From: Escherichia phage REP1
Sequence record: OQ174500.1
DNA: 64,000 nucleotides
Reading direction: 5' to 3' (one strand)
Part shown: positions 1 to 64,000 of the stretch, piece by piece
Numbering within the stretch: position 1 is the first letter of the stretch
Layout of the letters: the number at the start of each line of letters is the position of its first letter
Translations under genes and position numbers: made by a program
Notes under the pieces: model-generated
What the model was told of the DNA's origin: nothing
What the model saw: the letters and a program-made list of their open reading frames with translations, nothing else
The model's database searches: none

Positions 1-1794
1 CAAGGCTTTAGGTGAAACAACTAAGTTATTAGTGTTTTTATTATAAACATTCGTACCATTTAATTCACGGCTAGAAGCTGGAGTAGCACCTGCAGTAGAT
101 ACAAAAGTTACAATACCAGATAATGATTCAGAACCTTGACGAGCTTGAAGCTTTTTAGGAGTAATGATGGTTGTATCATCAGTACCTGCATTAGTTTCCT
201 GTTGCGTAGCAATTTCAGCAACACCTCTGCGAGTTTCTGTAGCAGTTCTTTCATTCAGCTTTTTAGGAGTGATGATAAGGTCATCTGCAAAAGAGAATGT
301 GGTGTTCTGATTCACTTGAGCAGTAGTTGCTATTCTTGCGATGCCTCTACGAGTTTCAGTAGCAGTACGGTTAGCTAATGTTTCTGGAGTAATTGCTAAT
401 TCTTTTTGTGGAGAATTTTCTAAATCGACGTTAGCTTGAGCTTGTGTAGCTAAAGCAATCACGCCTAATCTTGCTCTAGTAGAATCATTTAAAGAATCAA
501 CTCTTTCTACAGTTGGAACGTTTTGTTGTACAACCCAGTATTTTCCATCAGAATCTTCTATATAAGCAAGTTGTAAAACTGGAACATAATTAGTTTCACC
601 GTTAAAAACTAATTCTTGGACAGTCACCCATTCAGCTTCAGGTGGATACTCTGAACGTTTTGGGAATTGCAGCAATTGAACTGAAGAAGCAATTTTATCT
701 TCACCGGCAGCTTTGATTTTAACTGTTTGTCCTTTTCTCATGTAATTCATGGAAATTTTAACAGTATCACCAACAGAAATATTAGTTGGAAGCTGAAGCT
801 CAATTGTTTGGGTTGTTCCGTTATTCGCACCAAATACCATAACTTCTTCGTTTGGACGAATATTAGAATTAGTCGTTATAATGCGTAAACGCGCTTTACT
901 ATCCCCGTCAAACAATCTCCACAATTTCTCATTATCATCAAACATCAAGAAACCGTCAATCGATGTACGGCCTTCAATGGAATGAGTTCCAACTTCTTGT
1001 ACTGAAGTCGTTTCATCGTATGTAGTAACAATTGTATGATAAAGCGGATTTAGTTTATCTAAATCGACGAAATTAATAATATCGCCATGATTAGCAAATC
1101 TTGGAAGTTTAACATTAATTGGTGCAGCAGAAGTAAATCTACGTACGATAAAATCGTTTGATTGTGCTTGATAAGTATTCGCTGGTGTTACAACTACAGC
1201 TTCTCTACTATAATCAGCAACATACATTTGCCACAGACGATTACTAAAAATTAAAACTAGCTGTGACTTTGGATGAGTCATTAGTACTGAACGTACTTGT
1301 TGACCTCTGAAGTTTACAATACTTTGCACCGGAGCTACAATTAAAACTTGGTTAACTCCAGGTTTTCCTCCAATATCTTGGAGAACGATAGTATCACCAT
1401 CAATTGGGGTAGATGGTAAAGTAAATGTAATATCATTACCAGCTGCGGTGTTAACCGAAATAGCTTCACCAGATTTTAATTGATATGAACCAGATGAAAC
1501 CGTAATCCAGTTAGCATCGGTACGTAATGCTCTCCAGCGTCCGCTATTAAAAGCTCCTGCCGGTTTTGGAATATCATTTATAGCAGCCCAAAAGCGGTTA
1601 TCATAAATGATTACAAAATCTTTTAAATATCCACGAGTTGGATCGTATTGTTGAACTGTGTTTTCTTGAATTAAGTAATCAACGTTAACACCGTCAGTTC
1701 CTACGGCACGATCAGCTAAAGCTACGTTGATTATTTTATCACCACCTGCGTCCAGACCATCTTCTGCTCTGAACTTTCTTTTAATCTCGGCCAT
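1..1794 (-). CDS. 34: Long tail fiber proximal subunit gp34, N-terminal ~598 codons (3' end runs off window)
   Basis: Minus-strand ATG at 1792-1794; reverse-complement translation MAEIKRKFRAEDGLDAGGDKIINVALADRAVGTDGVNVDYLIQENTVQQYDP... matches remembered T4 gp34 N-terminus; internal repeat motifs; late promoter upstream. Confidence 0.9.
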   Translation of the reverse strand, partial: MAEIKRKFRAEDGLDAGGDKIINVALADRAVGTDGVNVDYLIQENTVQQYDPTRGYLKDFVIIYDNRFWAAINDIPKPAGAFNSGRWRALRTDANWITVSSGSYQLKSGEAISVNTAAGNDITFTLPSTPIDGDTIVLQDIGGKPGVNQVLIVAPVQSIVNFRGQQVRSVLMTHPKSQLVLIFSNRLWQMYVADYSREAVVVTPANTYQAQSNDFIVRRFTSAAPINVKLPRFANHGDIINFVDLDKLNPLYHTIVTTYDETTSVQEVGTHSIEGRTSIDGFLMFDDNEKLWRLFDGDSKARLRIITTNSNIRPNEEVMVFGANNGTTQTIELQLPTNISVGDTVKISMNYMRKGQTVKIKAAGEDKIASSVQLLQFPKRSEYPPEAEWVTVQELVFNGETNYVPVLQLAYIEDSDGKYWVVQQNVPTVERVDSLNDSTRARLGVIALATQAQANVDLENSPQKELAITPETLANRTATETRRGIARIATTAQVNQNTTFSFADDLIITPKKLNERTATETRRGVAEIATQQETNAGTDDTTIITPKKLQARQGSESLSGIVTFVSTAGATPASSRELNGTNVYNKNTNNLVVSPKAL

Positions 1795-1828
1795 TCTCCC
1801 GGGCTCCTATTGTGTTTTCAATAATAAG

Positions 1829-1836
1829 TATTTATA
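1829..1836 (-). promoter_or_regulatory. T4-type late promoter (TATAAATA) for gene 34
   Basis: tatttata on plus strand = TATAAATA on minus, 35-42 nt upstream of gp34 ATG. Confidence 0.6.
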
Positions 1837-1839
1837 CTT

Positions 1840-1869
1840 GTTTACTTTAAGATTTGGATGGTATATAAT
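1840..1869 (+). promoter_or_regulatory. Early sigma70-type promoter for rnh (-35 GTTTAC, -10 TATAAT)
   Basis: gtttac 1840-1845, 18-nt spacer, tataat 1864-1869; divergent from the gene 34 late promoter. Confidence 0.5.
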
Positions 1870-1898
1870 AGAAATCTCACTAATTGAACGAGGTTCAT

Positions 1899-2816
1899 AT
1901 GGATTTAGAAATGATGTTGGATGAAGATTACAAAGAAGGAATTTGCTTTATTGACTTTAGTCAAATTGCGCTTTCAACTGCTTTAGTAAACTTCCCAGAT
2001 AAAGAAAAAATTAATTTATCAATGGTTCGTCATTTGATATTGAACTCAATTAAGTTTAATGTCAAAAAAGCAAAAACGCTTGGATACACTAAAATTGTAC
2101 TGTGTATTGATAACGCGAAATCTGGATACTGGCGTCGTGATTTCGCGTATTATTATAAGAAAAACCGTGGAAAAGCACGAGAAGAATCGACTTGGGACTG
2201 GGAAGGTTATTTTGAATCCAGCCACAAAGTTATAGATGAATTGAAAGCTTATATGCCATACATTGTTATGGATATTGATAAGTATGAAGCAGATGACCAC
2301 ATTGCTGTTCTTGTTAAAAAGTTCTCTTTAGAAGGACACAAGATTTTAATCATTTCATCGGATGGTGACTTTACTCAACTTCACAAATACCCAAATGTTA
2401 AGCAATGGTCACCGATGCACAAGAAATGGGTTAAAATTAAAAGCGGTTCTGCTGAAATTGACTGTATGACTAAAATCCTTAAAGGCGACAAAAAGGATAA
2501 CGTTGCTTCAGTTAAAGTACGATCTGACTTTTGGTTTACCAAAGTTGAAGGTGAACGAACTCCTTCAATGAAAACTTCAATCGTTGAAGCTATTGCTAAT
2601 GACCGTGAGCAAGCTAAGGTGCTTCTCACAGAATCTGAATATAATCGTTATAAAGAAAATTTAGTTCTAATTGATTTTGATTATATTCCTGATAATATTG
2701 CTTCAAACATTGTGAATTACTATAATTCATATAAATTACCACCGCGTGGCAAAATTTATTCATATTTTGTAAAAGCGGGTCTTTCTAAATTAACTAATAG
2801 CATTAATGAATTTTGA
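1899..2816 (+). CDS. rnh: RNase H (5'-3' exonuclease / flap endonuclease)
   Basis: Translation MDLEMMLDEDYKEGICFIDFSQ... 305 aa from ATG 1899 matches T4 RNase H; GAGG SD 5 nt upstream; track ORF begins at an upstream TTG. Confidence 0.93.
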   Translation: MDLEMMLDEDYKEGICFIDFSQIALSTALVNFPDKEKINLSMVRHLILNSIKFNVKKAKTLGYTKIVLCIDNAKSGYWRRDFAYYYKKNRGKAREESTWDWEGYFESSHKVIDELKAYMPYIVMDIDKYEADDHIAVLVKKFSLEGHKILIISSDGDFTQLHKYPNVKQWSPMHKKWVKIKSGSAEIDCMTKILKGDKKDNVASVKVRSDFWFTKVEGERTPSMKTSIVEAIANDREQAKVLLTESEYNRYKENLVLIDFDYIPDNIASNIVNYYNSYKLPPRGKIYSYFVKAGLSKLTNSINEF

Positions 2817-2824
2817 GGTGAATA

Positions 2825-3094
2825 ATGGCTAAAAAAGAAATGGTTGAATTTGATGAAGCTATCCATGGCGAAGACTTAGCTAAATTTATTAAAGAAGCAT
2901 CTGATCATAAACTGAAAATTTCCGGTTATAATGAACTGATTAAAGATATTCGAATTCGTGCTAAAGATGAACTTGGCGTTGATGGTAAGATGTTTAATCG
3001 TCTATTAGCTTTATATCATAAAGATAACCGTGATGTGTTTGAAGCTGAAACTGAAGAGGTAGTTGAACTTTATGACACAGTTTTCTCTAAATGA
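2825..3094 (+). CDS. dsbA: Double-stranded DNA binding protein DsbA (late transcription enhancer)
   Basis: 89-aa ORF MAKKEMVEFDEAIHG...; size and position after rnh as in T4. Confidence 0.85.
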   Translation: MAKKEMVEFDEAIHGEDLAKFIKEASDHKLKISGYNELIKDIRIRAKDELGVDGKMFNRLLALYHKDNRDVFEAETEEVVELYDTVFSK

Positions 3095-3410
3095 TATTCG
3101 TCCGGTCGATGAGACCGGTCTTTCAGAAAAAGAACTTTCAATTAAGAAAGAAAAGGATGAAATAGCAAAGCTTCTTGATCGTCAAGAAAATGGATTTATT
3201 ATTGAAAAAATGGTAGAAGAGTTTGGAATGAGTTATCTTGAAGCTACAACAGCATTCTTGGAAGAAAATTCTATTCCTGAAACTCAATTTGCTAAATTTA
3301 TTCCTTCGGGTATAATTGAAAAAATTCAGTCAGAAGCTATTGACGAAAATCTTTTACGTCCTTCTGTTGTTCGTTGTGAAAAAACTAATACATTAGATTT
3401 TCTGCTATGA
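3072..3410 (+). CDS. 33: Late transcription co-activator gp33
   Basis: MTQFSLNDIRPVDETGLSEKELS... ~112 aa matches T4 gp33; overlaps dsbA end. Confidence 0.88.
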   Translation: MTQFSLNDIRPVDETGLSEKELSIKKEKDEIAKLLDRQENGFIIEKMVEEFGMSYLEATTAFLEENSIPETQFAKFIPSGIIEKIQSEAIDENLLRPSVVRCEKTNTLDFLL

Positions 3411-4060
3411 TTAAACTCCGCATGCCTGCTGGTGGTGAAAGATATATTGATGGTAAATCAGTTTATAAATTATACTTAATGATAAAACAACATATGAATG
3501 GAAAATATGATGTTATTAAGTATAATTGGTGCATGCGGGTGTCTGATGCCGCTTATCAAAAACGAAGAGATAAGTATTTTTTCCAAAAGCTATCAGAAAA
3601 GTATAAATTAAAAGAATTGACTTTAATTTTTATAAGTAATTTGGTTGCTAACCAAGATGCTTGGATTGGCGACATCTCTGATGCTGATGCACTTGTGTTT
3701 TATCGTGAATATATCGGACGCTTAAAGCAAATTAAATTTAAGTTTGAAGAAGATATTCGCAACATTTATTATTTTAGTAAAAAAGTTGAAGTTTCTGCTT
3801 TTAAAGAAATTTTTGAGTATAATCCAAAAGTTCAATCAAGTTATATTTTTAAACTACTTCAATCGAATATAATTTCGTTTGAGACGTTTATCTTGCTTGA
3901 TTCGTTTTTAAATATAATTGATAAACATGATGAACAGACTGATAATTTAGTCTGGAATAATTATTCTATAAAGTTAAAAGCTTATAGAAAAATTTTAAAT
4001 ATCGATTCGCAGGAAGCTAAAAAAGTTTTTATTGAAACTGTGAAATCTTGTAAGTATTAA
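3407..4060 (+). CDS. 59: Helicase loader gp59
   Basis: 217 aa MIKLRMPAGGERYIDGKSVYKLYLM... matches T4 gp59; ATGA start/stop overlap with gene 33. Confidence 0.93.
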   Translation: MIKLRMPAGGERYIDGKSVYKLYLMIKQHMNGKYDVIKYNWCMRVSDAAYQKRRDKYFFQKLSEKYKLKELTLIFISNLVANQDAWIGDISDADALVFYREYIGRLKQIKFKFEEDIRNIYYFSKKVEVSAFKEIFEYNPKVQSSYIFKLLQSNIISFETFILLDSFLNIIDKHDEQTDNLVWNNYSIKLKAYRKILNIDSQEAKKVFIETVKSCKY

Positions 4061-4068
4061 TTGCTTAT

Positions 4069-4076
4069 TATAAATA
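4069..4076 (+). promoter_or_regulatory. Late promoter TATAAATA upstream of gene 32
   Basis: Exact TATAAATA 84 nt upstream of gene 32 ATG. Confidence 0.5.
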
Positions 4077-4093
4077 GATTATAATTATCTCAC

Positions 4094-4159
4094 TGACCAG
4101 CTATGAGGTCATACATCGTCATAGCACCAACTGTTAATTAAATTAAAAAGGAAATAAAA
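4094..4159 (+). promoter_or_regulatory. Gene 32 mRNA leader: pseudoknot plus AU-rich translational operator (gp32 autoregulation)
   Basis: tgaccagctatgaggtcatacatcgtcatagcac (pseudoknot-forming) followed by ttaattaaattaaaaaggaaataaaa immediately 5' of the gene 32 ATG, as in the T4 autoregulatory leader. Confidence 0.8.
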
Positions 4160-5068
4160 ATGTTTAAACGTAAATCTACTGCTGAACTCGCTGCACAAAT
4201 GGCTAAACTGGCTGGAAATAAAGGTGGTTTTTCTTCTGAAGATAAAGGCGAGTGGAAACTGAAACTCGATAATGCGGGTAACGGTCAAGCAGTAATTCGT
4301 TTTCTTCCGTCTAAAAATGATGAACAAGCACCATTCGCAATTCTTGTAAATCACGGTTTCAAGAAAAATGGTAAATGGTATATTGAAAACTGTTCATCTA
4401 CCCACGGTGATTACGATTCTTGCCCAGTATGTCAGTACATCAGTAAAAATGATTTGTACAACACTGACAATAAAGAGTACAGTCTTGTTAAACGTAAAAC
4501 TTCTTACTGGGCTAACATTCTTGTTGTAAAAGACCCAGCTGCTCCAGAAAATGAAGGTAAAGTATTTAAATACCGTTTCGGTAAGAAAATCTGGGATAAA
4601 ATCAATGCAATGATTGCAGTTGATGTTGAAATGGGTGAAACTCCGGTTGATGTAACTTGTCCGTGGGAAGGTGCTAACTTTGTACTGAAAGTTAAACAGG
4701 TTTCTGGATTTAGTAACTACGACGAATCTAAATTCCTGAATCAATCTGCGATTCCAAACATTGACGATGAATCTTTCCAGAAAGAACTGTTCGAACAAAT
4801 GGTTGACCTTTCTGAAATGACTTCTAAAGATAAATTCAAATCGTTTGAAGAACTGAGCACTAAATTCGGTCAAGTCATGGGAACTGCTGTGATGGGCGGT
4901 GCCGCTGCAACTGCTGCTAAGAAAGCTGATAAAGTTGCTGATGATTTGGATGCATTCAATGTTGATGACTTCAATACAAAAACTGAAGATGATTTTATGA
5001 GCTCAAGCTCTGGCAGTTCATCTAGTGCTGATGACACGGACCTAGATGACCTTTTGAATGACCTTTAA
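4160..5068 (+). CDS. 32: Single-stranded DNA binding protein gp32
   Basis: 302 aa [50 protein letters not shown]... matches T4 gp32 including Zn site C-x3-H...C-x2-C and acidic C-terminus. Confidence 0.97.
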
Positions 5069-5090
5069 TAGATTATATTACTAATTAATT

Positions 5091-5118
5091 GGGGACCCTA
5101 GAGGTCCCCTTTTTTATT
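5091..5118 (+). terminator. Rho-independent terminator after gene 32
   Basis: ggggaccctagaggtcccc hairpin followed by T-run. Confidence 0.8.
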
Positions 5119-5141
5119 TCAAAAATTTTTTCACAAAACAG

Positions 5142-5171
5142 TTTACATCCTTGTCCTTCCATGGTACTATA
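5142..5171 (+). promoter_or_regulatory. Early promoter (-35 GTTTACA, -10 TACTAT)
   Basis: gtttaca 5142-5148, 17-nt spacer, tactat 5166-5171, upstream of ORF 5214. Confidence 0.5.
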
Positions 5172-5213
5172 CAACTATCGGCAATACTGCTGATGATTAA
5201 AGAGGAAAATAAT

Positions 5214-5444
5214 ATGGCTAAAGTTGATATTGACATCGTTGATTTTGAATATATTGAAGAGATTATTCGTAATCGTTATCCTGAACTTAGTATCACAAGT
5301 ATTCACGATGATCCCAATTATTGCAATTTTTCTATTGTCATTGAAGGTCCTCTTGAAGACCTCACCCGCTTTATGGCTAATGAATATTGCGATGGCATGG
5401 ATTCTGAAGACGCAGAATTTTACATGGGACTGATTGAACAATAA
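5214..5444 (+). CDS. Hypothetical small early protein (frd.x-like position)
   Basis: ATG at 5214 with AAGAGGA SD; 76 aa [22 protein letters not shown]...; followed by hairpin ggggctattatagcccc. Confidence 0.6.
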
Positions 5445-5488
5445 TTATCAAGGGGCTATTATAGCCCCGTTAAAATGAGGAAATCAAA

Positions 5489-5875
5489 ATGGAAGTTGGA
5501 AAAACTTATATCATTAACCCTTTATTTAAAAATGACTTTGCTAACGAGTGTCGTTGCAATGTAATGATGCTAAATTTAATAGAGAAGCACGGACCTAGTT
5601 TTGTTGTAGATGAAATGGAAAGTGATGATTGTGCTGGTGAATGTGTGGTACGTGTAACTATGGAAGATGGCACTGAATACATGGCGGGTGGCCCACTTGA
5701 GACGTATTTTGAGATTTACTCTGAAGAATTCAAATATTTTACTGAGGTAACTTTAGAAAAGCCTCAATCCGCTAATGAAGGTATAGTTTCTGGCGTAACA
5801 AAAATTCACTGCATTGTAGATGAAAACAATGTAGATGAAATCATTGAACTTTTGCGAAAAACTTTCAAAAAGTAG
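5489..5875 (+). CDS. Hypothetical early protein, 128 aa (frd.x-like position)
   Basis: ORF with SD (tgaggaaatcaaaATG); no recognisable motif. Confidence 0.6.
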   Translation: MEVGKTYIINPLFKNDFANECRCNVMMLNLIEKHGPSFVVDEMESDDCAGECVVRVTMEDGTEYMAGGPLETYFEIYSEEFKYFTEVTLEKPQSANEGIVSGVTKIHCIVDENNVDEIIELLRKTFKK

Positions 5876-5932
5876 TTTACAACGGGCTATGGTAATGATA
5901 CTATAGCCTTATCAACTACTGAGGAGAATAAA

Positions 5933-6175
5933 ATGAGATTACAACGCCAAAGCATCAAAGATTCAGAAGTTAGAGGTAAATGGTATTTTAATATCATCGG
6001 TAAAGATTCTGAGCTTGTTGAAAAAGCTGAACACCTTTTACGTGAAATGGGTTGGAATGAAGAATGTGATGGATGTCCACTCTACGAAGACGGTGAAAGC
6101 GCAGGATTCTGGATTCACCACTCTGATGTTGAATCGTTTAAAGCTGATTGGAAAATTGTGAAAAAGTCTGTTTGA
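5933..6175 (+). CDS. Hypothetical early protein, 80 aa
   Basis: ORF preceded by early promoter gtttaca...tactat (5884-5913) and SD ctgaggag. Confidence 0.6.
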   Translation: MRLQRQSIKDSEVRGKWYFNIIGKDSELVEKAEHLLREMGWNEECDGCPLYEDGESAGFWIHHSDVESFKADWKIVKKSV

Positions 6176-6184
6176 GGAAATATA

Positions 6185-7005
<821 letters not shown>

Positions 7006-7024
7006 AATAACGCGTGGCGGAAAT

Positions 7025-7372
7025 ATGAATTTTAATTATTACCCTATTCTATTAGAAAAAGACGCGAAACAGCCAAAATGGCAAGGTCCTCAGTTTATTA
7101 AAGGTGTCTATCAATTAGTAGTTCCTAAAGACAAGATTTATAGCAGTTGTTTCACTGAATCCGCTTGCAGTATTTTCGGTAATAGTTCTCCGTATTGGAA
7201 TTTTGACATAAAGCTGGATAGAAATATCGATATTTGGTTGAAAGCTATGGATATTGGTAATATCACGTTTGATGAGAATAATTATCATATTATTGGTCGC
7301 TTTTCCAAACGCGGTAAAGAATTATATTTCACACCTGAAATTGAGAGAAAATTTGATGCTAAACCGTATTGA
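7025..7372 (+). CDS. Hypothetical protein, 115 aa, inserted between frd and td
   Basis: ORF MNFNYYPILLEKDAKQPKWQGPQFIKGVYQLVVPKDKIYSS... sits where T4 frd and td overlap; flanked by repeated aaATGAAA; weak GVY-x9-IYS resemblance to a GIY-YIG motif. Confidence 0.55.
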   Translation: MNFNYYPILLEKDAKQPKWQGPQFIKGVYQLVVPKDKIYSSCFTESACSIFGNSSPYWNFDIKLDRNIDIWLKAMDIGNITFDENNYHIIGRFSKRGKELYFTPEIERKFDAKPY

Positions 7373-7387
7373 TTATATAGGTGTTAA

Positions 7388-8248
7388 ATGAAACAATACC
7401 AAGATTTAATTAAAGACATTTTTGAAAATGGTTATGAAACCGATGATCGTACAGGCACAGGAACAATCGCTTTGTTCGGTACTAAATTGCGTTGGGATTT
7501 AACTAAAGGCTTTCCTGCAGTAACAACTAAAAAGCTCGCCTGGAACGCATGTATTGCTGAGCTTCTATGGTTTATTTCCGGTTCTACCAATGTTAATGAT
7601 TTGCGTCTTCGTACTCATGGTAGTCTTATTCAAGGTAAAACTATCTGGGATGACAATTATGAAAACCAAGCTAAAGACCTAGGATATCATAGTGGTGAAC
7701 TTGGTCCAATTTATGGAAAACAGTGGCGTGATTTCGGTGGTGTGGATCAATTAGTTGAAACTATTGATCGTATTAAAAAATTACCAACTGATCGACGTCA
7801 AATCGTTTCAGCATGGAATCCAGCTGAAATCAATCAAATGGCATTACCGCCCTGTCATATGTTCTATCAGTTTAATGTGCGTAATGGTTATCTTGATTTA
7901 CAATGGTACCAAAGAAGTGTAGATGTTTTCTTGGGATTGCCGTTCAACATTGCCTCGTACGCTGCCTTGACGCATATTGTGGCTAAGATGTGTAATCTTA
8001 TCCCAGGAGATTTGATATTTTCTGGTGGTAATACTCACATCTATATGAATCATACTGAGCAATGTAAAGAAATTTTACGTCGTGAGCCTAAAGAACTATG
8101 TGAACTTAAAATTGATTGGCCTATAGAGTTTGGAAATTGTGACACCGAAACACAGCTTTACTGGTTAACTGAATACATGAAACCGAAAGATTTTATCCTT
8201 GAAAATTATGAATCGCATCCAGCAATTAAAGGGAAAATGGCAATATGA
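7388..8248 (+). CDS. td: Thymidylate synthase, uninterrupted (no group I intron)
   Basis: 286 aa continuous [34 protein letters not shown]... matches T4 TS across the T4 intron insertion point. Confidence 0.95.
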
Positions 8249-8508
8249 TTTTACGATTTAAAGATACTTCTGGCGTTGTTCTTTTTACACTTCCTAACCC
8301 AAGCGAGTTAGAAGTTCCAGGACCAGAACAGCCTATTACCATTTATGGTAAAAAATACTATACTCATAAAATGACTCGTGAGTATTTTGATAATAAAATT
8401 TCCACAGTTAAAACTTCTTCCGATTGTTACTATGATATTACTGTATTAACGGAAAAACAATATGACGAATTATTCCAGCGTGGGCCGTCTATGCCGGGTA
8501 GTGAATAA
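8245..8508 (+). CDS. nrdA.2: Hypothetical protein, 87 aa (nrdA.2 position)
   Basis: ATGA overlap with td stop; position as T4 nrdA.2. Confidence 0.55.
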
Positions 8509-8788
8509 ATATAAATCCGACTTTGATGTTAATATTCACCGTGGTACATTTTGGGGAAATTACGTCGGTAAAGATGCTGGCAGCCGGGAGGCTGCCATTG
8601 AATTATTCAAAAAAGATTTTATACGTCGAATTAAATCCGGAGAAATAACTAAAGCACATTTAGAGCCTTTACGTGGAATGAGGCTAGGATGCACATGTAA
8701 ACCAAAGCCGTGTCATGGTGATATAATAGCTCATATAGTTAACCGATTGTTTAAAGACGATTTTCAAGTTGAGGACTTATGCAATTAA
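8462..8788 (+). CDS. nrdA.1: Hypothetical protein, ~108 aa, Cys/His-containing C-terminus (nrdA.1 position)
   Basis: ORF with C-terminal [12 protein letters not shown] motif; start uncertain (overlaps preceding ORF by 47 nt). Confidence 0.5.
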
Positions 8789-11043
8789 TTAATGTTATCA
8801 AAAGTAGTGGTGTTTCTCAGAGCTTTGACCCACAAAAAATTATTAAAGTTTTATCTTGGGCAGCTGAAGGAACATCAGTAGATCCTTATGAATTATATGA
8901 AAATATTAAATCTTATCTCCGTGATGGAATGACAACTGATGATATTCAGACTATTGTCATTAAGGCTGCTGCGAATTCTATTTCAGTTGAAGAGCCTGAT
9001 TACCAATACGTAGCTGCGCGCTGTTTAATGTTTGCTCTTCGTAAGCATGTTTACGGACAATATGAACCACGTTCATTTATTGACCATATTTCTTATTGCG
9101 TAAATGAAGGGAAATATGACCCTGAATTATTGTCAAAATATTCAGCAGAAGAAATTACATTTTTAGAATCAAAAATTAAGCACGAACGGGATATGGAATT
9201 TACTTATTCCGGGGCGATGCAATTAAAAGAAAAATATCTAGTTAAAGATAAAACCACTGGTCAAATTTATGAAACTCCACAGTTTGCATTTATGACTATT
9301 GGAATGGCATTGCATCAAGATGAACCTGTTGACAGATTAAAACATGTTATTCGTTTTTATGAAGCAGTATCTACTCGACAGATTTCACTGCCAACTCCTA
9401 TTATGGCTGGATGTCGTACTCCGACTCGACAGTTTAGTTCATGTGTTGTTATTGAGGCAGGAGATTCATTAAAGTCTATCAATAAGGCTTCCGCTTCAAT
9501 TGTTGAATATATCTCTAAACGCGCTGGAATTGGTATTAATGTTGGTATGATTCGTGCCGAAGGTTCTAAGATTGGCATGGGTGAAGTACGCCATACTGGT
9601 GTTATTCCTTTTTGGAAACATTTTCAGACTGCAGTTAAATCATGCTCACAGGGTGGAATTCGTGGCGGCGCTGCTACTGCTTATTATCCTATTTGGCATT
9701 TGGAAGTTGAAAATCTTCTCGTTTTGAAAAATAACAAAGGCGTAGAAGAAAACCGCATTCGTCACATGGATTATGGTGTTCAACTGAATGATTTGATGAT
9801 GGAACGATTCGGAAAGAACGATTACATTACTTTGTTCAGTCCCCATGAAATGGGTGGCGAGCTTTATTATTCTTATTTTAAAGACCAAGACCGTTTCCGT
9901 GAATTATACGAAGCAGCAGAAAAAGACCCTAATATTCGTAAAAAGCGTATTAAAGCCCGTGAACTATTTGAATTGCTCATGACTGAACGTTCAGGAACAG
10001 CAAGGATTTATGTGCAGTTCATTGATAATACGAATAACTACACTCCGTTTATTCGTGAAAAGGCACCTATTCGTCAGAGTAACTTGTGCTGTGAAATTGC
10101 TATTCCAACAAATGATGTGAATAGTCCTGATGCTGAAATTGGATTGTGCACGTTATCTGCATTTGTGCTGGATAACTTCGATTGGCAAGACCAAGATAAA
10201 ATTAATGAATTAGCAGAAGTTCAAGTTCGTGCTCTTGATAATCTTTTGGATTACCAAGGATATCCAGTTCCTGAAGCAGAAAAAGCTAAAAAGCGTCGAA
10301 ACCTTGGTGTAGGTGTTACTAACTATGCAGCTTGGCTGGCAAGTAACTTTGCTTCTTATGAAGATGCTAACGATTTAACACATGAACTATTTGAGAGATT
10401 ACAGTATGGACTCATCAAAGCATCCATTAAGCTCGCCAAAGAAAAAGGACCTTGCGAATATTATTCAGACACTCGTTGGTCTCGAGGCGAATTACCTATC
10501 GACTGGTACAATAAAAAGATTGACCAAATCGCAGCTCCAAAATACGTTTGTGACTGGTCGTCGCTGCGGGAAGACCTTAAGCTCTTTGGCATCCGTAATA
10601 GCACATTATCAGCACTTATGCCATGTGAGTCATCTTCCCAAGTTTCTAACAGTACAAACGGTATCGAGCCTCCACGTGGACCAGTCTCTGTTAAAGAATC
10701 AAAAGAGGGCTCCTTTAATCAAGTCGTGCCCAATATTGAGCATAACATAGACCTTTACGACTATACATGGAAATTAGCTAAGAAAGGTAATAAACCTTAT
10801 CTTACGCAGGTAGCTATTATGCTGAAATGGGTATGTCAATCAGCTTCAGCGAATACATATTATGACCCGCAGATTTTTCCAAAAGGAAAGGTTCCAATGT
10901 CAATAATGATTGATGACCTTTTGTATTTTTGGTATTTTGGCGGAAAAAATTTCTATTATCATAATACCCGTGACGGTTCTGGTACTGATGATTATGAAAT
11001 AGAAACTCCAAAAGCTGAAGATTGTTCATCCTGTAAATTATGA
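8779..11043 (+). CDS. nrdA: Aerobic ribonucleotide reductase large subunit
   Basis: 754 aa; N-terminal ATP-cone, catalytic Cys motifs (NLCCEI), C-terminal CSSCKL; length equals T4 NrdA. Confidence 0.95.
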   Translation: MQLINVIKSSGVSQSFDPQKIIKVLSWAAEGTSVDPYELYENIKSYLRDGMTTDDIQTIVIKAAANSISVEEPDYQYVAARCLMFALRKHVYGQYEPRSFIDHISYCVNEGKYDPELLSKYSAEEITFLESKIKHERDMEFTYSGAMQLKEKYLVKDKTTGQIYETPQFAFMTIGMALHQDEPVDRLKHVIRFYEAVSTRQISLPTPIMAGCRTPTRQFSSCVVIEAGDSLKSINKASASIVEYISKRAGIGINVGMIRAEGSKIGMGEVRHTGVIPFWKHFQTAVKSCSQGGIRGGAATAYYPIWHLEVENLLVLKNNKGVEENRIRHMDYGVQLNDLMMERFGKNDYITLFSPHEMGGELYYSYFKDQDRFRELYEAAEKDPNIRKKRIKARELFELLMTERSGTARIYVQFIDNTNNYTPFIREKAPIRQSNLCCEIAIPTNDVNSPDAEIGLCTLSAFVLDNFDWQDQDKINELAEVQVRALDNLLDYQGYPVPEAEKAKKRRNLGVGVTNYAAWLASNFASYEDANDLTHELFERLQYGLIKASIKLAKEKGPCEYYSDTRWSRGELPIDWYNKKIDQIAAPKYVCDWSSLREDLKLFGIRNSTLSALMPCESSSQVSNSTNGIEPPRGPVSVKESKEGSFNQVVPNIEHNIDLYDYTWKLAKKGNKPYLTQVAIMLKWVCQSASANTYYDPQIFPKGKVPMSIMIDDLLYFWYFGGKNFYYHNTRDGSGTDDYEIETPKAEDCSSCKL

Positions 11044-11094
11044 TATAATTTGACTCACGGACGAGTCACTAACTATTAACTAAGCGGAAAATTT

Positions 11095-12273
11095 ATGAGC
11101 ACAGTTTTTAACACAAATCCAGTTGATGTTTTAAAAGAACCCATGTTTTTTGGTTCAGGTCTTGGTATTGCGCGTTATGATATTCAACGCCATAAAGTTT
11201 TTGAAGATTTAACCGAAAAGCAATTATCATTTTTCTGGCGTCCCGAAGAAGTAAACTTAATGATGGATGCTGCACAGTTTAATAAGCTTCCTCAGTATCA
11301 GCAGAATATTTTTACTAATAATCTGAAGTATCAATCACTTTTGGATAGCATTCAGGGTCGTGCACCATCTGCTGTACTTATGTCATTAATTTCAGACCCA
11401 AGTCTTGATACATGGGTTGCTACATGGACTTTTAGTGAAACTATTCACAGTCGTTCATATACTCATATCATGCGAAATCTTTATACTGATCCGTCAAAGG
11501 TATTTGATGAGATTGTATTAGATGAAGCTATTATGAAACGTGCTGAATCCATTGGACGTTATTATGATGACGTTCTGATTAAAACTCGTTATTGGGAAAA
11601 CGCTAAAGCTGATATCGAATACCAAAAAGAAATTAATGCAGACGAAGACGTTATTGAAGATGCTATTGAGCATGAGACATATTGGAAGCGTGAGCTAATG
11701 AAGTCGCTTTATCTGTGTCTGCATGTTATTAATGCCCTTGAAGCTATTCGTTTTTATGTATCTTTCGCATGTACCTTTAACTTCCATAAGAACATGGAAA
11801 TCATGGAAGGTAATGCCAAGATTATGAAGTTCATTGCACGTGATGAACAACTTCACCTTAAAGGCACTCAATATATTATTCGTCAACTTCAGCTTGGCAC
11901 TGATGGTGATGAATGGGTTAAAATTGCTCAAGAGTGTGAACAAGAAGCAGTTGATATTTTCATGGAAGTTAACCGCCAAGAAAAAGATTGGGCAGTTCAT
12001 TTATTTAAAGATGGAGACGTTCCCGGATTAAATACAAATAGCATGTGGAGCTTTATTGATTACTTAACTGTATCTCGTATGAAACAGTGTGGTCTTCCAT
12101 GCCCAATTACCGATGCTCCGGTTAAACATCCATATCCTTGGATTCGTGAATATCTTAATTCTGATAATGTTCAATCCGCGCCACAAGAAGTAGAACTGTC
12201 ATCTTACCTTGTTGCACAGATTGATAATGATGTTGATGATAAAGTTATGATGAGTTTTAAAAAATACTTTTAA
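11095..12273 (+). CDS. nrdB: Aerobic ribonucleotide reductase small subunit, uninterrupted (no intron)
   Basis: 392 aa continuous ORF with di-iron ligand motifs (E..H); only 51 bp after nrdA, so no mobE-like ORF between them. Confidence 0.93.
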   Translation: MSTVFNTNPVDVLKEPMFFGSGLGIARYDIQRHKVFEDLTEKQLSFFWRPEEVNLMMDAAQFNKLPQYQQNIFTNNLKYQSLLDSIQGRAPSAVLMSLISDPSLDTWVATWTFSETIHSRSYTHIMRNLYTDPSKVFDEIVLDEAIMKRAESIGRYYDDVLIKTRYWENAKADIEYQKEINADEDVIEDAIEHETYWKRELMKSLYLCLHVINALEAIRFYVSFACTFNFHKNMEIMEGNAKIMKFIARDEQLHLKGTQYIIRQLQLGTDGDEWVKIAQECEQEAVDIFMEVNRQEKDWAVHLFKDGDVPGLNTNSMWSFIDYLTVSRMKQCGLPCPITDAPVKHPYPWIREYLNSDNVQSAPQEVELSSYLVAQIDNDVDDKVMMSFKKYF

Positions 12274-12278
12274 GGAGT

Positions 12279-12300
12279 GGGCCGCAAGGCCCATTTTATT
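12279..12300 (+). terminator. Hairpin plus T-tract after nrdB
   Basis: gggccgcaaggccc followed by attttatt. Confidence 0.6.
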
Positions 12301-13888
<1,588 letters not shown>

Positions 13889-13891
13889 GCT

Positions 13892-13945
13892 GTTTACAAG
13901 TCCCTCGTGTTGTGTTATAGTAGTCTTACTGACATAACATGAGGA
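13892..13945 (+). promoter_or_regulatory. Early promoter/RBS cassette, copy 1 of a 54-bp repeat (upstream of alc)
   Basis: gtttacaagtccctcgtgttgtgttatagtagtcttactgacataacatgagga; 53/54 identical to 29719-29772. Confidence 0.6.
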
Positions 13946-13952
13946 CTTTATG

Positions 13953-14456
13953 ATGGATTTGCAGCTTATTACTACTGAAATGGTCGTTGAAGCATACGGT
14001 GATACTACAGATGGGATTTCTGTATTTAAAGGAAATCGTCGAGTTGGATATATCACCGATCTTAAGAAAGATTTAGCTAAGCAAGTCAAGCGGAAAACGA
14101 CCATTAAAGAATATCGAAATCGTCGTCTTGAGCAAGCCCGTGATATGCTTCCTGATGCGGTTGAGGAGATGAAAGTCTTTTTAGAAAATCAGCTTGCGAA
14201 ATATGATTGTGATGTGTTCATTAATCAGACTCAACCTAATGTTCATATTAACAACTGTAAATGCTATATCATCGTTAATCCTTTAACGGGAAAACATCGT
14301 CTTGGAATTAGTAATCCAAATCGTAGCGCATCGGATATGGCAGAAGATGTTGAGGCATGCTTTAAAATTTCTAAATCTCCGGCTGAACATCATATTTTAA
14401 TTAACGGTCTTTCTCAAGACGATATTATAGAGGTTATTAAAACTTTATGCAATTAA
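13953..14456 (+). CDS. alc: Alc, inhibitor of host transcription on cytosine-containing DNA
   Basis: 167 aa MDLQLITTEMVVEAYGDTTDGISVFKGNRRVGYITDLKKD... matches T4 Alc. Confidence 0.9.
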   Translation: MDLQLITTEMVVEAYGDTTDGISVFKGNRRVGYITDLKKDLAKQVKRKTTIKEYRNRRLEQARDMLPDAVEEMKVFLENQLAKYDCDVFINQTQPNVHINNCKCYIIVNPLTGKHRLGISNPNRSASDMAEDVEACFKISKSPAEHHILINGLSQDDIIEVIKTLCN

Positions 14457-14800
14457 GTAATACGACAGCAGGCTTGCTATTAATTGTAATTGCATTGGGC
14501 GGAACTTCTTTAATTTTAAAAAATAAAATTGAAAGATTAGAAACGTCTGTTGTAGAAATTACAAAAACGGCCAATGAAAACGCTTTAGCATTAAATAATT
14601 TGCGAATTCAGTATAATTATATTGATGCGATGAATAATAAAAATCGTGAGGCAATTGCTGCTATTGAGCGTGAAAATGAAAAACTGCGCAAAGACGCAAA
14701 GAAGGCGGATGTGGTGGCTCGTAAGCCAGGATTGGTTGAAAAACAAATTAACAACTCCTTCAACAAGTTCGCAGAAGACATCCAGGACCTTTCTAAATGA
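14447..14800 (+). CDS. pseT.3: Inner-membrane spanin component (i-spanin, Rz-like)
   Basis: 117 aa; N-terminal TM helix (AGLLLIVIALGGTSLIL) then charged coiled-coil region; T4 PseT.3 is the known i-spanin. Confidence 0.7.
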   Translation: MQLSNTTAGLLLIVIALGGTSLILKNKIERLETSVVEITKTANENALALNNLRIQYNYIDAMNNKNREAIAAIERENEKLRKDAKKADVVARKPGLVEKQINNSFNKFAEDIQDLSK

Positions 14801-15096
14801 TTAAACTATCAGCAGTAATATTATCTATTGGTCTTCTAGTTGGTTGTTCGACAAAGCCTCTAGAAGTAAAGAAAGAAACAGTTCATCCTAATTGGCCTGT
14901 GCAAATAAAGTCATATGACGAAGCTAAACTATCTTGGCAAGTTAAAGTTATTGATGGTAAAGCTTGGGTCGGTATGCCATTTGAAGATTCTCAGGAATTT
15001 CGTATTTGGCTTAATGATGTAAAACGATATGTACATGATCAGAAAACTATGATATGTTATTATCGTCAAGAGTTAAAAGAGGATAAATGCAAATGA
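14797..15096 (+). CDS. pseT.2: Outer-membrane lipoprotein spanin component (o-spanin, Rz1-like)
   Basis: 99 aa; signal peptide with lipobox LVGC (MIKLSAVILSIGLLVGCSTK); ATGA overlap with the i-spanin. Confidence 0.7.
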   Translation: MIKLSAVILSIGLLVGCSTKPLEVKKETVHPNWPVQIKSYDEAKLSWQVKVIDGKAWVGMPFEDSQEFRIWLNDVKRYVHDQKTMICYYRQELKEDKCK

Positions 15097-15319
15097 TTTC
15101 ATGGCATCAATTTGAACATCTCAAAGGATTGATTTATGAATCCGAGATGGCTGCAATGATTTACGGACGCCAGATTCAGCGGTTAGAATCTTTACCTCCA
15201 ACTAATGATGTTTTATTAGCTCAATCACGTGCTAATCTCAAAAATGAATATCAAAATAAGTGGGGTAAAGCATCTAAAGACCTACATGATTATATTCAAT
15301 CATTGGTTGAGAAAAATAA

Positions 15320-15323
<4 letters not shown>
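15087..15323 (+). CDS. Hypothetical early protein, 78 aa
   Basis: ORF in operon context, overlapping starts/stops. Confidence 0.5.
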
Positions 15324-16526
<1,203 letters not shown>

Positions 16527-16527
<1 letters not shown>

Positions 16528-16724
16528 TGGCGTGGCATCATGAAACTTGGGCTATTATTATTGTAAATAGTGGTTTAGTCGGTACTAGTAATGGGCAATT
16601 TTGTGTATTCACTAGTGAAATCAGAGCTTGGGAGGAATGCCTTAAATTAAGAGAAAAGAATCCTGATGTTGAACTAACAGTAAAGAAAACTAAACTGCCT
16701 TTACCATGGAAAACTTATGAATAA
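16527..16724 (+). CDS. Hypothetical small protein, 65 aa
   Basis: ORF immediately after pseT. Confidence 0.45.
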
Positions 16725-16917
16725 CATAGAAAAGATTTATCGTCTTTGTGATAAAATTAAAAAAGAAAAGAAATATCTATTTTGTTTATGGCCTATTGTT
16801 GATGGAAGAGTAGGTTTAGATGTTCTTGATTATGAAACAGAAGACAAAGTAGATGGTTCAACTTTTGATAATGCGTTGGATGTTATTGATTGGCTCGAAG
16901 AAAATTATGTGAGGTAA
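16717..16917 (+). CDS. Hypothetical small protein, 66 aa
   Basis: ORF; overlaps neighbour by 8 nt. Confidence 0.45.
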   Translation: MNNIEKIYRLCDKIKKEKKYLFCLWPIVDGRVGLDVLDYETEDKVDGSTFDNALDVIDWLEENYVR

Positions 16918-16919
16918 AT

Positions 16920-17195
16920 ATGTTTCCGACTTATTCTAAAATCGTAGAAGTAGTGTTTAGTCAAATTATCGCTAATAATATGTTTGAAAAGCTTGATAAC
17001 GCAGCCGAGCTTCGAATCCATGCTCAAGTGACTCATGTATTGAACACTTTGCTTCCAGACCAGGTGGATTCTGTTGCCATTACACTGTATCCAGGTTCCG
17101 CGCATATCATTGTTGTGTTCGGTCTTGATGCTGAGCTAGTCATCAAAGGCGATATTCGTTTTGAATCGCAGACAGCAGAATTCAAAGCAATTTAA
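16920..17195 (+). CDS. Hypothetical protein, 91 aa
   Basis: ATG at 16920 after GAGG SD; track ORF starts at an upstream TTG. Confidence 0.5.
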   Translation: MFPTYSKIVEVVFSQIIANNMFEKLDNAAELRIHAQVTHVLNTLLPDQVDSVAITLYPGSAHIIVVFGLDAELVIKGDIRFESQTAEFKAI

Positions 17196-17257
17196 TAGTT
17201 TACTTTACGGTAGAGTTGTGATATTATGGCTCTACCAAACAAATGAGGAAATTGAAA

Positions 17258-17785
17258 ATGGGCGAATGGTTTGAAGAAGATAAGGTTTATCGCTTTAAAG
17301 CTGGATATAAAGATATTTTTAATGAAACTTGTGGGGCTAATAAACGAATTGCCCAGTTTATTGATGAAAATTCATTTAAAGTAAAAATTGATCCTGCGAA
17401 GAATGTTATTAGCATTAAACGTGAAATTGATGACTGCTGGTATAAAGCTGTTGATGTAATGGGCGAATGCTATAAAGATAGCCCGTTATTTTCAATTACG
17501 TATATGTCAGAATATTATTTTTTCGAAGAAGTTCAAAAAGATGATTCTGTTAGTAAATTTGAAATTAAAACTGATAAAGAAATTAAGTGGAAAGTAGTAG
17601 GTATTACTGGTTGTATGTTCTATATCTATGCTCAAACTGATACGAAGGAAGAAGCTAAAAAGAAAGCTCTAGAATATCTTGAAGAGTATGAAGAAGGTCC
17701 GGTAATGATTACCCAAGATGCTGAATTAGTTTCTGTCAAATTAGTTAAAAACGTTGAAAGTAAGGAGCTAGGATCAACATGCTAA
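17258..17785 (+). CDS. Hypothetical protein, 175 aa
   Basis: ATG 17258 after GAGGA SD; early promoter gtttac...tattat at 17198-17227. Confidence 0.55.
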   Translation: MGEWFEEDKVYRFKAGYKDIFNETCGANKRIAQFIDENSFKVKIDPAKNVISIKREIDDCWYKAVDVMGECYKDSPLFSITYMSEYYFFEEVQKDDSVSKFEIKTDKEIKWKVVGITGCMFYIYAQTDTKEEAKKKALEYLEEYEEGPVMITQDAELVSVKLVKNVESKELGSTC

Positions 17786-18015
17786 GTGAAAAACCAATTA
17801 CTGTTAAAGAATTCCAAGAAAAAGTTAAACTATTTGCACAGGAATTAGTAAATAAGGTTTCTGAACGATTTCCTGAAACATCGGTTCGTGTTATTACCGA
17901 AACTCCTCGTTCAGTATTAGTAATTGTGAATCCAGGTGATGGCGATCAAATATCGCATCTTAAATTAGATTTTGATGGATTAGTTGAAGCACAAAGGGTG
18001 TATGGCGTACTATGA
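17779..18015 (+). CDS. Hypothetical protein, 78 aa
   Basis: ORF in operon. Confidence 0.5.
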   Translation: MLSEKPITVKEFQEKVKLFAQELVNKVSERFPETSVRVITETPRSVLVIVNPGDGDQISHLKLDFDGLVEAQRVYGVL

Positions 18016-18350
18016 TGAATTTAACTGATATAATTGATAATTGTCTTGAAAATGATACTGGCGATCATAGAGCGCTTGATTCTGAAACAGCACAGTTCAT
18101 TAGAATAACTTTAATGAATGATACTCTGGTGAATAGTATTCATCCTTCTGTGTATGATGCTATTATTGTGACGAAGTATCCAGTTGAGCTTCACAAAAAG
18201 ATGGTTGGCGCAATTTTTATTGATAAGAAAAACCGCTTTAAAGATGGGCAGAATATAATTAGTTCTGTTATTAAAAGTATAACTAAACTTCGTCACGAAA
18301 TTTATCGTGTTGAAACTGCTAAATCTGCTTATCTGGTGATTATGAAATGA
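18012..18350 (+). CDS. Hypothetical protein, 112 aa
   Basis: ORF with ATGA overlaps. Confidence 0.5.
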   Translation: MMNLTDIIDNCLENDTGDHRALDSETAQFIRITLMNDTLVNSIHPSVYDAIIVTKYPVELHKKMVGAIFIDKKNRFKDGQNIISSVIKSITKLRHEIYRVETAKSAYLVIMK

Positions 18351-18928
18351 AAGCGAGTACAGTACTTCAAATTGCATATTTAGTATCACAAGAATCAAAA
18401 TGTTGCTCCTGGAAGGTAGGAGCAGTAATTGAAAAGAATGGACGTATTATTTCTACTGGGTATAATGGTTCACCCGCAGGAGGTGTGAACTGTTGTGATT
18501 ATGCTGCTGAGCAAGGTTGGTTGTTGAATAAGCCTAAACATACTATCATTCAAGGCCATAAGCCTGAATGCATATCATTTGGTTCAACTGATCGCTTTGT
18601 CTTGGCGAAAGAACACCGTAGCGCTCACTCTGAATGGTCGTCTAAAAATGAAATTCATGCTGAACTAAATGCAATTTTGTTTGCTGCACGAAATGGTTCT
18701 TCTATTGAAGGTGCTACTATGTATGTAACACTTTCTCCTTGTCCAGATTGTGCAAAAGCGATAGCTCAATCTGGTATTAAAAAGCTGGTTTATTGCGAAA
18801 CATACGATAAAAATAAACCTGGCTGGGATGATATTCTGCGAAATGCAGGTATTGAAGTGTTTAATGTTCCTAAGAAAAACTTGAATAAGTTAAACTGGGA
18901 AAATATCAACGAATTCTGTGGTGAATAA
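18347..18928 (+). CDS. cd: dCMP deaminase
   Basis: 193 aa; zinc-binding deaminase motifs HAELNAI and PCPDC; matches T4 Cd. Confidence 0.95.
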   Translation: MKASTVLQIAYLVSQESKCCSWKVGAVIEKNGRIISTGYNGSPAGGVNCCDYAAEQGWLLNKPKHTIIQGHKPECISFGSTDRFVLAKEHRSAHSEWSSKNEIHAELNAILFAARNGSSIEGATMYVTLSPCPDCAKAIAQSGIKKLVYCETYDKNKPGWDDILRNAGIEVFNVPKKNLNKLNWENINEFCGE

Positions 18929-19164
18929 TGAAATTTCGTTTGGTACAACTCACAGCAATTAGTTCTTATTCTAACGAGAACATTGCATTTGCTGTAGAGT
19001 ATAAGAAGTATTTTTTCTCTAAATGGAAGCAGTATTATAAGTCAAACTGGGTTTGTAATGATAAACCATATAGTTGGAAATCTGATTTAGAAAAATGCCA
19101 AAAATTACTTTCCACTCTTAAAGAACGTGGAACAACTCATATTAAAACTGTAATAGGTAAATAA
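18928..19164 (+). CDS. 31.2: Hypothetical protein, 78 aa
   Basis: ORF between cd and gene 31. Confidence 0.5.
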   Translation: MKFRLVQLTAISSYSNENIAFAVEYKKYFFSKWKQYYKSNWVCNDKPYSWKSDLEKCQKLLSTLKERGTTHIKTVIGK

Positions 19165-19473
19165 ATGAAACTGACAACTGAGCAGAAAGTAGCAATTCGC
19201 GAAATTTTGAAAACTAAATTGTCCATGGGTGTTTCAAACGTAGTTTTTGAAAAGTCTGATGGTACTATTCGTACTATGAAAGGTACTCGTGATGCAGACT
19301 TTATGCCAACCATGCAAACTGGTAAATTGACTGAATCTACTCGGAAAGAATCTACTGACATGATTCCAGTATTTGATATTGAACTTGGCGCTTGGCGAGG
19401 TTTTTCTATTGACAAATTGATTTCTGTTAATGGTATGAAAGTTGAGCATTTACTCCAATTTATTGGTAAATAA
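19165..19473 (+). CDS. 31.1: Hypothetical protein, 102 aa
   Basis: ORF between cd and gene 31. Confidence 0.5.
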   Translation: MKLTTEQKVAIREILKTKLSMGVSNVVFEKSDGTIRTMKGTRDADFMPTMQTGKLTESTRKESTDMIPVFDIELGAWRGFSIDKLISVNGMKVEHLLQFIGK

Positions 19474-19474
19474 A

Positions 19475-19499
19475 TGCTTTAAGAATTATTTGTTATTAT
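19475..19499 (+). promoter_or_regulatory. Middle-mode promoter (MotA box TGCTT plus -10) for gene 31
   Basis: aaaTGCTTtaa 14 nt upstream of tattat. Confidence 0.45.
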
Positions 19500-19530
19500 T
19501 AATTCATCTGTTAACAAAAAAGGAAAAACG

Positions 19531-19866
19531 ATGTCTGAAGTACAACAGCTACCAATTCGTGCTGTCGGTGAATATGTTATTTTAGTTTCTGAACCTGCAC
19601 AAGCCGGTGATGAAGAAGTTACAGAATCAGGACTTATTATCGGTAAACGTGTTCAAGGTGAAGTTCCTGAACTGTGTGTAGTTCACTCTGTTGGTCCTGA
19701 TGTTCCTGAAGGTTTCTGCGAAGTTGGTGATTTGACTTCTCTTCCAGTTGGTCAAATTCGAAATGTTCCGCATCCTTTTGTAGCTCTGGGTCTTAAGCAG
19801 CCAAAAGAAATTAAACAAAAATTCGTTACTTGTCACTATAAAGCTATTCCGTGTCTTTATAAGTGA
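19531..19866 (+). CDS. 31: Co-chaperonin gp31 (GroES analogue for capsid folding)
   Basis: 111 aa [40 protein letters not shown]... matches T4 gp31. Confidence 0.93.
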
Positions 19867-20014
19867 TATAAATAATAATATGAATTGGGTGTCGGAATAA
19901 TAAGTTAACCGAACAATTCTATGTGGTAGTCTACAACTGAGAGATCTGTCGAAAGAAGATGAAATTCAGAAGAACGTGACTACCGAGTTTTTAATCTCTA
20001 ACGAGAATTTTTAA

Positions 20015-20263
20015 ATGATTAAACAATTACAACACGCTCTTGAACTGCAACGAAACGCATGGAATAATGGTCACGAAAACTATGGCGCATCTATTGATGT
20101 TGAAGCCGAAGCTCTTGAAATCCTGCGTTATTTCAAACATCTGAATCCTGCTCAAACTGCATTAGCTGCTGAGCTTCAGGAAAAAGATGAACTTAAGTAT
20201 GCTAAGCCTCTGGCTTCTGCTGCACGAAAAGCAGTTCGTCACTTTGTGGTAACATTGAAGTAA
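20015..20263 (+). CDS. rIII: rIII lysis-inhibition accessory protein
   Basis: 82 aa MIKQLQHALELQRNAWNNGHENYGASIDVEAEALEILRYF... matches T4 RIII. Confidence 0.9.
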   Translation: MIKQLQHALELQRNAWNNGHENYGASIDVEAEALEILRYFKHLNPAQTALAAELQEKDELKYAKPLASAARKAVRHFVVTLK

Positions 20264-20507
20264 TTTATTGGAGATTCACTGCCTTAGTGTGAGCTAAATC
20301 GAGGAGCCGTCGAACTGTCTGATCAATGATTTGCGAATCATTATAGTTTTAAGACCCCGGCAGTTTTACGGTGTACCTCTTGAATGTGAATGATGACGGG
20401 TTTATGGTTATCCTGGTCGTTAAATATCCAAAAACCTATGTTCCCCTTGAGGGCTTGCGCAGGCAATGCCAATAAGTCCTGCATTTTCATTTAAAAGAGA
20501 ATTTATA

Positions 20508-20684
20508 ATGGCAAAACAAGTTAAAGCAAAGAAAGCAGTTGAAAAGAAAGTTGGTGATTCTAAACGCGCTGGCTACAAGCGTGGGTCGAACTCTCGTATC
20601 AATCAAACTGTTGAGAAGATCATGCGCCGAGCACGTGCGGTTCTTCGAGATGATGCTTCTCGTTTTGGTAAGCAGAAAGCATAA
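20508..20684 (+). CDS. 30.9: Hypothetical basic protein, 58 aa
   Basis: MAKQVKAKKAVEKKVGDSKRAGYKRG... Lys/Arg-rich; followed by strong terminator. Confidence 0.5.
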   Translation: MAKQVKAKKAVEKKVGDSKRAGYKRGSNSRINQTVEKIMRRARAVLRDDASRFGKQKA

Positions 20685-20689
20685 GTTGA

Positions 20690-20718
20690 GGACTCCTTCG
20701 GGAGTCCTTTTTTATTTT
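20690..20718 (+). terminator. Rho-independent terminator
   Basis: ggactccttcgggagtcc hairpin plus T-run. Confidence 0.8.
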
Positions 20719-20794
20719 CCAAAGATTGCATAAAGTTGTTTACAGTATAGCTCCTTTGTGATAGTATTATCTTACACAAACAAAGGAGAATAAA

Positions 20795-21127
20795 ATGAAA
20801 ACGATTAATCTGAACGCTACAGTTAAAACTAAATGCTTCAATGGTAAATATGATGAAACTATGTGGTTCTTAATGGCAGTTGAAGGTGATATTATTGAAG
20901 TAGAAACAACAGAAGGTATGGGAACAGATTTCACTTTTACAATTCAAGTTCATAATTTCTTTACTGGTTGGATTTATGAATTGAATACAGTAATCGTTGG
21001 AAAAATTGAACAAAATGAATTAGGTGAATGGTATTATGTTACAGCTCGCCAACGTGCCGAACGTTTGATTGAGAAGATGAAAAAAGTTGGTAAACTTGAC
21101 ATGAAGCACTGGAAAGTAGTAAAATAA
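20795..21127 (+). CDS. 30.8: Hypothetical protein, 110 aa
   Basis: ORF with AAGGAG SD, preceded by early promoter gtttaca (20738). Confidence 0.55.
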   Translation: MKTINLNATVKTKCFNGKYDETMWFLMAVEGDIIEVETTEGMGTDFTFTIQVHNFFTGWIYELNTVIVGKIEQNELGEWYYVTARQRAERLIEKMKKVGKLDMKHWKVVK

Positions 21128-21195
21128 TTGTTTACTTTGGTACAGGATATGATATTATATACCTGTACCGCAATTAAACATCTTGGAGAATAAAA

Positions 21196-21561
21196 ATGAA
21201 CTACATCAACTTTGAACGTAAATATGTTTCTAATGGTATTGCAGGTTCTATTGATACTATTTGCCTTTGGAAACATCAAAATGGATCAGTATGCGAAATT
21301 GAACAGTATATGACTCCTAACTACGTTTATATGCGATTTGAAAATGGCATCACGGTTTCAATCACAATGGAAGGTTCAAACTTCAAAATCGCTCTGGATG
21401 ATGATTTCCGTCAGCGTGATTTAGGAACTCATCCTTGCTGGAATGGCGTTAATCGCAAGCTTCTTGTTAAAACTTGGATTCGTCATATTCTGAGTAACAG
21501 AGCTAAACCTGAGCATCTTGAAGCAATCTTTGATGTAGTTCTTAACGAATTTGATATTTAA
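21196..21561 (+). CDS. 30.7: Hypothetical protein, 121 aa
   Basis: ORF with GGAG SD; early promoter with flanking 8-bp inverted repeat upstream. Confidence 0.55.
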   Translation: MNYINFERKYVSNGIAGSIDTICLWKHQNGSVCEIEQYMTPNYVYMRFENGITVSITMEGSNFKIALDDDFRQRDLGTHPCWNGVNRKLLVKTWIRHILSNRAKPEHLEAIFDVVLNEFDI

Positions 21562-21602
21562 AATAAAATGAGGGGCTTCGGCCCCTTACTGAGGAAAATA
21601 CT

Positions 21603-21890
21603 ATGTTTATGACTACTTATTTTGATACCCGTAAAAATTTCTGTGAAGTGGTTTTCTCAAAGGCGCCTAAAGACCTTCCTGCTCATTTGCAACCTACCAG
21701 TGAATCGATTAAAAATTACGTTGATGTGGTTTGTCCTTTAGAATTCCGTACAGTAAATGGGCGTGATACTTTAGCTATCACTAAACTCAATCGTGAAATT
21801 GACATTGACCCTTCAATTGCGAGTGAAATTAACATTTCTGATATTGGCGGTGGTAATGTCAAATCACACGGCTTTCAGATGAGGTTCTAA
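21603..21890 (+). CDS. 30.6: Hypothetical protein, 95 aa
   Basis: ORF after hairpin ggggcttcggcccc. Confidence 0.5.
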   Translation: MFMTTYFDTRKNFCEVVFSKAPKDLPAHLQPTSESIKNYVDVVCPLEFRTVNGRDTLAITKLNREIDIDPSIASEINISDIGGGNVKSHGFQMRF

Positions 21891-22087
21891 TGAAATTCTT
21901 TTTAGGCCAAACTGTTGAATTAAAGGGAGTTGGTATACCTGGATTAATTTCTAAGGTTCTACCTCCATTTAAATGGAGTGGTATTCAAATAAAAGAGGCT
22001 TATATTGTTTCCTGGGTAGATGGAAATGAAGACCTTCGCATGGGTGATGAATTATCTCCTATTTACGGATTAAAGGAATTAGTATGA
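21890..22087 (+). CDS. 30.5: Hypothetical protein, 65 aa
   Basis: ORF with overlapping stop/start. Confidence 0.45.
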   Translation: MKFFLGQTVELKGVGIPGLISKVLPPFKWSGIQIKEAYIVSWVDGNEDLRMGDELSPIYGLKELV

Positions 22088-22290
22088 ATATAATTAATAA
22101 GATTTTTGGAATTCAGTACATTAAGGTCACATATAAAGTAACAGATAAAAATCCATATACTGATGAACATGAAGAACCACGAGTTGAGTCTGTTATATTA
22201 GAAAAGGACCCTAACTGGCCAGTTGAATTTCGTCTTCCTTGCTATGGTCATTGGGCTGATGTTGAAATTATAAGTATTGAAAATGTCTGA
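22084..22290 (+). CDS. 30.4: Hypothetical protein, 68 aa
   Basis: ORF with ATGA overlap. Confidence 0.45.
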   Translation: MNIINKIFGIQYIKVTYKVTDKNPYTDEHEEPRVESVILEKDPNWPVEFRLPCYGHWADVEIISIENV

Positions 22291-22741
22291 GTTAGAGATT
22301 AGAAGCAATTTTAGATGGCCATCATGCGCATTAAGTAATTTCGCTCAATGGCCTTTTGTTATGGATGGTATTCAATTCGGAGGTCTTGAAGGATTCCTCC
22401 AAGGATGCAAGGTGAAAAATGTTGAACAACAACGTCGTGTATTTGGGTTATCCGGGCTTGCCGCCCAACAAGCTGGAAGGTCTTATGCTAGAGCTCAGGA
22501 CCGTGGGACCCTCTTCTGGCTTGGAGTTCCGTTTTCAAGATACTCCCCGGCGTGGAAAGAATTATACACAAATGCATATTTTGAAGCAGCGATCCAAAAC
22601 AAGGGCTTTCGCGATGCATTACAAGCCTCGAAAGGAAAAGTTTTGAAGCACAGCATGGCCAGCGGTCTAACAAAAGATGATACAATACTAACCGAAGCTG
22701 AATTTATTGATGTGTTAAACCTATTAAGAGACTCTCTATGA
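22277..22741 (+). CDS. 30.3: NADAR / YbiA-like domain protein (predicted ADP-ribose / NAD-derivative processing enzyme)
   Basis: 154 aa; motif LSNFAQWPFVMDGIQF...EGFLQGCKV resembles E. coli YbiA DFSNFAAWPIKVDGKTW...EHYFQAQKF; locally GC-rich relative to flanks. Confidence 0.6.
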   Translation: MKMSELEIRSNFRWPSCALSNFAQWPFVMDGIQFGGLEGFLQGCKVKNVEQQRRVFGLSGLAAQQAGRSYARAQDRGTLFWLGVPFSRYSPAWKELYTNAYFEAAIQNKGFRDALQASKGKVLKHSMASGLTKDDTILTEAEFIDVLNLLRDSL

Positions 22742-23598
22742 AGCCTACTATTTTAACTGATATTGATGGAGTATGTTTAAGCTGGCAATCTGGACTTCCT
22801 TATTTTGCCCAAAAATATAATCTTCCATTAGAACATATTTTAAAAATGATCCAAGATGAGAAATTTATTTCTCCTGGCAAACTCTTTAATTGTGATGAAG
22901 AACTTGGCGTCAAGTTAATTGAAAAATACAATCGTTCAGATTTTATTCGTTACTTGTCTCCATATAAAGATGCCCTGTGTGTAATTAACAAATTAAAAGA
23001 AGATTATAATTTTGTAGCTGTTACAGCATTGGGTGATTCTATTGACGCTCTGCTGAATCGTCAATTTAATTTGAATGCTCTTTTTCCTGGTGCCTTCTCA
23101 GAAGTATTGATGTGTGGTCATGATTCTTCAAAAGAAGAGTTGTTCAAAAAGGCAAAAGAGAAATATAACGTAATTTGTTATATTGACGATCTCGCTCACC
23201 ACTGCGATCATGCGAGTGAAATATTAAATGTGCCTGTTTATTGGATGGCTCGAGGGGAACGTGACAGTATTCCAAAAACTGCACAGCGAGTTTATACATG
23301 GAATGATGTAGAGAATAAGCTTTTTCCATCGAAGGAAAATAAAGAAAGTTTTGATAGTGAAAAAGCTATAAAAGATGTAATTGAAAAGATGATTAAAAAC
23401 GATTCTTTTCGTTGGAACACTACCTGGAGAACTCCTGGATTTAATCCTTATAATCCATATCATCCATATTATACACACTCATATCAGAATCCATTCCATC
23501 CATTCCATACGTGGAGTTATATTAAGCCTGGCGATTCAGGGTATTTTAATAGACTTACTAGTGGTAGTGGTGATAATATTTTCCAAGGAGCATTCTAA
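22738..23598 (+). CDS. 30.2: HAD-like hydrolase (putative nucleotidase) with Pro/aromatic-rich C-terminal tail
   Basis: 286 aa; N-terminal ILTDIDGV (HAD motif I DxDG); C-terminal NPYNPYHPYYTHSYQNPFHPFHTW low-complexity segment. Confidence 0.55.
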   Translation: MKPTILTDIDGVCLSWQSGLPYFAQKYNLPLEHILKMIQDEKFISPGKLFNCDEELGVKLIEKYNRSDFIRYLSPYKDALCVINKLKEDYNFVAVTALGDSIDALLNRQFNLNALFPGAFSEVLMCGHDSSKEELFKKAKEKYNVICYIDDLAHHCDHASEILNVPVYWMARGERDSIPKTAQRVYTWNDVENKLFPSKENKESFDSEKAIKDVIEKMIKNDSFRWNTTWRTPGFNPYNPYHPYYTHSYQNPFHPFHTWSYIKPGDSGYFNRLTSGSGDNIFQGAF

Positions 23599-23867
23599 TG
23601 TTTGTTGTTCACACTATTTATGAAAATGAAGGTAATACTACACGTGATTATGGTCACGTAAATCAGTTTTTTAGATGCAATCCAGAATTCCGAGCTCAAA
23701 AAGACGAACGAATTTTTAAAAAATGTGTAGAGCAAGGTTTTATTTACGTCAAGCACTGGATGCAAGGAAATAAAGTTAGAACCACGTACCACAGGTCTTT
23801 GACTGAGCTTAATGATGAATTGATTTATAATAGAGCTGTAAACCAAACTCTAAAGGATGAACAATGA
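23598..23867 (+). CDS. 30.1: Hypothetical protein, 89 aa
   Basis: ORF with ATGA overlaps on both sides. Confidence 0.5.
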   Translation: MFVVHTIYENEGNTTRDYGHVNQFFRCNPEFRAQKDERIFKKCVEQGFIYVKHWMQGNKVRTTYHRSLTELNDELIYNRAVNQTLKDEQ

Positions 23868-25327
23868 TTCTTAAAATTCTGAACGAAATAGCATCTATTG
23901 GTTCAACTAAGCAGAAGCAAGCAATTCTTGAAAAGAATAAAGATAATGAATTGCTTAAACGAGTATATCGTCTGACTTATTCTCGTGGGTTACAGTATTA
24001 TATCAAGAAATGGCCTAAACCGGGTATTGCTACCCAGAGTTTTGGAATGCTGACTATTACCGATATGCTTGACTTCATTGAATTCACGTTAGCTACTCGG
24101 AAATTGACCGGAAATGCTGCAATTGAGGAATTGACTGGATATATCACCGATGGTAAAAAGGATGATGTTGAAGTTTTGCGTCGAGTGATGATGCGAGACC
24201 TTGAATGCGGTGCTTCAGTATCTATTGCAAACAAAGTTTGGCCAGGTTTAATTCCTGAACAACCTCAAATGCTGGCAAGTTCTTATGATGAAAAGGGCAT
24301 TAGTAAGAATATCAAATTTCCAGCCTTTGCCCAGTTAAAAGCTGATGGGGCTCGGTGCTTTGCCGAAGTCAGAGGTGATGAATTAGATGATGTTCGTCTT
24401 TTATCACGAGCCGGTAATGAATATCTAGGATTAGATCTTCTTAAGGAAGAATTAATCAAAATGACCGCTGAAGCCCGCCAGATTCATCCAGAAGGCGTGT
24501 TAATTGATGGCGAATTGGTATACCATGAGCAAGTTAAAAAGGAGCCAGAAGGCCTAGATTTTCTTTTTGATGCTTATCCTGAAATTAGTAAAGCCAAAGA
24601 ATTCGCCGAAGTAGCTGAATCACGTACTACTTCTAATGGAATCGCTAATAAATCTTTAAAGGGAACCATTTCTGAAAAAGAAGCTCAATGCATGAAGTTT
24701 CAGGTCTGGGATTATGTTCCATTGGTAGAAATATACGGTCTTCCTGCATTTCGTTTGAAATATGATGTACGTTTTTCTAAACTAGAACAAATGACATCAG
24801 GCTATGATAAAGTAATTTTAATTGAAAACCAGGTAGTAAATAACCTAGATGAAGCTAAGGTAATTTATAAAAAGTATATTGACCAAGGTCTTGAAGGTAT
24901 TATTCTCAAAAATATCGATGGATTATGGGAAAATGCTCGTTCAAAAAATCTCTATAAATTTAAAGAAGTAATTGATGTTGATTTAAAAATTGTAGGAATT
25001 TATCCTCACCGTAAAGACCCTACTAAAGCAGGTGGATTTATTCTTGAGTCAGAGTGTGGAAAAATTAAAGTAAATGCTGGTTCAGGCTTAAAAGATAAAG
25101 CCGGTGTAAAATCACATGAACTTGACCGTACTCGCATTATGGAAAACCAAAATTATTATATTGGAAAAATTCTAGAGTGCGAATGCAACGGTTGGTTAAA
25201 ATCTGATGGTCGCACTGATTACGTTAAATTATTTCTTCCGATTGCGATTCGTTTACGTGAAGATAAAACTAAAGCTAATACATTCGAGGATGTATTTGGT
25301 GATTTTCATGAGGTAACTGGTCTATGA
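23864..25327 (+). CDS. 30: ATP-dependent DNA ligase
   Basis: 487 aa; adenylation motif KADGAR (FAQLKADGARCF); matches T4 DNA ligase. Confidence 0.96.
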   Translation: MILKILNEIASIGSTKQKQAILEKNKDNELLKRVYRLTYSRGLQYYIKKWPKPGIATQSFGMLTITDMLDFIEFTLATRKLTGNAAIEELTGYITDGKKDDVEVLRRVMMRDLECGASVSIANKVWPGLIPEQPQMLASSYDEKGISKNIKFPAFAQLKADGARCFAEVRGDELDDVRLLSRAGNEYLGLDLLKEELIKMTAEARQIHPEGVLIDGELVYHEQVKKEPEGLDFLFDAYPEISKAKEFAEVAESRTTSNGIANKSLKGTISEKEAQCMKFQVWDYVPLVEIYGLPAFRLKYDVRFSKLEQMTSGYDKVILIENQVVNNLDEAKVIYKKYIDQGLEGIILKNIDGLWENARSKNLYKFKEVIDVDLKIVGIYPHRKDPTKAGGFILESECGKIKVNAGSGLKDKAGVKSHELDRTRIMENQNYYIGKILECECNGWLKSDGRTDYVKLFLPIAIRLREDKTKANTFEDVFGDFHEVTGL

Positions 25328-25512
25328 AAGCTTACTTAGAAACAATTGTCATTGCTCAAAAAGAAGGTGGAGATGTTTCTACTTCTGTATCACAAGTCAT
25401 TCTCGAATTTGTAGATGCATACGCTTATAATAAATTTACAGAAACATTTGATGCCTATGAAAAAGGACCAAAGTTTGAAATATATCGTACTCTCTTACCA
25501 CTAGATTACTAA
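25324..25512 (+). CDS. Hypothetical protein, 62 aa
   Basis: ORF with ATGA overlap to ligase stop; followed by terminator. Confidence 0.45.
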   Translation: MKAYLETIVIAQKEGGDVSTSVSQVILEFVDAYAYNKFTETFDAYEKGPKFEIYRTLLPLDY

Positions 25513-25535
25513 AGGCCTTCGGGCCTTTAATTTTA
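25511..25535 (+). terminator. Rho-independent terminator ending the ligase operon
   Basis: aaaggccttcgggccttt hairpin plus T-run. Confidence 0.75.
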
Positions 25536-25541
25536 TAAATA
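25534..25541 (+). promoter_or_regulatory. Late promoter TATAAATA for alt
   Basis: Exact TATAAATA 23 nt upstream of alt ATG; Alt is a late, head-packaged protein. Confidence 0.55.
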
Positions 25542-25564
25542 GAATAAACACTAGAGAGGATATG

Positions 25565-27658
25565 ATGGAACTTATTACAGAATTATTTGACGAAGATACT
25601 ACTCTTCCGATTACAAACTTAAATCCAAAGAAGAAAATACCGCAAATTTTTTCAGTTCACGTTGATGATGCAATTGAACAGCCAGGCTTTCGTTTATGTA
25701 CCTATACATCTGGAGGTGATACTAATCGCGATTTAAAGATGGGCGATAAAATGATGCATATTGTTCCTTTTACATTAACTGCTAAAGGTTCAATTGCTAA
25801 ATTAAAAGGTCTTGGTCCAAGCCCAATTAATTATATCAATTCAGTTTTTACTGTTGCAATGCAAACAATGCGTCAGTATAAAATTGATGCTTGTATGCTT
25901 CGTATTCTTAAGTCTAAAACCGCTGGTCAAGCTCGACAAATTCAAGTTATTGCTGATAGACTTATCCGTAGTCGTTCAGGTGGCAGATACGTCCTTCTTA
26001 AGGAACTCTGGGATTATGATAAAAAGTATGCATATATTCTTATATATCGCAAAAATGTATCACTAGAAGACATTCCAGGAGTTCCGGAAATTAGTACCGA
26101 GCTCTTTACTAAAGTTGAATCGAAAGTCGGTGATGTTTATATCAATAAAGATACTGGAGCCCAAGTAACTAAAAATGAGGCAATTGCAGCATCTATTGCA
26201 CAAGAAAATGATAAACGTTCTGACCAAGCTGTAATCGTTAAAGTTAAAATTTCCCGTAGAGCAATTGCACAAAGTCAGTCATTGGAATCTTCTAGATTTG
26301 AAAGTGAATTATTCCAGAAGTATGAATCTACAGCAGCTAATTTTAATAAACCAGCTACTGCACCTTTAATTCCCGAAGCAGAAGAAATGAAAATTGGAAT
26401 TAATTCATTAGCTTCTAAAACAAAGGCAGCAAAAATTATTGCTGAAGGAACGGCAGATGAACTTCACTATGATTATAAATTCTTTCCAATGAGTCAAGTC
26501 GGTGAAGTTTCAGAAAAAATTAAAGAAGTAATTTTTAATGCAATTAAAAATGAACCAACTACTTCAATAAAATGTTTAGAGAAATACGCAGCAGCTGTAA
26601 ATCAATTCTTTGAAGATTATAAAGATAAATGGCTTGCTAATCATAATAAAAATCGTAAAGGACAACCAGATGAAGTCTGGGAAGAAATAACTAAAAATTC
26701 CTGGAACGCAGCAAAAACTAAATTCCTCAAACGAATGATTTACAGTTTTTCTGGAATTGGTGCTGGTCCAATGATTGATATTACTATTGCCCGCGATGGT
26801 TCTAAATATACTCCATCACAAAAGCGTGGCATTAGAGAATATTGCGGTTCAGGATATACTGACATCAATAATCTTCTTTTAGGTCGTTACAATCCAGAAC
26901 GATATGATGTAATGAGTGAAAAAGAAATTGAATCTGCTATAAATAACTTAGATTCAGCTTTTGAAAATGGTGACCGCATACCGGAAGGCATCACAGTTTA
27001 TCGTGCTCAAAGTATGACTGCTCCTATATACGAAGCACTAGTTAAAAATAAAGTGTTCTATTTCAGAAATTTTGTATCTACTTCTTTAACTCCTATCATT
27101 TTTGGACGTTTTGGAATTACACATGCTGGTATTGGTCTTTTAGAACCAGAAGCTCGTAATGAATTAACAGTTGATAAAAATGAAGAAGGAATAACTATTA
27201 ATCCAAACGAAATAAGAGCGTATAAAGAAAATCCTGAATACGTTAAAGTTCAAATAGGATGGGCAATTGATGGAGCTCATAAAGTTAATGTTGTATATCC
27301 AGGAAGTCTCGGAATAGCAACAGAAGCTGAAGTTATTCTACCGCGCGGATTGATGGTCAAAGTTAATAAAATAACTGATGCTTCTAATAATGACGGAACA
27401 ACATCTAATAATACAAAACTCATTCAAGCTGAAGTTATGACCACAGAAGAACTCACCGAATCGGTAATCTATGACGGAGACCATTTAATGGAAACCGGCG
27501 AAGTAGTTGCAATGACAGATGATATTGAAATAGAAGACAGAGTTGACTTTGCATCATTTGTTTCATCAAATGTTAAACAGAAAGTAGAATCATCTCTTGG
27601 AATTATTGCGTCTTGCATAGATATTACAAACATGCCTTACAAGTTCGTTCAAGGATAA
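25565..27658 (+). CDS. alt: Alt, head-packaged ADP-ribosyltransferase (modifies host RNA polymerase)
   Basis: MELITELFDEDTTLPITNLNPKKKIPQIFSVHVDD... matches T4 Alt; C-terminal R-S-E type ART motifs (YRAQ, FVSTSL, TEAEVILPRG). Confidence 0.9.
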   Translation: MELITELFDEDTTLPITNLNPKKKIPQIFSVHVDDAIEQPGFRLCTYTSGGDTNRDLKMGDKMMHIVPFTLTAKGSIAKLKGLGPSPINYINSVFTVAMQTMRQYKIDACMLRILKSKTAGQARQIQVIADRLIRSRSGGRYVLLKELWDYDKKYAYILIYRKNVSLEDIPGVPEISTELFTKVESKVGDVYINKDTGAQVTKNEAIAASIAQENDKRSDQAVIVKVKISRRAIAQSQSLESSRFESELFQKYESTAANFNKPATAPLIPEAEEMKIGINSLASKTKAAKIIAEGTADELHYDYKFFPMSQVGEVSEKIKEVIFNAIKNEPTTSIKCLEKYAAAVNQFFEDYKDKWLANHNKNRKGQPDEVWEEITKNSWNAAKTKFLKRMIYSFSGIGAGPMIDITIARDGSKYTPSQKRGIREYCGSGYTDINNLLLGRYNPERYDVMSEKEIESAINNLDSAFENGDRIPEGITVYRAQSMTAPIYEALVKNKVFYFRNFVSTSLTPIIFGRFGITHAGIGLLEPEARNELTVDKNEEGITINPNEIRAYKENPEYVKVQIGWAIDGAHKVNVVYPGSLGIATEAEVILPRGLMVKVNKITDASNNDGTTSNNTKLIQAEVMTTEELTESVIYDGDHLMETGEVVAMTDDIEIEDRVDFASFVSSNVKQKVESSLGIIASCIDITNMPYKFVQG

Positions 27659-27661
27659 ATC

Positions 27662-29719
27662 ATGGAACTTATTACAGAATTATTTGACGGCGCTTCGGCG
27701 CCGGTTGTTAACTTAAATCCTAAGCATAAAATACCACAAATTTTTGCTATCCAAGTCGGCGAAGAAAGCGTGCTTCCTGGATTTAGATTTTGTACATACA
27801 CCTCTGGCGGTGATACAAATAAAAACGTTAAGCCAGGCGACAAAATGATGCATATCGTAATGATAGGTGTTAATGAGAAACTATCATTAGTTAAGCTTAA
27901 AAACTTGGGTGGAAATCCAATTGGCGTCATTAATGCTGTTTTTGATACTGCTCTTCAAACAATGAAACAGTATAAAATTGATGCATGCTTATTCCGCATA
28001 CTAAAGAGTAAAACAAATGGCGCTGCTCGTCAAATGCAAGTTATTGCTGACCGTTTAGTACGTACTAAAGGAGCAGGTCGATATGTTCTTTTAAAGGAAA
28101 TCTGGGACTATGATAAGAAATATGCATATATTATGGTTTACCGTAAAAATGCCAATTTAGAAGACATTCCAGGTGTACCTCCTATTTCAACTGAGTTATT
28201 CACAAAAGTTGAATCAAAGGTTGGTGATATTTATGTAGACGTTAAAACAGGTAATGCTGTTCCTAAAGCTGTCGCAGTTGCTGCTTCTATTGCTTTGGAA
28301 AATGATAAGCGCACGGATCAAGCTGTTATTCAGAAAACTAAAATTAGTCGTCGATTAGCAGCACAAGCTCAATATTCTACTGTTGATGCTTCACTTCAGG
28401 GTGATAGCTTCGCTGCTAAGAAATATCAAGAGTTTGAATCCAAAGTTCCGGTATATAAAGCAGAAGGACCAATGAACTCTGGCGTTATTCAGATTGGTTC
28501 AAACTTCGGCAAAGGAGCTATCGGTGGTATGAGAAGTGCTTCTCGTTTTAAATCTAACGATTATGAACTAGAAAACTTCCGAAATCATATTGCATTGGCC
28601 CATGCACGTTTACGCGATCCATCTATCAAGCTGCAGAGCGATATAACATATCAAGGTTCTCAAGAATATTTAAAGAATAAAGAATTCTTTGATTATAAAA
28701 CTGATAAAATTTTAAGCGATCTTGCTGACATTAATATTTCTAATAGCTTTGATGTTATTAAGAAAATTATCAATGATTTAGTTAAAGGTTCTAAAGCTAC
28801 ACCAGATGAAAAGACAGCTATTATTCAATTTGTCATGAATGGCATTTATAAATTGATTAATGAATCTGCCGCTCAGGCATATGAATATGCAAGTACTGAA
28901 GTAACTCCAAAAGGATTAACTCAGGCTGAGTCTGATGTAATTGAAGATTATTGTGCAGATTCATATGTTGAAATGAACTCGTTCCTTTTGGGTAAACCAG
29001 ATTCTACCCGTGAAGAATATATGGAACGAGCTATTAAACATATTGAGACGCTTGATTCTGCATTCGCTAAAGGTTCAGTTCTTCCTCCAGGAACTACACT
29101 TTACCGTGGACAAGAAGTTACCTTTAAAACTTTGCGTCATAACATTGAAAATAAAATGTTCTATTTCAAGAACTTCGTATCCACATCGCTTAAACCAAAT
29201 ATCTTCGGTGAGCATGGTAAAAACTATATGGCTCTAGATGATTCCGGCGCAGTATTTTCTGGCGAAGGAGAAGGTTCCGTTGATGCAGAAGATTTGATGC
29301 ATATGGGTAGTCATTCTACATATGCTAATGAAGATGCTGAAACTAGCGTGGGTATGGTAATTAAAGGAGCTGAGCGAATCAAAGTTATCGTTCCAGGTCA
29401 TTTATCAGGATTTCCATCAGAAGCTGAAGTTATTCTACCGCGTGGAATTTTACTGAAGATTAATAAAGTGAGCACGTACTTTATGAAAGAAACTGCTTAT
29501 AACAAGTATCTAATAGAAGGTACAATCGTTCCTCCTTCTGAACAATTAGAGGAATCGGTATATGATGGCGACCATCTAATGGAAACTGGTGAAGTTCGTC
29601 CAATGGCTGGATTTAATCAATTCCTTGTAGAAGAATCAAAAGAAGAGGAAAACGAAGTTTCTCAAATCTTGGCTTCTTTTGTTAACATCAACGGAATGTC
29701 TAAAAAGTTCAAAATGTAG
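27662..29719 (+). CDS. Alt-like ADP-ribosyltransferase paralog, full length, divergent central region
   Basis: 685 aa starting MELITELFDGASAPVVNLNPKHKIPQIF...; shares N-terminal ~200 aa and C-terminal ART motifs (YRGQ, FVSTSL, SEAEVILPRG) with Alt; centre differs. Confidence 0.8.
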   Translation: MELITELFDGASAPVVNLNPKHKIPQIFAIQVGEESVLPGFRFCTYTSGGDTNKNVKPGDKMMHIVMIGVNEKLSLVKLKNLGGNPIGVINAVFDTALQTMKQYKIDACLFRILKSKTNGAARQMQVIADRLVRTKGAGRYVLLKEIWDYDKKYAYIMVYRKNANLEDIPGVPPISTELFTKVESKVGDIYVDVKTGNAVPKAVAVAASIALENDKRTDQAVIQKTKISRRLAAQAQYSTVDASLQGDSFAAKKYQEFESKVPVYKAEGPMNSGVIQIGSNFGKGAIGGMRSASRFKSNDYELENFRNHIALAHARLRDPSIKLQSDITYQGSQEYLKNKEFFDYKTDKILSDLADINISNSFDVIKKIINDLVKGSKATPDEKTAIIQFVMNGIYKLINESAAQAYEYASTEVTPKGLTQAESDVIEDYCADSYVEMNSFLLGKPDSTREEYMERAIKHIETLDSAFAKGSVLPPGTTLYRGQEVTFKTLRHNIENKMFYFKNFVSTSLKPNIFGEHGKNYMALDDSGAVFSGEGEGSVDAEDLMHMGSHSTYANEDAETSVGMVIKGAERIKVIVPGHLSGFPSEAEVILPRGILLKINKVSTYFMKETAYNKYLIEGTIVPPSEQLEESVYDGDHLMETGEVRPMAGFNQFLVEESKEEENEVSQILASFVNINGMSKKFKM

Positions 29720-29772
29720 TTTACAAGTCCCTCGTGTTGTGTTATAGTAGTCTTACTGGCATAACATGAGGA
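29719..29772 (+). promoter_or_regulatory. Early promoter/RBS cassette, copy 2 of the 54-bp repeat
   Basis: 53/54 identical to 13892-13945; precedes ORF 29780. Confidence 0.6.
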
Positions 29773-29779
29773 ACACAAA

Positions 29780-30070
29780 ATGAAATCTTCTTTGCGCTTT
29801 TTAGGTCAAGAACTTGTAGTTGAAGGCGTTATTCCTGCTGATAATGCTTTTAATGAAGCAGTTTACGATGAATTTATCAAAATTTTTGGAACAGATAAAA
29901 AGTTCGGAATTTTTCCTTCTGAAAATTTTTCAAAGCCAGAACAGACTGAAAGTATTTTCCAAGGTGTAGTAACAGGTAAATTTGAGTCAGAAGCTCCGGT
30001 AAAAATTGAGGTTTATATTGAAGACAGTTTAGTTGCTTCAGTTGCTGCTTTTATTTCATTCCGTAAATAA
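29780..30070 (+). CDS. Hypothetical protein, 96 aa
   Basis: ORF with GAGGA SD; followed by bidirectional terminator hairpin. Confidence 0.55.
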   Translation: MKSSLRFLGQELVVEGVIPADNAFNEAVYDEFIKIFGTDKKFGIFPSENFSKPEQTESIFQGVVTGKFESEAPVKIEVYIEDSLVASVAAFISFRK

Positions 30071-30076
30071 AAATAT

Positions 30077-30094
30077 GGGGACCTTTCGGTCCCC
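30077..30094. terminator. Bidirectional terminator hairpin between convergent ORF 29780 and gene 54
   Basis: ggggacctttcggtcccc, flanked by A/T runs. Confidence 0.75.
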
Positions 30095-30098
30095 ATTG

Positions 30099-31064
30099 TT
30101 ATATTGCTCCTAATATTTTACTTTGCGAATTGACAATTCCTGTCATAGTATTAATGTTTGAAATGCTTCCTGCAGTTCCCCCTAATCTACTGAGTCGTGA
30201 AAGCGAATTAGATAGTCCAGTAACACCTCCACTATTTCCGAGAACGCTTTGAATACCATTTATAGCAGCAGATTCAAGCCATTCAAGCGCAGCTTGCCTA
30301 TCAACTGCTCCAGCCTGCATCACTCTATACGCAAAAGTAACATCAAATGTAGTTATTTGGTTATCTCCATCATATGATAACTCAGGAGCGCTCACTGACA
30401 CTGGAATGCATCCGGTGAACATCACCGCAGTATGAGGCAATCCATTACGAGAATGAAGATTAACCTGAATATCTGCCTCGACATCTTGCGGTAAAGCGCG
30501 TAATCCAGTTACTGGGTCTTGAACGGAGTTAACCCAGTCTTGCATTGCACGATAGTTACAAGCTTCTGAATCCATTCTAAATGAAATAACCAAAGGGTCT
30601 AATTCTCTCCCGGTTATGCGAATATTAGGAGAATTGTAGTTCCAGTCAGTTTCATAGGATAATCTATTCTCTGGCATTTTTACAGAGTATATCATCAATC
30701 CAGATGAGTTATATGCCATGTTAAAGAAGTCAATTAAATATGTACCAACTGTAAATGAGCCTAATAAACTTTGAACTGTACGTTGACTCATGGCACCAAT
30801 AAGATATTTACTAACCCCTGATTTTCTTATCAGTTTTTGTGTGCCAGCAGTAATTAGCGTGGTAATTCCCTGATTAATATCACCTTGAGTCAATCCTAAC
30901 CAATCTGAATTTAGGCCCAAGTTATTATAAGAAAAGTTGCTAATTGAACTTATCAACGAAGAGCTTTTAGTTGATGGAGTTGTCGCAAAAACGCAGCTAA
31001 ACATATTATTACGTTGGAAATCTGCGTTTATTGCTTGATTATTAAATTCCTCTAAAGAATACAT
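30099..31064 (-). CDS. 54: Baseplate tail tube initiator gp54
   Basis: 321 aa, size and position as T4 gp54 downstream of gp48. Confidence 0.85.
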   Translation of the reverse strand: MYSLEEFNNQAINADFQRNNMFSCVFATTPSTKSSSLISSISNFSYNNLGLNSDWLGLTQGDINQGITTLITAGTQKLIRKSGVSKYLIGAMSQRTVQSLLGSFTVGTYLIDFFNMAYNSSGLMIYSVKMPENRLSYETDWNYNSPNIRITGRELDPLVISFRMDSEACNYRAMQDWVNSVQDPVTGLRALPQDVEADIQVNLHSRNGLPHTAVMFTGCIPVSVSAPELSYDGDNQITTFDVTFAYRVMQAGAVDRQAALEWLESAAINGIQSVLGNSGGVTGLSNSLSRLSRLGGTAGSISNINTMTGIVNSQSKILGAI

Positions 31065-32158
31065 TAAAAAGTCCCCGCATATAAAGAAGCACGGTTTAAC
31101 GTGATAATTTCTCTCATAGTAATCTCGAGAGTAAATGTACTAGGGAGGTTTGGAGCAATAGCTAATCCGTTAAAGTTACCGTTAGGTGTTTTATCAAATC
31201 TAATGCTTTGTATTTGGCATGGACCAAATATTTCCGTTTTTCCATCAAACTTAGATGTTGCACCAAAGTTTTTCACCATCCAAATTGTCGGGTTTGAAAC
31301 TACAAGAACGTTCGTTAAACTTGCTGTCATTTTCTCAAATAGTGTTTTATTTTTAGCTGCGTCTTCCGGAGATAAAGGTTCAATTAATGTAGAACGATAC
31401 CAATCATCTAAATACCCCTTTATTTCAGCAGCATATTGAGATTTACCCGTTTCACCATAAGAAAAATAGTTAAAATATTGATAGATATTAATAATAGCCA
31501 TTAAATCTTCTGTTGAGCGTGGAGTCAAATCCCACGTAAACACTTTAGTTCTATTTTCAGCGCCACCGTACATACTTCTGGCTGTCGTATAAATCTGCTC
31601 ATTATTATCAGCCATTATACCTTGTGTTATACTTTCCAGTGCCCCAAATACTGCGGTTGAAGCAATATTACTTAGCACACCAGTAGCAGTACCTCCGCCT
31701 CTGCTGATAAGACTTTCTTGAACATCATTAAATCTATGTGATGATGTATCAACATCAGATTTAGATCTCGGTAAAAGAATGTTTGCGACAGGAGCTTTAC
31801 TTATTGTTCCTGAATTATTATTTGATATTAATCCATTTGATAGTTTTGATACTGTACTACTAATAGTGTTTCTAGCTGTACTTAAAATACTCGAAGATGA
31901 AGAAGAGTAGTTAGATCTCATCGATCTAAGACTTCCAGAATCCCTAGATGACATATTGTATGCAGTAAATAATAATCCATTCTTATATAGATCTGTTACC
32001 TGGAAGTCCCCTGTAGTGTCATTACCACTAGCACGCCCAGTTGGAAACTGGGCAGTGTATGTTTTAGTTACTACTTCTGATTTAGTGCTCTGTCCAGCTG
32101 AAATTTTCTCACCGGACTTTTTAATTAAATCAGTAGTTATTTCTTTAACAATTGCCAT
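31064..32158 (-). CDS. 48: Baseplate tail tube cap gp48
   Basis: 364 aa, equals T4 gp48 length; synteny. Confidence 0.85.
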   Translation of the reverse strand: MAIVKEITTDLIKKSGEKISAGQSTKSEVVTKTYTAQFPTGRASGNDTTGDFQVTDLYKNGLLFTAYNMSSRDSGSLRSMRSNYSSSSSSILSTARNTISSTVSKLSNGLISNNNSGTISKAPVANILLPRSKSDVDTSSHRFNDVQESLISRGGGTATGVLSNIASTAVFGALESITQGIMADNNEQIYTTARSMYGGAENRTKVFTWDLTPRSTEDLMAIINIYQYFNYFSYGETGKSQYAAEIKGYLDDWYRSTLIEPLSPEDAAKNKTLFEKMTASLTNVLVVSNPTIWMVKNFGATSKFDGKTEIFGPCQIQSIRFDKTPNGNFNGLAIAPNLPSTFTLEITMREIITLNRASLYAGTF

Positions 32159-32166
32159 ATTATTCC

Positions 32167-33939
32167 TTAATTAACTCCAGTCGCATCAAATACACCAGGA
32201 GCAGTTGTGCTTGTGACAGGTGTCATATTATGAACGACAGTATTTTTCTTAATAACATTATTAGTATTATTGATCGAAGGAGATGCTTGTTGAACAGGAG
32301 CTTGTTGTGCTTTGTTCTTTTCTATTACCTGGACTTGTTTTGCTTCTGGTGATTTAGCAGAAGTTTCAGGTTTGGCATTAGGCTGATTTTTCTTGAGCTC
32401 TTGATAAGTAGCATCAATTTTAGAAAATCTAGCAGCAAGTTCTTTTTTAACTGCCGGTGAATTATTTAAATCCGGGTCATCCATCCGTTTTTTAAGGTCT
32501 TCATAGGCAGCTTCAACTGATTTAACCGTTGAGTCTTTACTCATATCAGCTGAATCAGCATATTTTTCAAAGCGAATCATTGCGGCACGGGCTTCATTAG
32601 CCTTCATTAAAGCATTTTTTCTTTCTTCAGGTGAAAGTTGCTTTAATTTTTCTTCTTCTGCTGCGCGTTCTTCGTCGGTAGTTAGTGCTTCTTTATTATC
32701 AACCCCACGAATCCAATTAGATGCACGAGTTTTCCAATTAGCAATTTTATCTAATCCTTTTGCTATCGGACCAAGGTCTCCATTCATTCGTTTATCTTGA
32801 TAATTTGCAACTTTTTCCTGGTCTTCTTTATTGAGAGATGCTCCAGTAGAATTTTGGAAATTTTCTAATGCTCTTCCTTCTACTTCATCAGCAGTATCCT
32901 TCATACCAGGAATGACTCGAAGAATTGCTGCAGATAATTTAGCCATACCTAATTGAATAAGTTCACCTAAATTAAAAAGAACACTTCCGAGTCCTTCAAC
33001 AATAGCTGCTGTCAATCCACCCCAATCTCCTGCTTCCCAAAGTTGTTTAATTTTATCAATAGAATCAAAGATGCTCTGTAATAAAGGACCCCATGTTCCG
33101 GTTTCGCTAGAGAATTTAGTAAAGTCAGTATTAAATAAATCCCAGGCTTTTGAAAATTTATCTGACCAGTATTTAAAGTGAACCATCAAAAGGTCTATTC
33201 CAACAACAACAGCCAATATCATTGCAGTCATTTTAGCAGCTTCAATAGCAGCACTAACGGTGTACTTAAATAGCATGCTTGATATTTTATCAGTAATTGA
33301 AATGGATTTTTTAAATCCAAAATCAACTGTCTTTGTTAATTTATCTAAAGCTTGTGATAATTTTAAATTAAATGCTTCTTTTTTCTGTTTTTCTTCTGGC
33401 GATTCTTGTTTAGGTTCAACTGGCTGAGGGGTAGGGAAAAAATCAGCATCAGGATCATTATTAACTGCTTCAGGAGCCGGTAATAAAGGACCCACAGATT
33501 CAGCTGTATCGTCCTCAACAACTTTAACAGGAATAGCGCTTTCAACCGTAGCTAAACTAGTTCCTGTTTGTTGAATTCCGGCTGTCTGGATTTTTTGCTC
33601 TAGTAAACTTGTTAATTTATCTAATTTGCTCCCGAGTGATTCACCGATTTCTTTATTAATATTGTTGCCAATTTCAACAGTTTCAGCAATTAACTCAGAA
33701 CCAGCAGTAGTATCACTCACTGCGCTTTCTACATTGTCAATTGCTCCAATTATTTCATTCGATTTTTCTTCGACAGTTTGAGCAATTAATTCAGAAGCAG
33801 CTTGAGCATCATCCAATTTCGTAGATATATCGTTAAGTCCAGATAAAGTGTTAGAAGCGGATTTAGCCGCTTCCTGTGTTGGTTTATTATCTGAAATAAC
33901 TTTTCTACGCATCGTTTGCATTTCTTGTGGCTTTTTCAT
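32167..33939 (-). CDS. 29: Tail length tape measure / baseplate hub protein gp29
   Basis: 590 aa, equals T4 gp29; synteny 27-28-29-48-54. Confidence 0.88.
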   Translation of the reverse strand: MKKPQEMQTMRRKVISDNKPTQEAAKSASNTLSGLNDISTKLDDAQAASELIAQTVEEKSNEIIGAIDNVESAVSDTTAGSELIAETVEIGNNINKEIGESLGSKLDKLTSLLEQKIQTAGIQQTGTSLATVESAIPVKVVEDDTAESVGPLLPAPEAVNNDPDADFFPTPQPVEPKQESPEEKQKKEAFNLKLSQALDKLTKTVDFGFKKSISITDKISSMLFKYTVSAAIEAAKMTAMILAVVVGIDLLMVHFKYWSDKFSKAWDLFNTDFTKFSSETGTWGPLLQSIFDSIDKIKQLWEAGDWGGLTAAIVEGLGSVLFNLGELIQLGMAKLSAAILRVIPGMKDTADEVEGRALENFQNSTGASLNKEDQEKVANYQDKRMNGDLGPIAKGLDKIANWKTRASNWIRGVDNKEALTTDEERAAEEEKLKQLSPEERKNALMKANEARAAMIRFEKYADSADMSKDSTVKSVEAAYEDLKKRMDDPDLNNSPAVKKELAARFSKIDATYQELKKNQPNAKPETSAKSPEAKQVQVIEKNKAQQAPVQQASPSINNTNNVIKKNTVVHNMTPVTSTTAPGVFDATGVN

Positions 33940-34469
33940 TCAAATAATCCAATAATATTGCCAATTCCGGTTATTGGACCATTAGGGCCAGGAATTGCTA
34001 AAGTTGTAAAAATATCATTTGCCCATTTTAAAACGAATGCTGGCATCTCAAGAAAATTAATTTCTTTAACTTCATCATTGACCTTAAGCAAGCATTTGGA
34101 TAACATATCGCTCACCGTTAAAAATTGTTCAAATTTTCCAGGAGGTCTAAAATAAAATGTATTTCCTTGGTATTGAAATTCTAATCTTTGGCATACATAA
34201 ACATCATTAATGTCATAAGTATAACCATCTATTTCTTTACGAGATTTAATCTTTCCATTAAATTCCAATAAATGAATGGAAACGAAATCAACTTCTGCTG
34301 GTGATAAATTCGGGCAAATAGAATCAATAAGAAGTTTTAAATTTTCATCAGGACCTTTAACATCTTTTAAAATGTTATAATGTTTAAGACCCATTTTAGG
34401 AATAGAAACTTCTTTATTGCTTATTGGAAGAACTACTTTCTTCAGTGGTAGTATCAGATTTAAATTCAT
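33936..34469 (-). CDS. 28: Baseplate hub distal subunit gp28
   Basis: 177 aa, equals T4 gp28; overlaps gp27 end. Confidence 0.8.
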
Positions 34470-35589
34470 TTTTAACCTTAACTGGGTCTATTGTTTCCAG
34501 TTTCGTTGCATTAGTGAACATATATAGATGTGTTACTGAATTATTATTGGATAATTCATGGATAACTTCATCAACGTAAAATTCTGTTTTAAATTGGTTT
34601 TTACTATCATTAAAAATAATTTTAACGCCAGGAGTCAAGTTAAAATTACCGACAGTAGAACATTTAGCATAGCCGTCATATTGTGCCATAGTTTGAAGAC
34701 GAATAGCTTCTTCATACCCGTTCCTATAAGTCATTTCAGAATAAGCACCTGATCTTGACACTACAATAGAGTTTTCGCCCTTTCCTGTAGTAATCATTGG
34801 CAATGAAGAATCTAAAAATGAATGCGCATAGATAGTAGCGTTTTTCATTGGGTCACGTTTGTGAGGATTTGATTTAGTCAACCAAACGAAATCATATGCT
34901 AATGGATATTTTAATTCTTGGATGAATTGACCTATTAAAGATGGCTCACCGACAATCATTGGATACGGTTCTTGATTTATCATCATATCATAGTCCATCA
35001 TGTTAACTCCCATGATGTCTTGCCACACAAACACAAATTTGTCACTTCCTACAGCTAGAGCAACTTCTCTGACATACGACAAATAGTTTTCAAATGTGCT
35101 AGTCCACGGAATATCAGGAACATAAGCATTTATAGCATTTATTGCTGGAGTTAATAATGTGCGATCTTGATAAATGACACCAAGCATTTCCTTTATAGAT
35201 TCACCTGCATCAGAGAAAAACGGTCTGCCAAATTTAAGATTTTCTATAGAATGAATAGTTCCTAATTCAATAGCAATGATGTTATCACCCTTTGAATCTA
35301 CTGACACGGAAAAATGCTTACATCCATAAATTCGTGTTTTAACATTATTAATATCGTTTGCATTAGCTACAGAAATCTGAATTATTTCATTTCCATCCAT
35401 TTTTGTATGGATATTTTTAGAATCATAAAACTGCAGCATTCCTTCATTTCGGCCATAAAGAGAATCCCGCATAGTTAATGTGGTAATAGTAGCAGCTAAT
35501 TCAACAAATCTATTATTACTCCAAGCGTCGTAGCTATCAAATAATTTAACGCTGAGATTTGGATATCCGGGGCGTTGCAACATACTCAT
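34414..35589 (-). CDS. 27: Baseplate hub subunit gp27
   Basis: 391 aa, equals T4 gp27. Confidence 0.9.
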
Positions 35590-36338
35590 TATTGTTTATC
35601 CTTCTCAATCAGTTTTAATACGAATCCGCGCTCAGCAGGAATCATTTTCATTATTGAATTTAAGCTATAATTACTTTTTACGAGTGTGTGATTAATTTGA
35701 TAAAAAGTAAATATTTCATCTGGGTTAACTAATAGCTTAAACACATCTACTATATCAGTGTATCTTTTTACATACTTATTACAACATGACATATGTAATG
35801 TTAAATTAATAGGATTCATTGCATCGAGAATTTTTTCTAATGTTTCTATCTCGATGGCATCAACAAGTTCTATTTGACTTGATTCACTAATTTCCTTCCA
35901 ATCATACCACGTTTCATCTACTTGGACAGAATGAATATTTTCAGTAATCATCTTTGCTTTATTTTCATAAAACTCAGAAGGAAACTTTAATTTAATTTTA
36001 ACATTAGCTACATCAAAAACAGGTTCCTTTAATTCTTTTTGATATATTTCAAATGGAACTGTCTTTTCTTTTTTACATTTTGGACATACAAATGTGACTG
36101 GTACTTTAGTTTTACCTATTGACCCTACAAATACCTGCAAAAATATAAATGGTTGCCAAGTCTTTGGATAATCTCCAAAATAATCAGCAATTAAATCAGC
36201 AATTACTTCTTTTTGTTCTTGTGGTGACCGATGTTCTATATCGTTTCGAACTAACAAAAAATCTCGATAATCTTCTACCGTAAATGGTTTAAAACGATGA
36301 ACACCATCTGGTAATTTACAACGAATAATGTTTGCCAT
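35589..36338 (-). CDS. 51: Baseplate hub assembly catalyst gp51
   Basis: 249 aa, equals T4 gp51; divergent from gene 26. Confidence 0.85.
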
Positions 36339-36359
36339 AGATGCTCCTTTTATTCTATT

Positions 36360-36367
36360 TATAAATA
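36360..36367 (+). promoter_or_regulatory. Late promoter TATAAATA for gene 26
   Basis: Exact TATAAATA 21 nt upstream of gp26 ATG. Confidence 0.55.
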
Positions 36368-36388
36368 TGATAAATAAAGGAGCTAAAT

Positions 36389-37015
36389 ATGTATGAATAC
36401 AAATTTGATGTGAGAATTGGTTCTAAAATAATCAATTGTCGCGCATTCACGCTTAAAGAATATCTAGAACTTATTACTGCCAAAAATAATGGTTCCGTAG
36501 AAGTAATTGTTAAAAAGCTAATCAAAGACTGCACAAATGCAAAAGATTTAAACCGCCAAGAATCAGAACTATTGTTGATTCATTTATGGGCACATTCTCT
36601 CGGTGAAGTTAATCACGAAAACTCCTGGAAGTGCACCTGTGGAACTGAAATACCAACCCATATAAATCTATTACATACACAAATAGATGCACCAGAAGAC
36701 CTCTGGTATACACTGGGTGACATTAAAATTAAATTCCGATACCCTAAAATTTTTGATGATAAAAATATAGCCCACATGATAGTATCATGCATAGAAACGA
36801 TTCATGCTAACGGGGAAAGCATTCCAGTTGAAGACTTAAATGAAAAAGAACTGGAAGATTTATATTCTATCATCACAGAGTCAGATATTGTAGCTATAAA
36901 AGATATGCTTTTAAAGCCTACTGTTTATTTGGCTGTTCCAATTAAGTGTCCAGAGTGTGGAAAAACTCACGCTCATGTAATAAGAGGACTCAAAGAATTC
37001 TTTGAGCTATTGTAA
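36389..37015 (+). CDS. 26: Baseplate hub subunit gp26
   Basis: 208 aa, equals T4 gp26. Confidence 0.85.
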
Positions 37016-37413
37016 TGGCAAATATTAATAAGCTTTATTCTGACATTGACCCAGAAATGAAAATGGATTGGGACAAAGACGTTTCCAGATCTCTTGGATT
37101 AAGGTCAATTAAAAATAGCCTTTTAGGAATTATTACAACCAGGAAAGGGTCAAGGCCATTTGACCCAGAGTTTGGATGCGATTTATCTGATCAGCTTTTT
37201 GAGAATATGACTCCTCTTACTGCTGACACAGTTGAGCGTAACATTGAAAGCGCAGTAAGAAACTACGAGCCACGTATTGATAAATTAGCAGTTAATGTAA
37301 TACCAGTTTATGATGATTATACTCTGATAGTAGAAATACGCTTTTCAGTCATCGATAACCCTGATGATATTGAGCAGATAAAACTACAACTGGCTTCCAG
37401 TAACAGAGTATAA
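37015..37413 (+). CDS. 25: Baseplate wedge subunit gp25
   Basis: 132 aa [36 protein letters not shown]... matches T4 gp25. Confidence 0.9.
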   Translation: MANINKLYSDIDPEMKMDWDKDVSRSLGLRSIKNSLLGIITTRKGSRPFDPEFGCDLSDQLFENMTPLTADTVERNIESAVRNYEPRIDKLAVNVIPVYDDYTLIVEIRFSVIDNPDDIEQIKLQLASSNRV

Positions 37414-37439
37414 TGCTTCACGTATAAACGTGGTATAAT
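37414..37439 (+). promoter_or_regulatory. Middle-mode promoter for uvsY (MotA box plus -10)
   Basis: aaTGCTTca at 37414-37418, 15-nt gap, TATAAT at 37434-37439. Confidence 0.7.
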
Positions 37440-37479
37440 GAATCTAAGTCCATCCAATAACAATTGAATAGAGAACAAT

Positions 37480-37893
37480 ATGAAATTAGAAGATCTTCAA
37501 GAAGAATTGAAGAAAGATGTGTTTATAGATTCGACTAAATTACAGTATGAAGCAGCTAATAATGTGATGTTATATAGTAAATGGCTCAATAAGCATTCAA
37601 GTATTAAAAAGGAAATGCTTAGAATTGATGCACAGAAAAAAGTTGCTCTTAAAGCTAAATTAGACTACTACTCGGGACGAGGAGATGGTGATGAATTTAG
37701 TATGGATCGTTACGAGAAATCAGAAATGAAGACAGTTCTATCAGCTGATAAGGATGTTTTAAAAGTTGATACTTCATTGCAATATTGGGGAATTTTATTG
37801 GATTTCTGTAGCGGAGCTCTTGATGCTATTAAATCACGTGGATTTGCTATTAAGCATATTCAAGACATGCGAGCATTTGAGGCTGGAAAATAA
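37480..37893 (+). CDS. uvsY: Recombination mediator UvsY
   Basis: 137 aa MKLEDLQEELKKDVFIDSTKLQYEAANNVMLYSKWLNKH... matches T4 UvsY. Confidence 0.93.
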   Translation: MKLEDLQEELKKDVFIDSTKLQYEAANNVMLYSKWLNKHSSIKKEMLRIDAQKKVALKAKLDYYSGRGDGDEFSMDRYEKSEMKTVLSADKDVLKVDTSLQYWGILLDFCSGALDAIKSRGFAIKHIQDMRAFEAGK

Positions 37894-38117
37894 TGAGATA
37901 TAGCATTGATGATGCTTTTAATTATGAAGAAGAATTTGAAACGGAAATTCAATTCTTAATGAAAAAGCATAATCTTAAGCGTCAGGATATTCGTATCCTG
38001 GCCGACCATCCATGCGGTGAAGATGTACTTTATGTTAAAGGAAAATTTGCCGGATATCTTGATGAATATTTTTATTCTAAAGATATGGGCATTGATATGC
38101 ATATGAGAGTTATATAA
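37893..38117 (+). CDS. Hypothetical protein, 74 aa (uvsY.-1 position)
   Basis: ORF with ATGA overlap to uvsY. Confidence 0.55.
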   Translation: MRYSIDDAFNYEEEFETEIQFLMKKHNLKRQDIRILADHPCGEDVLYVKGKFAGYLDEYFYSKDMGIDMHMRVI

Positions 38118-38120
38118 ATA
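38113..38120 (+). promoter_or_regulatory. Late promoter TATAAATA
   Basis: Exact TATAAATA 26 nt upstream of ORF 38146. Confidence 0.45.
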
Positions 38121-38145
38121 GATATATAATTTAGAGGAGACAATC

Positions 38146-38313
38146 ATGTCAGATAAGATTTGCGTTGTCTGTAAAACTCCAATCGATTCTGCATTGGTTG
38201 TTGAAACAGACAAAGGTCCTGTACATCCTGGGCCTTGTTATAATTACATTAAAGAACTACCAGTTTCAGAAAGTTCGGAAGAACAATTAAATGAAACACA
38301 ACTTTTGCTATAG
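38146..38313 (+). CDS. Small Cys-containing protein, 55 aa (uvsY.-2 position)
   Basis: MSDKICVVCKTPIDSALVVETDKGPVHPGPCYNY... with GAGGAG SD; not in ORF track (under 60 aa). Confidence 0.5.
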   Translation: MSDKICVVCKTPIDSALVVETDKGPVHPGPCYNYIKELPVSESSEEQLNETQLLL

Positions 38314-38336
38314 TGTGACCTTTAGTCTATAGTTTT

Positions 38337-38366
38337 GGCCCTTCCTTTTTGGTTGGGCCTTTTTTA
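38337..38366. terminator. Bidirectional terminator hairpin
   Basis: ggccc...gggcc stem followed by T-run; lies between convergent ORF 38146 and uvsW.1. Confidence 0.6.
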
Positions 38367-38368
38367 AT

Positions 38369-38611
38369 TTAAAAGCTTTCTTCTACTTCATCGTCTGAAT
38401 CTTCTAATTCAGCTCTTTTTCCTGCCAAAGCATCTCTCACAGAGATGTCATCAGTATCTTTTAATTCAGTTTCTTTAACTCTTTTCTTATAATAAGCTTC
38501 AAGTTCTTCTAGACCTTCTAATGTTTGACAAGAGGCAATTTTACCCATAAATTCATCAATAGAAGCTTCATAAAGAAATTGTTTAAATTCTAGTAACATC
38601 TTTTTCTCCAA
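38369..38611 (-). CDS. uvsW.1: UvsW.1 small acidic protein
   Basis: 80 aa immediately downstream of uvsW on the same strand, as in T4. Confidence 0.7.
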   Translation of the reverse strand: MEKKMLLEFKQFLYEASIDEFMGKIASCQTLEGLEELEAYYKKRVKETELKDTDDISVRDALAGKRAELEDSDDEVEESF

Positions 38612-38624
38612 AGGGCCGAAGCCC

Positions 38625-40136
38625 TTATAAATTAACTGTTTTCATTACGTAATTAAATTTTTCATCTGCGTAGCGCTGAATACGATCAATGCCGTGTTTT
38701 AAAAGATAGTTCAAATGAACATATTTCTTTTTCGTATTAGCAGATTTTGGCTTAACGCCACAATCATCTATGAGGTCCCAAACGGTTGCTATTGTCTTAG
38801 AACCATGCTTACGTAATACACGACCGATTGTTTGTAATACAATGATTTTTGATTTAACACCGTGCGCTAAAACAACGTGATGCAGATTTTTAACTGAAAT
38901 ACCAGTAGAAAATACACCATAACTAGCTACTATAATTATTCCTTTACCATTTTCAGCTAAGGTTTTCATTATATTGCGGGTTTCGGTATCAACTTCCCCT
39001 GATACGTAATAAACTTTATCGTATTCATTTTTAATTAAATCGAAAATAGCTTTACCATGTGATACATGTTTAAACATGACAAAAGCGTTTTCATCTTTTT
39101 GCGCAAGCTTAATAGCTAATTTAGCGATCCATTTATTTCTTTTACTAAGCCCAGTAATAATTTTTATTTCTTCTTGGTAAGTTTTTCCCTTTAATTTAGT
39201 AGTGAACTCATCGGGATAGCGAAGAAAAATACTATTAATTTTTAGCTCAGTTACTTGCCCATCTTCCATTAATTTAGAAGTCGTTACTGGCTTAAATATT
39301 TCACCAAACATTCCAACATACTGCATGATATTAGCTTTGCCATCACGTAATGAACCGGACAAACCGAATTTGAACATGCAGTTATTTAAACCTGATATGA
39401 TAGATGAAATACTTTTTCCTGTAGCAAGATGGCATTCATCATTCATCATCATTCCAAACTGTGAGAACCATTCTTTCGGTTGTTTAACTACAGTTTGCCA
39501 TGTACCAACAACGACTGGTGCATCATTTTTATATTTATCATCTTTTGATGCTCCGCCGCCAATTTTCTTTATCATTGCATGACTGAATAAACGATAGTCA
39601 ACAAAGTCATCAGCCATCTGAGTTGTCAGAGCAGTTGTTGGAACAATGATAAGAATTTTACCTTCATAATTTTCCAAATAATACCGAGCGAGCAAAGCTT
39701 GAATTAAAGATTTACCTGCGGATGTTGGAAGATTAAGAATTCTACGACGATTAACTAATCCTTCGAACACTGCATCTTTTTGATACCAATGTGGTTCAAT
39801 TCTTTTATTTCCTGAATAGATTTCTAATTTAGAAAGCCATTCATCAAAATCTTTTCTTGATAATTCTTCTTTTTCGTTAATTTGTGGGTCAATCCAGGCT
39901 TTATAGCCAAAGTTATCACAGAACTTTTTAATTTGCCCGACTAATCCAAATGGAAGAAGGCGATTATAATCTAAAAGACGGATTCGTCCATCCCAGTGGC
40001 CATATTTGTATTTCGGATTAAAACGATACCCATCAGCTTCAAAGCTAAAGAAATCACGGAGTTCATGAAATGTACTTTCTTCACAATCAATTCTCACGTG
40101 ACTAAAATCATAAAAATGTACTTTAATGTCAGTCAT
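38625..40136 (-). CDS. uvsW: UvsW DNA/RNA helicase (SF2)
   Basis: 503 aa; Walker A-like GKS (LPTSAGKSLIQA), DECH box (MMMNDECHLATGKS); matches T4 UvsW. Confidence 0.93.
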   Translation of the reverse strand: MTDIKVHFYDFSHVRIDCEESTFHELRDFFSFEADGYRFNPKYKYGHWDGRIRLLDYNRLLPFGLVGQIKKFCDNFGYKAWIDPQINEKEELSRKDFDEWLSKLEIYSGNKRIEPHWYQKDAVFEGLVNRRRILNLPTSAGKSLIQALLARYYLENYEGKILIIVPTTALTTQMADDFVDYRLFSHAMIKKIGGGASKDDKYKNDAPVVVGTWQTVVKQPKEWFSQFGMMMNDECHLATGKSISSIISGLNNCMFKFGLSGSLRDGKANIMQYVGMFGEIFKPVTTSKLMEDGQVTELKINSIFLRYPDEFTTKLKGKTYQEEIKIITGLSKRNKWIAKLAIKLAQKDENAFVMFKHVSHGKAIFDLIKNEYDKVYYVSGEVDTETRNIMKTLAENGKGIIIVASYGVFSTGISVKNLHHVVLAHGVKSKIIVLQTIGRVLRKHGSKTIATVWDLIDDCGVKPKSANTKKKYVHLNYLLKHGIDRIQRYADEKFNYVMKTVNL

Positions 40137-40186
40137 GTCTAAATACCATGTAATAAATATATCTATATTTATACTGAGGAAATATT

Positions 40187-40867
40187 ATGATAGATAAAGA
40201 TTATATTGCAGAGCTGAAGGCTCTTGATGATAATAAAGAAGCTAAAGCTAAATTAGCTGAATATGCTGAACAGTTTGGTATAAAGGTCAAAAAGAATAAA
40301 TCTTTTGATAATATCGTTGTTGATATTGAAGAAGCCCTCCAGAAGCTCGCTAGTGAACCTATGCCAGAGACTGATGGGTTATCTATTAAAGACTTAATTG
40401 ATGCTGCTGATGCCGCAGAGGGATTAAAATATGACGATGAAGAAGTCAATCCAGAAGCAGCACTTCTGATTGATTCTCCGGTTAAATCTGACATTAAAAT
40501 TGAAGTAGTAGAAACGGATAAAATTCCTGAAAATACCGATGTTTTGATTGAAGATACTCCTTTTGTTGAAGAAAAATTCGAACAGGCTGTAGCTGAGATT
40601 ATTGAATCTGAAAAGCCGTCTGTATTTACTCTTCCGGAAAACTTTAGCCCGAATCTTCAGTTGATTGGAAAAAATCCAGGATTTTGTACCGTTCCTTGGT
40701 GGATTTATCAATGGATTGCTGAAACTCCGGATTGGAAATCTCACCCAACTAGTTTTGAACATGCGTCAGCACACCAAACTTTATTTAGCTTAATTTATTA
40801 CATTAACCGTGACGGATCAGTTTTAATTCGTGAAACACGCAATTCTTCTTTCGTAACATTAAAATAA
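40187..40867 (+). CDS. inh: Inh, inhibitor of prohead protease
   Basis: 226 aa, position upstream of hoc as in T4. Confidence 0.75.
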   Translation: MIDKDYIAELKALDDNKEAKAKLAEYAEQFGIKVKKNKSFDNIVVDIEEALQKLASEPMPETDGLSIKDLIDAADAAEGLKYDDEEVNPEAALLIDSPVKSDIKIEVVETDKIPENTDVLIEDTPFVEEKFEQAVAEIIESEKPSVFTLPENFSPNLQLIGKNPGFCTVPWWIYQWIAETPDWKSHPTSFEHASAHQTLFSLIYYINRDGSVLIRETRNSSFVTLK

Positions 40868-40876
40868 GGATAACTT

Positions 40877-42007
40877 ATGGCTTTTACAGTTGATATAACT
40901 CCTAAAACGCCTACTGGAGTTATAGATCAGACTCAGCAGTTTACTGCTACGCCCAGTGGTCAAACTGGAGATGGACCTATTACCTATGCTTGGACTGTTG
41001 ATGATGCACCGCAGGAAGAAACGTCTGCAACTTTTAGTTATGTACTAAAAGGTCCTGCTGGACAAAAGACTATTAAGGTAGTTGCAACAAATCCAGTTCC
41101 TGATACTGAAGCTGAAACAGCTCAAGCGTCAACTACTATCACAGTTCAAAATAAGACACAAACGACTACCTTAGCTGTAACTCCTGATAGCCCCGCTGCT
41201 GGAGTAATCGGAACCCCAGTTGAATTTACTGCTGCTTTAGCTTCTCAACCATCAGGCGCATCTGCTACGTATCAATGGTATGTAGATGATTCTCAAATTG
41301 GTGGAGAAACTAACACTACATTTAGTTATACTCCTACTACAAGTGGAGTAAAACGAATTAAATGTGTAGCCCAAGTGACGGCAACAGATTATGACGCAAA
41401 AGAAGTTACTTCTAATGAAGTATCATTAACAGTTAATAAGAAGACAATGAATCCACAGGTTACATTGACTCCTCCTTCTATTAACGTTCAGCAAGATGCT
41501 TCGGCTACATTTACTGCTAATGTCACTGATGCACCAGAAGAAGCGCAAATTGAGTATTCATGGAAGAAAGATTCTTCTCCTGTAGAAGGGTCAACTAACG
41601 TGTATACTGTTGATACGTCATCTGTTGGAAGCCAAACTATTGAAGTTACGGCAATTGTTACTGCTACTGACTATGATAGTAAAACTATTACAGCAGAAGG
41701 TCAAGTTCAAGTGACTGATAAAGTTGCTCCAGAGCCAGAAGGTGAATTGCCTTATGTTCATCCTCTTCCGCACCGTACTTCAGCTTATATCTGGTGCGGT
41801 TGGTGGGTTATGGATGAAATCCAAAAAATGACTGAAGAAGGTAAAGATTGGAAAACTGACGATCCAGATAGTAAGTACTACTTGCATCGTTATACGCTTC
41901 AGAAGATGATGAAAGACTATCCAGAAGTTGATGTTCAAGAATCGCGTAATGGATACATCATCCATAAAACTGCTTTAGAAACTGGTATCATCTATACCTA
42001 TCCATAA
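40877..42007 (+). CDS. hoc: Hoc, highly immunogenic outer capsid protein (Ig-like repeats)
   Basis: 376 aa; repeated Ig-like segments (TYAWTVDD, YQWYVDDS, YSWKKDSS). Confidence 0.9.
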   Translation: MAFTVDITPKTPTGVIDQTQQFTATPSGQTGDGPITYAWTVDDAPQEETSATFSYVLKGPAGQKTIKVVATNPVPDTEAETAQASTTITVQNKTQTTTLAVTPDSPAAGVIGTPVEFTAALASQPSGASATYQWYVDDSQIGGETNTTFSYTPTTSGVKRIKCVAQVTATDYDAKEVTSNEVSLTVNKKTMNPQVTLTPPSINVQQDASATFTANVTDAPEEAQIEYSWKKDSSPVEGSTNVYTVDTSSVGSQTIEVTAIVTATDYDSKTITAEGQVQVTDKVAPEPEGELPYVHPLPHRTSAYIWCGWWVMDEIQKMTEEGKDWKTDDPDSKYYLHRYTLQKMMKDYPEVDVQESRNGYIIHKTALETGIIYTYP

Positions 42008-42013
42008 TCATAA

Positions 42014-42039
42014 GGGGCTTCGGCCCCTTTCTTCATTTT
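42014..42039 (+). terminator. Rho-independent terminator after hoc
   Basis: ggggcttcggcccc plus T-rich tract. Confidence 0.75.
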
Positions 42040-42096
42040 GAAAGCACACAAAACACAATCAGAAAATGATGTATATAATGGCACCAACTCGATAAC

Positions 42097-42312
42097 ATGA
42101 GATTGATTATGAGAACTGAAGTTGTGGTGTTTACGCTTCATGAGTCTGGAAAGTCATTCATTGAAATTGCTCGTGAATTAAACTTACAGGCGAAAGAAGT
42201 GGCTGTATTATGGGCTCGAGCTATGACTGCTAAGAATAAATTTGAAACTCGAGAAAAAGTTGTCTATAGAAAAAGACATATTAATAAAAAGGTGAAAAAT
42301 GGAACAGTATGA
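42097..42312 (+). CDS. 24.3: Hypothetical protein, ~71 aa
   Basis: ORF between hoc and rnlB. Confidence 0.45.
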   Translation: MRLIMRTEVVVFTLHESGKSFIEIARELNLQAKEVAVLWARAMTAKNKFETREKVVYRKRHINKKVKNGTV

Positions 42313-42577
42313 TCTTTATGAAAATGAATCTTTTGCTAATCAATTACGTGAAAAAGCATTAAAAAGTAAACAGTTTAAGCTAGAGTGCTTTATTAAAGAT
42401 TTTTCAGAACTTGCTAATAAAGCAGCTGAACAAGGTAAAACATATTTTAGTTATTATTGTACTGCTCGCGATAAATTGATTACTGAAGAAATTGGTGATT
42501 GGCTGAGAAAAGAAGGATTTAATTTTAAAGTCAATAGTGATCAGCGTGATGGTGATTGGTTAGAAATTACATTTTGA
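42299..42577 (+). CDS. 24.2: Hypothetical protein, 92 aa
   Basis: ORF between hoc and rnlB. Confidence 0.5.
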   Translation: MEQYDLYENESFANQLREKALKSKQFKLECFIKDFSELANKAAEQGKTYFSYYCTARDKLITEEIGDWLRKEGFNFKVNSDQRDGDWLEITF

Positions 42578-42586
42578 GGATTAATT

Positions 42587-43591
42587 ATGTTTAAAAAGTA
42601 TAGCAGTCTTGAAAATCATTACAACTCTAAATTTATTGAAAAACTTTATAGCTTGGGATTGACTGGCGGCGAATGGGTAGCTCGTGAAAAAATTCATGGA
42701 ACAAACTTTTCTTTGATTATTGAGCGTGATAAAGTAACTTGCGCTAAACGTACTGGACCGATTCTTCCTGCTGAAGATTTCTTTGGGTATGAAATTATTC
42801 TAAAGAATTACGAAGATTCTATTAAAGCTGTCCAAGATATTATGGAAACTTCAGCGGTTGTATCTTATCAAGTCTTTGGCGAATTCGCTGGACCTGGCAT
42901 TCAGAAGAATGTTGATTATGGCGATAAAGATTTTTATGTATTTGACATTATTGTTACTACCGAAAGTGGTGATGTAACTTATGTCGATGATTATATGATG
43001 GAATCATTTTGTAATACATTTAAATTTAAAATGGCTCCACTTTTAGGTCGCGGTAAATTTGAAGAACTTATTAAATTGCCAAATGATTTAGATTCTGTCG
43101 TCCAAGATTATAATTTTACAGTAGACCATGCTGGATTAGTTGATGCAAATAAATGCGTTTGGAATGCTGAAGCAAAAGGTGAAGTATTTACTGCTGAAGG
43201 ATATGTATTGAAACCTTGTTATCCTTCTTGGCTGCCTAATCGCAATCGTGTAGCCATCAAATGCAAGAACTCTAAATTTAGTGAAAAGAAAAAGTCTGAT
43301 AAGCCTATTAAAGCTAAAGTTGAACTGTCAGAAGCTGATAACAAATTGGTTGGAATTTTAGCTTGTTACGTTACACTGAATCGAGTAAATAACGTTATTT
43401 CTAAAATTGGCGAAATTGGTCCAAAGGATTTTGGAAAGGTGATGGGACTAACTGTTCAAGATATTTTGGAAGAAACTTCTCGTGAAGGTATTACTTTAGC
43501 TCAAGCGGATAATCCTTCTTTGATTAAGAAGGAATTAGTTAAAATGGTACAAGATGTACTTCGTCCGGCTTGGATTGAATTGGTAAGTTAA
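42587..43591 (+). CDS. rnlB: RNA ligase 2
   Basis: 334 aa [44 protein letters not shown]... (KxHG adenylation motif); matches T4 Rnl2. Confidence 0.93.
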
Positions 43592-43598
43592 ATAAAAA

Positions 43599-43625
43599 GG
43601 GACCTTTCGGTCCCTTTGTTTTATT
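43599..43625. terminator. Bidirectional terminator between rnlB and gene 24
   Basis: gggacctttcggtccc hairpin flanked by A-run and T-run. Confidence 0.75.
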
Positions 43626-44904
43626 CATCAACGATAATTTTTGGTAGCTTAACACCTAATAAAACAGACAAATCTGAACGACCCGCCATTTTATCCATGT
43701 CTCCACCATCAATTACTCTTGCTTCTTTTTCATCTTTTGCTACGGTGTAAGGATTTGCAGATAAAGCATATCTAACTAATAAACCGATAGACGGTTGCAA
43801 GCTTTCTGGATCAACAACAACTTTAAATGCACCTACATGTTCAGGGTCATCTAAGTCGAGACCTTCTGTATACGGAGCATAGAAAATTGATCCAACAATT
43901 TCTTTTTCACCGATATTTTCTACTACGCCAACGATTACATAATCTAATGGGCTGTTAGTATCGCAATAAAGCGGTAAACCATTAGCTAAGAACCCATAGG
44001 CATTTTGTGAAAGATATTTATCATCTTCTGGTTTATGTTTTAACCAACCTGATGCAGCAAGAATCGCAGCGGCACGAGCTGAAGCAACACAAAACGTTGC
44101 TGTATAAGTTGATTCTTTTTGGATATGCGAAACCATTTCACATACCATTCGATATAATGAACGACCAGCTTCAGGTGCAGATGCATAACTCAAATCAATG
44201 AATCCAGTATCAGTAATTCCTGTAACTTTATAACGTTTTGATACTGTAATCAAAGACTGCAGAATATCTTTATTGATTTCATCTGCCATTTCAGTTGCAA
44301 GCAAATCTTCCAAGAAATTAGGAGCATCGAATCCATTTGCTTCTAAATCTTGTGCTAATTCAACTGTGATACCAGTTTTAAGTTTACGAGATTTAACGGC
44401 GGTTTGCCATTTATTAATCTGGAATCTAGCATCTGCAATTTCGCTATCAGAGCTTTCAAATTTGCTTGTTACTGCAGCATCAGAAAATAGACGAACCTTT
44501 AAAAGAACAATTGCAATCTGAAGAGCTAATTCTAAATCACTTTCTTCAATATCAGCAAATGGTGTATCTTCTAATACTTTATAAACGATGTTATTATATT
44601 TGAATAAATCGCCTTTATTGAGAGTTAATTTAGACTCTTCTGTTAATTCTGTGATTTGTTCTCGGTCTACATATCCAGCTTCGCCAGCATAAGTAGCACC
44701 AGTTTTAAATGTAAATTCATTGTCTGGGTTAAGGTATTTGATACCATAAAAAGCAGCAACAGGTTGATTAGTTCTTTGCGTTGCTACAATGTCAGAATAT
44801 ATTAATTTAGTGGTAGCGCGAGTCAAAGCAACGAGATTTGGGCGACCGATTGAGTTGCTATTCGTTGTGGTTGATTCGCGCAGAAGTTCGTTGATTTTAG
44901 CCAT
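43621..44904 (-). CDS. 24: Capsid vertex protein gp24
   Basis: 427 aa; paralog of gp23; equals T4 gp24 length. Confidence 0.92.
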   Translation of the reverse strand: MAKINELLRESTTTNSNSIGRPNLVALTRATTKLIYSDIVATQRTNQPVAAFYGIKYLNPDNEFTFKTGATYAGEAGYVDREQITELTEESKLTLNKGDLFKYNNIVYKVLEDTPFADIEESDLELALQIAIVLLKVRLFSDAAVTSKFESSDSEIADARFQINKWQTAVKSRKLKTGITVELAQDLEANGFDAPNFLEDLLATEMADEINKDILQSLITVSKRYKVTGITDTGFIDLSYASAPEAGRSLYRMVCEMVSHIQKESTYTATFCVASARAAAILAASGWLKHKPEDDKYLSQNAYGFLANGLPLYCDTNSPLDYVIVGVVENIGEKEIVGSIFYAPYTEGLDLDDPEHVGAFKVVVDPESLQPSIGLLVRYALSANPYTVAKDEKEARVIDGGDMDKMAGRSDLSVLLGVKLPKIIVDE

Positions 44905-44931
44905 TGCGCTTTCCTTTTGGTTTATATGATT

Positions 44932-44939
44932 TATTTATA
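44932..44939 (-). promoter_or_regulatory. Late promoter TATAAATA for gene 24
   Basis: tatttata on plus strand, 28-35 nt upstream of gp24 start. Confidence 0.6.
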
Positions 44940-44956
44940 CCATAAAAACAACTAAA

Positions 44957-44972
44957 GGGACCCGAAGGTCCC
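44957..44972 (-). terminator. Hairpin downstream of gene 23
   Basis: gggacccgaaggtccc with T-rich tract on the minus-strand transcript. Confidence 0.6.
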
Positions 44973-44987
44973 TTAAATCGTCAAAGA

Positions 44988-46553
44988 TTAGATACCTTTA
45001 ACATATACACGTCTAAAGTAAGCGTTTTTACCAAGGCTATTCAGAATAGAAGGCATACCGCTCTGGATGCGAGAAGCCGGAGCCTGAGCAGCGGATTCTG
45101 CAAATGGGTTGATACCGATACCGTAACGAGTTTTGAATCCCATTACTGGTTGGAAGTTCTTCGGATCGGAACCACGCAGCGGAGTCAGAGCTACATATGG
45201 AGCGTAGTAAATACCAGCATCCATTTCGTTCGGACCTTTATAACCTACAGTGAAATAATCCTGTTTAGCATACTGGTCGATATATACACGGTATTTACCA
45301 CCCAGAACACCAGCAAATACTGACTTGGTAGTATCAGTGTTAAAGCCGGTAGCCAGACCCTGTGCAGCATAAGAAATGCCAGTATCAACTGAAGCCAGAA
45401 CGTTAACTACGTTACGGGAAGCGATAATGAAGTTACCTTCACCGCGACCGGTCTGACGAGCAATTTCAACTGCTTCTTTGTCAATCTGGAACAACAGAGC
45501 TTTAAAGGATTCACCTGCCCAGCGAGCACCACGAATATCGATTGGGTCCTGGAAGTCAAATACACCAGCTTTAGAACCCGGAGTCAGGGTCATACCAGAT
45601 TTACCAACCTGAGCTGAGTAGTTAATCCAATCAACAACTTCACGGTTGATTTCCAGCATAATTTCTGTAGCCAGAATGCCAGACAGTTCAGCATCAGCAT
45701 CCATACCGTGAACAGCGCGGAGGTCCTGTGCTAATTCGATAGAGTAAGCAGCTTTCAGCTGACGAGATTTAGCTTCGATAACTTGTTTATCGATACGGAA
45801 GCCCATTTCATTCCATGGGTTATCGGTAGAACCATTGAAACCTTCCTGGAGTTCAGCGATAGAAGTAGCCATACCTTCAGCGATTTCTACCAGTGCACCA
45901 GCTTCCATTTGTTTCTTAATTTCAGCATCTAATTTATCTGCATCAGTTGCGCTTGCACTAATTGTTACTTGAGCAGAAGCTTGCAGATACACAGTACCAG
46001 TGTCCTGGAAGAAGTGAGTATAGATATCACCTACTGTGGTTTCTGTGCTAGCAGCCAGAGCTGGGAATTTCTTAGCAGCACCCTGACCAGAGAACATTGC
46101 ATCTGGACCATACATTGGGTGGAATGCTTCTTTAGCACCGGCAGCGATCGGATCTTTACCATATACCGCGCGGAGTGCGAATACCTGACCGGTTGGGCTG
46201 CTCATCGGTTGAACACCGCAAATATCGAAAGCAATCAGGTTAGGAATAGCACGACGTACCATACCCATAACAGCCGGGCCAATCTGAGTTACTGCGCCAG
46301 AAGTCTGACCTGCAGCGATGTTGGTAGCATTGTAACCGTGGTCACCACCGATTTCAGCTTCTGTTAAGAAAGAACCGAACGCCTGAGCGATTTTTTCGTC
46401 TTTGTACTCTGGAGCTGTCTGGAAATCTTTTTCCTGGTTTTCAAAGATTTTAGCGATAATCGCTTGTTTGCTATTAGCAATTTCCGGTAAACCTTCACCT
46501 TCCAGTAATGGCTTCCATTTGTTCAAAAGTTCAGCTTTAGTTTTGATAGTCAT
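44988..46553 (-). CDS. 23: Major capsid protein gp23
   Basis: 521 aa MTIKTKAELLNKWKPLLEGEGLPEIANSKQAIIAKIFENQEKDF... matches T4 gp23. Confidence 0.97.
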   Translation of the reverse strand: MTIKTKAELLNKWKPLLEGEGLPEIANSKQAIIAKIFENQEKDFQTAPEYKDEKIAQAFGSFLTEAEIGGDHGYNATNIAAGQTSGAVTQIGPAVMGMVRRAIPNLIAFDICGVQPMSSPTGQVFALRAVYGKDPIAAGAKEAFHPMYGPDAMFSGQGAAKKFPALAASTETTVGDIYTHFFQDTGTVYLQASAQVTISASATDADKLDAEIKKQMEAGALVEIAEGMATSIAELQEGFNGSTDNPWNEMGFRIDKQVIEAKSRQLKAAYSIELAQDLRAVHGMDADAELSGILATEIMLEINREVVDWINYSAQVGKSGMTLTPGSKAGVFDFQDPIDIRGARWAGESFKALLFQIDKEAVEIARQTGRGEGNFIIASRNVVNVLASVDTGISYAAQGLATGFNTDTTKSVFAGVLGGKYRVYIDQYAKQDYFTVGYKGPNEMDAGIYYAPYVALTPLRGSDPKNFQPVMGFKTRYGIGINPFAESAAQAPASRIQSGMPSILNSLGKNAYFRRVYVKGI

Positions 46554-46571
46554 TTGTGTTAACCTTTAAAA

Positions 46572-47381
46572 TTAGAAACGAGATGCGACTTTCGCATATA
46601 CACTTACAATATCTTCTGCACCAGGTGCAGCTTTATCTTCTACAGCTTCAGTGACGAAATTCAGTCCGGCTGCTTCAGTATCAGGAGTATTTATACCCTC
46701 AGTAATAGTGCTTTCATCTTTATTAGACTTCTTCACCATTTCTACGATGGCACTCAATTTACTTGAGAATTCATCTGAATAATCCATACCTTCGACCAGA
46801 GCAGAGACTTTTTCTTTTTGAGACTCAGTCAGATCTTTAGTACTTTCGCTCAATGCCACTTCACGCTGCACATAATTGATATATGCGTCACGCTTATTGA
46901 GTTCTTCGAACAGACGAGCTGATTCTTCTTTATGTTCTTGCAGCTCTTCTTCCATTTCAGCTACAACATCAACTGATTCTTCTGGAACAACAACGTTGTG
47001 TTCAACAAAGAGCTCTTTTAATCCACCAAGCATGGATTCAAACAGTTCGGCTTTGATGCCTTTATCAACTGCTAATTTATTTTCAGCGAGCCATTCTTTC
47101 GCAAGATGGTCGATGAATTTAGAAGCTTGCTCAGCGATTTTCTTCTCAGCTTTTTCTTCGGCTTCTTCTTTATTTTTTTCTACTTCTTCTTCTGCTTTTT
47201 CAGCAATTTTAGCGATATGAGATTCAGCTAATTTAACGGCGTGCTGCTTGACGGTAGCTTCGAATACAGTGCCGAAAGTTTCTTTTGCTTCCGGAGAAAT
47301 ATTAACTGATTCGAAAATACTATCAAGAGCAACGGAAGCATCAATTTTTTGCGCTTCAGCAATCAGTTGTTCTTTAAGCAT
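46572..47381 (-). CDS. 22: Prohead core scaffold protein gp22
   Basis: 269 aa, highly charged coiled-coil; equals T4 gp22. Confidence 0.9.
   Translation of the reverse strand: MLKEQLIAEAQKIDASVALDSIFESVNISPEAKETFGTVFEATVKQHAVKLAESHIAKIAEKAEEEVEKNKEEAEEKAEKKIAEQASKFIDHLAKEWLAENKLAVDKGIKAELFESMLGGLKELFVEHNVVVPEESVDVVAEMEEELQEHKEESARLFEELNKRDAYINYVQREVALSESTKDLTESQKEKVSALVEGMDYSDEFSSKLSAIVEMVKKSNKDESTITEGINTPDTEAAGLNFVTEAVEDKAAPGAEDIVSVYAKVASRF
46688..46695 (-). promoter_or_regulatory. Late promoter TATAAATA inside 3' end of gene 22 (gene 23 promoter)
   Basis: tatttata on plus strand; T4 P23 is known to lie within gene 22. Confidence 0.55.
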
Positions 47382-47411
47382 TTTGTAGTCCTGTTGTTTA
47401 GATAATAATAT

Positions 47412-48050
47412 TTATAACGCTTTTTTCATGGCCTCTGCGAGAGCCATATAGGCGTCATCGGCACTTGTATCGGCTTCCGCCGTCTGTGATTCGGTAATTT
47501 CCTTAGGAGTTACCCATGCATCTGGAGCACTTGGACCCCATACTGCATCAACACCTACAGTTAATTTGAATCCTTCGTTTACGATACGATAACCTTTATT
47601 TGTGTCAGTCAATGAACCTAATCCACGAGAAGAAACTCCTGGAATCCATCCGGCACGAATATTAGCTGCTAATTTATCTCCAGGACCATGGTCACCTTCA
47701 ATAACACGAGCTCGTCCGTATACGTCATTTCCTTTCCACCACATATCTTCTATAATGATAGCGGCTTGCATCGGGTCAACATTAGCGCGTGGAGGATGAT
47801 TTAATTCTCCGAGAGCTTGTTTAGTTAAAACTTGCTCATTGATATAGTCTTTTACCGCTTTTTCTAATATGCGTTTTGGATAAAGACGTTTATTTCTATT
47901 GACGACTTCCGCTTGCATGAATATTCCTTCGATGTATAAACCAGGTTTTAAACCTAAGTCTTTTCCATCGTGGGATTCAAGCATTGGCACACCATCAATA
48001 ATTTCGCCAGGTTGACCCCAAGTTTCAATTAGTAATTGGGGTTCATTCAT
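47412..48050 (-). CDS. 21: Prohead core protease gp21
   Basis: 212 aa, equals T4 gp21. Confidence 0.9.
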   Translation of the reverse strand: MNEPQLLIETWGQPGEIIDGVPMLESHDGKDLGLKPGLYIEGIFMQAEVVNRNKRLYPKRILEKAVKDYINEQVLTKQALGELNHPPRANVDPMQAAIIIEDMWWKGNDVYGRARVIEGDHGPGDKLAANIRAGWIPGVSSRGLGSLTDTNKGYRIVNEGFKLTVGVDAVWGPSAPDAWVTPKEITESQTAEADTSADDAYMALAEAMKKAL

Positions 48051-48475
48051 TAGCTTAATCCTAATGCTTTACGGCGTTTAAGAGCTTTTTTACGCTTACG
48101 CTGAGCACGAGATTGACCTGCTGGATTGGCAATCTTCGTTTTGGTAGCTTTGCGAGCAATTTGTCTACGTTTTGCTTTAGACAGCCCGGTGGTTTGAAAT
48201 GCATTACGTTCACGCGTCTTGCGGTCTTTAGTACGTGTAATTTCGCCACGAGCAGAAACATGTTTAACGATGAATTCATTTAGCGGCATATCTTCATTAA
48301 TAGAAGCTAATGCAATTGCTAAATCAGTTTCATCATCAAGCATATTCTCGACAATTGTATTTATATCGTCTTTATTTAAAGCAGAAGACAATTCGTCAAA
48401 GCGACCCTGTGCTTCAGGAATAAGTGCTTCGACATTCTCGAGAACTAATTCATGAGTTTCAGGGATCAGAAGCAT
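48050..48475 (-). CDS. 68: Prohead core protein gp68
   Basis: 141 aa, equals T4 gp68. Confidence 0.8.
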
Positions 48476-48722
48476 TATTCATCATCCTCGTCTTCGTCAG
48501 AGTCTTTGTCTTTTTTGTCGTCTTTATCATCGCTATCTTCGTCATCATCCTCGTCATCATCATCCTCATCATCAAGTTCTTCACCTTCGATTAAGAAATT
48601 ACGAGCGATAGCGATTTTTTCTTCTTTAATTAAATCAATCGTTCTTGCAGCCATGGCTTCAGCAAAGAATTTACGAGCGGCTACGAGGTCGTTTGATTTA
48701 ATAGCTTCAATTAAACCTTCCA

Positions 48723-48723
<1 letters not shown>
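48475..48723 (-). CDS. 67: Prohead core protein gp67 with poly-acidic tail
   Basis: 82 aa; C-terminal run of D/E ([16 protein letters not shown]...). Confidence 0.8.
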
Positions 48724-50348
<1,625 letters not shown>

Positions 50349-50380
50349 TTAAGCAGGATGGGGATTTCTCCCCATTCATT

Positions 50381-50872
50381 TTATTCCCAATAATCGAGAG
50401 CGAGAGTTACTTCAAAGGTTTGAATTTCATTGTTTGAATCCCAATCTAATTGAAGTTCACCCACGTTAGTAGGCCACAGGCCTTTAATTTCGACTTCTTT
50501 TGTTACAGTTTTAGCGTCACGAGCATATTGGCGTACAATAGCGCTCTTTTTATACTCTGCAGGTTTTCCACCGGTAATTTCGTTTCCTTGTCCTGCGGCA
50601 ATGCTTTGCCAATCAACAAACTTCTGGCGAGCATCATGAGCTTCATCGTTCATTACTGTAACAGTCCAGTCATCGAATGTACGATCGCCTGCCACGTTAA
50701 TTTTACGGTTCATAAATCCGACTGGAATTTTTTCTACAATACCAGCTGGTAAAGCAGTGGCTTTACATTGGAACGTAAAATTTTGTCCAAGATAAGAAAT
50801 TTCTACTTGGAATAAGTTAGGTCGAGCAAAATCACCAGATTCAAACGCTCGTGTTACATCATCTACAAACAT
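50381..50872 (-). CDS. 19: Tail tube protein gp19
   Basis: 163 aa, equals T4 gp19. Confidence 0.92.
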   Translation of the reverse strand: MFVDDVTRAFESGDFARPNLFQVEISYLGQNFTFQCKATALPAGIVEKIPVGFMNRKINVAGDRTFDDWTVTVMNDEAHDARQKFVDWQSIAAGQGNEITGGKPAEYKKSAIVRQYARDAKTVTKEVEIKGLWPTNVGELQLDWDSNNEIQTFEVTLALDYWE

Positions 50873-50886
50873 ATTAGCCTCTGTAG

Positions 50887-50894
50887 TATTTATA
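50887..50894 (-). promoter_or_regulatory. Late promoter TATAAATA proximal to gene 19
   Basis: tatttata on plus strand 15 nt upstream of gp19 ATG; a second copy at 50946-50953. Confidence 0.45.
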
Positions 50895-50979
50895 TCCCTA
50901 TGTTTAACCTAGGGCATATAGAATTAAAGAATTAAGGATATAGTGTATTTATATGGCCTGCCGAAACAGGCCTTTAGAA

Positions 50980-51618
50980 TCATTCTAGTAAATCCCAAAG
51001 ATCTACGCTATTTCTTTTTGACTTTTCTCGGTTAGATTCCCAAGTGATTATTTCTAAATTTTTTACACTTGCTATAATTTCCGGCGGAATTAAATTATCA
51101 AATCCATATTTGATAGATACTTTATGATCGAGTTGATAAGCACCTTCTACGCCGCACATTCCTATTTTATCAGCATTCGGCCATTTTGACCAGATTTTTC
51201 TTATTTTAGCTGACTTAGTTATAGAATGAACTCTACTAGCATATAATGCAAACTCTTTTCTTTTGCCAGTCCATCGAGGATGTTTATCACCTCTTTGCCA
51301 TGGTCTGCTTATTCCAGATTGAACTTCCGAATTTTTAATAGCAACTTGTTTAATGCTACATTTTCTACATGCATGTGTGGGTGTTCTATTTAAAAGTTGA
51401 ATGCTTCTACTAAATTTAGTACCACACAAATCACATTTAGCGTCAACTATTTTATTACTATTCTTTGGCATTAATTCTATTGGAACAGATACTGTATCAT
51501 GATATGATACTTTATATCCCAGAATTGTCGACCACATTTTTGAATGATTTCTTGGTTTTATTGTAACAAACTTAGAAATAATCACTTGTTTCCTCGAGAA
51601 TAGGGGCCGAAGCCCCAT
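50980..51618 (-). mobile_element. Free-standing HNH homing endonuclease ORF inserted between genes 18 and 19
   Basis: Zn-ribbon CDLCGTKF...CRKCS and C-terminal HNH motif YQLDHKVSIKYGFDNL...W.SN; start ambiguous (TTG 51624, ATG 51618 or ATG 51537). Confidence 0.7.
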
Positions 51619-51624
51619 AATCAA

Positions 51625-53604
51625 TTAACCTGCAAGACCAGTTAACTCATCAAAATCTGCACCGGTAGCAGTTGCGACGAAATTAAGTTGGATATAATTT
51701 ATACTACGAGCCGGTTGGATGTAGAATGTTGCAACAAACTCATTTCTATCAATTACTGACGGAGTGTTATTTGTTGTATCGCAAACTACACGATATTCAT
51801 AAATTCCACCGAGAGCTTTAATTCCCTGTAAGTACTGGGCAGTTTCTGTGCGGAATGATGAACGAGTAAACGCGTTGTTTAATTCGAACAAACGATATTT
51901 TGAACTACGTCCGATGTTCGTTTTCAACATATTAAACAGACGACGAACGTTAATACGATCAAATGGAGAAGGAACAGAAGTAGCTGTTTTATCACCATAC
52001 AATACGTAACCATCACCACCTGTACCAGTTACTGGGTTGATAGCTTCTTGGTATAAACGGTCGCGCTGAGCCTGGCGAGTTTCAATAGCCAGTTTAATAA
52101 CGTTAAGAATCTGACCACGATTATAACCAGCTGGAGACATCCAAGTCTGAGATACGTTATCAGTTCTTGCGCATAAACCAGCAATATCAGCTGCTAATGG
52201 AACCCAACGATTCACATCATTATATTTGTCATACTGATACTTGTAGTTACCATCAATTGCTGCATAGGTTGAACTGATATTAAAGTTATTATCAGTGTAT
52301 GAACCTGCTGCAGTTCTCCAGTTAACTAAATTATCTACTGCACGAGTTACAGGAATTCCAACTACAGTTTCACGCGGAGGAGAGCACAATACTAAGCAAT
52401 CTTGACGAGCATCCCCGATTGAAACAACATGTTTTTGGACAGTAGATGCTGTTTCTAAAGATTCACCGGCACAAGAACCCGCAATAAACAGTTGAACGTC
52501 AACAGATTCACGGTCAGCAAAGAAGTCCCAAGCTTCCATCAAATCTCCTGCTGTTACTTCAGCATTTGATGATAATCCACCAGACAGAGTTAAAATTCCA
52601 GAGAATCCTTCTGGCCAGTTTTGTGCAGTTGCAAAAATATATTCTGAGCCACCTTTTGCGAAAAAGTCATCGATATAGATGTTACTATCGTAAATATCTT
52701 TTTCACCACGCTTAGTTGAAAGAACAACGCTTTGAACAATAGCATCATTGCGACGAACTATAATAGCGTATTGTGAATCAGTTTGTGGTCCATATCCAAA
52801 CACTGCTTTGGCAGTAGATGCGCGTGTTCCGCCACCTGGATAAATTGGGAGTAATGCAGAAGCACCTTTTGCGTAGTCTGCTTTAGATACGATTTCAATT
52901 TCGATTTTATCGCCCAACTCGCCTGGATAAAGAGCTACTACTCCTGGAATTCCATATTTTTCGAGATTTGCTTGAAAGTCAACAGCTGTCATAGCAGCTT
53001 CGGCATTTTCAATTTCAGCTAATAAAATACCAGAATCAGTAATAATTTTTCCAAGAGTTATTACTGCAGCTAAACCAGAGGAAGACGAAGAAATTTCCGC
53101 AGTCCAGTTAGAACCTAATGCTGGATATTCGCCTACTTCTTTCGCTTTAGCGATAATTTTTGCGGTAGGAATATTAATTTTCTTAATTTTTCCATCAGCA
53201 TCTACTTCAGTAATTTTACCTTCTGTTTCAACATCTTCTGAAACATACTTAACAGTGATTTTATCTCCAACCGCGTAGTTACTACCTGGGGTAGAAATAG
53301 TGTATTCAATATTACCGGCAATCGGAGATGAGTTTTTAGCGGTATCTCTATCGACAGCACGCACAACTCGCAAATCATTTCCGTATTGTAAGAAATTCAT
53401 TGCAGACATAAAATAGTCAGCAGTTTCAGCTGTAGGTTGACCAAAAGTATTAACTAAATCTACTTCATTTGTAACCTGTTTAATTTGAAAAGCAGGACCC
53501 CACTGGAATTTACCGGCCAAAGCTGCTGTACCAGTAGAGTTATTAACCACGGTGCTTTGAACCGTAGTTTCTTTGAGCTCAATGCCCGGAGATAATAAAG
53601 TCAT
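51625..53604 (-). CDS. 18: Tail sheath protein gp18
   Basis: 659 aa, equals T4 gp18. Confidence 0.95.
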   Translation of the reverse strand: MTLLSPGIELKETTVQSTVVNNSTGTAALAGKFQWGPAFQIKQVTNEVDLVNTFGQPTAETADYFMSAMNFLQYGNDLRVVRAVDRDTAKNSSPIAGNIEYTISTPGSNYAVGDKITVKYVSEDVETEGKITEVDADGKIKKINIPTAKIIAKAKEVGEYPALGSNWTAEISSSSSGLAAVITLGKIITDSGILLAEIENAEAAMTAVDFQANLEKYGIPGVVALYPGELGDKIEIEIVSKADYAKGASALLPIYPGGGTRASTAKAVFGYGPQTDSQYAIIVRRNDAIVQSVVLSTKRGEKDIYDSNIYIDDFFAKGGSEYIFATAQNWPEGFSGILTLSGGLSSNAEVTAGDLMEAWDFFADRESVDVQLFIAGSCAGESLETASTVQKHVVSIGDARQDCLVLCSPPRETVVGIPVTRAVDNLVNWRTAAGSYTDNNFNISSTYAAIDGNYKYQYDKYNDVNRWVPLAADIAGLCARTDNVSQTWMSPAGYNRGQILNVIKLAIETRQAQRDRLYQEAINPVTGTGGDGYVLYGDKTATSVPSPFDRINVRRLFNMLKTNIGRSSKYRLFELNNAFTRSSFRTETAQYLQGIKALGGIYEYRVVCDTTNNTPSVIDRNEFVATFYIQPARSINYIQLNFVATATGADFDELTGLAG

Positions 53605-53632
53605 TTTTAATCCTCTTTAATATGCTTTAATA

Positions 53633-56773
<3,141 letters not shown>

Positions 56774-56814
56774 GATTTCTCCTAATCTGGGCTTTAATTA
56801 GTTTATAATATTTA

Positions 56815-58516
<1,702 letters not shown>

Positions 58517-58547
58517 TTAAAATCCTTTGGGGCCTTGCGGCCCCATG

Positions 58548-60011
58548 TTATGCTGGTGATAAAAAGGTAGAAAGCAATACCCATTCGCCGTCTTTACGAA
58601 CGTAAGCTTGGCCATCTTTTGGAGCTTCAGGAATATAACCTGCTTCTTGGAGAGCTTGAACATCGCCTTGTAAAGAAGATATATTGCCTTTAGCTGTATT
58701 CACTTCTTGTGTAACTGATGCAATGTTGGTTTCGTTAGCTTTTATTGAATTGGTTAATCCGCGTTCTTCAACAGTTGAACCATTTGGGTTAGTTCCATTT
58801 ACTAAAGTATTTAACGCTACAACTTGCCCTTTAATTCCTGTACTGTTATTACCAATCTCTACTTGTAGGTTTTGAACATCGTTATTCAAGCCTGAAATAG
58901 AAGTTTCAATTGTAGAAACTCGGTTTAAAAGAGACCCAGGAGGAGAAGGTTGTCCACCGCTAGAATCAGTTCCAACAATTTGGTTTAACCACGAAACATT
59001 CGCTCTTAAACCAGATGAAGTGTTTTCACCGACGATTCCATTTAAAGATTCGATTGAAGTTGTATTATCTTTGATTTGGCCTTTAATACTCGAAGGAATA
59101 TCATCTGAACCAATAGAAGTTTCAATAACGGTTAAACGCTGTTTAATACCTCCACTTTGATTTAGCTCTAAATTAATAGATGCAATATTATCAGTGTTTG
59201 TATTAACACTCGTAATAATCGAATTATTTCCTGGATATCCTATTGAGGTCTTAATAGCACTAATGTCAGACTCAACTGTTGTCTGTTTAGTGTCAATTTC
59301 ATTTAAACGACTATAAACAGTTTGGGAAAATGACGGCGGTTTCGGTCCAAGCTCTTCGCGAAGATTACCAACTTCAATGGTCAAAGAACCTACATCAGAT
59401 TCAATAAATTTTGTTTCTAATTCACTTAAACGTATTCCCTGTGAAGTAATGACATCAGTATTATTAATAATGCGATGCTTCATTCCACTACTAGGATTTC
59501 CTACAACAGGAAGACCATTAATATCTTGACCAGTGTATTGTCCAAGTTCACGCTTTATCCACAGTAAATCATTTCTGATTGTTCTGTATACAGAGTTGGC
59601 CTCGGAGTTAAATGGACCAATATCAGCAAGAATGTTGTCAACAGTACTATTAGTTCCATTTAATATTTCTGTATGTTCACTGGTTAGCGTTTTGAGGTCA
59701 GAAATATCCTTTTTATTGATACTTATTTGCGCTAAAGCTTCAATATCACCAGATACATCTAAGATGCCCTGGATGGTTTTAATATCACTATTTGCGGTTT
59801 CTAAAGATGTTTTAAGTATTCCAATGTTTTTATCAAGAACTTCAACATTTCTTAGTACAGAAACTGTAGGTCTATTCATTGAACCTTCGCTTCCATACTG
59901 TGTGTCAGCTCCTAATATTTCTTCGCCGTTTTTAATCCAGGAAATGCGGCTCTGGCCCTCCGCAGGAGGGCCGTCAACGAATGGTAAGTCATTCAGTACA
60001 ATATCTGTCAT
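58548..60011 (-). CDS. wac: Fibritin (whisker antigen control), coiled-coil
   Basis: 487 aa with heptad-repeat coiled coil and C-terminal foldon [27 protein letters not shown]. Confidence 0.95.
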
Positions 60012-61591
60012 TCTTTTACCTTAATAATGTAGTTTAAAGAAATGTTCCATGGACGTGTTTCATTTCCAATTAATTCGGGACGATTTAATGTATATTTGGA
60101 ATTTCGTTGTGATGCCGGGTCAATTTCATATCCGTCATTGGTGAAGTATGAACGGTTATCCCAGTCAAGTCCTTTACGTGTACCAACAAAATTTGATCTA
60201 CGGGTATTACCGAATGCTCCAGAATCATCATGCTCACCAAATCCGCCAGCATGTTTATGATAAGACATCTGTTGTTTCTGTACTTCACCAACATATCCAC
60301 CAGTACAACCTACACCTAATCTAGGCTTACCAAACTGGTCATTACCATTAACATTTGGATTTGTTAAGTGAGAGCCACGACCAGAGCCGCGAACAAAAAG
60401 ACCACGCATATCAGGTAATCCAGGATTTGATGAACTTCCGCCATATCTTGTTCCAATTCTAGAAGCATATAATGGACAATCTGATGCTGAAACAGTTCCA
60501 CCGTGGCAAAAACGCCAAGCATCACTAGGAAGACTATCAGCGGCCCACATCATAATAGCTCCGACAGGAATAGTTCTATCAATTTCATTTTGTGTTACGA
60601 CACGCTTACCTTGAATATAACCACCGGTCATGTTAACTGTTCCGGTAATATTTGCTCCACCTGAAGCTATTGTAAGCGTGTTATTAATGCGGAGTGTTCC
60701 ATTAATAGTTTGACCGCCTCTTTGATGGATAACGTCAGCATTCCAAGCTAGTGCTGATGAAGCATCACCTCCACTCTGTGAGCCGGCAGTTGTAGTTAAT
60801 TTAACTACGCCTCTCATTGACGTTGTAGAACCACGACCATTAAGAGTTGCACCAGTAACAGCAACAGAAGCATTATTCGAGTTAACTTCTGACTGTGTTC
60901 CTAATTTAATTACGCCTTTATATTCTTCAGTAGCAGATGAATTCATAAACGTATAAGGAGAAATTGCATAGCCTTCTCTTAAAGTTCCCTGACGAACCTG
61001 TGCTACTGTTGCTAATTGAACAACACCTTGGTCCGATTCGGTAGCTGTGGTTTCAGAAGGAGCAATTTGCGCAATTAATTTAATAGCTAACTGCTGCGTT
61101 TTTAATGGAGTCATTGCAGTAGTATCATCTGCACCAGCTAATGCTTGCGGTAGAGATGATAACTTAATAACGCCAAGTGAACTTTCAGAAGAAATTCGTG
61201 TATCAAAAATGTGATTAATTGCTGTAGTAAATTTAGCCGGAGTTATAGATGATTCATTATTAACACCAGCTACAGCTTCATCGTCTGTTGAATAACGTGT
61301 AAGTCCATAAACTTCTTCGGTAGCATTTGGGTATGATAATCTTGTTGCCAACGTTGCTGGTGTAACTGCTTTGGTATTATTAGTTCCATCTATAACTTCC
61401 TGTTCAGTGGCAAGAAATAAAATTCCCTTTGTTGTTGACGATGCATCAGGAACTCCATTTACGCCAGCAGGAGAAATGGCTGCTATAGCAGCCTGAACAT
61501 CAGTAATCTCTTCCGGAAAATTTGTACCAGTTGGATCAAATTTTACATAACGAGATTCATTAGAAACGTGTTGATATGTATTATTACTCAT
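60008..61591 (-). CDS. 12: Short tail fiber gp12
   Basis: 527 aa, equals T4 gp12. Confidence 0.93.
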
Positions 61592-62247
61592 GCTGTTCTC
61601 TCAAAATGATAAAGTACTGTAGGAGTCTGCTGATTATCTAAAGTTACAGTTTGTGCGCCTAATAAATTCCATGTACCATAGCCAGGTTTAGATTCAGAAA
61701 TAATTTCCTGTGAAATAGTTATTCCATATGTAGAATATGTGCTTAATACATGTTTTTGATTATCTAAATAAGTAACTTCTAATTTACTACCATCTGTCGG
61801 ATGGTCTTTATATGAGTTGATAGCAGTAAATGACGCAATAGCTTCTTGAAGGGCAACACGAACTTTTGCAACAAACTCAATTGCCGTCATTCCAGTTGTT
61901 GCTGAAACTGGAAGACCAAATACTAATACTGTAACAGGAGAACCCGGAGGAAGAGAATCGTCTGTTACAGTTCCAGAAAATGCCCAATAATCAGTTTGAG
62001 AAACACCCTCAGGAGAAACACCAGTTTTATTAGTAATAATTGTACCAACGTCTTTTATAGAAAAATTGTGAACGTCATTAATAGCTGATTCTACGTTTGG
62101 TTCATAAAATCCTTTCGCTAATTGAGAAATTGTCACTGACCCAACTGATTGACGATTCATTACATCTATATTACCAGCTTTAGGTCTAAAACCAAGAAAA
62201 TCGGCTAAGCGGGAAATAACTCCCGCTTTATTATTAAGTAAACTCAT
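61588..62247 (-). CDS. 11: Baseplate wedge / short-fiber connector gp11
   Basis: 219 aa from [20 protein letters not shown]... matches T4 gp11. Confidence 0.9.
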
Positions 62248-64000
62248 TATGCAATCCTTATCCAACGATAAACTGTAATATATGGTTGAATGTTAGTTAT
62301 TGATGTTGGCGGAGTGTGAGTAGAGTTAGTAGATGCTTTAGCTTCACGGTATTTAGTGTAAATTGGACCGGATTCATCTGGATCGTATTGACACCCACCA
62401 ACAATGACTGATCCATTTTCATCAACTATTAGAACTTCTTCATCTGTTTCAGTTGCAGGAAGATTAGCATTTTCCAATGTAACAGAAGTAGAACCACCTG
62501 TTCCACCTGCAGTATGCGAAGGATTTCCGCCAGAATCTAAATCGTTGTTATTTAGAGCAAAATTCGGATCCGAAATATCTTCATTCCATCCAACTAAAAC
62601 TTTTCCTTGCCCAAATAATTTCCATGAGCCGAATCCCATATATGTAACAGGGTTGTTTGGATTAACAGCGTTTTCATATATAGTTCCAATAGGATAAATC
62701 GTATCAAAGATATTTGAAACAGCATTAAATTCGCGTTGATAAGATTGAACTGCTTCTACATTTGGCCAACCAATTTTATCGAAGTCTGTTAAATTTACAT
62801 CACCGGAAATATCTACCCCTGGTCCTTGCGATACATAGAGATTATCAGTTTCATCAATAATCTCATCTTTCGTTAATAATGTACCCAAATCATTATTAAA
62901 CCAGGTGATATTGATAATGTCACCATGCTCAAATACTCTATCGAAATGTAAAATTTCCGGTATGCCGTTTTCATCAGTTTCAACTGAATAATCGGTATGA
63001 GATTGTTCCCAAGTTCCACCTAAAACAGAACATTCTACTTCATCGTCTGAATCGGCACCAACACAATGAAATAACGGCATTCCAACTGTTCCAGCCAATT
63101 CTTGTAAAATTCCATTAAAACGAACCTCAAGAGAGTTAGGATTAATAGGTTCTCCTGGAATTAATCCAAAAGCAGAAAATGGAATTGATTTCATTGTTGA
63201 TAAATCAGTAACGTAAATGCTTCCTTCTAAAGAAGTTTTTGACGTTAATTTTGAATCTAACAATCTAATTTGACGTCTTGTATATGAACTTCTCCACTGC
63301 GATACACCATCCATAAATGTTTCAATTTGAACAGTGTCACCAATATTACAAGGCTGTCTTAATCGAATATTAAATCCATCAAGAGGAACCAGTTCTCCTT
63401 CATTTTCACCTGGAGAGCCAAAATCACTGTTTTCGCTAAACACATCGCCGTAATACAATTCGTTACCACGATGTTTTACTCTGATGTTATTTACATTATA
63501 ACTGGTTCCACGAAAAACATCTAAAAAGTCTGTTTGTCCTTGGACTTCGACTAAAAATTCTTTACGAGCTACATTACTAATGTCTGAACTGGTAATTTTG
63601 TCAATTTGTTTATTTTTGACATATTCCCAACGTCCTGGGGCACAATACACTAATTCTAAATCGCTGAATTGAACATTAATTTCAACTGGTACTGCAGACC
63701 CTTTAATCGTATCTCCGGAAGCAGCTACTAGTGTAACTGGGTTGACGTTCCATGTAGCAAATACGTCTCTAGCTCTAATTACCTTGTTGTAATCATTAAC
63801 TGTGCCCTTTGGAAGATTTATAGTCACTCTTCCAGAAGATGTATTAATAGCGTACGATTTTCCCCATTCTGCTGTTAATGTTTGTCCTGATGAAGCATTA
63901 TAAGTTTTCCAGGCACCGGCTGAATATGGAACATCACCATCACCGAGTTCATAATAAAGCTCATCAAAGTTTTCATTTATTTTTATACCACCTTTACGCA
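62247..64000 (-). CDS. 10: Baseplate wedge subunit gp10, C-terminal ~583 codons (5' end beyond window)
   Basis: Frame is open to window end; ...[35 protein letters not shown]... matches T4 gp10; track start at 63827 is an internal GTG. Confidence 0.9.

Follow-up and report, generated by a model that had tools for sequence, protein, structure and literature searches.

The window analysed here is a stretch of 64,000 nucleotides of DNA from a T4-like (Tequatrovirus) phage. At the DNA level, positions 22084-22760 share 97.2% identity with T4 and as much as 98.2% with other genomes of Tequatrovirus. The gene of interest, adfN (gene 30.3 of T4), is placed between genes 30.4 and 30.2, upstream of the DNA ligase gene 30. 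The gene order 30.7-30.6-30.5-30.4-adfN-30.2-30.1-ligase is that of T4, and matches the T4 map order 30.8-30.7-30.6-30.5-30.4-30.3-30.2-30.1-30 in reverse complement. The features of the locus are:

22084-22290, + strand: gene 30.4, 68 aa; the 30.4 stop and the adfN start overlap (ATGTCTGA)
22277-22282, + strand: in-frame TTG-AAA 5' of the true adfN ATG; start of the mechanically called ORF
22283-22741, + strand: adfN (T4 gene 30.3) CDS, predicted NADAR-fold DNA ADP-ribosylglycohydrolase, 152 aa plus stop (assigned from the ORF, the PF08010 match, amino acid identity to T4 GT7 gp30.3, the AlphaFold2 model and Foldseek)
22388-22390, + strand: GAA codon of predicted catalytic Glu36, invariant in 84 homologs
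22409-22411, + strand: AAG codon of predicted catalytic Lys43, at least 90% conserved in 84 homologs
22419-22646, + strand: ORF 30.3', 75 aa, internal to adfN in frame +1; annotated in T4 and matched by Pfam DUF2883
22649-22651, + strand: codon of His123, at the end of the last strand (residues 120-122 in the model), invariant in 84 homologs
22694-22735, + strand: C-terminal helix, residues 138-151 in the AlphaFold2 model, intact here
22738-23598, + strand: gene 30.2, 286 aa; the adfN stop and the 30.2 start overlap (ATGA)

The mechanically called ORF with a TTG start spans 22277-22741 and encodes 154 aa, and the preliminary description had placed the start of the gene at this TTG. We moved the start to the ATG at 22283, because it gives the 459 nt CDS annotated for 30.3 in T4, because it is the only start that matches the published numbering of E36 and K43, and because the ATG is conserved (14/14 close relatives, 15/15 sequences) and the upstream TTG is not, being GTC in the group of relatives with approximately 85% identity. 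The overlap between the 30.4 stop and the adfN start makes it probable that these two genes are translationally coupled. A scan of positions 19500-25500 for promoters and terminators was uninformative overall, with 24 promoter-like sites found and 21.6 expected, and only one strong promoter site and one good hairpin stood out. The promoter site (21096-21125, + strand) lies just upstream of 30.7 and is of near-consensus sigma-70 type, with TTGACA, an 18-nt spacer and TAAAAT (11/12 matches). The hairpin (20688-20709, + strand) is strong, is followed by a T-run, and lies after the preceding small gene. Together these two elements could delimit the transcription unit carrying adfN.

The predicted protein is 98.7% identical to T4 GT7 gp30.3 (150/152 residues), with two conservative substitutions (V53 for I53 and M125 for I125), and 100% identical to a protein of Shigella phage Sf22. 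It matches Pfam family PF08010 (Phage_30_3) over profile positions 1-138 of 138, with E=3e-70 and a score of 234.8 bits against a cutoff of 36. Homologs of adfN were detected by tblastn in 1510 phage records, from phages of Escherichia, Klebsiella, Aeromonas, Acinetobacter, Vibrio and other hosts. The PHROGs label for the protein is function unknown, and scans with NCBIfam and PADLOC gave no matches.

The preliminary description had recognized NADAR/YbiA-like motifs in the protein, and these are present at residues 17-43 (LSNFAQWPFVMDGIQFGGLEGFLQGCK). It had also held that failure to find significant NADAR similarity in a profile search would count against this reading. A direct Pfam scan with the protein at E<=1 found PF08010 only and no match to PF08719 (NADAR), so this test would have been misleading here. 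At the family level, however, similarity was found: 12 of 84 family members individually matched PF08719 (best E=1.5e-7), and the family profile matched E. coli YbiA (E=0.0067) over the SNF...E..Q..K motif. A single-sequence phmmer search against the PDB gave only a chance match (E=0.49). Structure prediction, which had been proposed as a further check, recovered the NADAR fold. The AlphaFold2 model, built on an 84-sequence alignment, had pLDDT 94 and pTM 0.89, and the top three Foldseek matches in the PDB were all NADARs, each with probability of at least 0.99: YbiA (2B3W, E=2.9e-5), the Phytophthora (P. nicotianae) NADAR with ADP-ribose (8BAU) and the Geobacter lovleyi NADAR (8BAT). The fourth-ranked match had a probability of 0.05, and nothing beyond these three NADAR structures was significant. 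The NADAR assignment is thus independently confirmed at the level of fold and family profile.

The residues invariant in the 84-sequence alignment are P13, A16-L-S-N-F20, E36-G-F38, Q40, H123 and T134-x-L-T137. E36 and K43 lie in an E-G-F-x-Q-x(2)-K motif which aligns with the E..Q..K of YbiA. A His in the last strand has been reported to mark the phage (gp30.3-type) NADARs, compared with a Glu in YbiA and an Asp in DarG1 (PMC11125620, PMC11543638), and the C-terminal helix, which is missing from the frameshifted allele of phage RB69, is needed for full activity (PMC11825919). The protein encoded in the window consists of the core domain only (152 aa) and keeps E36, K43, H123 and the full C-terminal helix. 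On the basis of its sequence, this allele, with V53 and M125, is predicted to be active.

Comparison with characterized NADARs places the protein with T4 gp30.3, since renamed AdfN. The two share their length, flanking genes, start and stop overlaps, E36/K43/H123 and the internal 30.3' ORF, and apart from the two substitutions they differ in the neighboring gp30.2, which is 278 aa in T4 and 286 aa here and only 91% identical. The DarG1 NADARs of E. coli C7 and Geobacter/Trichlorobacter lovleyi (8BAT) have the same fold (Foldseek probability 0.99) and, from published work on the T4 protein, the same guanine-ADPr hydrolysis chemistry, and in a published phylogeny DarG1 is the clade nearest to the gp30.3-type NADARs. 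However, AdfN lacks an adjoining DarT1 gene, its neighbors being 30.4 and the HAD-like 30.2; it has 152 aa without an N-terminal extension, compared with 219 aa; the catalytic Asp of DarG1 is replaced by His123; and T4 AdfN fails to rescue uninfected cells from DarT1. The PADLOC scan of AdfN gave no match. The absence of an adjoining DarT1, the His123 in place of Asp and the lack of the extension set the protein apart from the DarG1 antitoxins. E. coli YbiA (2B3W) is the best structural match (TM 0.62-0.67) and shares the SNF...E..Q..K motif, but is only 17% identical, has a housekeeping physiological role as an N-glycosidase of riboflavin intermediates, and carries a Glu at the last-strand position that His123 occupies in AdfN. 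As this Glu defines the YbiA subfamily, the protein falls outside that subfamily as well. AdfN-Bas32 and AdfN-Bas60, from T5-like and Vequintavirinae phages, are likewise phage NADARs which counter DarTG1, but they belong to other NADAR clades, were independently acquired and do not need a T-even factor.

The preliminary description had proposed that the product acts on ADP-ribose-linked substrates and might reverse the effect of DarT-type defense toxins. For the T4 ortholog this has been demonstrated both in vitro and with deletion phenotypes. The DarTG1 resistance of T2 and T4 was mapped to 30.3, and gp30.3, renamed AdfN, was found to be necessary and sufficient for T-even resistance to DarTG1 (Johannesman et al. 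2025, Nat Commun, PMC11825919). In the same study, T4 and T2 with adfN deleted failed to plate on DarTG1 hosts but plated normally on an empty-vector host; RB69, whose own frameshifted allele lacks the last 15 residues and is non-functional, was rescued by ectopic adfN; E36A, K43A and truncation impaired the function of AdfN-T4; the purified protein stripped ADP-ribose from DNA; and DarTG2 was not countered (PMC11825919). NADARs more generally have been described as guanine-linked ADP-ribose hydrolases and DarG1 antitoxins, with the phage His subfamily singled out (PMC11543638).

We therefore assign 22283-22741, with a probability of about 0.95, as the ortholog of T4 30.3 (adfN), encoding a NADAR-fold N-glycohydrolase that counters DarTG1. 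Identity, fold, catalytic residues, the full-length allele and synteny were established in this analysis; the activity and the anti-DarTG1 phenotype come from literature on the 98.7%-identical T4 protein. In the proposed mechanism, infection of a DarTG1 cell would lead DarT1 to ADP-ribosylate guanines in the phage DNA and thereby block replication. AdfN, made from the early/middle 30.7-30 gene block in which its start and stop overlap its neighbors, would then hydrolyze the guanine-ADP-ribose bond, and replication would be restored. The protein would thus be a minimal, core-only NADAR-fold N-glycohydrolase that targets the damage enzymatically and does not bind the toxin.

Several homologs appear to be natural loss-of-function alleles. 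Two (P0015 and P0016) are frameshift products which join the AdfN frame to the 30.3' frame, a third (P0049) was counted in the same class, and a deletion in phage vB_EcoM-RPN226 has left the 30.8 N-terminus joined to the final third of AdfN. Alleles of the P0015, P0016 and RPN226 types resemble the RB69 frameshift, which suggests that adfN has been lost repeatedly.

The published data also contain a complication. T4 gp30.3 hydrolyzed guanine-ADPr on DNA in vitro but failed to rescue DarT1 toxicity in cells (Toxins 2024, PMC11125620), and AdfN-T4 was fully effective only in T-even infections, giving weak help to T5 and Bas25 (PMC11825919). This inactivity against DarT1 in uninfected E. coli, together with the weak effect in T5 and Bas25, means that an account in which the hydrolase is enough is incomplete, and an additional T-even factor seems to be required for full activity of AdfN-T4. 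Gene 30.2 is conserved in the T-even group, of which RB69 is a member, and T5 and Bas25 are unrelated siphophages. The adjoining gene product gp30.2 is a speculative candidate for this T-even-specific potentiating factor. Residues 1-220 have a confidently predicted HAD-superfamily fold that in the PDB is closest to 5'(3')-deoxyribonucleotidases, and D8, D10 and D150-D151 are invariant. The tail at residues 244-286, with many Pro, His, Tyr and Asn residues, is disordered and differs in length between this phage and T4. No Pfam family and no sequence-level PDB match were found for gp30.2, so that the likeness to HAD proteins comes from the fold search alone. In close relatives, and in a few of the distant T4-like phages, gene 30.2 adjoins adfN or lies near it. 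However, a 30.2 homolog within 3 kb was present at only some 6 of the 66 distant adfN loci, and the linkage of the two genes is therefore not general. This argues against gp30.2, to which we give a slim chance of being the missing factor. The product of 30.3' was ruled out in this role, as the ORF is already contained in the adfN constructs that fail in uninfected cells.

A different role for AdfN would be in the phage's own ADP-ribosyltransferase (ART) biology, in which the enzyme mainly reverses or tunes modifications made by Alt, ModA and ModB, or degrades soluble ADP-ribose signals, rather than repairing DarT1 damage. The preliminary description had found a NADAR notable in a genome that injects ADP-ribosyltransferases. 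Such a role is suggested by proximity, as two Alt-like ART genes lie 2.8 kb downstream (25562-27658 and 27662-29719), and by an earlier contextual remark of Iyer et al. 2022, who pointed out that NADARs and ARTs are co-expressed in T4-like phages and favored soluble substrates. However, both the phenotype and the chemistry speak against this role. Deletion of adfN has a DarTG1-specific phenotype, with normal plating on the empty-vector host. All NADARs tested hydrolyze guanine-ADPr, and the T4 NADAR, which fails to reverse thymidine-ADPr, is absent from the listed cytidine-ADPr erasers. Alt and Mod enzymes modify arginine residues of proteins, and NADARs are not known to cleave the protein arginine-ADP-ribose linkage. 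The DarTG1 phenotype and the guanine specificity thus argue against the proposed link, and we consider a main role in reversing the phage's own ARTs highly improbable.

The two Alt-like genes are arranged in tandem on the + strand, encode proteins of 698 and 685 aa that are 42% identical, and both match Pfam ADPrib_exo_Tox. The corresponding stretch of the T4 reference has one alt gene where the window has two. Approximately 470 records of Tequatrovirus contain the second copy at 95% identity or more, in some cases under the name alt_2.

The preliminary description had also called the gene a GC-rich island and taken this as a sign of horizontal acquisition. The GC-richness is real but moderate. 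The region 22277-22741 has 42.8% GC, compared with a window mean of 36.0% (SD 3.4% in 465-nt windows) and 33.7-36.1% in the adfN flanks; 2.9% of windows of the same size are as GC-rich, and there are approximately 11 comparable peaks in the 64 kb. The gene itself, at 43.1% GC (z=2.2) against a gene mean of 35.5%, ranks second of 82 putative genes, and its third-position GC (35.3% against 24.5%) also ranks second. The major capsid gene is the only gene with a higher GC content than adfN. Within adfN, GC reaches up to 57% in the core (22450-22549). An excess of 5.5-6.9 points is found in all close T4 relatives, and the published phylogeny places gp30.3-type NADARs nearest bacterial DarG1; these observations would fit adfN being a recently acquired foreign island, with its GC content as a consequence. 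However, the amino acid sequence of AdfN written with the codon usage of the window would already give an expected GC of 40.6%, such that amino acid composition explains approximately 5 of the 7.6 excess points (about two thirds). The residual from codon choice is +2.6 points, approximately 1.4 SD, and ranks sixth of 82. The GC-rich appearance comes mostly from a stretch rich in Ala, Gly, Arg and Gln at residues ~55-86. Furthermore, over 81 homologous loci spanning 27-65% GC, with flanks at 24-64% GC, gene GC followed flank GC (r=0.95) with a small intrinsic excess of approximately 2 points. The linkage of adfN, 30.2 and ligase is kept in a second group of phages (AdfN 85% identical, ligase 62-70%) and in several phages with AdfN only 43-46% identical. 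Taken with the occurrence of homologs in 1510 phage records, the composition, the tracking of flank GC and the ligase linkage indicate that any transfer predates the diversification of the T4-like phages. A high GC content offers weak evidence that adfN, an old resident of T4-like genomes, was horizontally transferred. The GC excess noted earlier therefore stands, but a recent import is far-fetched, and any acquisition would be ancient.

The GC-richest stretch of the window (44718-46716, up to 49.5% in 465-nt windows) contains the gp23 major capsid gene (44988-46553, - strand; 45.3% GC, Pfam Gp23), showing that high GC here also marks a highly expressed core gene and not foreign DNA alone. Between the T4 group and the second group (loci L008-L014 and L048, compared over positions 20795-25327 of the window), AdfN is 84-86% and gp30.7 90-94% identical, and in the same comparison the neighboring products are much less similar (30.4 39-47%, 30.1 44-45%, DNA ligase 62-70%). 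The high conservation of these two small proteins, AdfN and gp30.7, points to mosaic exchange or else to an unusually strong constraint on both.

An ORF of 75 aa overlapping adfN in another frame had also been noted in the preliminary description. This ORF exists, and is already known in T4 as 30.3'. It could be a genuine second gene with an internal start, forming a functional overlapping pair with adfN: T4 annotates it as 'internal translation, in a different reading frame' and it has its own Pfam family, DUF2883; a Shine-Dalgarno-like AAGGTG located 6 nt 5' of the ATG is kept in 15/15 close relatives; codon 1 or 2 is ATG, GTG or TTG in all close relatives; and 13 of the 14 close relatives of full length keep a stop-free stretch of 76 codons, including those at approximately 80% nucleotide identity. 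However, DUF2883 is circular evidence, because the family was built from these same annotated ORFs, and the length of the ORF is within what the adfN protein sequence gives by chance. When adfN codons were resampled synonymously, a +1 ATG ORF of at least 75 codons appeared in 5-12% of trials, and an ORF that long in any alternative frame in 11-18%. Just four codon pairs inside the stretch could create a +1 stop.

Every synonymous third-position change in adfN hits the second codon position of 30.3', so the overlap should show constraint on synonymous change if 30.3' were under selection. Synonymous differences inside and outside the overlap were 0.147 and 0.139 in the T4 group, with further values of 0.174 and 0.190, and 0.363 and 0.394 between groups, and no pairwise Fisher test for reduced synonymous change was significant (p>0.16). 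The 30.3' translation is 55-64% identical where AdfN, read from the same bases, holds 79-84%. Among the relatives, the ORF of L013 is interrupted by a stop and that of L003 has its ATG changed to ACG, and the ORF is missing from homologs of 46% identity or less. Two antisense ORFs, 22488-22685 (65 aa) and 22495-22656 (53 aa), both on the - strand, occur in the same GC-rich core, which fits a general depletion of stop codons there and not the presence of extra genes. We thus found no sign of selection on 30.3' by resampling, synonymous change or divergence, and a literature search for ribosome-profiling or proteomic evidence of alternative frames in T4 returned nothing relevant. A functional overlapping gene is very unlikely; most probably 30.3' is a by-product of the GC-rich core of adfN, in which stop codons are depleted.

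The gene, fold, biochemistry and DarTG1 role of adfN were already known from work published in 2023-2025, and 'hypothetical protein' is the label still used in most of the 1510 phage records that carry a homolog. The analysis also makes a reasoned case that the long-annotated T4 ORF 30.3' (DUF2883) is probably not a gene. For the phage itself, the intact adfN allele predicts resistance to DarTG1-carrying hosts, unlike phages with an RB69-type frameshift or an RPN226-type deletion.

Follow-up and report, generated by a model that had tools for sequence, protein, structure and literature searches.

The alt locus of Escherichia phage REP1 encodes two intact, full-length Alt-family ADP-ribosyltransferases in tandem on the + strand (Alt1, 25565-27658, 697 aa; Alt2, 27662-29719, 685 aa; positions refer to the window, the 64,000-nt stretch of record OQ174500.1 that was analysed). 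The two proteins are 42% identical (E 4e-159) and both retain the R-S-ExE residues, which agrees with the tandem paralogs noted in a preliminary description of this DNA. The phage is a T2/T6-like Tequatrovirus, and its alt locus has the common form, without deletion. We consider it probable that Alt1 and Alt2 are packaged, gp21-trimmed and injected enzymes, made from one late operon, that have different host arginine targets.

A mechanism is proposed where the late operon supplies two Alt-family arginine-specific mono-ADP-ribosyltransferases. Each begins with a predicted propeptide of six residues, the last three being ITE, and continues with a conserved N-domain of alpha/beta type (Tevenvirinae_ADPRT, about 230 aa), a variable effector cassette and, after an L-x-E site, a predicted C-terminal propeptide of about 55-65 aa; the cassette comprises an all-helical region of about 140-180 aa and a C3/VIP2-like ART domain with R-STS-ExE residues. 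Made late, both proteins would be incorporated into the prohead, lose their two ends to the gp21 prohead protease and enter the next host with the DNA, where, within seconds of infection, each would ADP-ribosylate arginine residues in a different set of host proteins. Alt1 would be the likelier enzyme for Arg265 of RNA polymerase alpha, with Alt2 acting on another target.

Locus layout, predicted late expression and probable packaging

The early/middle unit on the upstream side closes with the gene for a 62-aa alt.1 homologue, which has a Pfam Phage_blade match (25324-25512, +). A terminator-like hairpin followed by a T-run lies at 25510-25529 (+), and a conserved terminator upstream of alt has been described previously (Nolan et al. 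2006). A single match to the T4-type late promoter, TATAAATA (25534-25541, +), is located 23 nt upstream of the Alt1 start; no late box was seen directly before Alt2, which begins after a gap of 3 nt from the Alt1 stop. The promoter motif and the 3-nt gap point to late expression of both genes. The Alt1 frame can be opened at 25562 or 25565, both ending at 27658. Of the two, the ATG at 25565 is more probable, since translation from it yields the MELITE terminus of T4 Alt and its distance from a GAGG ribosome-binding site is more favourable. Downstream, a match to an early-type sigma-70 promoter (TTTACA-17-TATAGT with TG; 29720-29748, +) precedes an alt.-3 homologue (96 aa, DUF5498; 29780-30070, +), and a bidirectional terminator hairpin (30075-30096, no strand assigned) lies between alt.-3 and the convergent gene 54.

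Alt1 begins with a propeptide (aa 1-6, ending in ITE) and a conserved N-domain that extends to aa 238 (25565-26278, +), followed by an effector cassette of helical region and ART domain whose last residues are LTE-632 (26279-27460, +). In Alt2, the propeptide (aa 1-6, MELITE) and the N-domain (aa 7-238, alpha/beta fold, PF26846) occupy 27662-28375 (+). They are followed by a central all-helical region (aa 239-380; 28376-28801, +), an ART domain with helical lobe and beta core (aa 381-631; 28802-29554, +) that ends at LEE-631, a predicted gp21 site, and a predicted C-terminal propeptide (aa 632-685; 29555-29716, +), which is disordered in the model and contains a conserved YDGDHLMETGE motif. 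The N-domain was assigned to PF26846 (Tevenvirinae_ADPRT) through precomputed Pfam matches on Alt2 homologues of 89-98% identity; isolated N-domains and central regions gave no match against a Pfam copy that did not contain PF26846, and the full-length proteins gave none in NCBIfam.

Predicted gp21 sites are present as motifs at both ends of Alt1 and Alt2. ITE-6 is found in both proteins, and LTE-632 of Alt1 and LEE-631 of Alt2 fall in the aligned column of LTE-619 of T4 Alt, for which ITE-6 and LTE-619 are the processing sites (PMC5694885); the [LI]xE motif is short, and several copies occur near the C-terminus of Alt2. It is probably through the N-domain that the protein reaches the prohead core. 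The earlier suggestion that both proteins are packaged is plausible in view of their common PF26846 N-domain, the ITE-6 and L-x-E motifs and the single late promoter, and packaging, trimming and injection of Alt1 and Alt2 are most likely.

Late transcription alone does not prove packaging, and no virion proteome covering Alt2 was found in the open-access literature. Alternatively, Alt2 could remain uninjected and work late within the cell that makes it, or on components of phage or prohead. This is quite improbable, however, as the Alt2 N-domain shares 69% identity with that of the packaged Alt, neither cleavage motif has been lost and both termini are disordered and propeptide-like in the model. 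In addition, recombinants are known that join an Alt1 N-domain to an Alt2 cassette, which suggests that the N-domains are interchangeable.

Catalytic residues and divergent effector cassettes

Both proteins match the Pfam family ADPrib_exo_Tox (PF03496) above its gathering score cutoff of 23.4 bits (Alt1, 130 bits; Alt2, 71.9 bits). The catalytic motifs are intact in Alt1 (R480, codon 27002-27004; S505-T-S507, 27077-27085; E587-A-E589, 27323-27331; all +) and in Alt2 (R482, 29105-29107; S507-T-S509, 29180-29188; E587-A-E589, 29420-29428; all +). Substitutions that abolish activity at the R/STS/ExE residues of the second ORF had been named as a possible objection, but none is present, and R482, S507, S509, E587 and E589 of Alt2 are invariant in a 27-sequence family alignment. 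In an alignment with C3 and CPILE-a, these residues of the Alt proteins fall on the catalytic YR and Q/ExE positions. The AF2 model of Alt2 (pLDDT 76; termini 1-10 and 630-685 disordered) has a predicted C3-like mixed alpha/beta ART fold; a PDB sequence search gave no match with Alt2 as a single sequence and reached C3-like toxins with the family profile. Alignment with T4 ModA and ModB, which had also been proposed, revealed no significant similarity to Alt1 or Alt2 (BLASTP E > 0.5 for all pairs). The intact motifs are consistent with Alt1 and Alt2 both being active arginine-specific mono-ADP-ribosyltransferases.

Identity between Alt1 and Alt2 varies strongly along their length, from 69% in the N-terminal part (residues 1-238) to 14% in residues 239-380, 24% in the ART helices (381-470), 38% in the ART core (471-630) and 42% in the C-terminal tail. 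No similarity was detected between the two central regions (BLASTP E 0.33; hhalign probability 1.5%), which upholds the claim of unrelated central sequences in kind but not in extent: the preliminary description had put this region at some 300 aa, whereas the dissimilar stretch covers only about 140-185 aa (within ~239-420) and the rest is a diverged but homologous helical lobe of the ART domain. Because the central regions are equal in length and their predicted secondary structures are all-helical and collinear, they may represent one ancestral domain that has diverged to an extreme degree.

As a possible link between the folds of the two central regions, the Alt protein of SP18 (BFVD model) was compared with both proteins. 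It superposes on the Alt2 model with TM 0.73/0.80 and on the Alt1 model with TM 0.47/0.51, domain orientation being variable; it is ~30% identical to both proteins, and its cassette could be of either class, so that what bears on a common fold is the collinearity of the predicted helices. The phrog_802 'Alt-like' profile is matched by both Alt1 and Alt2 (E 1e-256 or better). The profile positions shared by the two central regions were rejected as evidence of homology, as this profile probably mixes both classes.

Judged from these alignments, what varies is the complete cassette of central region and ART domain (about residues 240-620), and the description of the pair as having swapped central domains was imprecise. 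Alt1 and Alt2 have the N-terminal propeptide, N-domain and C-terminal propeptide in common and differ in their cassettes, for which BLASTP and hhalign set apart two classes, I and II. The residue four positions before ExE is F in Alt2, I in Alt1 and S in T4 Alt; we take this position to lie within the ARTT substrate-recognition loop of C3-like toxins. From their sequence divergence we infer different targets for the two enzymes.

This divergence also bears on whether Alt2 could be packaged and active and yet modify essentially the targets of Alt1 (RNA polymerase alpha Arg265 plus a loose set of abundant proteins), thereby providing more enzyme or robustness across hosts. Such a role would suit the shared architecture, ExE arginine-type site and operon, the promiscuity of T4 Alt (PMC2988021) and the observation that T4 thrives without Alt2. 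We nevertheless regard it as unlikely: the ART cores are only 38% identical and the central regions lack detectable similarity, yet both genes have dN/dS values below 0.1, and the split into class I and class II is kept across genera, which fits distinct functions better.

Alleles, distribution and the T4 relic

The first ORF had been matched to T4 Alt. This is correct for the N-domain (99% identity) and the C-terminal tail (94%), but the central-plus-ART cassette is a different allele from that of T4 by sequence comparison: identity is 32% in residues 239-380, 37% over a central piece of ~185 aa (BLASTP) and 65% across the ART core. In Alt1, the N-domain and the C-terminal propeptide are of T4 type, and the class I cassette between them is the T2/T6 allele: the first Alt of T6 is about 98% identical (dN 0.013) and represents the same allele, and the first alt gene of T2 is equal in length. 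The Alt1 ART cassette also has 90-98% DNA identity with one from a Dhakavirus. Across the family, N-domains group by phage genus and cassettes by class across genera, class I being the T4 Alt lineage and class II comprising Alt2 and the last Alt paralog of Dhakavirus.

A broader hypothesis, to which we give somewhat less than an even chance, is that the Alt loci of Tevenvirinae constitute a polymorphic injected-effector system, in which a genus-specific N-domain for head packaging is combined with interchangeable cassettes that cross genera and recombine via the tandem N-domain repeats. The class II target would then differ from RNA polymerase alpha and might be a protein of defence or of translation. 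If this is true, the majority of T-even phages deliver two ADP-ribosyltransferases of distinct function into the host, the second of which was hidden from work on T4 because T4 lacks the second gene.

The preliminary description had implied that the second ORF is new, which is not borne out. Alt2 is present as a full-length protein at at least 95% identity in about 400 phage records, with orthologues of 97-99% identity in T2 (BBF63359), T6 (BBF63615), RB3, RB18, wV7 and others, and its protein cluster at 90% identity has 772 members. Roughly three quarters of the Tequatrovirus-like records that match the locus, T2 and T6 included, encode it, and both Dhakavirus PSD2002 and a divergent relative from metagenomic data conserve its place next to alt.-3. 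The records are annotated as 'hypothetical' or 'Alt-like', often as "Alt-like RNA polymerase ADP-ribosyltransferase (x2)". The tandem pair is already known and annotated and is the usual arrangement among T4 relatives. The objection that Alt2 might prove a common, already characterised family member applies in its first part, as the gene is common and annotated; for the second part, the open-access literature yielded no functional study of Alt2, no assay of its activity and no data on its target. A search of 1.84 billion representative proteins with the 190-aa central module of Alt2 returned one weak 30-residue match (E 4e-6) to a repetitive 1,147-aa protein, which is uninformative; this set is clustered at 50% full-length identity and probably hides Alt2 behind a representative with another cassette.

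Comparison with T6 gave dN/dS values of 0.098 for Alt1, 0.046 for Alt2 (55 synonymous and 10 non-synonymous differences) and 0.016 for the Alt2 central region; both genes are kept under purifying selection. The statement that T4 has only short ORFs at the second position was borne out, and these ORFs are a deleted remnant of Alt2, of which the window holds the full-length form. T4 alt.-1/alt.-2 correspond to the first ~340 nt and the last ~20 nt of Alt2: a microhomology deletion of 1,699 bp, which took away the equivalent of 28001-29699 (+; codons 114-680) in the window and lies between two imperfect direct repeats of 8 nt (CTAAAGAG and CTAAAAAG), together with a frameshifting 1-nt deletion, left two short ORFs. 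The kinship of alt.-1/-2 with a duplication of alt is stated in the T4 RefSeq record and by Nolan et al. 2006.

The deleted and frameshifted relic occurs in 91 records, including T4, RB55, RB59 and HY03. Since Alt2 is missing from T4 and some 90 further records, the gene is dispensable, at least on laboratory hosts. The relic could also reflect a decaying duplicate that is heading for loss elsewhere as it was lost in T4, but with the full-length ORF in so many records, the excess of synonymous over non-synonymous differences from T6 and the invariant catalytic residues, this explanation is barely credible. That Alt2 is a pseudogene was rejected on dN/dS and is effectively refuted for the window.

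Comparison with known systems

The closest characterised relative is T4 Alt (gpAlt, NP_049811), a packaged and injected NAD+:arginine mono-ADP-ribosyltransferase. Alt1 and Alt2 share with it the architecture, the ITE-6 and L-x-E motifs, R-STS-ExE, late expression and genomic position. N-domain identity to T4 Alt is 99% for Alt1 and about 68-69% for Alt2, whereas the Alt2 cassette belongs to the other class, with 12% identity in residues 239-380, where no sequence similarity to T4 Alt is detectable, and 38% across the ART core. Arg265 of RNA polymerase alpha is a known target of the T4 Alt allele only (PMC2988021). The T4 alt.-1/alt.-2 ORFs (NP_049810, NP_049809) represent the same locus and DNA as Alt2, which is intact in the window, and the second Alt-like protein of T2, T6, RB3, RB18 and wV7 is its orthologue, with the same length and position and no substantive difference.

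As a sequence finding the Alt pair is ordinary. What is known of injected phage ADP-ribosyltransferases derives almost entirely from T4, which at this locus is a deletion mutant with a minority Alt allele. Definition of the Alt2 target could add an immediate-early step of host take-over or of counter-defence, and the question is cheap and tractable because classical phages carry the gene.

Beyond the Alt family, R-S-E toxins of the C3/VIP2/iota type (Vis, C3bot2, CPILE-a, Certhrax, SpvB) have the same ART fold and catalytic triad, and the ExE of Alt1 and Alt2 is typical of their arginine-specific members; these toxins carry a secretion or translocation domain in place of the phage-head N-domain and are only 14-25% identical. 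T4 ModA and ModB are likewise phage ARTs of the R-S-E clade that act on host transcription and translation proteins, but they are about 200 aa long, made early and not packaged. The combination of a conserved delivery domain with an exchangeable effector resembles polymorphic toxins and MuF-fused phage effectors (Iyer, Aravind and co-workers; PMC5512222, PMC9503650), from which Alt differs in that its N-domain is not MuF and in that it carries a single effector and is not polyvalent.

Layout and comparison of the tandem Alt genes

Analysis of the window, which derives from a Tequatrovirus (T4-like phage), confirmed two intact tandem ORFs for Alt-type ADP-ribosyltransferases, Alt1 (697 or 698 aa; start at 25565 or 25562, end at 27658) and Alt2 (685 aa; 27662-29719). 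Both lie on the plus strand, as do the DNA ligase gene gp30 (23864-25327), an alt.1 homologue (25324-25512; Pfam Phage_blade) and a 96-aa alt.-3 homologue (29780-30070; DUF5498), beyond which the baseplate genes 54, 48 and 29 run convergently on the minus strand. The Alt1 ATG at 25565 is preceded, in 5' to 3' order, by a terminator-like hairpin (25510-25529), the T4 late-promoter box TATAAATA (25534-25541) and a GAGG ribosome-binding site. The Alt1 stop and the Alt2 start are separated by 3 nt and a motif search found no late box directly 5' of Alt2, thus indicating that the two genes form one late operon. A second exact TATAAATA box is located inside Alt1 (26938-26945), approximately 720 nt before Alt2 begins, which could be a chance occurrence or an internal late promoter serving Alt2. 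The alt.-3 homologue has an early-type promoter match of its own (29720-29748), is followed by a bidirectional terminator (30075-30096) and is near-identical to T4 alt.-3, mutants of which with a C-terminal extension escape the CmdTAC defence system (PMC11618068).

Both proteins exceed the Pfam gathering score of 23.4 for ADPrib_exo_Tox (Alt1 130 bits, Alt2 71.9 bits) and are 42% identical overall (E 4e-159). In Alt2 numbering, identity is 69% over residues 1-238, 14% over 239-380, 24% over 381-470 (the helical lobe of the ART domain), 38% over 471-630 (the ART core) and 42% in the C-terminal tail. The catalytic motifs named in the preliminary description are all present in both: YR(A/G)Q (R480 in Alt1, R482 in Alt2), FVSTSL, and EAEVILPRG with E587 and E589 in each. 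R482, S507, S509, E587 and E589 of Alt2 are invariant in a 27-sequence alignment, and a family profile places the Arg and ExE of the Alt family opposite YR and Q/ExE in C3 exoenzyme and CPILE-a. The central pieces alone have no detectable similarity (BLASTP E 0.33; hhalign probability 1.5% with small family profiles). The observation of central regions unrelated in sequence therefore holds, although the dissimilar stretch covers about 140-185 aa rather than the ~300 aa originally claimed.

The AlphaFold2 model of Alt2 (mean pLDDT 76.3, pTM 0.66) is disordered at both ends (1-10 and 630-685). Between these ends it has an alpha/beta N-domain (approximately residues 15-195), an entirely helical part (200-470), in which pLDDT is 80-92 for most positions from 250 on, and a beta-rich ART core (480-622). 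The Alt1 and Alt2 models have equally long central regions with almost collinear predicted helices (Alt2: 250-260, 273-281, 286-295, 301-318, 328-355, 362-374, 381-414, 421-442 and 451-468; Alt1: 248-260, 272-280, 282-302, 309-327, 335-362, 369-408, 417-438 and 452-467). A single ancestral helical domain that diverged to an extreme degree would explain this no worse than the substitution of an unrelated domain.

Apparent cassette exchange among Tevenvirinae

Alt1, Alt2, T4 Alt, the Alt of Mosigvirus HX01 and the Alts encoded by the three-gene tandem array of Dhakavirus PSD2002 were compared. The N-domains cluster by phage genus, with 69% identity between the two copies in the window, 62-74% among Dhakavirus and Mosigvirus copies (62-67% for the three PSD2002 paralogs) and 42-47% between the Tequatrovirus and Dhakavirus/Mosigvirus groups. 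In contrast, the cassettes (central-plus-ART part, approximately residues 240-620) cluster by class across genera: class I includes T4 Alt, Alt1, HX01 Alt and the middle PSD2002 gene, class II includes Alt2 and the last PSD2002 gene (47% identity in the central region, 59% in the ART core), and the first PSD2002 gene represents a third class. Both class II genes adjoin alt.-3. Over the ART domain of Alt1 (approximately aa 400-615; window 26760-27410), DNA identity with the middle PSD2002 gene (L007:3916-5997) reaches 90-98%, against only about 50% between the N-domains of these two genes; an effector cassette seems to have been exchanged between genera not long ago. The first ORF had been taken to match T4 Alt; this is correct for aa 1-225 (96-100% identity) and the end (81-99%), but not for aa 255-595 (40-73%). 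Together, these clustering patterns and identity profiles identify the cassette, between a conserved N-domain and a C-terminal propeptide, as the apparent exchangeable unit.

The PSD2002 paralogs (631, 693 and 707 aa; L007:2012-8124) lie between alt.1 and alt.-3 and carry three different cassette classes. HX01 has one Alt gene, so the copy number of the array differs among Tevenvirinae genera.

The metagenomic hybrid proteins P0003-P0006 are clean recombinants: they switch from an Alt1 N-terminus to an Alt2 cassette at approximately residues 40, 100, 180 and 220. The P0006 gene lies directly 3' of alt.1 on two metagenomic contigs (L004:6001-8061 and L005:5030-7090), and the intergenic sequence normally downstream of Alt2 comes after it, which suggests that the tandem N-domains recombined unequally and left a single-gene locus. 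Both contigs stop 29 nt past the gene, and this arrangement may instead reflect an assembly artefact.

The T4 relic of Alt2 and distribution of the pair

In the T4 RefSeq record, alt and gene 54 flank alt.-1, alt.-2 and alt.-3, and the first two of these are described as stemming from an old duplication of the beginning of alt. DNA alignment revealed that alt.-1/alt.-2 consist of ~340 nt from the 5' end of Alt2, which lack 1 nt of an A-run, fused to ~20 nt from its 3' end; an intact alt.-3 follows. The 1,699 bp absent from T4 (window 28001-29699; Alt2 codons 114-680) are delimited exactly by two imperfect 8-nt direct repeats, CTAAAGAG (28001-28008) and CTAAAAAG (29700-29707), which points to a microhomology-mediated deletion as the probable origin of the relic. 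The T4 junction is found unchanged in 91 phage records, some of them from natural isolates (for example HY03, SG1, RB55 and RB59). The whole tandem locus is at least 80% covered at high DNA identity in 361 records, Alt2 is encoded at ≥95% identity by approximately 400, and its 90%-identity protein cluster contains 772 sequences. T2 and T6 each carry the 697-aa and 685-aa pair, and alt paralogs, one of them full-length, were listed for T4-like genomes by Nolan et al. 2006 (PMC1524935). The tandem arrangement is therefore common and already known at the level of annotation, and T4 is the derived exception. A search of the open-access literature found no functional study of the second Alt.

Probable packaging and proposed activity

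T4 Alt is present at ~40 copies per head, and mass spectrometry located cuts by the prohead protease gp21 at ITE-6 and LTE-619, which shorten the protein by 6 residues at the N-terminus and 63 at the C-terminus (PMC5694885; PMC9026906). Alt1 retains ITE-6 and LTE-632; Alt2 retains ITE-6 and has LEE-631 in the column aligned with the T4 site, where E631 is invariant across the family. The segments predicted to be removed are the disordered ends in both models, and the N-domain family (Pfam PF26846 Tevenvirinae_ADPRT) was matched on close homologues of Alt2. With the kept cleavage motifs, disordered ends, shared N-domain and late promoter, Alt2 is likely co-packaged with Alt1 and injected; no virion proteome reporting Alt2 was found in the literature search. 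Alt2 and its T6 counterpart differ by 55 synonymous and 10 non-synonymous changes (dN/dS 0.046 overall, 0.016 in the central region; 0.098 for Alt1 against T6), and these selection data effectively exclude decay of Alt2.

In the best-supported reading, Alt1 and Alt2 would both be synthesised late, incorporated into the prohead, trimmed by gp21 at both ends and injected with the DNA, and would ADP-ribosylate host-protein arginines as ExE-type enzymes, with the divergent cassette setting substrate choice. Redundancy of the two enzymes and late intracellular action of Alt2 are the remaining rival explanations. The original proposal of two injected enzymes with different host targets is partly supported. 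As a member of the same class as T4 Alt, Alt1 is the likelier enzyme for Arg265 of RNA polymerase alpha. The residues before and through ExE are GFPSEAE in Alt2, GIATEAE in Alt1 and APSNEME in T4 Alt. The stretch just before ExE presumably corresponds to the ARTT substrate-recognition loop of C3-like toxins, and Alt2 resembles C3 (AYPGQYE) in having an aromatic residue there.

Follow-up and report, generated by a model that had tools for sequence, protein, structure and literature searches.

A probable free-standing HNH homing endonuclease gene between the tail sheath and tail tube genes of a T6-like phage

The DNA analysed here, a stretch of 64,000 nt from Escherichia phage REP1 (sequence record OQ174500.1; hereafter the window), is that of a T6-like Tequatrovirus with its genes on the minus strand. 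ORF19.1 is found between gene 19 and gene 18; the latter encodes a product 99% identical to RB3 gp18 and ends with the stop codon TAA at 51627-51625. This ORF is the uncharacterised ORF19.1 of T6 (also gene 19.1), which was deposited in 1994 and is still mostly annotated as "hypothetical", while a few recent records already call its homologues HNH or homing endonucleases. The locus contains the following features:

51625..53604 (-): gene 18, tail sheath, 659 aa; upstream neighbour, alignable with T4 gene 18 at its 3' end
50381..50872 (-): gene 19, tail tube, 163 aa; downstream neighbour
50981..51623 (-): insert (cassette), 643 nt; found where the empty T4-type site has the 7 nt ACGGTGC instead
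50980..51585 (-): ORF19.1 coding sequence, 201 aa; PHROG 5104, E = 1e-81
51583..51595 (-): Shine-Dalgarno sequence GAGGA (51591-51595) and probable start codon GTG (51583-51585)
51358..51435 (-): zinc ribbon / treble-clef element, C51-x2-C54 ... C73-x2-C76
51016..51153 (-): predicted HNH (beta-beta-alpha-metal) nuclease domain; D153-H154 at 51129-51124, N176 at 51060-51058, N185 at 51033-51031
51603..51616 (-): cassette-borne hairpin GGGGC-UUCG-GCCCC, 8 nt past the gene 18 stop, ahead of the ORF19.1 ribosome-binding site
50955..50972 (-): spacer hairpin GGCCUGU-UUCG-GCAGGCC in the ancestral 18-19 spacer, outside the insert; identical in T4
50946..50953 (-): distal TATAAATA late-promoter box; ancestral, found in T4
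50887..50894 (-): proximal TATAAATA late-promoter box of gene 19; ancestral, found in T4, a predicted late promoter in the annotation of Yersinia phage fPS-2
53633..53640 (-): gene 18 late promoter TATAAATA
51673..51711 (-): hypervariable block, gene 18 codons A-R-S-I-N-Y-I-Q-L-N-F-V-A
51696..51703 (-): TATAAATT within the variable block, agreeing with the T4 late-promoter box at 7 of 8 positions, as read from the letters themselves

A preliminary description of this DNA, made from the letters alone, had noted an ORF between two genes that adjoin in T4. This is correct: T4 genes 18 and 19 are adjacent, their spacer of 116 nt contains no ORF, and ORF19.1 is absent from T4. When the window was run against T4 with blastn, only positions 50980-51624 were left unmatched around the junction, and positions 50873-50980 correspond to T4 base for base. 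A comparison of the 18-19 region across T-even genomes revealed the cassette in some of them, with T4 and T2 lacking it. According to the alignments, the empty sites have the form TAAT-A[C/T]G[G/A]TGC-ATTCTAAAGG in T4, T2, RB14, SG1, fPS-2, KAW1E185, JY01 and SHFML-11, and the occupied ones the form TAAT-[643 nt]-ATTCTAAAGG in the carrier phages. Relative to T4, the ORF19.1 cassette is a sharply bounded insertion, and the stop codon of ORF19.1 (TGA, 50982-50980) spans its right junction. Since the empty junction is identical among the non-carriers, it points to a single ancestral empty site and not to many independent deletions.

The second hairpin and the two TATAAATA boxes (50946-50953 and 50887-50894) are present where they had been described. 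The proposal that the insertion brought or duplicated a late promoter is refuted, because the GGCCTGTTTCGGCAGGCC hairpin and the two TATAAATA boxes also stand in insert-free T4, which is identical throughout 50873-50980. In the window, the TATAAATA octamer is enriched (18 found versus 9.1 expected; 18 was reached in none of 100 shuffles), and the spacer hairpin at 50955-50972 folds at -14 kcal/mol (z = -2.6). The 14-mer of the cassette hairpin is identical in the RB3-type cassettes and in that of Shewanella phage Thanatos-2, and it is absent from T4. No T-run follows the UUCG hairpin in either case, the scan for sigma-70 promoters and terminators gave background-level matches only, and Rfam contained no RNA family matching 50300-52000. 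For ORF19.1 itself, no own promoter was found in the 40 nt before its start in the window. Judging from the sequence, read-through transcripts are likely to come from the gene 18 late promoter at 53633-53640. The box TATAAATT, which is present in the T6 and RB3 haplotypes and missing from the T4 haplotype, could possibly serve as an extra promoter for ORF19.1, but this is speculative.

The mechanically called ORF (50980-51624, 214 aa, TTG start) indeed abuts the gene 18 stop, as had been described, but the start of ORF19.1 is likely the GTG at 51585-51583, which gives a protein of 201 aa. A start at the gene 18 stop was rejected as improbable on four observations: the PHROG profile alignment begins at the residue encoded by this GTG; all ORF19.1 homologues share the N-terminus M/V-I-I-S/T-K; the upstream ATG at 51618 is replaced by GTG in Shigella phage vB_SsoM_113 and by AAG in phage W143; and the T6 record of 1994 notes the same start. 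With this likely start, the first hairpin is located in the 5' leader, outside the coding sequence. The hairpin described at the beginning of the ORF exists (51603-51616), but it would not overlap the coding sequence.

The protein contains both the CxxC...CxxC zinc ribbon and the C-terminal HNH motif that had been read from the sequence, and their residues are conserved. The zinc ribbon CDLC...CRKC corresponds to C51/C54/C73/C76 when counted along the 201-aa protein. Among the 29 family members C54 is invariant, C51 and C73 are kept in at least 90%, and 12 show weak DUF4379 matches. This N-terminal element, the strongest sequence signal in ORF19.1, is presumed to be a DNA-binding module. In the HNH motif YQLDHKVS...NL...WESN, the residues D153, H154, N176 and N185 are invariant in all 29 family members, and in an alignment of 72 diverse domain sequences they form the sole invariant columns, so the catalytic residues are kept. 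In the AlphaFold model of ORF19.1 (pLDDT 88.6), a strand at 150-154, a strand at 177-181 and a helix at 182-190 are predicted, i.e. a beta-hairpin followed by an alpha-helix with a putative metal site, as in the HNH superfamily fold. A Foldseek comparison with viral models yielded annotated HNH or homing endonucleases (E = 1e-5 to 7.5e-4). Against the PDB, Foldseek gave nothing significant; the best solved-structure matches of the model were HNH nucleases, the closest of them nicking HNH enzymes. With hhalign, YQLDH pairs with YDVDH of Cas9 and eNRxK with KNRGK (P = 0.0012).

Searched against HNH families, ORF19.1 was recognised by no curated HNH model. Neither Pfam HNH nor HNH_2 to HNH_5 reached E <= 1 for ORF19.1, and HNH_4 matched one of the 29 relatives at E = 0.078. 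NCBIfam gave no match to ORF19.1; when the 29 relatives were included, Pfam, NCBIfam and PADLOC revealed no HNH or defence family, with weak zinc-ribbon matches only. Profile searches of the PDB gave no HNH match below E = 1, and the full-length profile found zinc fingers only. Matches of the nuclease-domain profile to leucine-rich-repeat proteins were dismissed as spurious, because they are due to a chance resemblance to the motif P-x-E-I-G-x-L-x-N-L-Q. On the basis of the modelled fold and the invariant residues, the nuclease domain of ORF19.1 probably belongs to the HNH superfamily. In distant relatives, this domain is fused to helix-turn-helix arrays or to DUF7487, a modular architecture of the sort that homing enzymes typically show. 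With pN/pS values of 0.04-0.10 between its alleles, ORF19.1 is under purifying selection, and at least 80% of the protein is covered in one place in 232 of the 243 tblastn records; both results speak for a functional gene.

The cassette is present in about 117 of roughly 490-495 Tequatrovirus records, 69 of which harbour a T6-type and 48 an RB3-type allele, and carriers and non-carriers (T4 and T2 among the latter) are scattered among genomes that are 95-99% identical. The two alleles have the cassette ends and the nuclease domain in common, while identity drops to about 45% over the N-terminal 370 nt; the swapped segment (51204-51570) holds the zinc ribbon. At least seven other T4-like lineages have homologues right behind gene 18; homologues at this position were found in RB3, VR7, Klebsiella phage Roth17, Bp7 and vB_EcoM_005, Acj61, AS-zj, Thanatos-2, phiM12 and one metagenome contig. 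That even very distant phages keep strictly to the place behind gene 18 could also mean an old resident gene with a function for the phage, which was repeatedly lost. The similarity of the ORFs is out of step with that of the flanking genes: between the window and RB3, gp18 and gp19 are 99% identical and the ORF 56%; between VR7 and Bp7, gp18 is 90% identical and the ORF 30%; and the nearest to the RB3 ORF are those of Roth17 and Thanatos-2 (62-64%). The RB3-type cassette was found on two different gene 18 haplotypes, and in Acinetobacter phage 133 a homologue splits rnlA in two. The discordance with the flanking genes, together with the RB3-type cassette on two haplotypes and the relative in rnlA, argues for horizontal spread.

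Near the 3' end of gene 18, the block at 51673-51711 shows dense, nearly all-synonymous variation, with at least five haplotypes among near-identical phages and 15 variable sites within 36 nt (binomial 1.4e-5, Bonferroni 0.002). Of the C-terminal gp18 motifs, the one encoded here is the most conserved, and its codons are hypervariable among phages that are otherwise 97-99% identical. We hypothesise that the block is a candidate homing target or a co-conversion footprint. Over the final ~95 nt of gene 18, the exact T6 haplotype goes with the T6-type allele, which would fit co-conversion but is suggestive only. The lead that the block is the target is weakened, because the block haplotype does not cleanly separate carriers from non-carriers. 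RB14 and SG1 have a near-T6 block haplotype and lack the cassette. The idea that the T4 block haplotype never occurs with the cassette was ruled out by sb1, sb2, sb3 and Ec_YwIITB1, which have the RB3-type cassette on the T4 haplotype. For a common donor lineage of block haplotypes and ORF alleles, the comparison gave a weak trend only (34 versus 29-31 of 45 positions), on which we do not build.

Taken together, we consider it likely that the 643-nt cassette is a free-standing HNH homing-endonuclease gene. The earlier suggestion of a homing-endonuclease insertion is supported by the insertion itself, its patchy presence, the HNH residues and the predicted fold, but it has to be given up with respect to promoter import. 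The ORF has the orientation of its neighbours, as do all but one of the T4 homing endonuclease genes (PMC2988022). We infer homing by ORF19.1, i.e. a cut of the empty site with biased inheritance, and expression timing, cleavage, a nick versus a double-strand cut and the target sequence are likewise only inferred. Late transcripts begun at the gene 18 promoter would run on past the UUCG hairpin of the cassette into ORF19.1, and the product would act as a two-module protein, in which the N-terminal Cys4 zinc ribbon reads the DNA target and the C-terminal D-H...N...N HNH nuclease cleaves. Upon co-infection with a phage with an empty junction such as T4 or T2, the enzyme would nick or cut the genome of this phage near the 18/19 junction, with the conserved gene 18 3' end as the most likely place. 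Recombination-dependent repair on the carrier genome would then transfer the cassette along with a short piece of gene 18.

A more far-reaching scenario, which we put forward tentatively and would rather doubt than accept, makes ORF19.1 the founder of a large HNH clade without a curated model (6,385 cluster representatives, E <= 1e-3). Its zinc-ribbon subfamily would home across the T4 superfamily to one target, the codons of the near-invariant C-terminal gp18 motif PARSINYITLNFVA, which lie 50-90 bp away from where the cassette is inserted. In that case the synonymous hypervariability would record an arms race between cutting and resistance, and the enzyme would be retargeted by swapping its N-terminal segment.

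Alternatively, ORF19.1 could be a domesticated or accessory nuclease with its own job in the phage cycle, such as competitor exclusion, late DNA processing or nicking, which is kept after gene 18 through co-expression with the tail genes and was lost many times, e.g. in T4 and T2. Such a role would be in line with the same post-gene-18 position in at least seven further lineages, up to Sinorhizobium phage phiM12 (40% identity in gp18), with the hairpin that is found between gene 18 and the ORF in every lineage examined, with the strong purifying selection, and with nicking HNH enzymes as the nearest solved folds. Moreover, HNH genes beside packaging genes can be functional phage parts, as cautioned previously (PMC10055350). 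However, about three quarters of the close relatives, including T4 and T2, live without the gene and show one identical empty junction, the similarity of the ORFs conflicts sharply with that of the flanks, a relative resides inside rnlA of phage 133, and the domain is joined to many unrelated DNA-binding modules. Thus, we regard a domesticated nuclease as rather unlikely. It should be mentioned that domestication and homing are compatible with each other.

We consider it very improbable that the ORF encodes a remnant that has decayed and lost catalysis, or simply a zinc-finger regulator binding DNA or RNA, in which the likeness to HNH arose by chance. The missing significant match to curated HNH models, the leucine-rich-repeat proteins found by the domain profile through motif resemblance, and the prominence of the zinc ribbon would be explained in this way. 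However, the only four invariant residues in 72 sequences are just the D-H, N and N of HNH enzymes, in canonical spacing and on a predicted beta-beta-alpha element, HNH nucleases come first in structure searches, and the low pN/pS speaks against decay. We give hardly any credence to an HK97-type HNH packaging protein, which is encoded near terminase and portal genes and aids terminase cutting, although the gene lies within the late cluster 17-18-19-20 and some records label its homologues "putative head morphogenesis protein". This label is unsupported by any domain search, the gene sits between the sheath and tube genes and not beside the small terminase gene or a cos site, and about 75% of the close relatives, as well as T4 and T2, do without it. 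In addition, T4-type phages package by a headful mechanism with the gp17 nuclease.

Free-standing homing endonucleases have classically been studied in T-even phages, and the characterised Seg, Mob and Hef enzymes are mostly encoded near nucleotide-metabolism genes. Similarly to ORF19.1, mobA-mobE (with MobE as the characterised example) are optional genes in spacers between conserved genes, have the orientation of their neighbours, are patchy among close relatives and rely on HNH-type chemistry, which for ORF19.1 is predicted. The rnlA gene of phage 133, split by an ORF19.1 relative, is paralleled by the mobE-like gene that Friedrich et al. (2007; title cited in PMC3322345) are said to have reported in nrdA of Aeromonas phage Aeh1. 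In contrast, ORF19.1 has no detectable sequence similarity to the Mob proteins or Pfam HNH_3, its locus is at the late structural genes 18/19 whereas the mob genes are at nucleotide-metabolism genes, and the Mob-type order (N-terminal HNH_3, C-terminal DNA binding) is reversed, with an N-terminal zinc ribbon and a C-terminal nuclease.

The putative active site of ORF19.1 resembles the "HNN" sites of I-HmuI and Cas9-type enzymes, with a D-H general-base pair ending the first strand, an Asn of structural role and, nine residues further on in the helix, an Asn that binds the metal (N176 to N185 in ORF19.1). The roles of these residues are established for I-HmuI and Cas9-type enzymes and are assigned to ORF19.1 by analogy. 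ORF19.1 differs from these enzymes in a longer insert between the strands (21 residues, two short helices) and in the absence of the zinc-binding CxxC pair flanking the motif. The small nicking HNH enzymes (Geobacter Gme HNH, 4h9d; phage GVE2 HNH, 5h0o; T5 SciA, 9qgx) have 10-18% sequence identity to ORF19.1 and lack its N-terminal zinc-ribbon module; GVE2 HNH acts with terminase, a role that is not proposed for ORF19.1. Finally, Hef of phage U5, a homing enzyme replacing mobE, was described as Vsr-like (bioRxiv 10.1101/2022.08.31.505936), and by this description only it is set apart from the HNH-like predicted fold of ORF19.1.

In the literature, we found neither an experimental report of cleavage or homing nor a characterisation of ORF19.1 (gp19.1) or of a homing gene between genes 18 and 19. 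ORF19.1 is not new as an ORF, and it is probably a free-standing HNH homing endonuclease of a known kind. The finding is of use to specialists but unsurprising; homing endonuclease genes are ordinary selfish genes in T-even phages. The cassette accounts for one of the indels which separate T6-like from T4-like genomes. If homing is true, this would be an uncharacterised enzyme that is encoded between two essential tail genes, has a reversed domain order and targets a structural gene. Its T6-type and RB3-type alleles, which differ only in the presumed DNA-reading module, would be a ready-made pair for studying specificity change, and the widespread PHROG 5104 family, so far of "unknown function", would gain a testable function.

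The phage of the window is a T6-like Tequatrovirus, and a 1.6-kb region around the junction of genes 18 and 19 shares 99.2% identity with phage Kelasse and 98.3% with T6. The motifs CxxC...CxxC and YQLDHKVS...NL...WESN in the ORF between these genes, both hairpins and both TATAAATA boxes were all located where the preliminary description had placed them. The features of the locus are as follows:

50381-50872, minus strand: gene 19 (tail tube), a late gene
50887-50894 and 50946-50953, minus strand: TATAAATA late-promoter boxes
50955-50972, minus strand: second hairpin, GGCCTGTTTCGGCAGGCC
50980-51624, minus strand: mechanically delimited ORF between genes 18 and 19
51204-51570, minus strand: segment swapped with respect to phage RB3 (locus L006:2540-2920)
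51603-51616, minus strand: first hairpin, GGGGCTTCGGCCCC
51625-53604, minus strand: gene 18 (tail sheath), a late gene
51673-51711, minus strand: variable block inside gene 18, including the adjacent Ala codon
53633-53640, minus strand: TATAAATA promoter of gene 18

The TATAAATA motif is enriched in the window (18 observed, 9.1 expected). On the plus strand beneath the insert there is no rival ORF of at least 40 aa, and an Rfam search of the region matched no family.

In T4, genes 18 and 19 are separated by a 116-nt spacer without any gene, confirming that the ORF is an insertion relative to T4. The T4 junction reads ...GGTTAAT-ACGGTGC-ATTCTAAAGGCCTGTTTCGGCAGGCCATATAAATA... in the alignment, and T4 and the window are identical from ATTCTAAAGG through gene 19. 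According to this alignment the insert therefore corresponds to 50981-51623, 643 nt in place of 7 nt; precisely this interval was left unmatched when the whole window was compared to T4 by blastn. The second hairpin and both TATAAATA boxes already exist in the insert-free T4 and, judged by the alignment, are part of the ancestral spacer, which refutes the earlier proposal that the insertion brought or duplicated a late promoter. The cassette has its own UUCG hairpin 8 nt past the gene 18 stop, and the 14-mer of this hairpin is identical in the RB3-type cassette and in that of Shewanella phage Thanatos-2. Some hairpin separates gene 18 from the ORF in every lineage examined; in VR7 and Acj61 it contains a TATAAATA box.

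Other differences from T4 were also seen in the window. The phage lacks the homing genes segE (T4 112057-112674) and segD (T4 106561-107232), their sites being occupied by spacers of 20 nt (40130-40150) and 58 nt (44919-44977), respectively. At 27662-29719 (plus strand) an intact ORF of 685 aa is located where T4 has just the fragments alt.-1 and alt.-2, which the T4 annotation describes as leftovers of an old alt duplication; it is probably a second full-length gene for an Alt-like ADP-ribosyltransferase. Further insertions are a 100-aa ORF at the pseT/pseT.1 boundary (15320-15622, plus strand) and a 180-aa ORF between cd.2 and cd.3 (17243-17785, plus strand).

The preliminary description let the ORF begin right at the gp18 stop. 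This was not borne out: the likely start, predicting a protein of 201 aa, is the GTG at 51585; this codon is preceded by GAGGA (51591-51595) and specifies the residue at which the PHROG profile alignment begins. The N-termini of the homologues all read M/V-I-I-S/T-K, the upstream ATG is not conserved, and the same start is assigned in the 1994 record of T6, where the gene is named ORF19.1. Its TGA stop codon spans the right junction of the insert. As evidence for a functional gene, pN/pS between alleles is 0.04-0.10, and in 232 of 243 records at least 80% of the protein was covered in one place by tblastn.

Matches to the region come from 655 records, with the T6-type gene of the window in 69 and the RB3-type allele in 48; with a junction query, carriers were 117 of 495 records. 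The empty junction is the same in T4, T2 and most others. The two cassette types have the first ~50 nt and the nuclease-coding 3' part in common (85-100% identity), while identity falls to only about 45% over the ~370 nt of DNA encoding the zinc-ribbon module, so that by sequence comparison the alleles differ by a swap of this module. Homologues directly following gene 18 are present in RB3, VR7, Klebsiella phage Roth17, the Dhakaviruses Bp7 and 005, Acinetobacter phage Acj61, Aeromonas phage AS-zj, Thanatos-2, Sinorhizobium phage phiM12 and one metagenome contig. In phiM12 the homologue is not followed by gene 19, and thus the association is with gene 18. Between the window and RB3 the ORF is 56% identical versus 99% for gp18 and gp19, and between VR7 and Bp7 30% versus 90% for gp18; the ORFs nearest to that of RB3 are those of Roth17 and Thanatos-2. 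Relatives also occur at other loci. In Acinetobacter phage 133 (L029:2070-4147), Acj133p227, for which the depositors remarked 'some similarity to ORF19.1', lies inside rnlA and divides it into rnlA-A and rnlA-B, a genes-in-pieces arrangement. A relative with a DUF7487 N-terminus has an unrelated genomic context, and in distant relatives the nuclease is joined to helix-turn-helix arrays. As read from these sequences, the distribution, the allele structure, the fidelity to the locus with conflicting similarity and the occurrence at other loci are the usual signatures of free-standing homing endonuclease genes. On this comparative evidence, the assignment of ORF19.1 as a homing endonuclease is well supported, although not proven.

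Several additional observations concern the family and its surroundings. In Bp7 (L010:3769-4350) and vB_EcoM_005 (L011:3747-4328), which have the homologue between genes 18 and 19, the next spacer, between genes 19 and 20, holds a second gene, annotated as HNH endonuclease; the 18-19-20 spacers are a hot spot of insertion. There are also shorter, truncated relatives, 106-166 aa long (M1HDJ8 of Salmonella phage S16 in BFVD, P0028, P0012 and P0037), that may be decaying gene copies; of these, M1HDJ8 (106 aa) shares 59% identity with the window protein. The otherwise matching metagenome contigs L023 and L024 (which carry the relative P0046) differ by four small genes directly downstream of the DUF7487-plus-nuclease relative, a local indel beside a family member.

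Profile searches with ORF19.1 against Pfam, NCBIfam, PADLOC and PDB gave no significant HNH match, the sole signal from curated models being a weak treble-clef zinc finger (DUF4379) in the N-terminal part. An exhaustive profile search retrieved 6,385 cluster representatives at E <= 1e-3. Conservation favours an HNH nuclease: the HNH residues D153, H154, N176 and N185, along with the zinc-ribbon cysteine C54, belong to the invariant positions among 29 relatives, and when 72 diverse copies of the C-terminal domain are compared, no column apart from D, H, N and N is invariant. In the AlphaFold model (pLDDT 88.6), D-H ends a strand (150-154), N176 opens another (177-181) and N185 is within a helix (182-190). 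Foldseek against viral models returned family members at the top and then annotated HNH or homing endonucleases (E = 1e-5 to 7.5e-4). With hhalign, YQLDH was paired with YDVDH and eNRxK with KNRGK of a Cas9 segment (P = 0.0012). We conclude that the C-terminal domain is a predicted nuclease domain of HNH type (D-H/N/N), outside the present curated libraries. The nuclease-domain profile (A3) also produced spurious matches to leucine-rich-repeat proteins, with E values as low as 1.4e-7. Its segment P-x-E-I-G-x-I-x-N-L-Q-x-I-P-W-x-x-N resembles the repeat consensus, a pitfall for automated annotation.

Across 14 Tequatrovirus genomes, the final 498 nt of gene 18 contain 63 variable sites, of which 15 are concentrated in a single 36-nt stretch (51673-51708; binomial 1.4e-5, Bonferroni 0.002). 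The changes in this block are synonymous save for one codon (T or Q) and form at least five haplotypes, in phages which are otherwise 97-99% identical; no other part of the gp18 C-terminus is as well conserved in the whole T4 superfamily as the peptide that the block encodes, PARSINYITLNFVA. The exact T6 haplotype is found in 55 records, plus near-exact ones, and the T6-type gene was present in every case that could be cross-checked. RB14 and SG1 have near-T6 haplotypes and no gene; the RB3-type gene occurs mainly on the haplotype common to T2 and in at least four records on that of T4. Since the link between haplotype and gene is not clean, the block is only a candidate for the homing site or for a co-conversion footprint.

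Within 40 nt upstream of the ORF19.1 start there is no late-promoter box. Transcription would probably rely on read-through from the gene 18 promoter; alternatively, it could start from the late-promoter-like TATAAATT in the block (51696-51703), which is present in the T6 and RB3 haplotypes and missing from that of T4. The homing genes of T4 have been described as having the orientation of their neighbours and late expression (PMC2988022), and ORF19.1 fits this in its orientation and in its presumed late expression.

In the databases, homologues of ORF19.1 are labelled hypothetical in nearly all records, and in a few HNH endonuclease, homing endonuclease, type II restriction endonuclease or head morphogenesis protein. 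It matches PHROG 5104 (E = 1e-81), which carries no assigned function, and our literature search found no paper characterising it. A census from 2010 that covers the homing genes of T4 relatives has no 'other HNH' entry for RB3, which has ORF19.1, and one for T2, which lacks it; because of these mismatches, the gene was probably left out of the count. On record since 1994 and still uncharacterised, ORF19.1 belongs to an already known kind of element.
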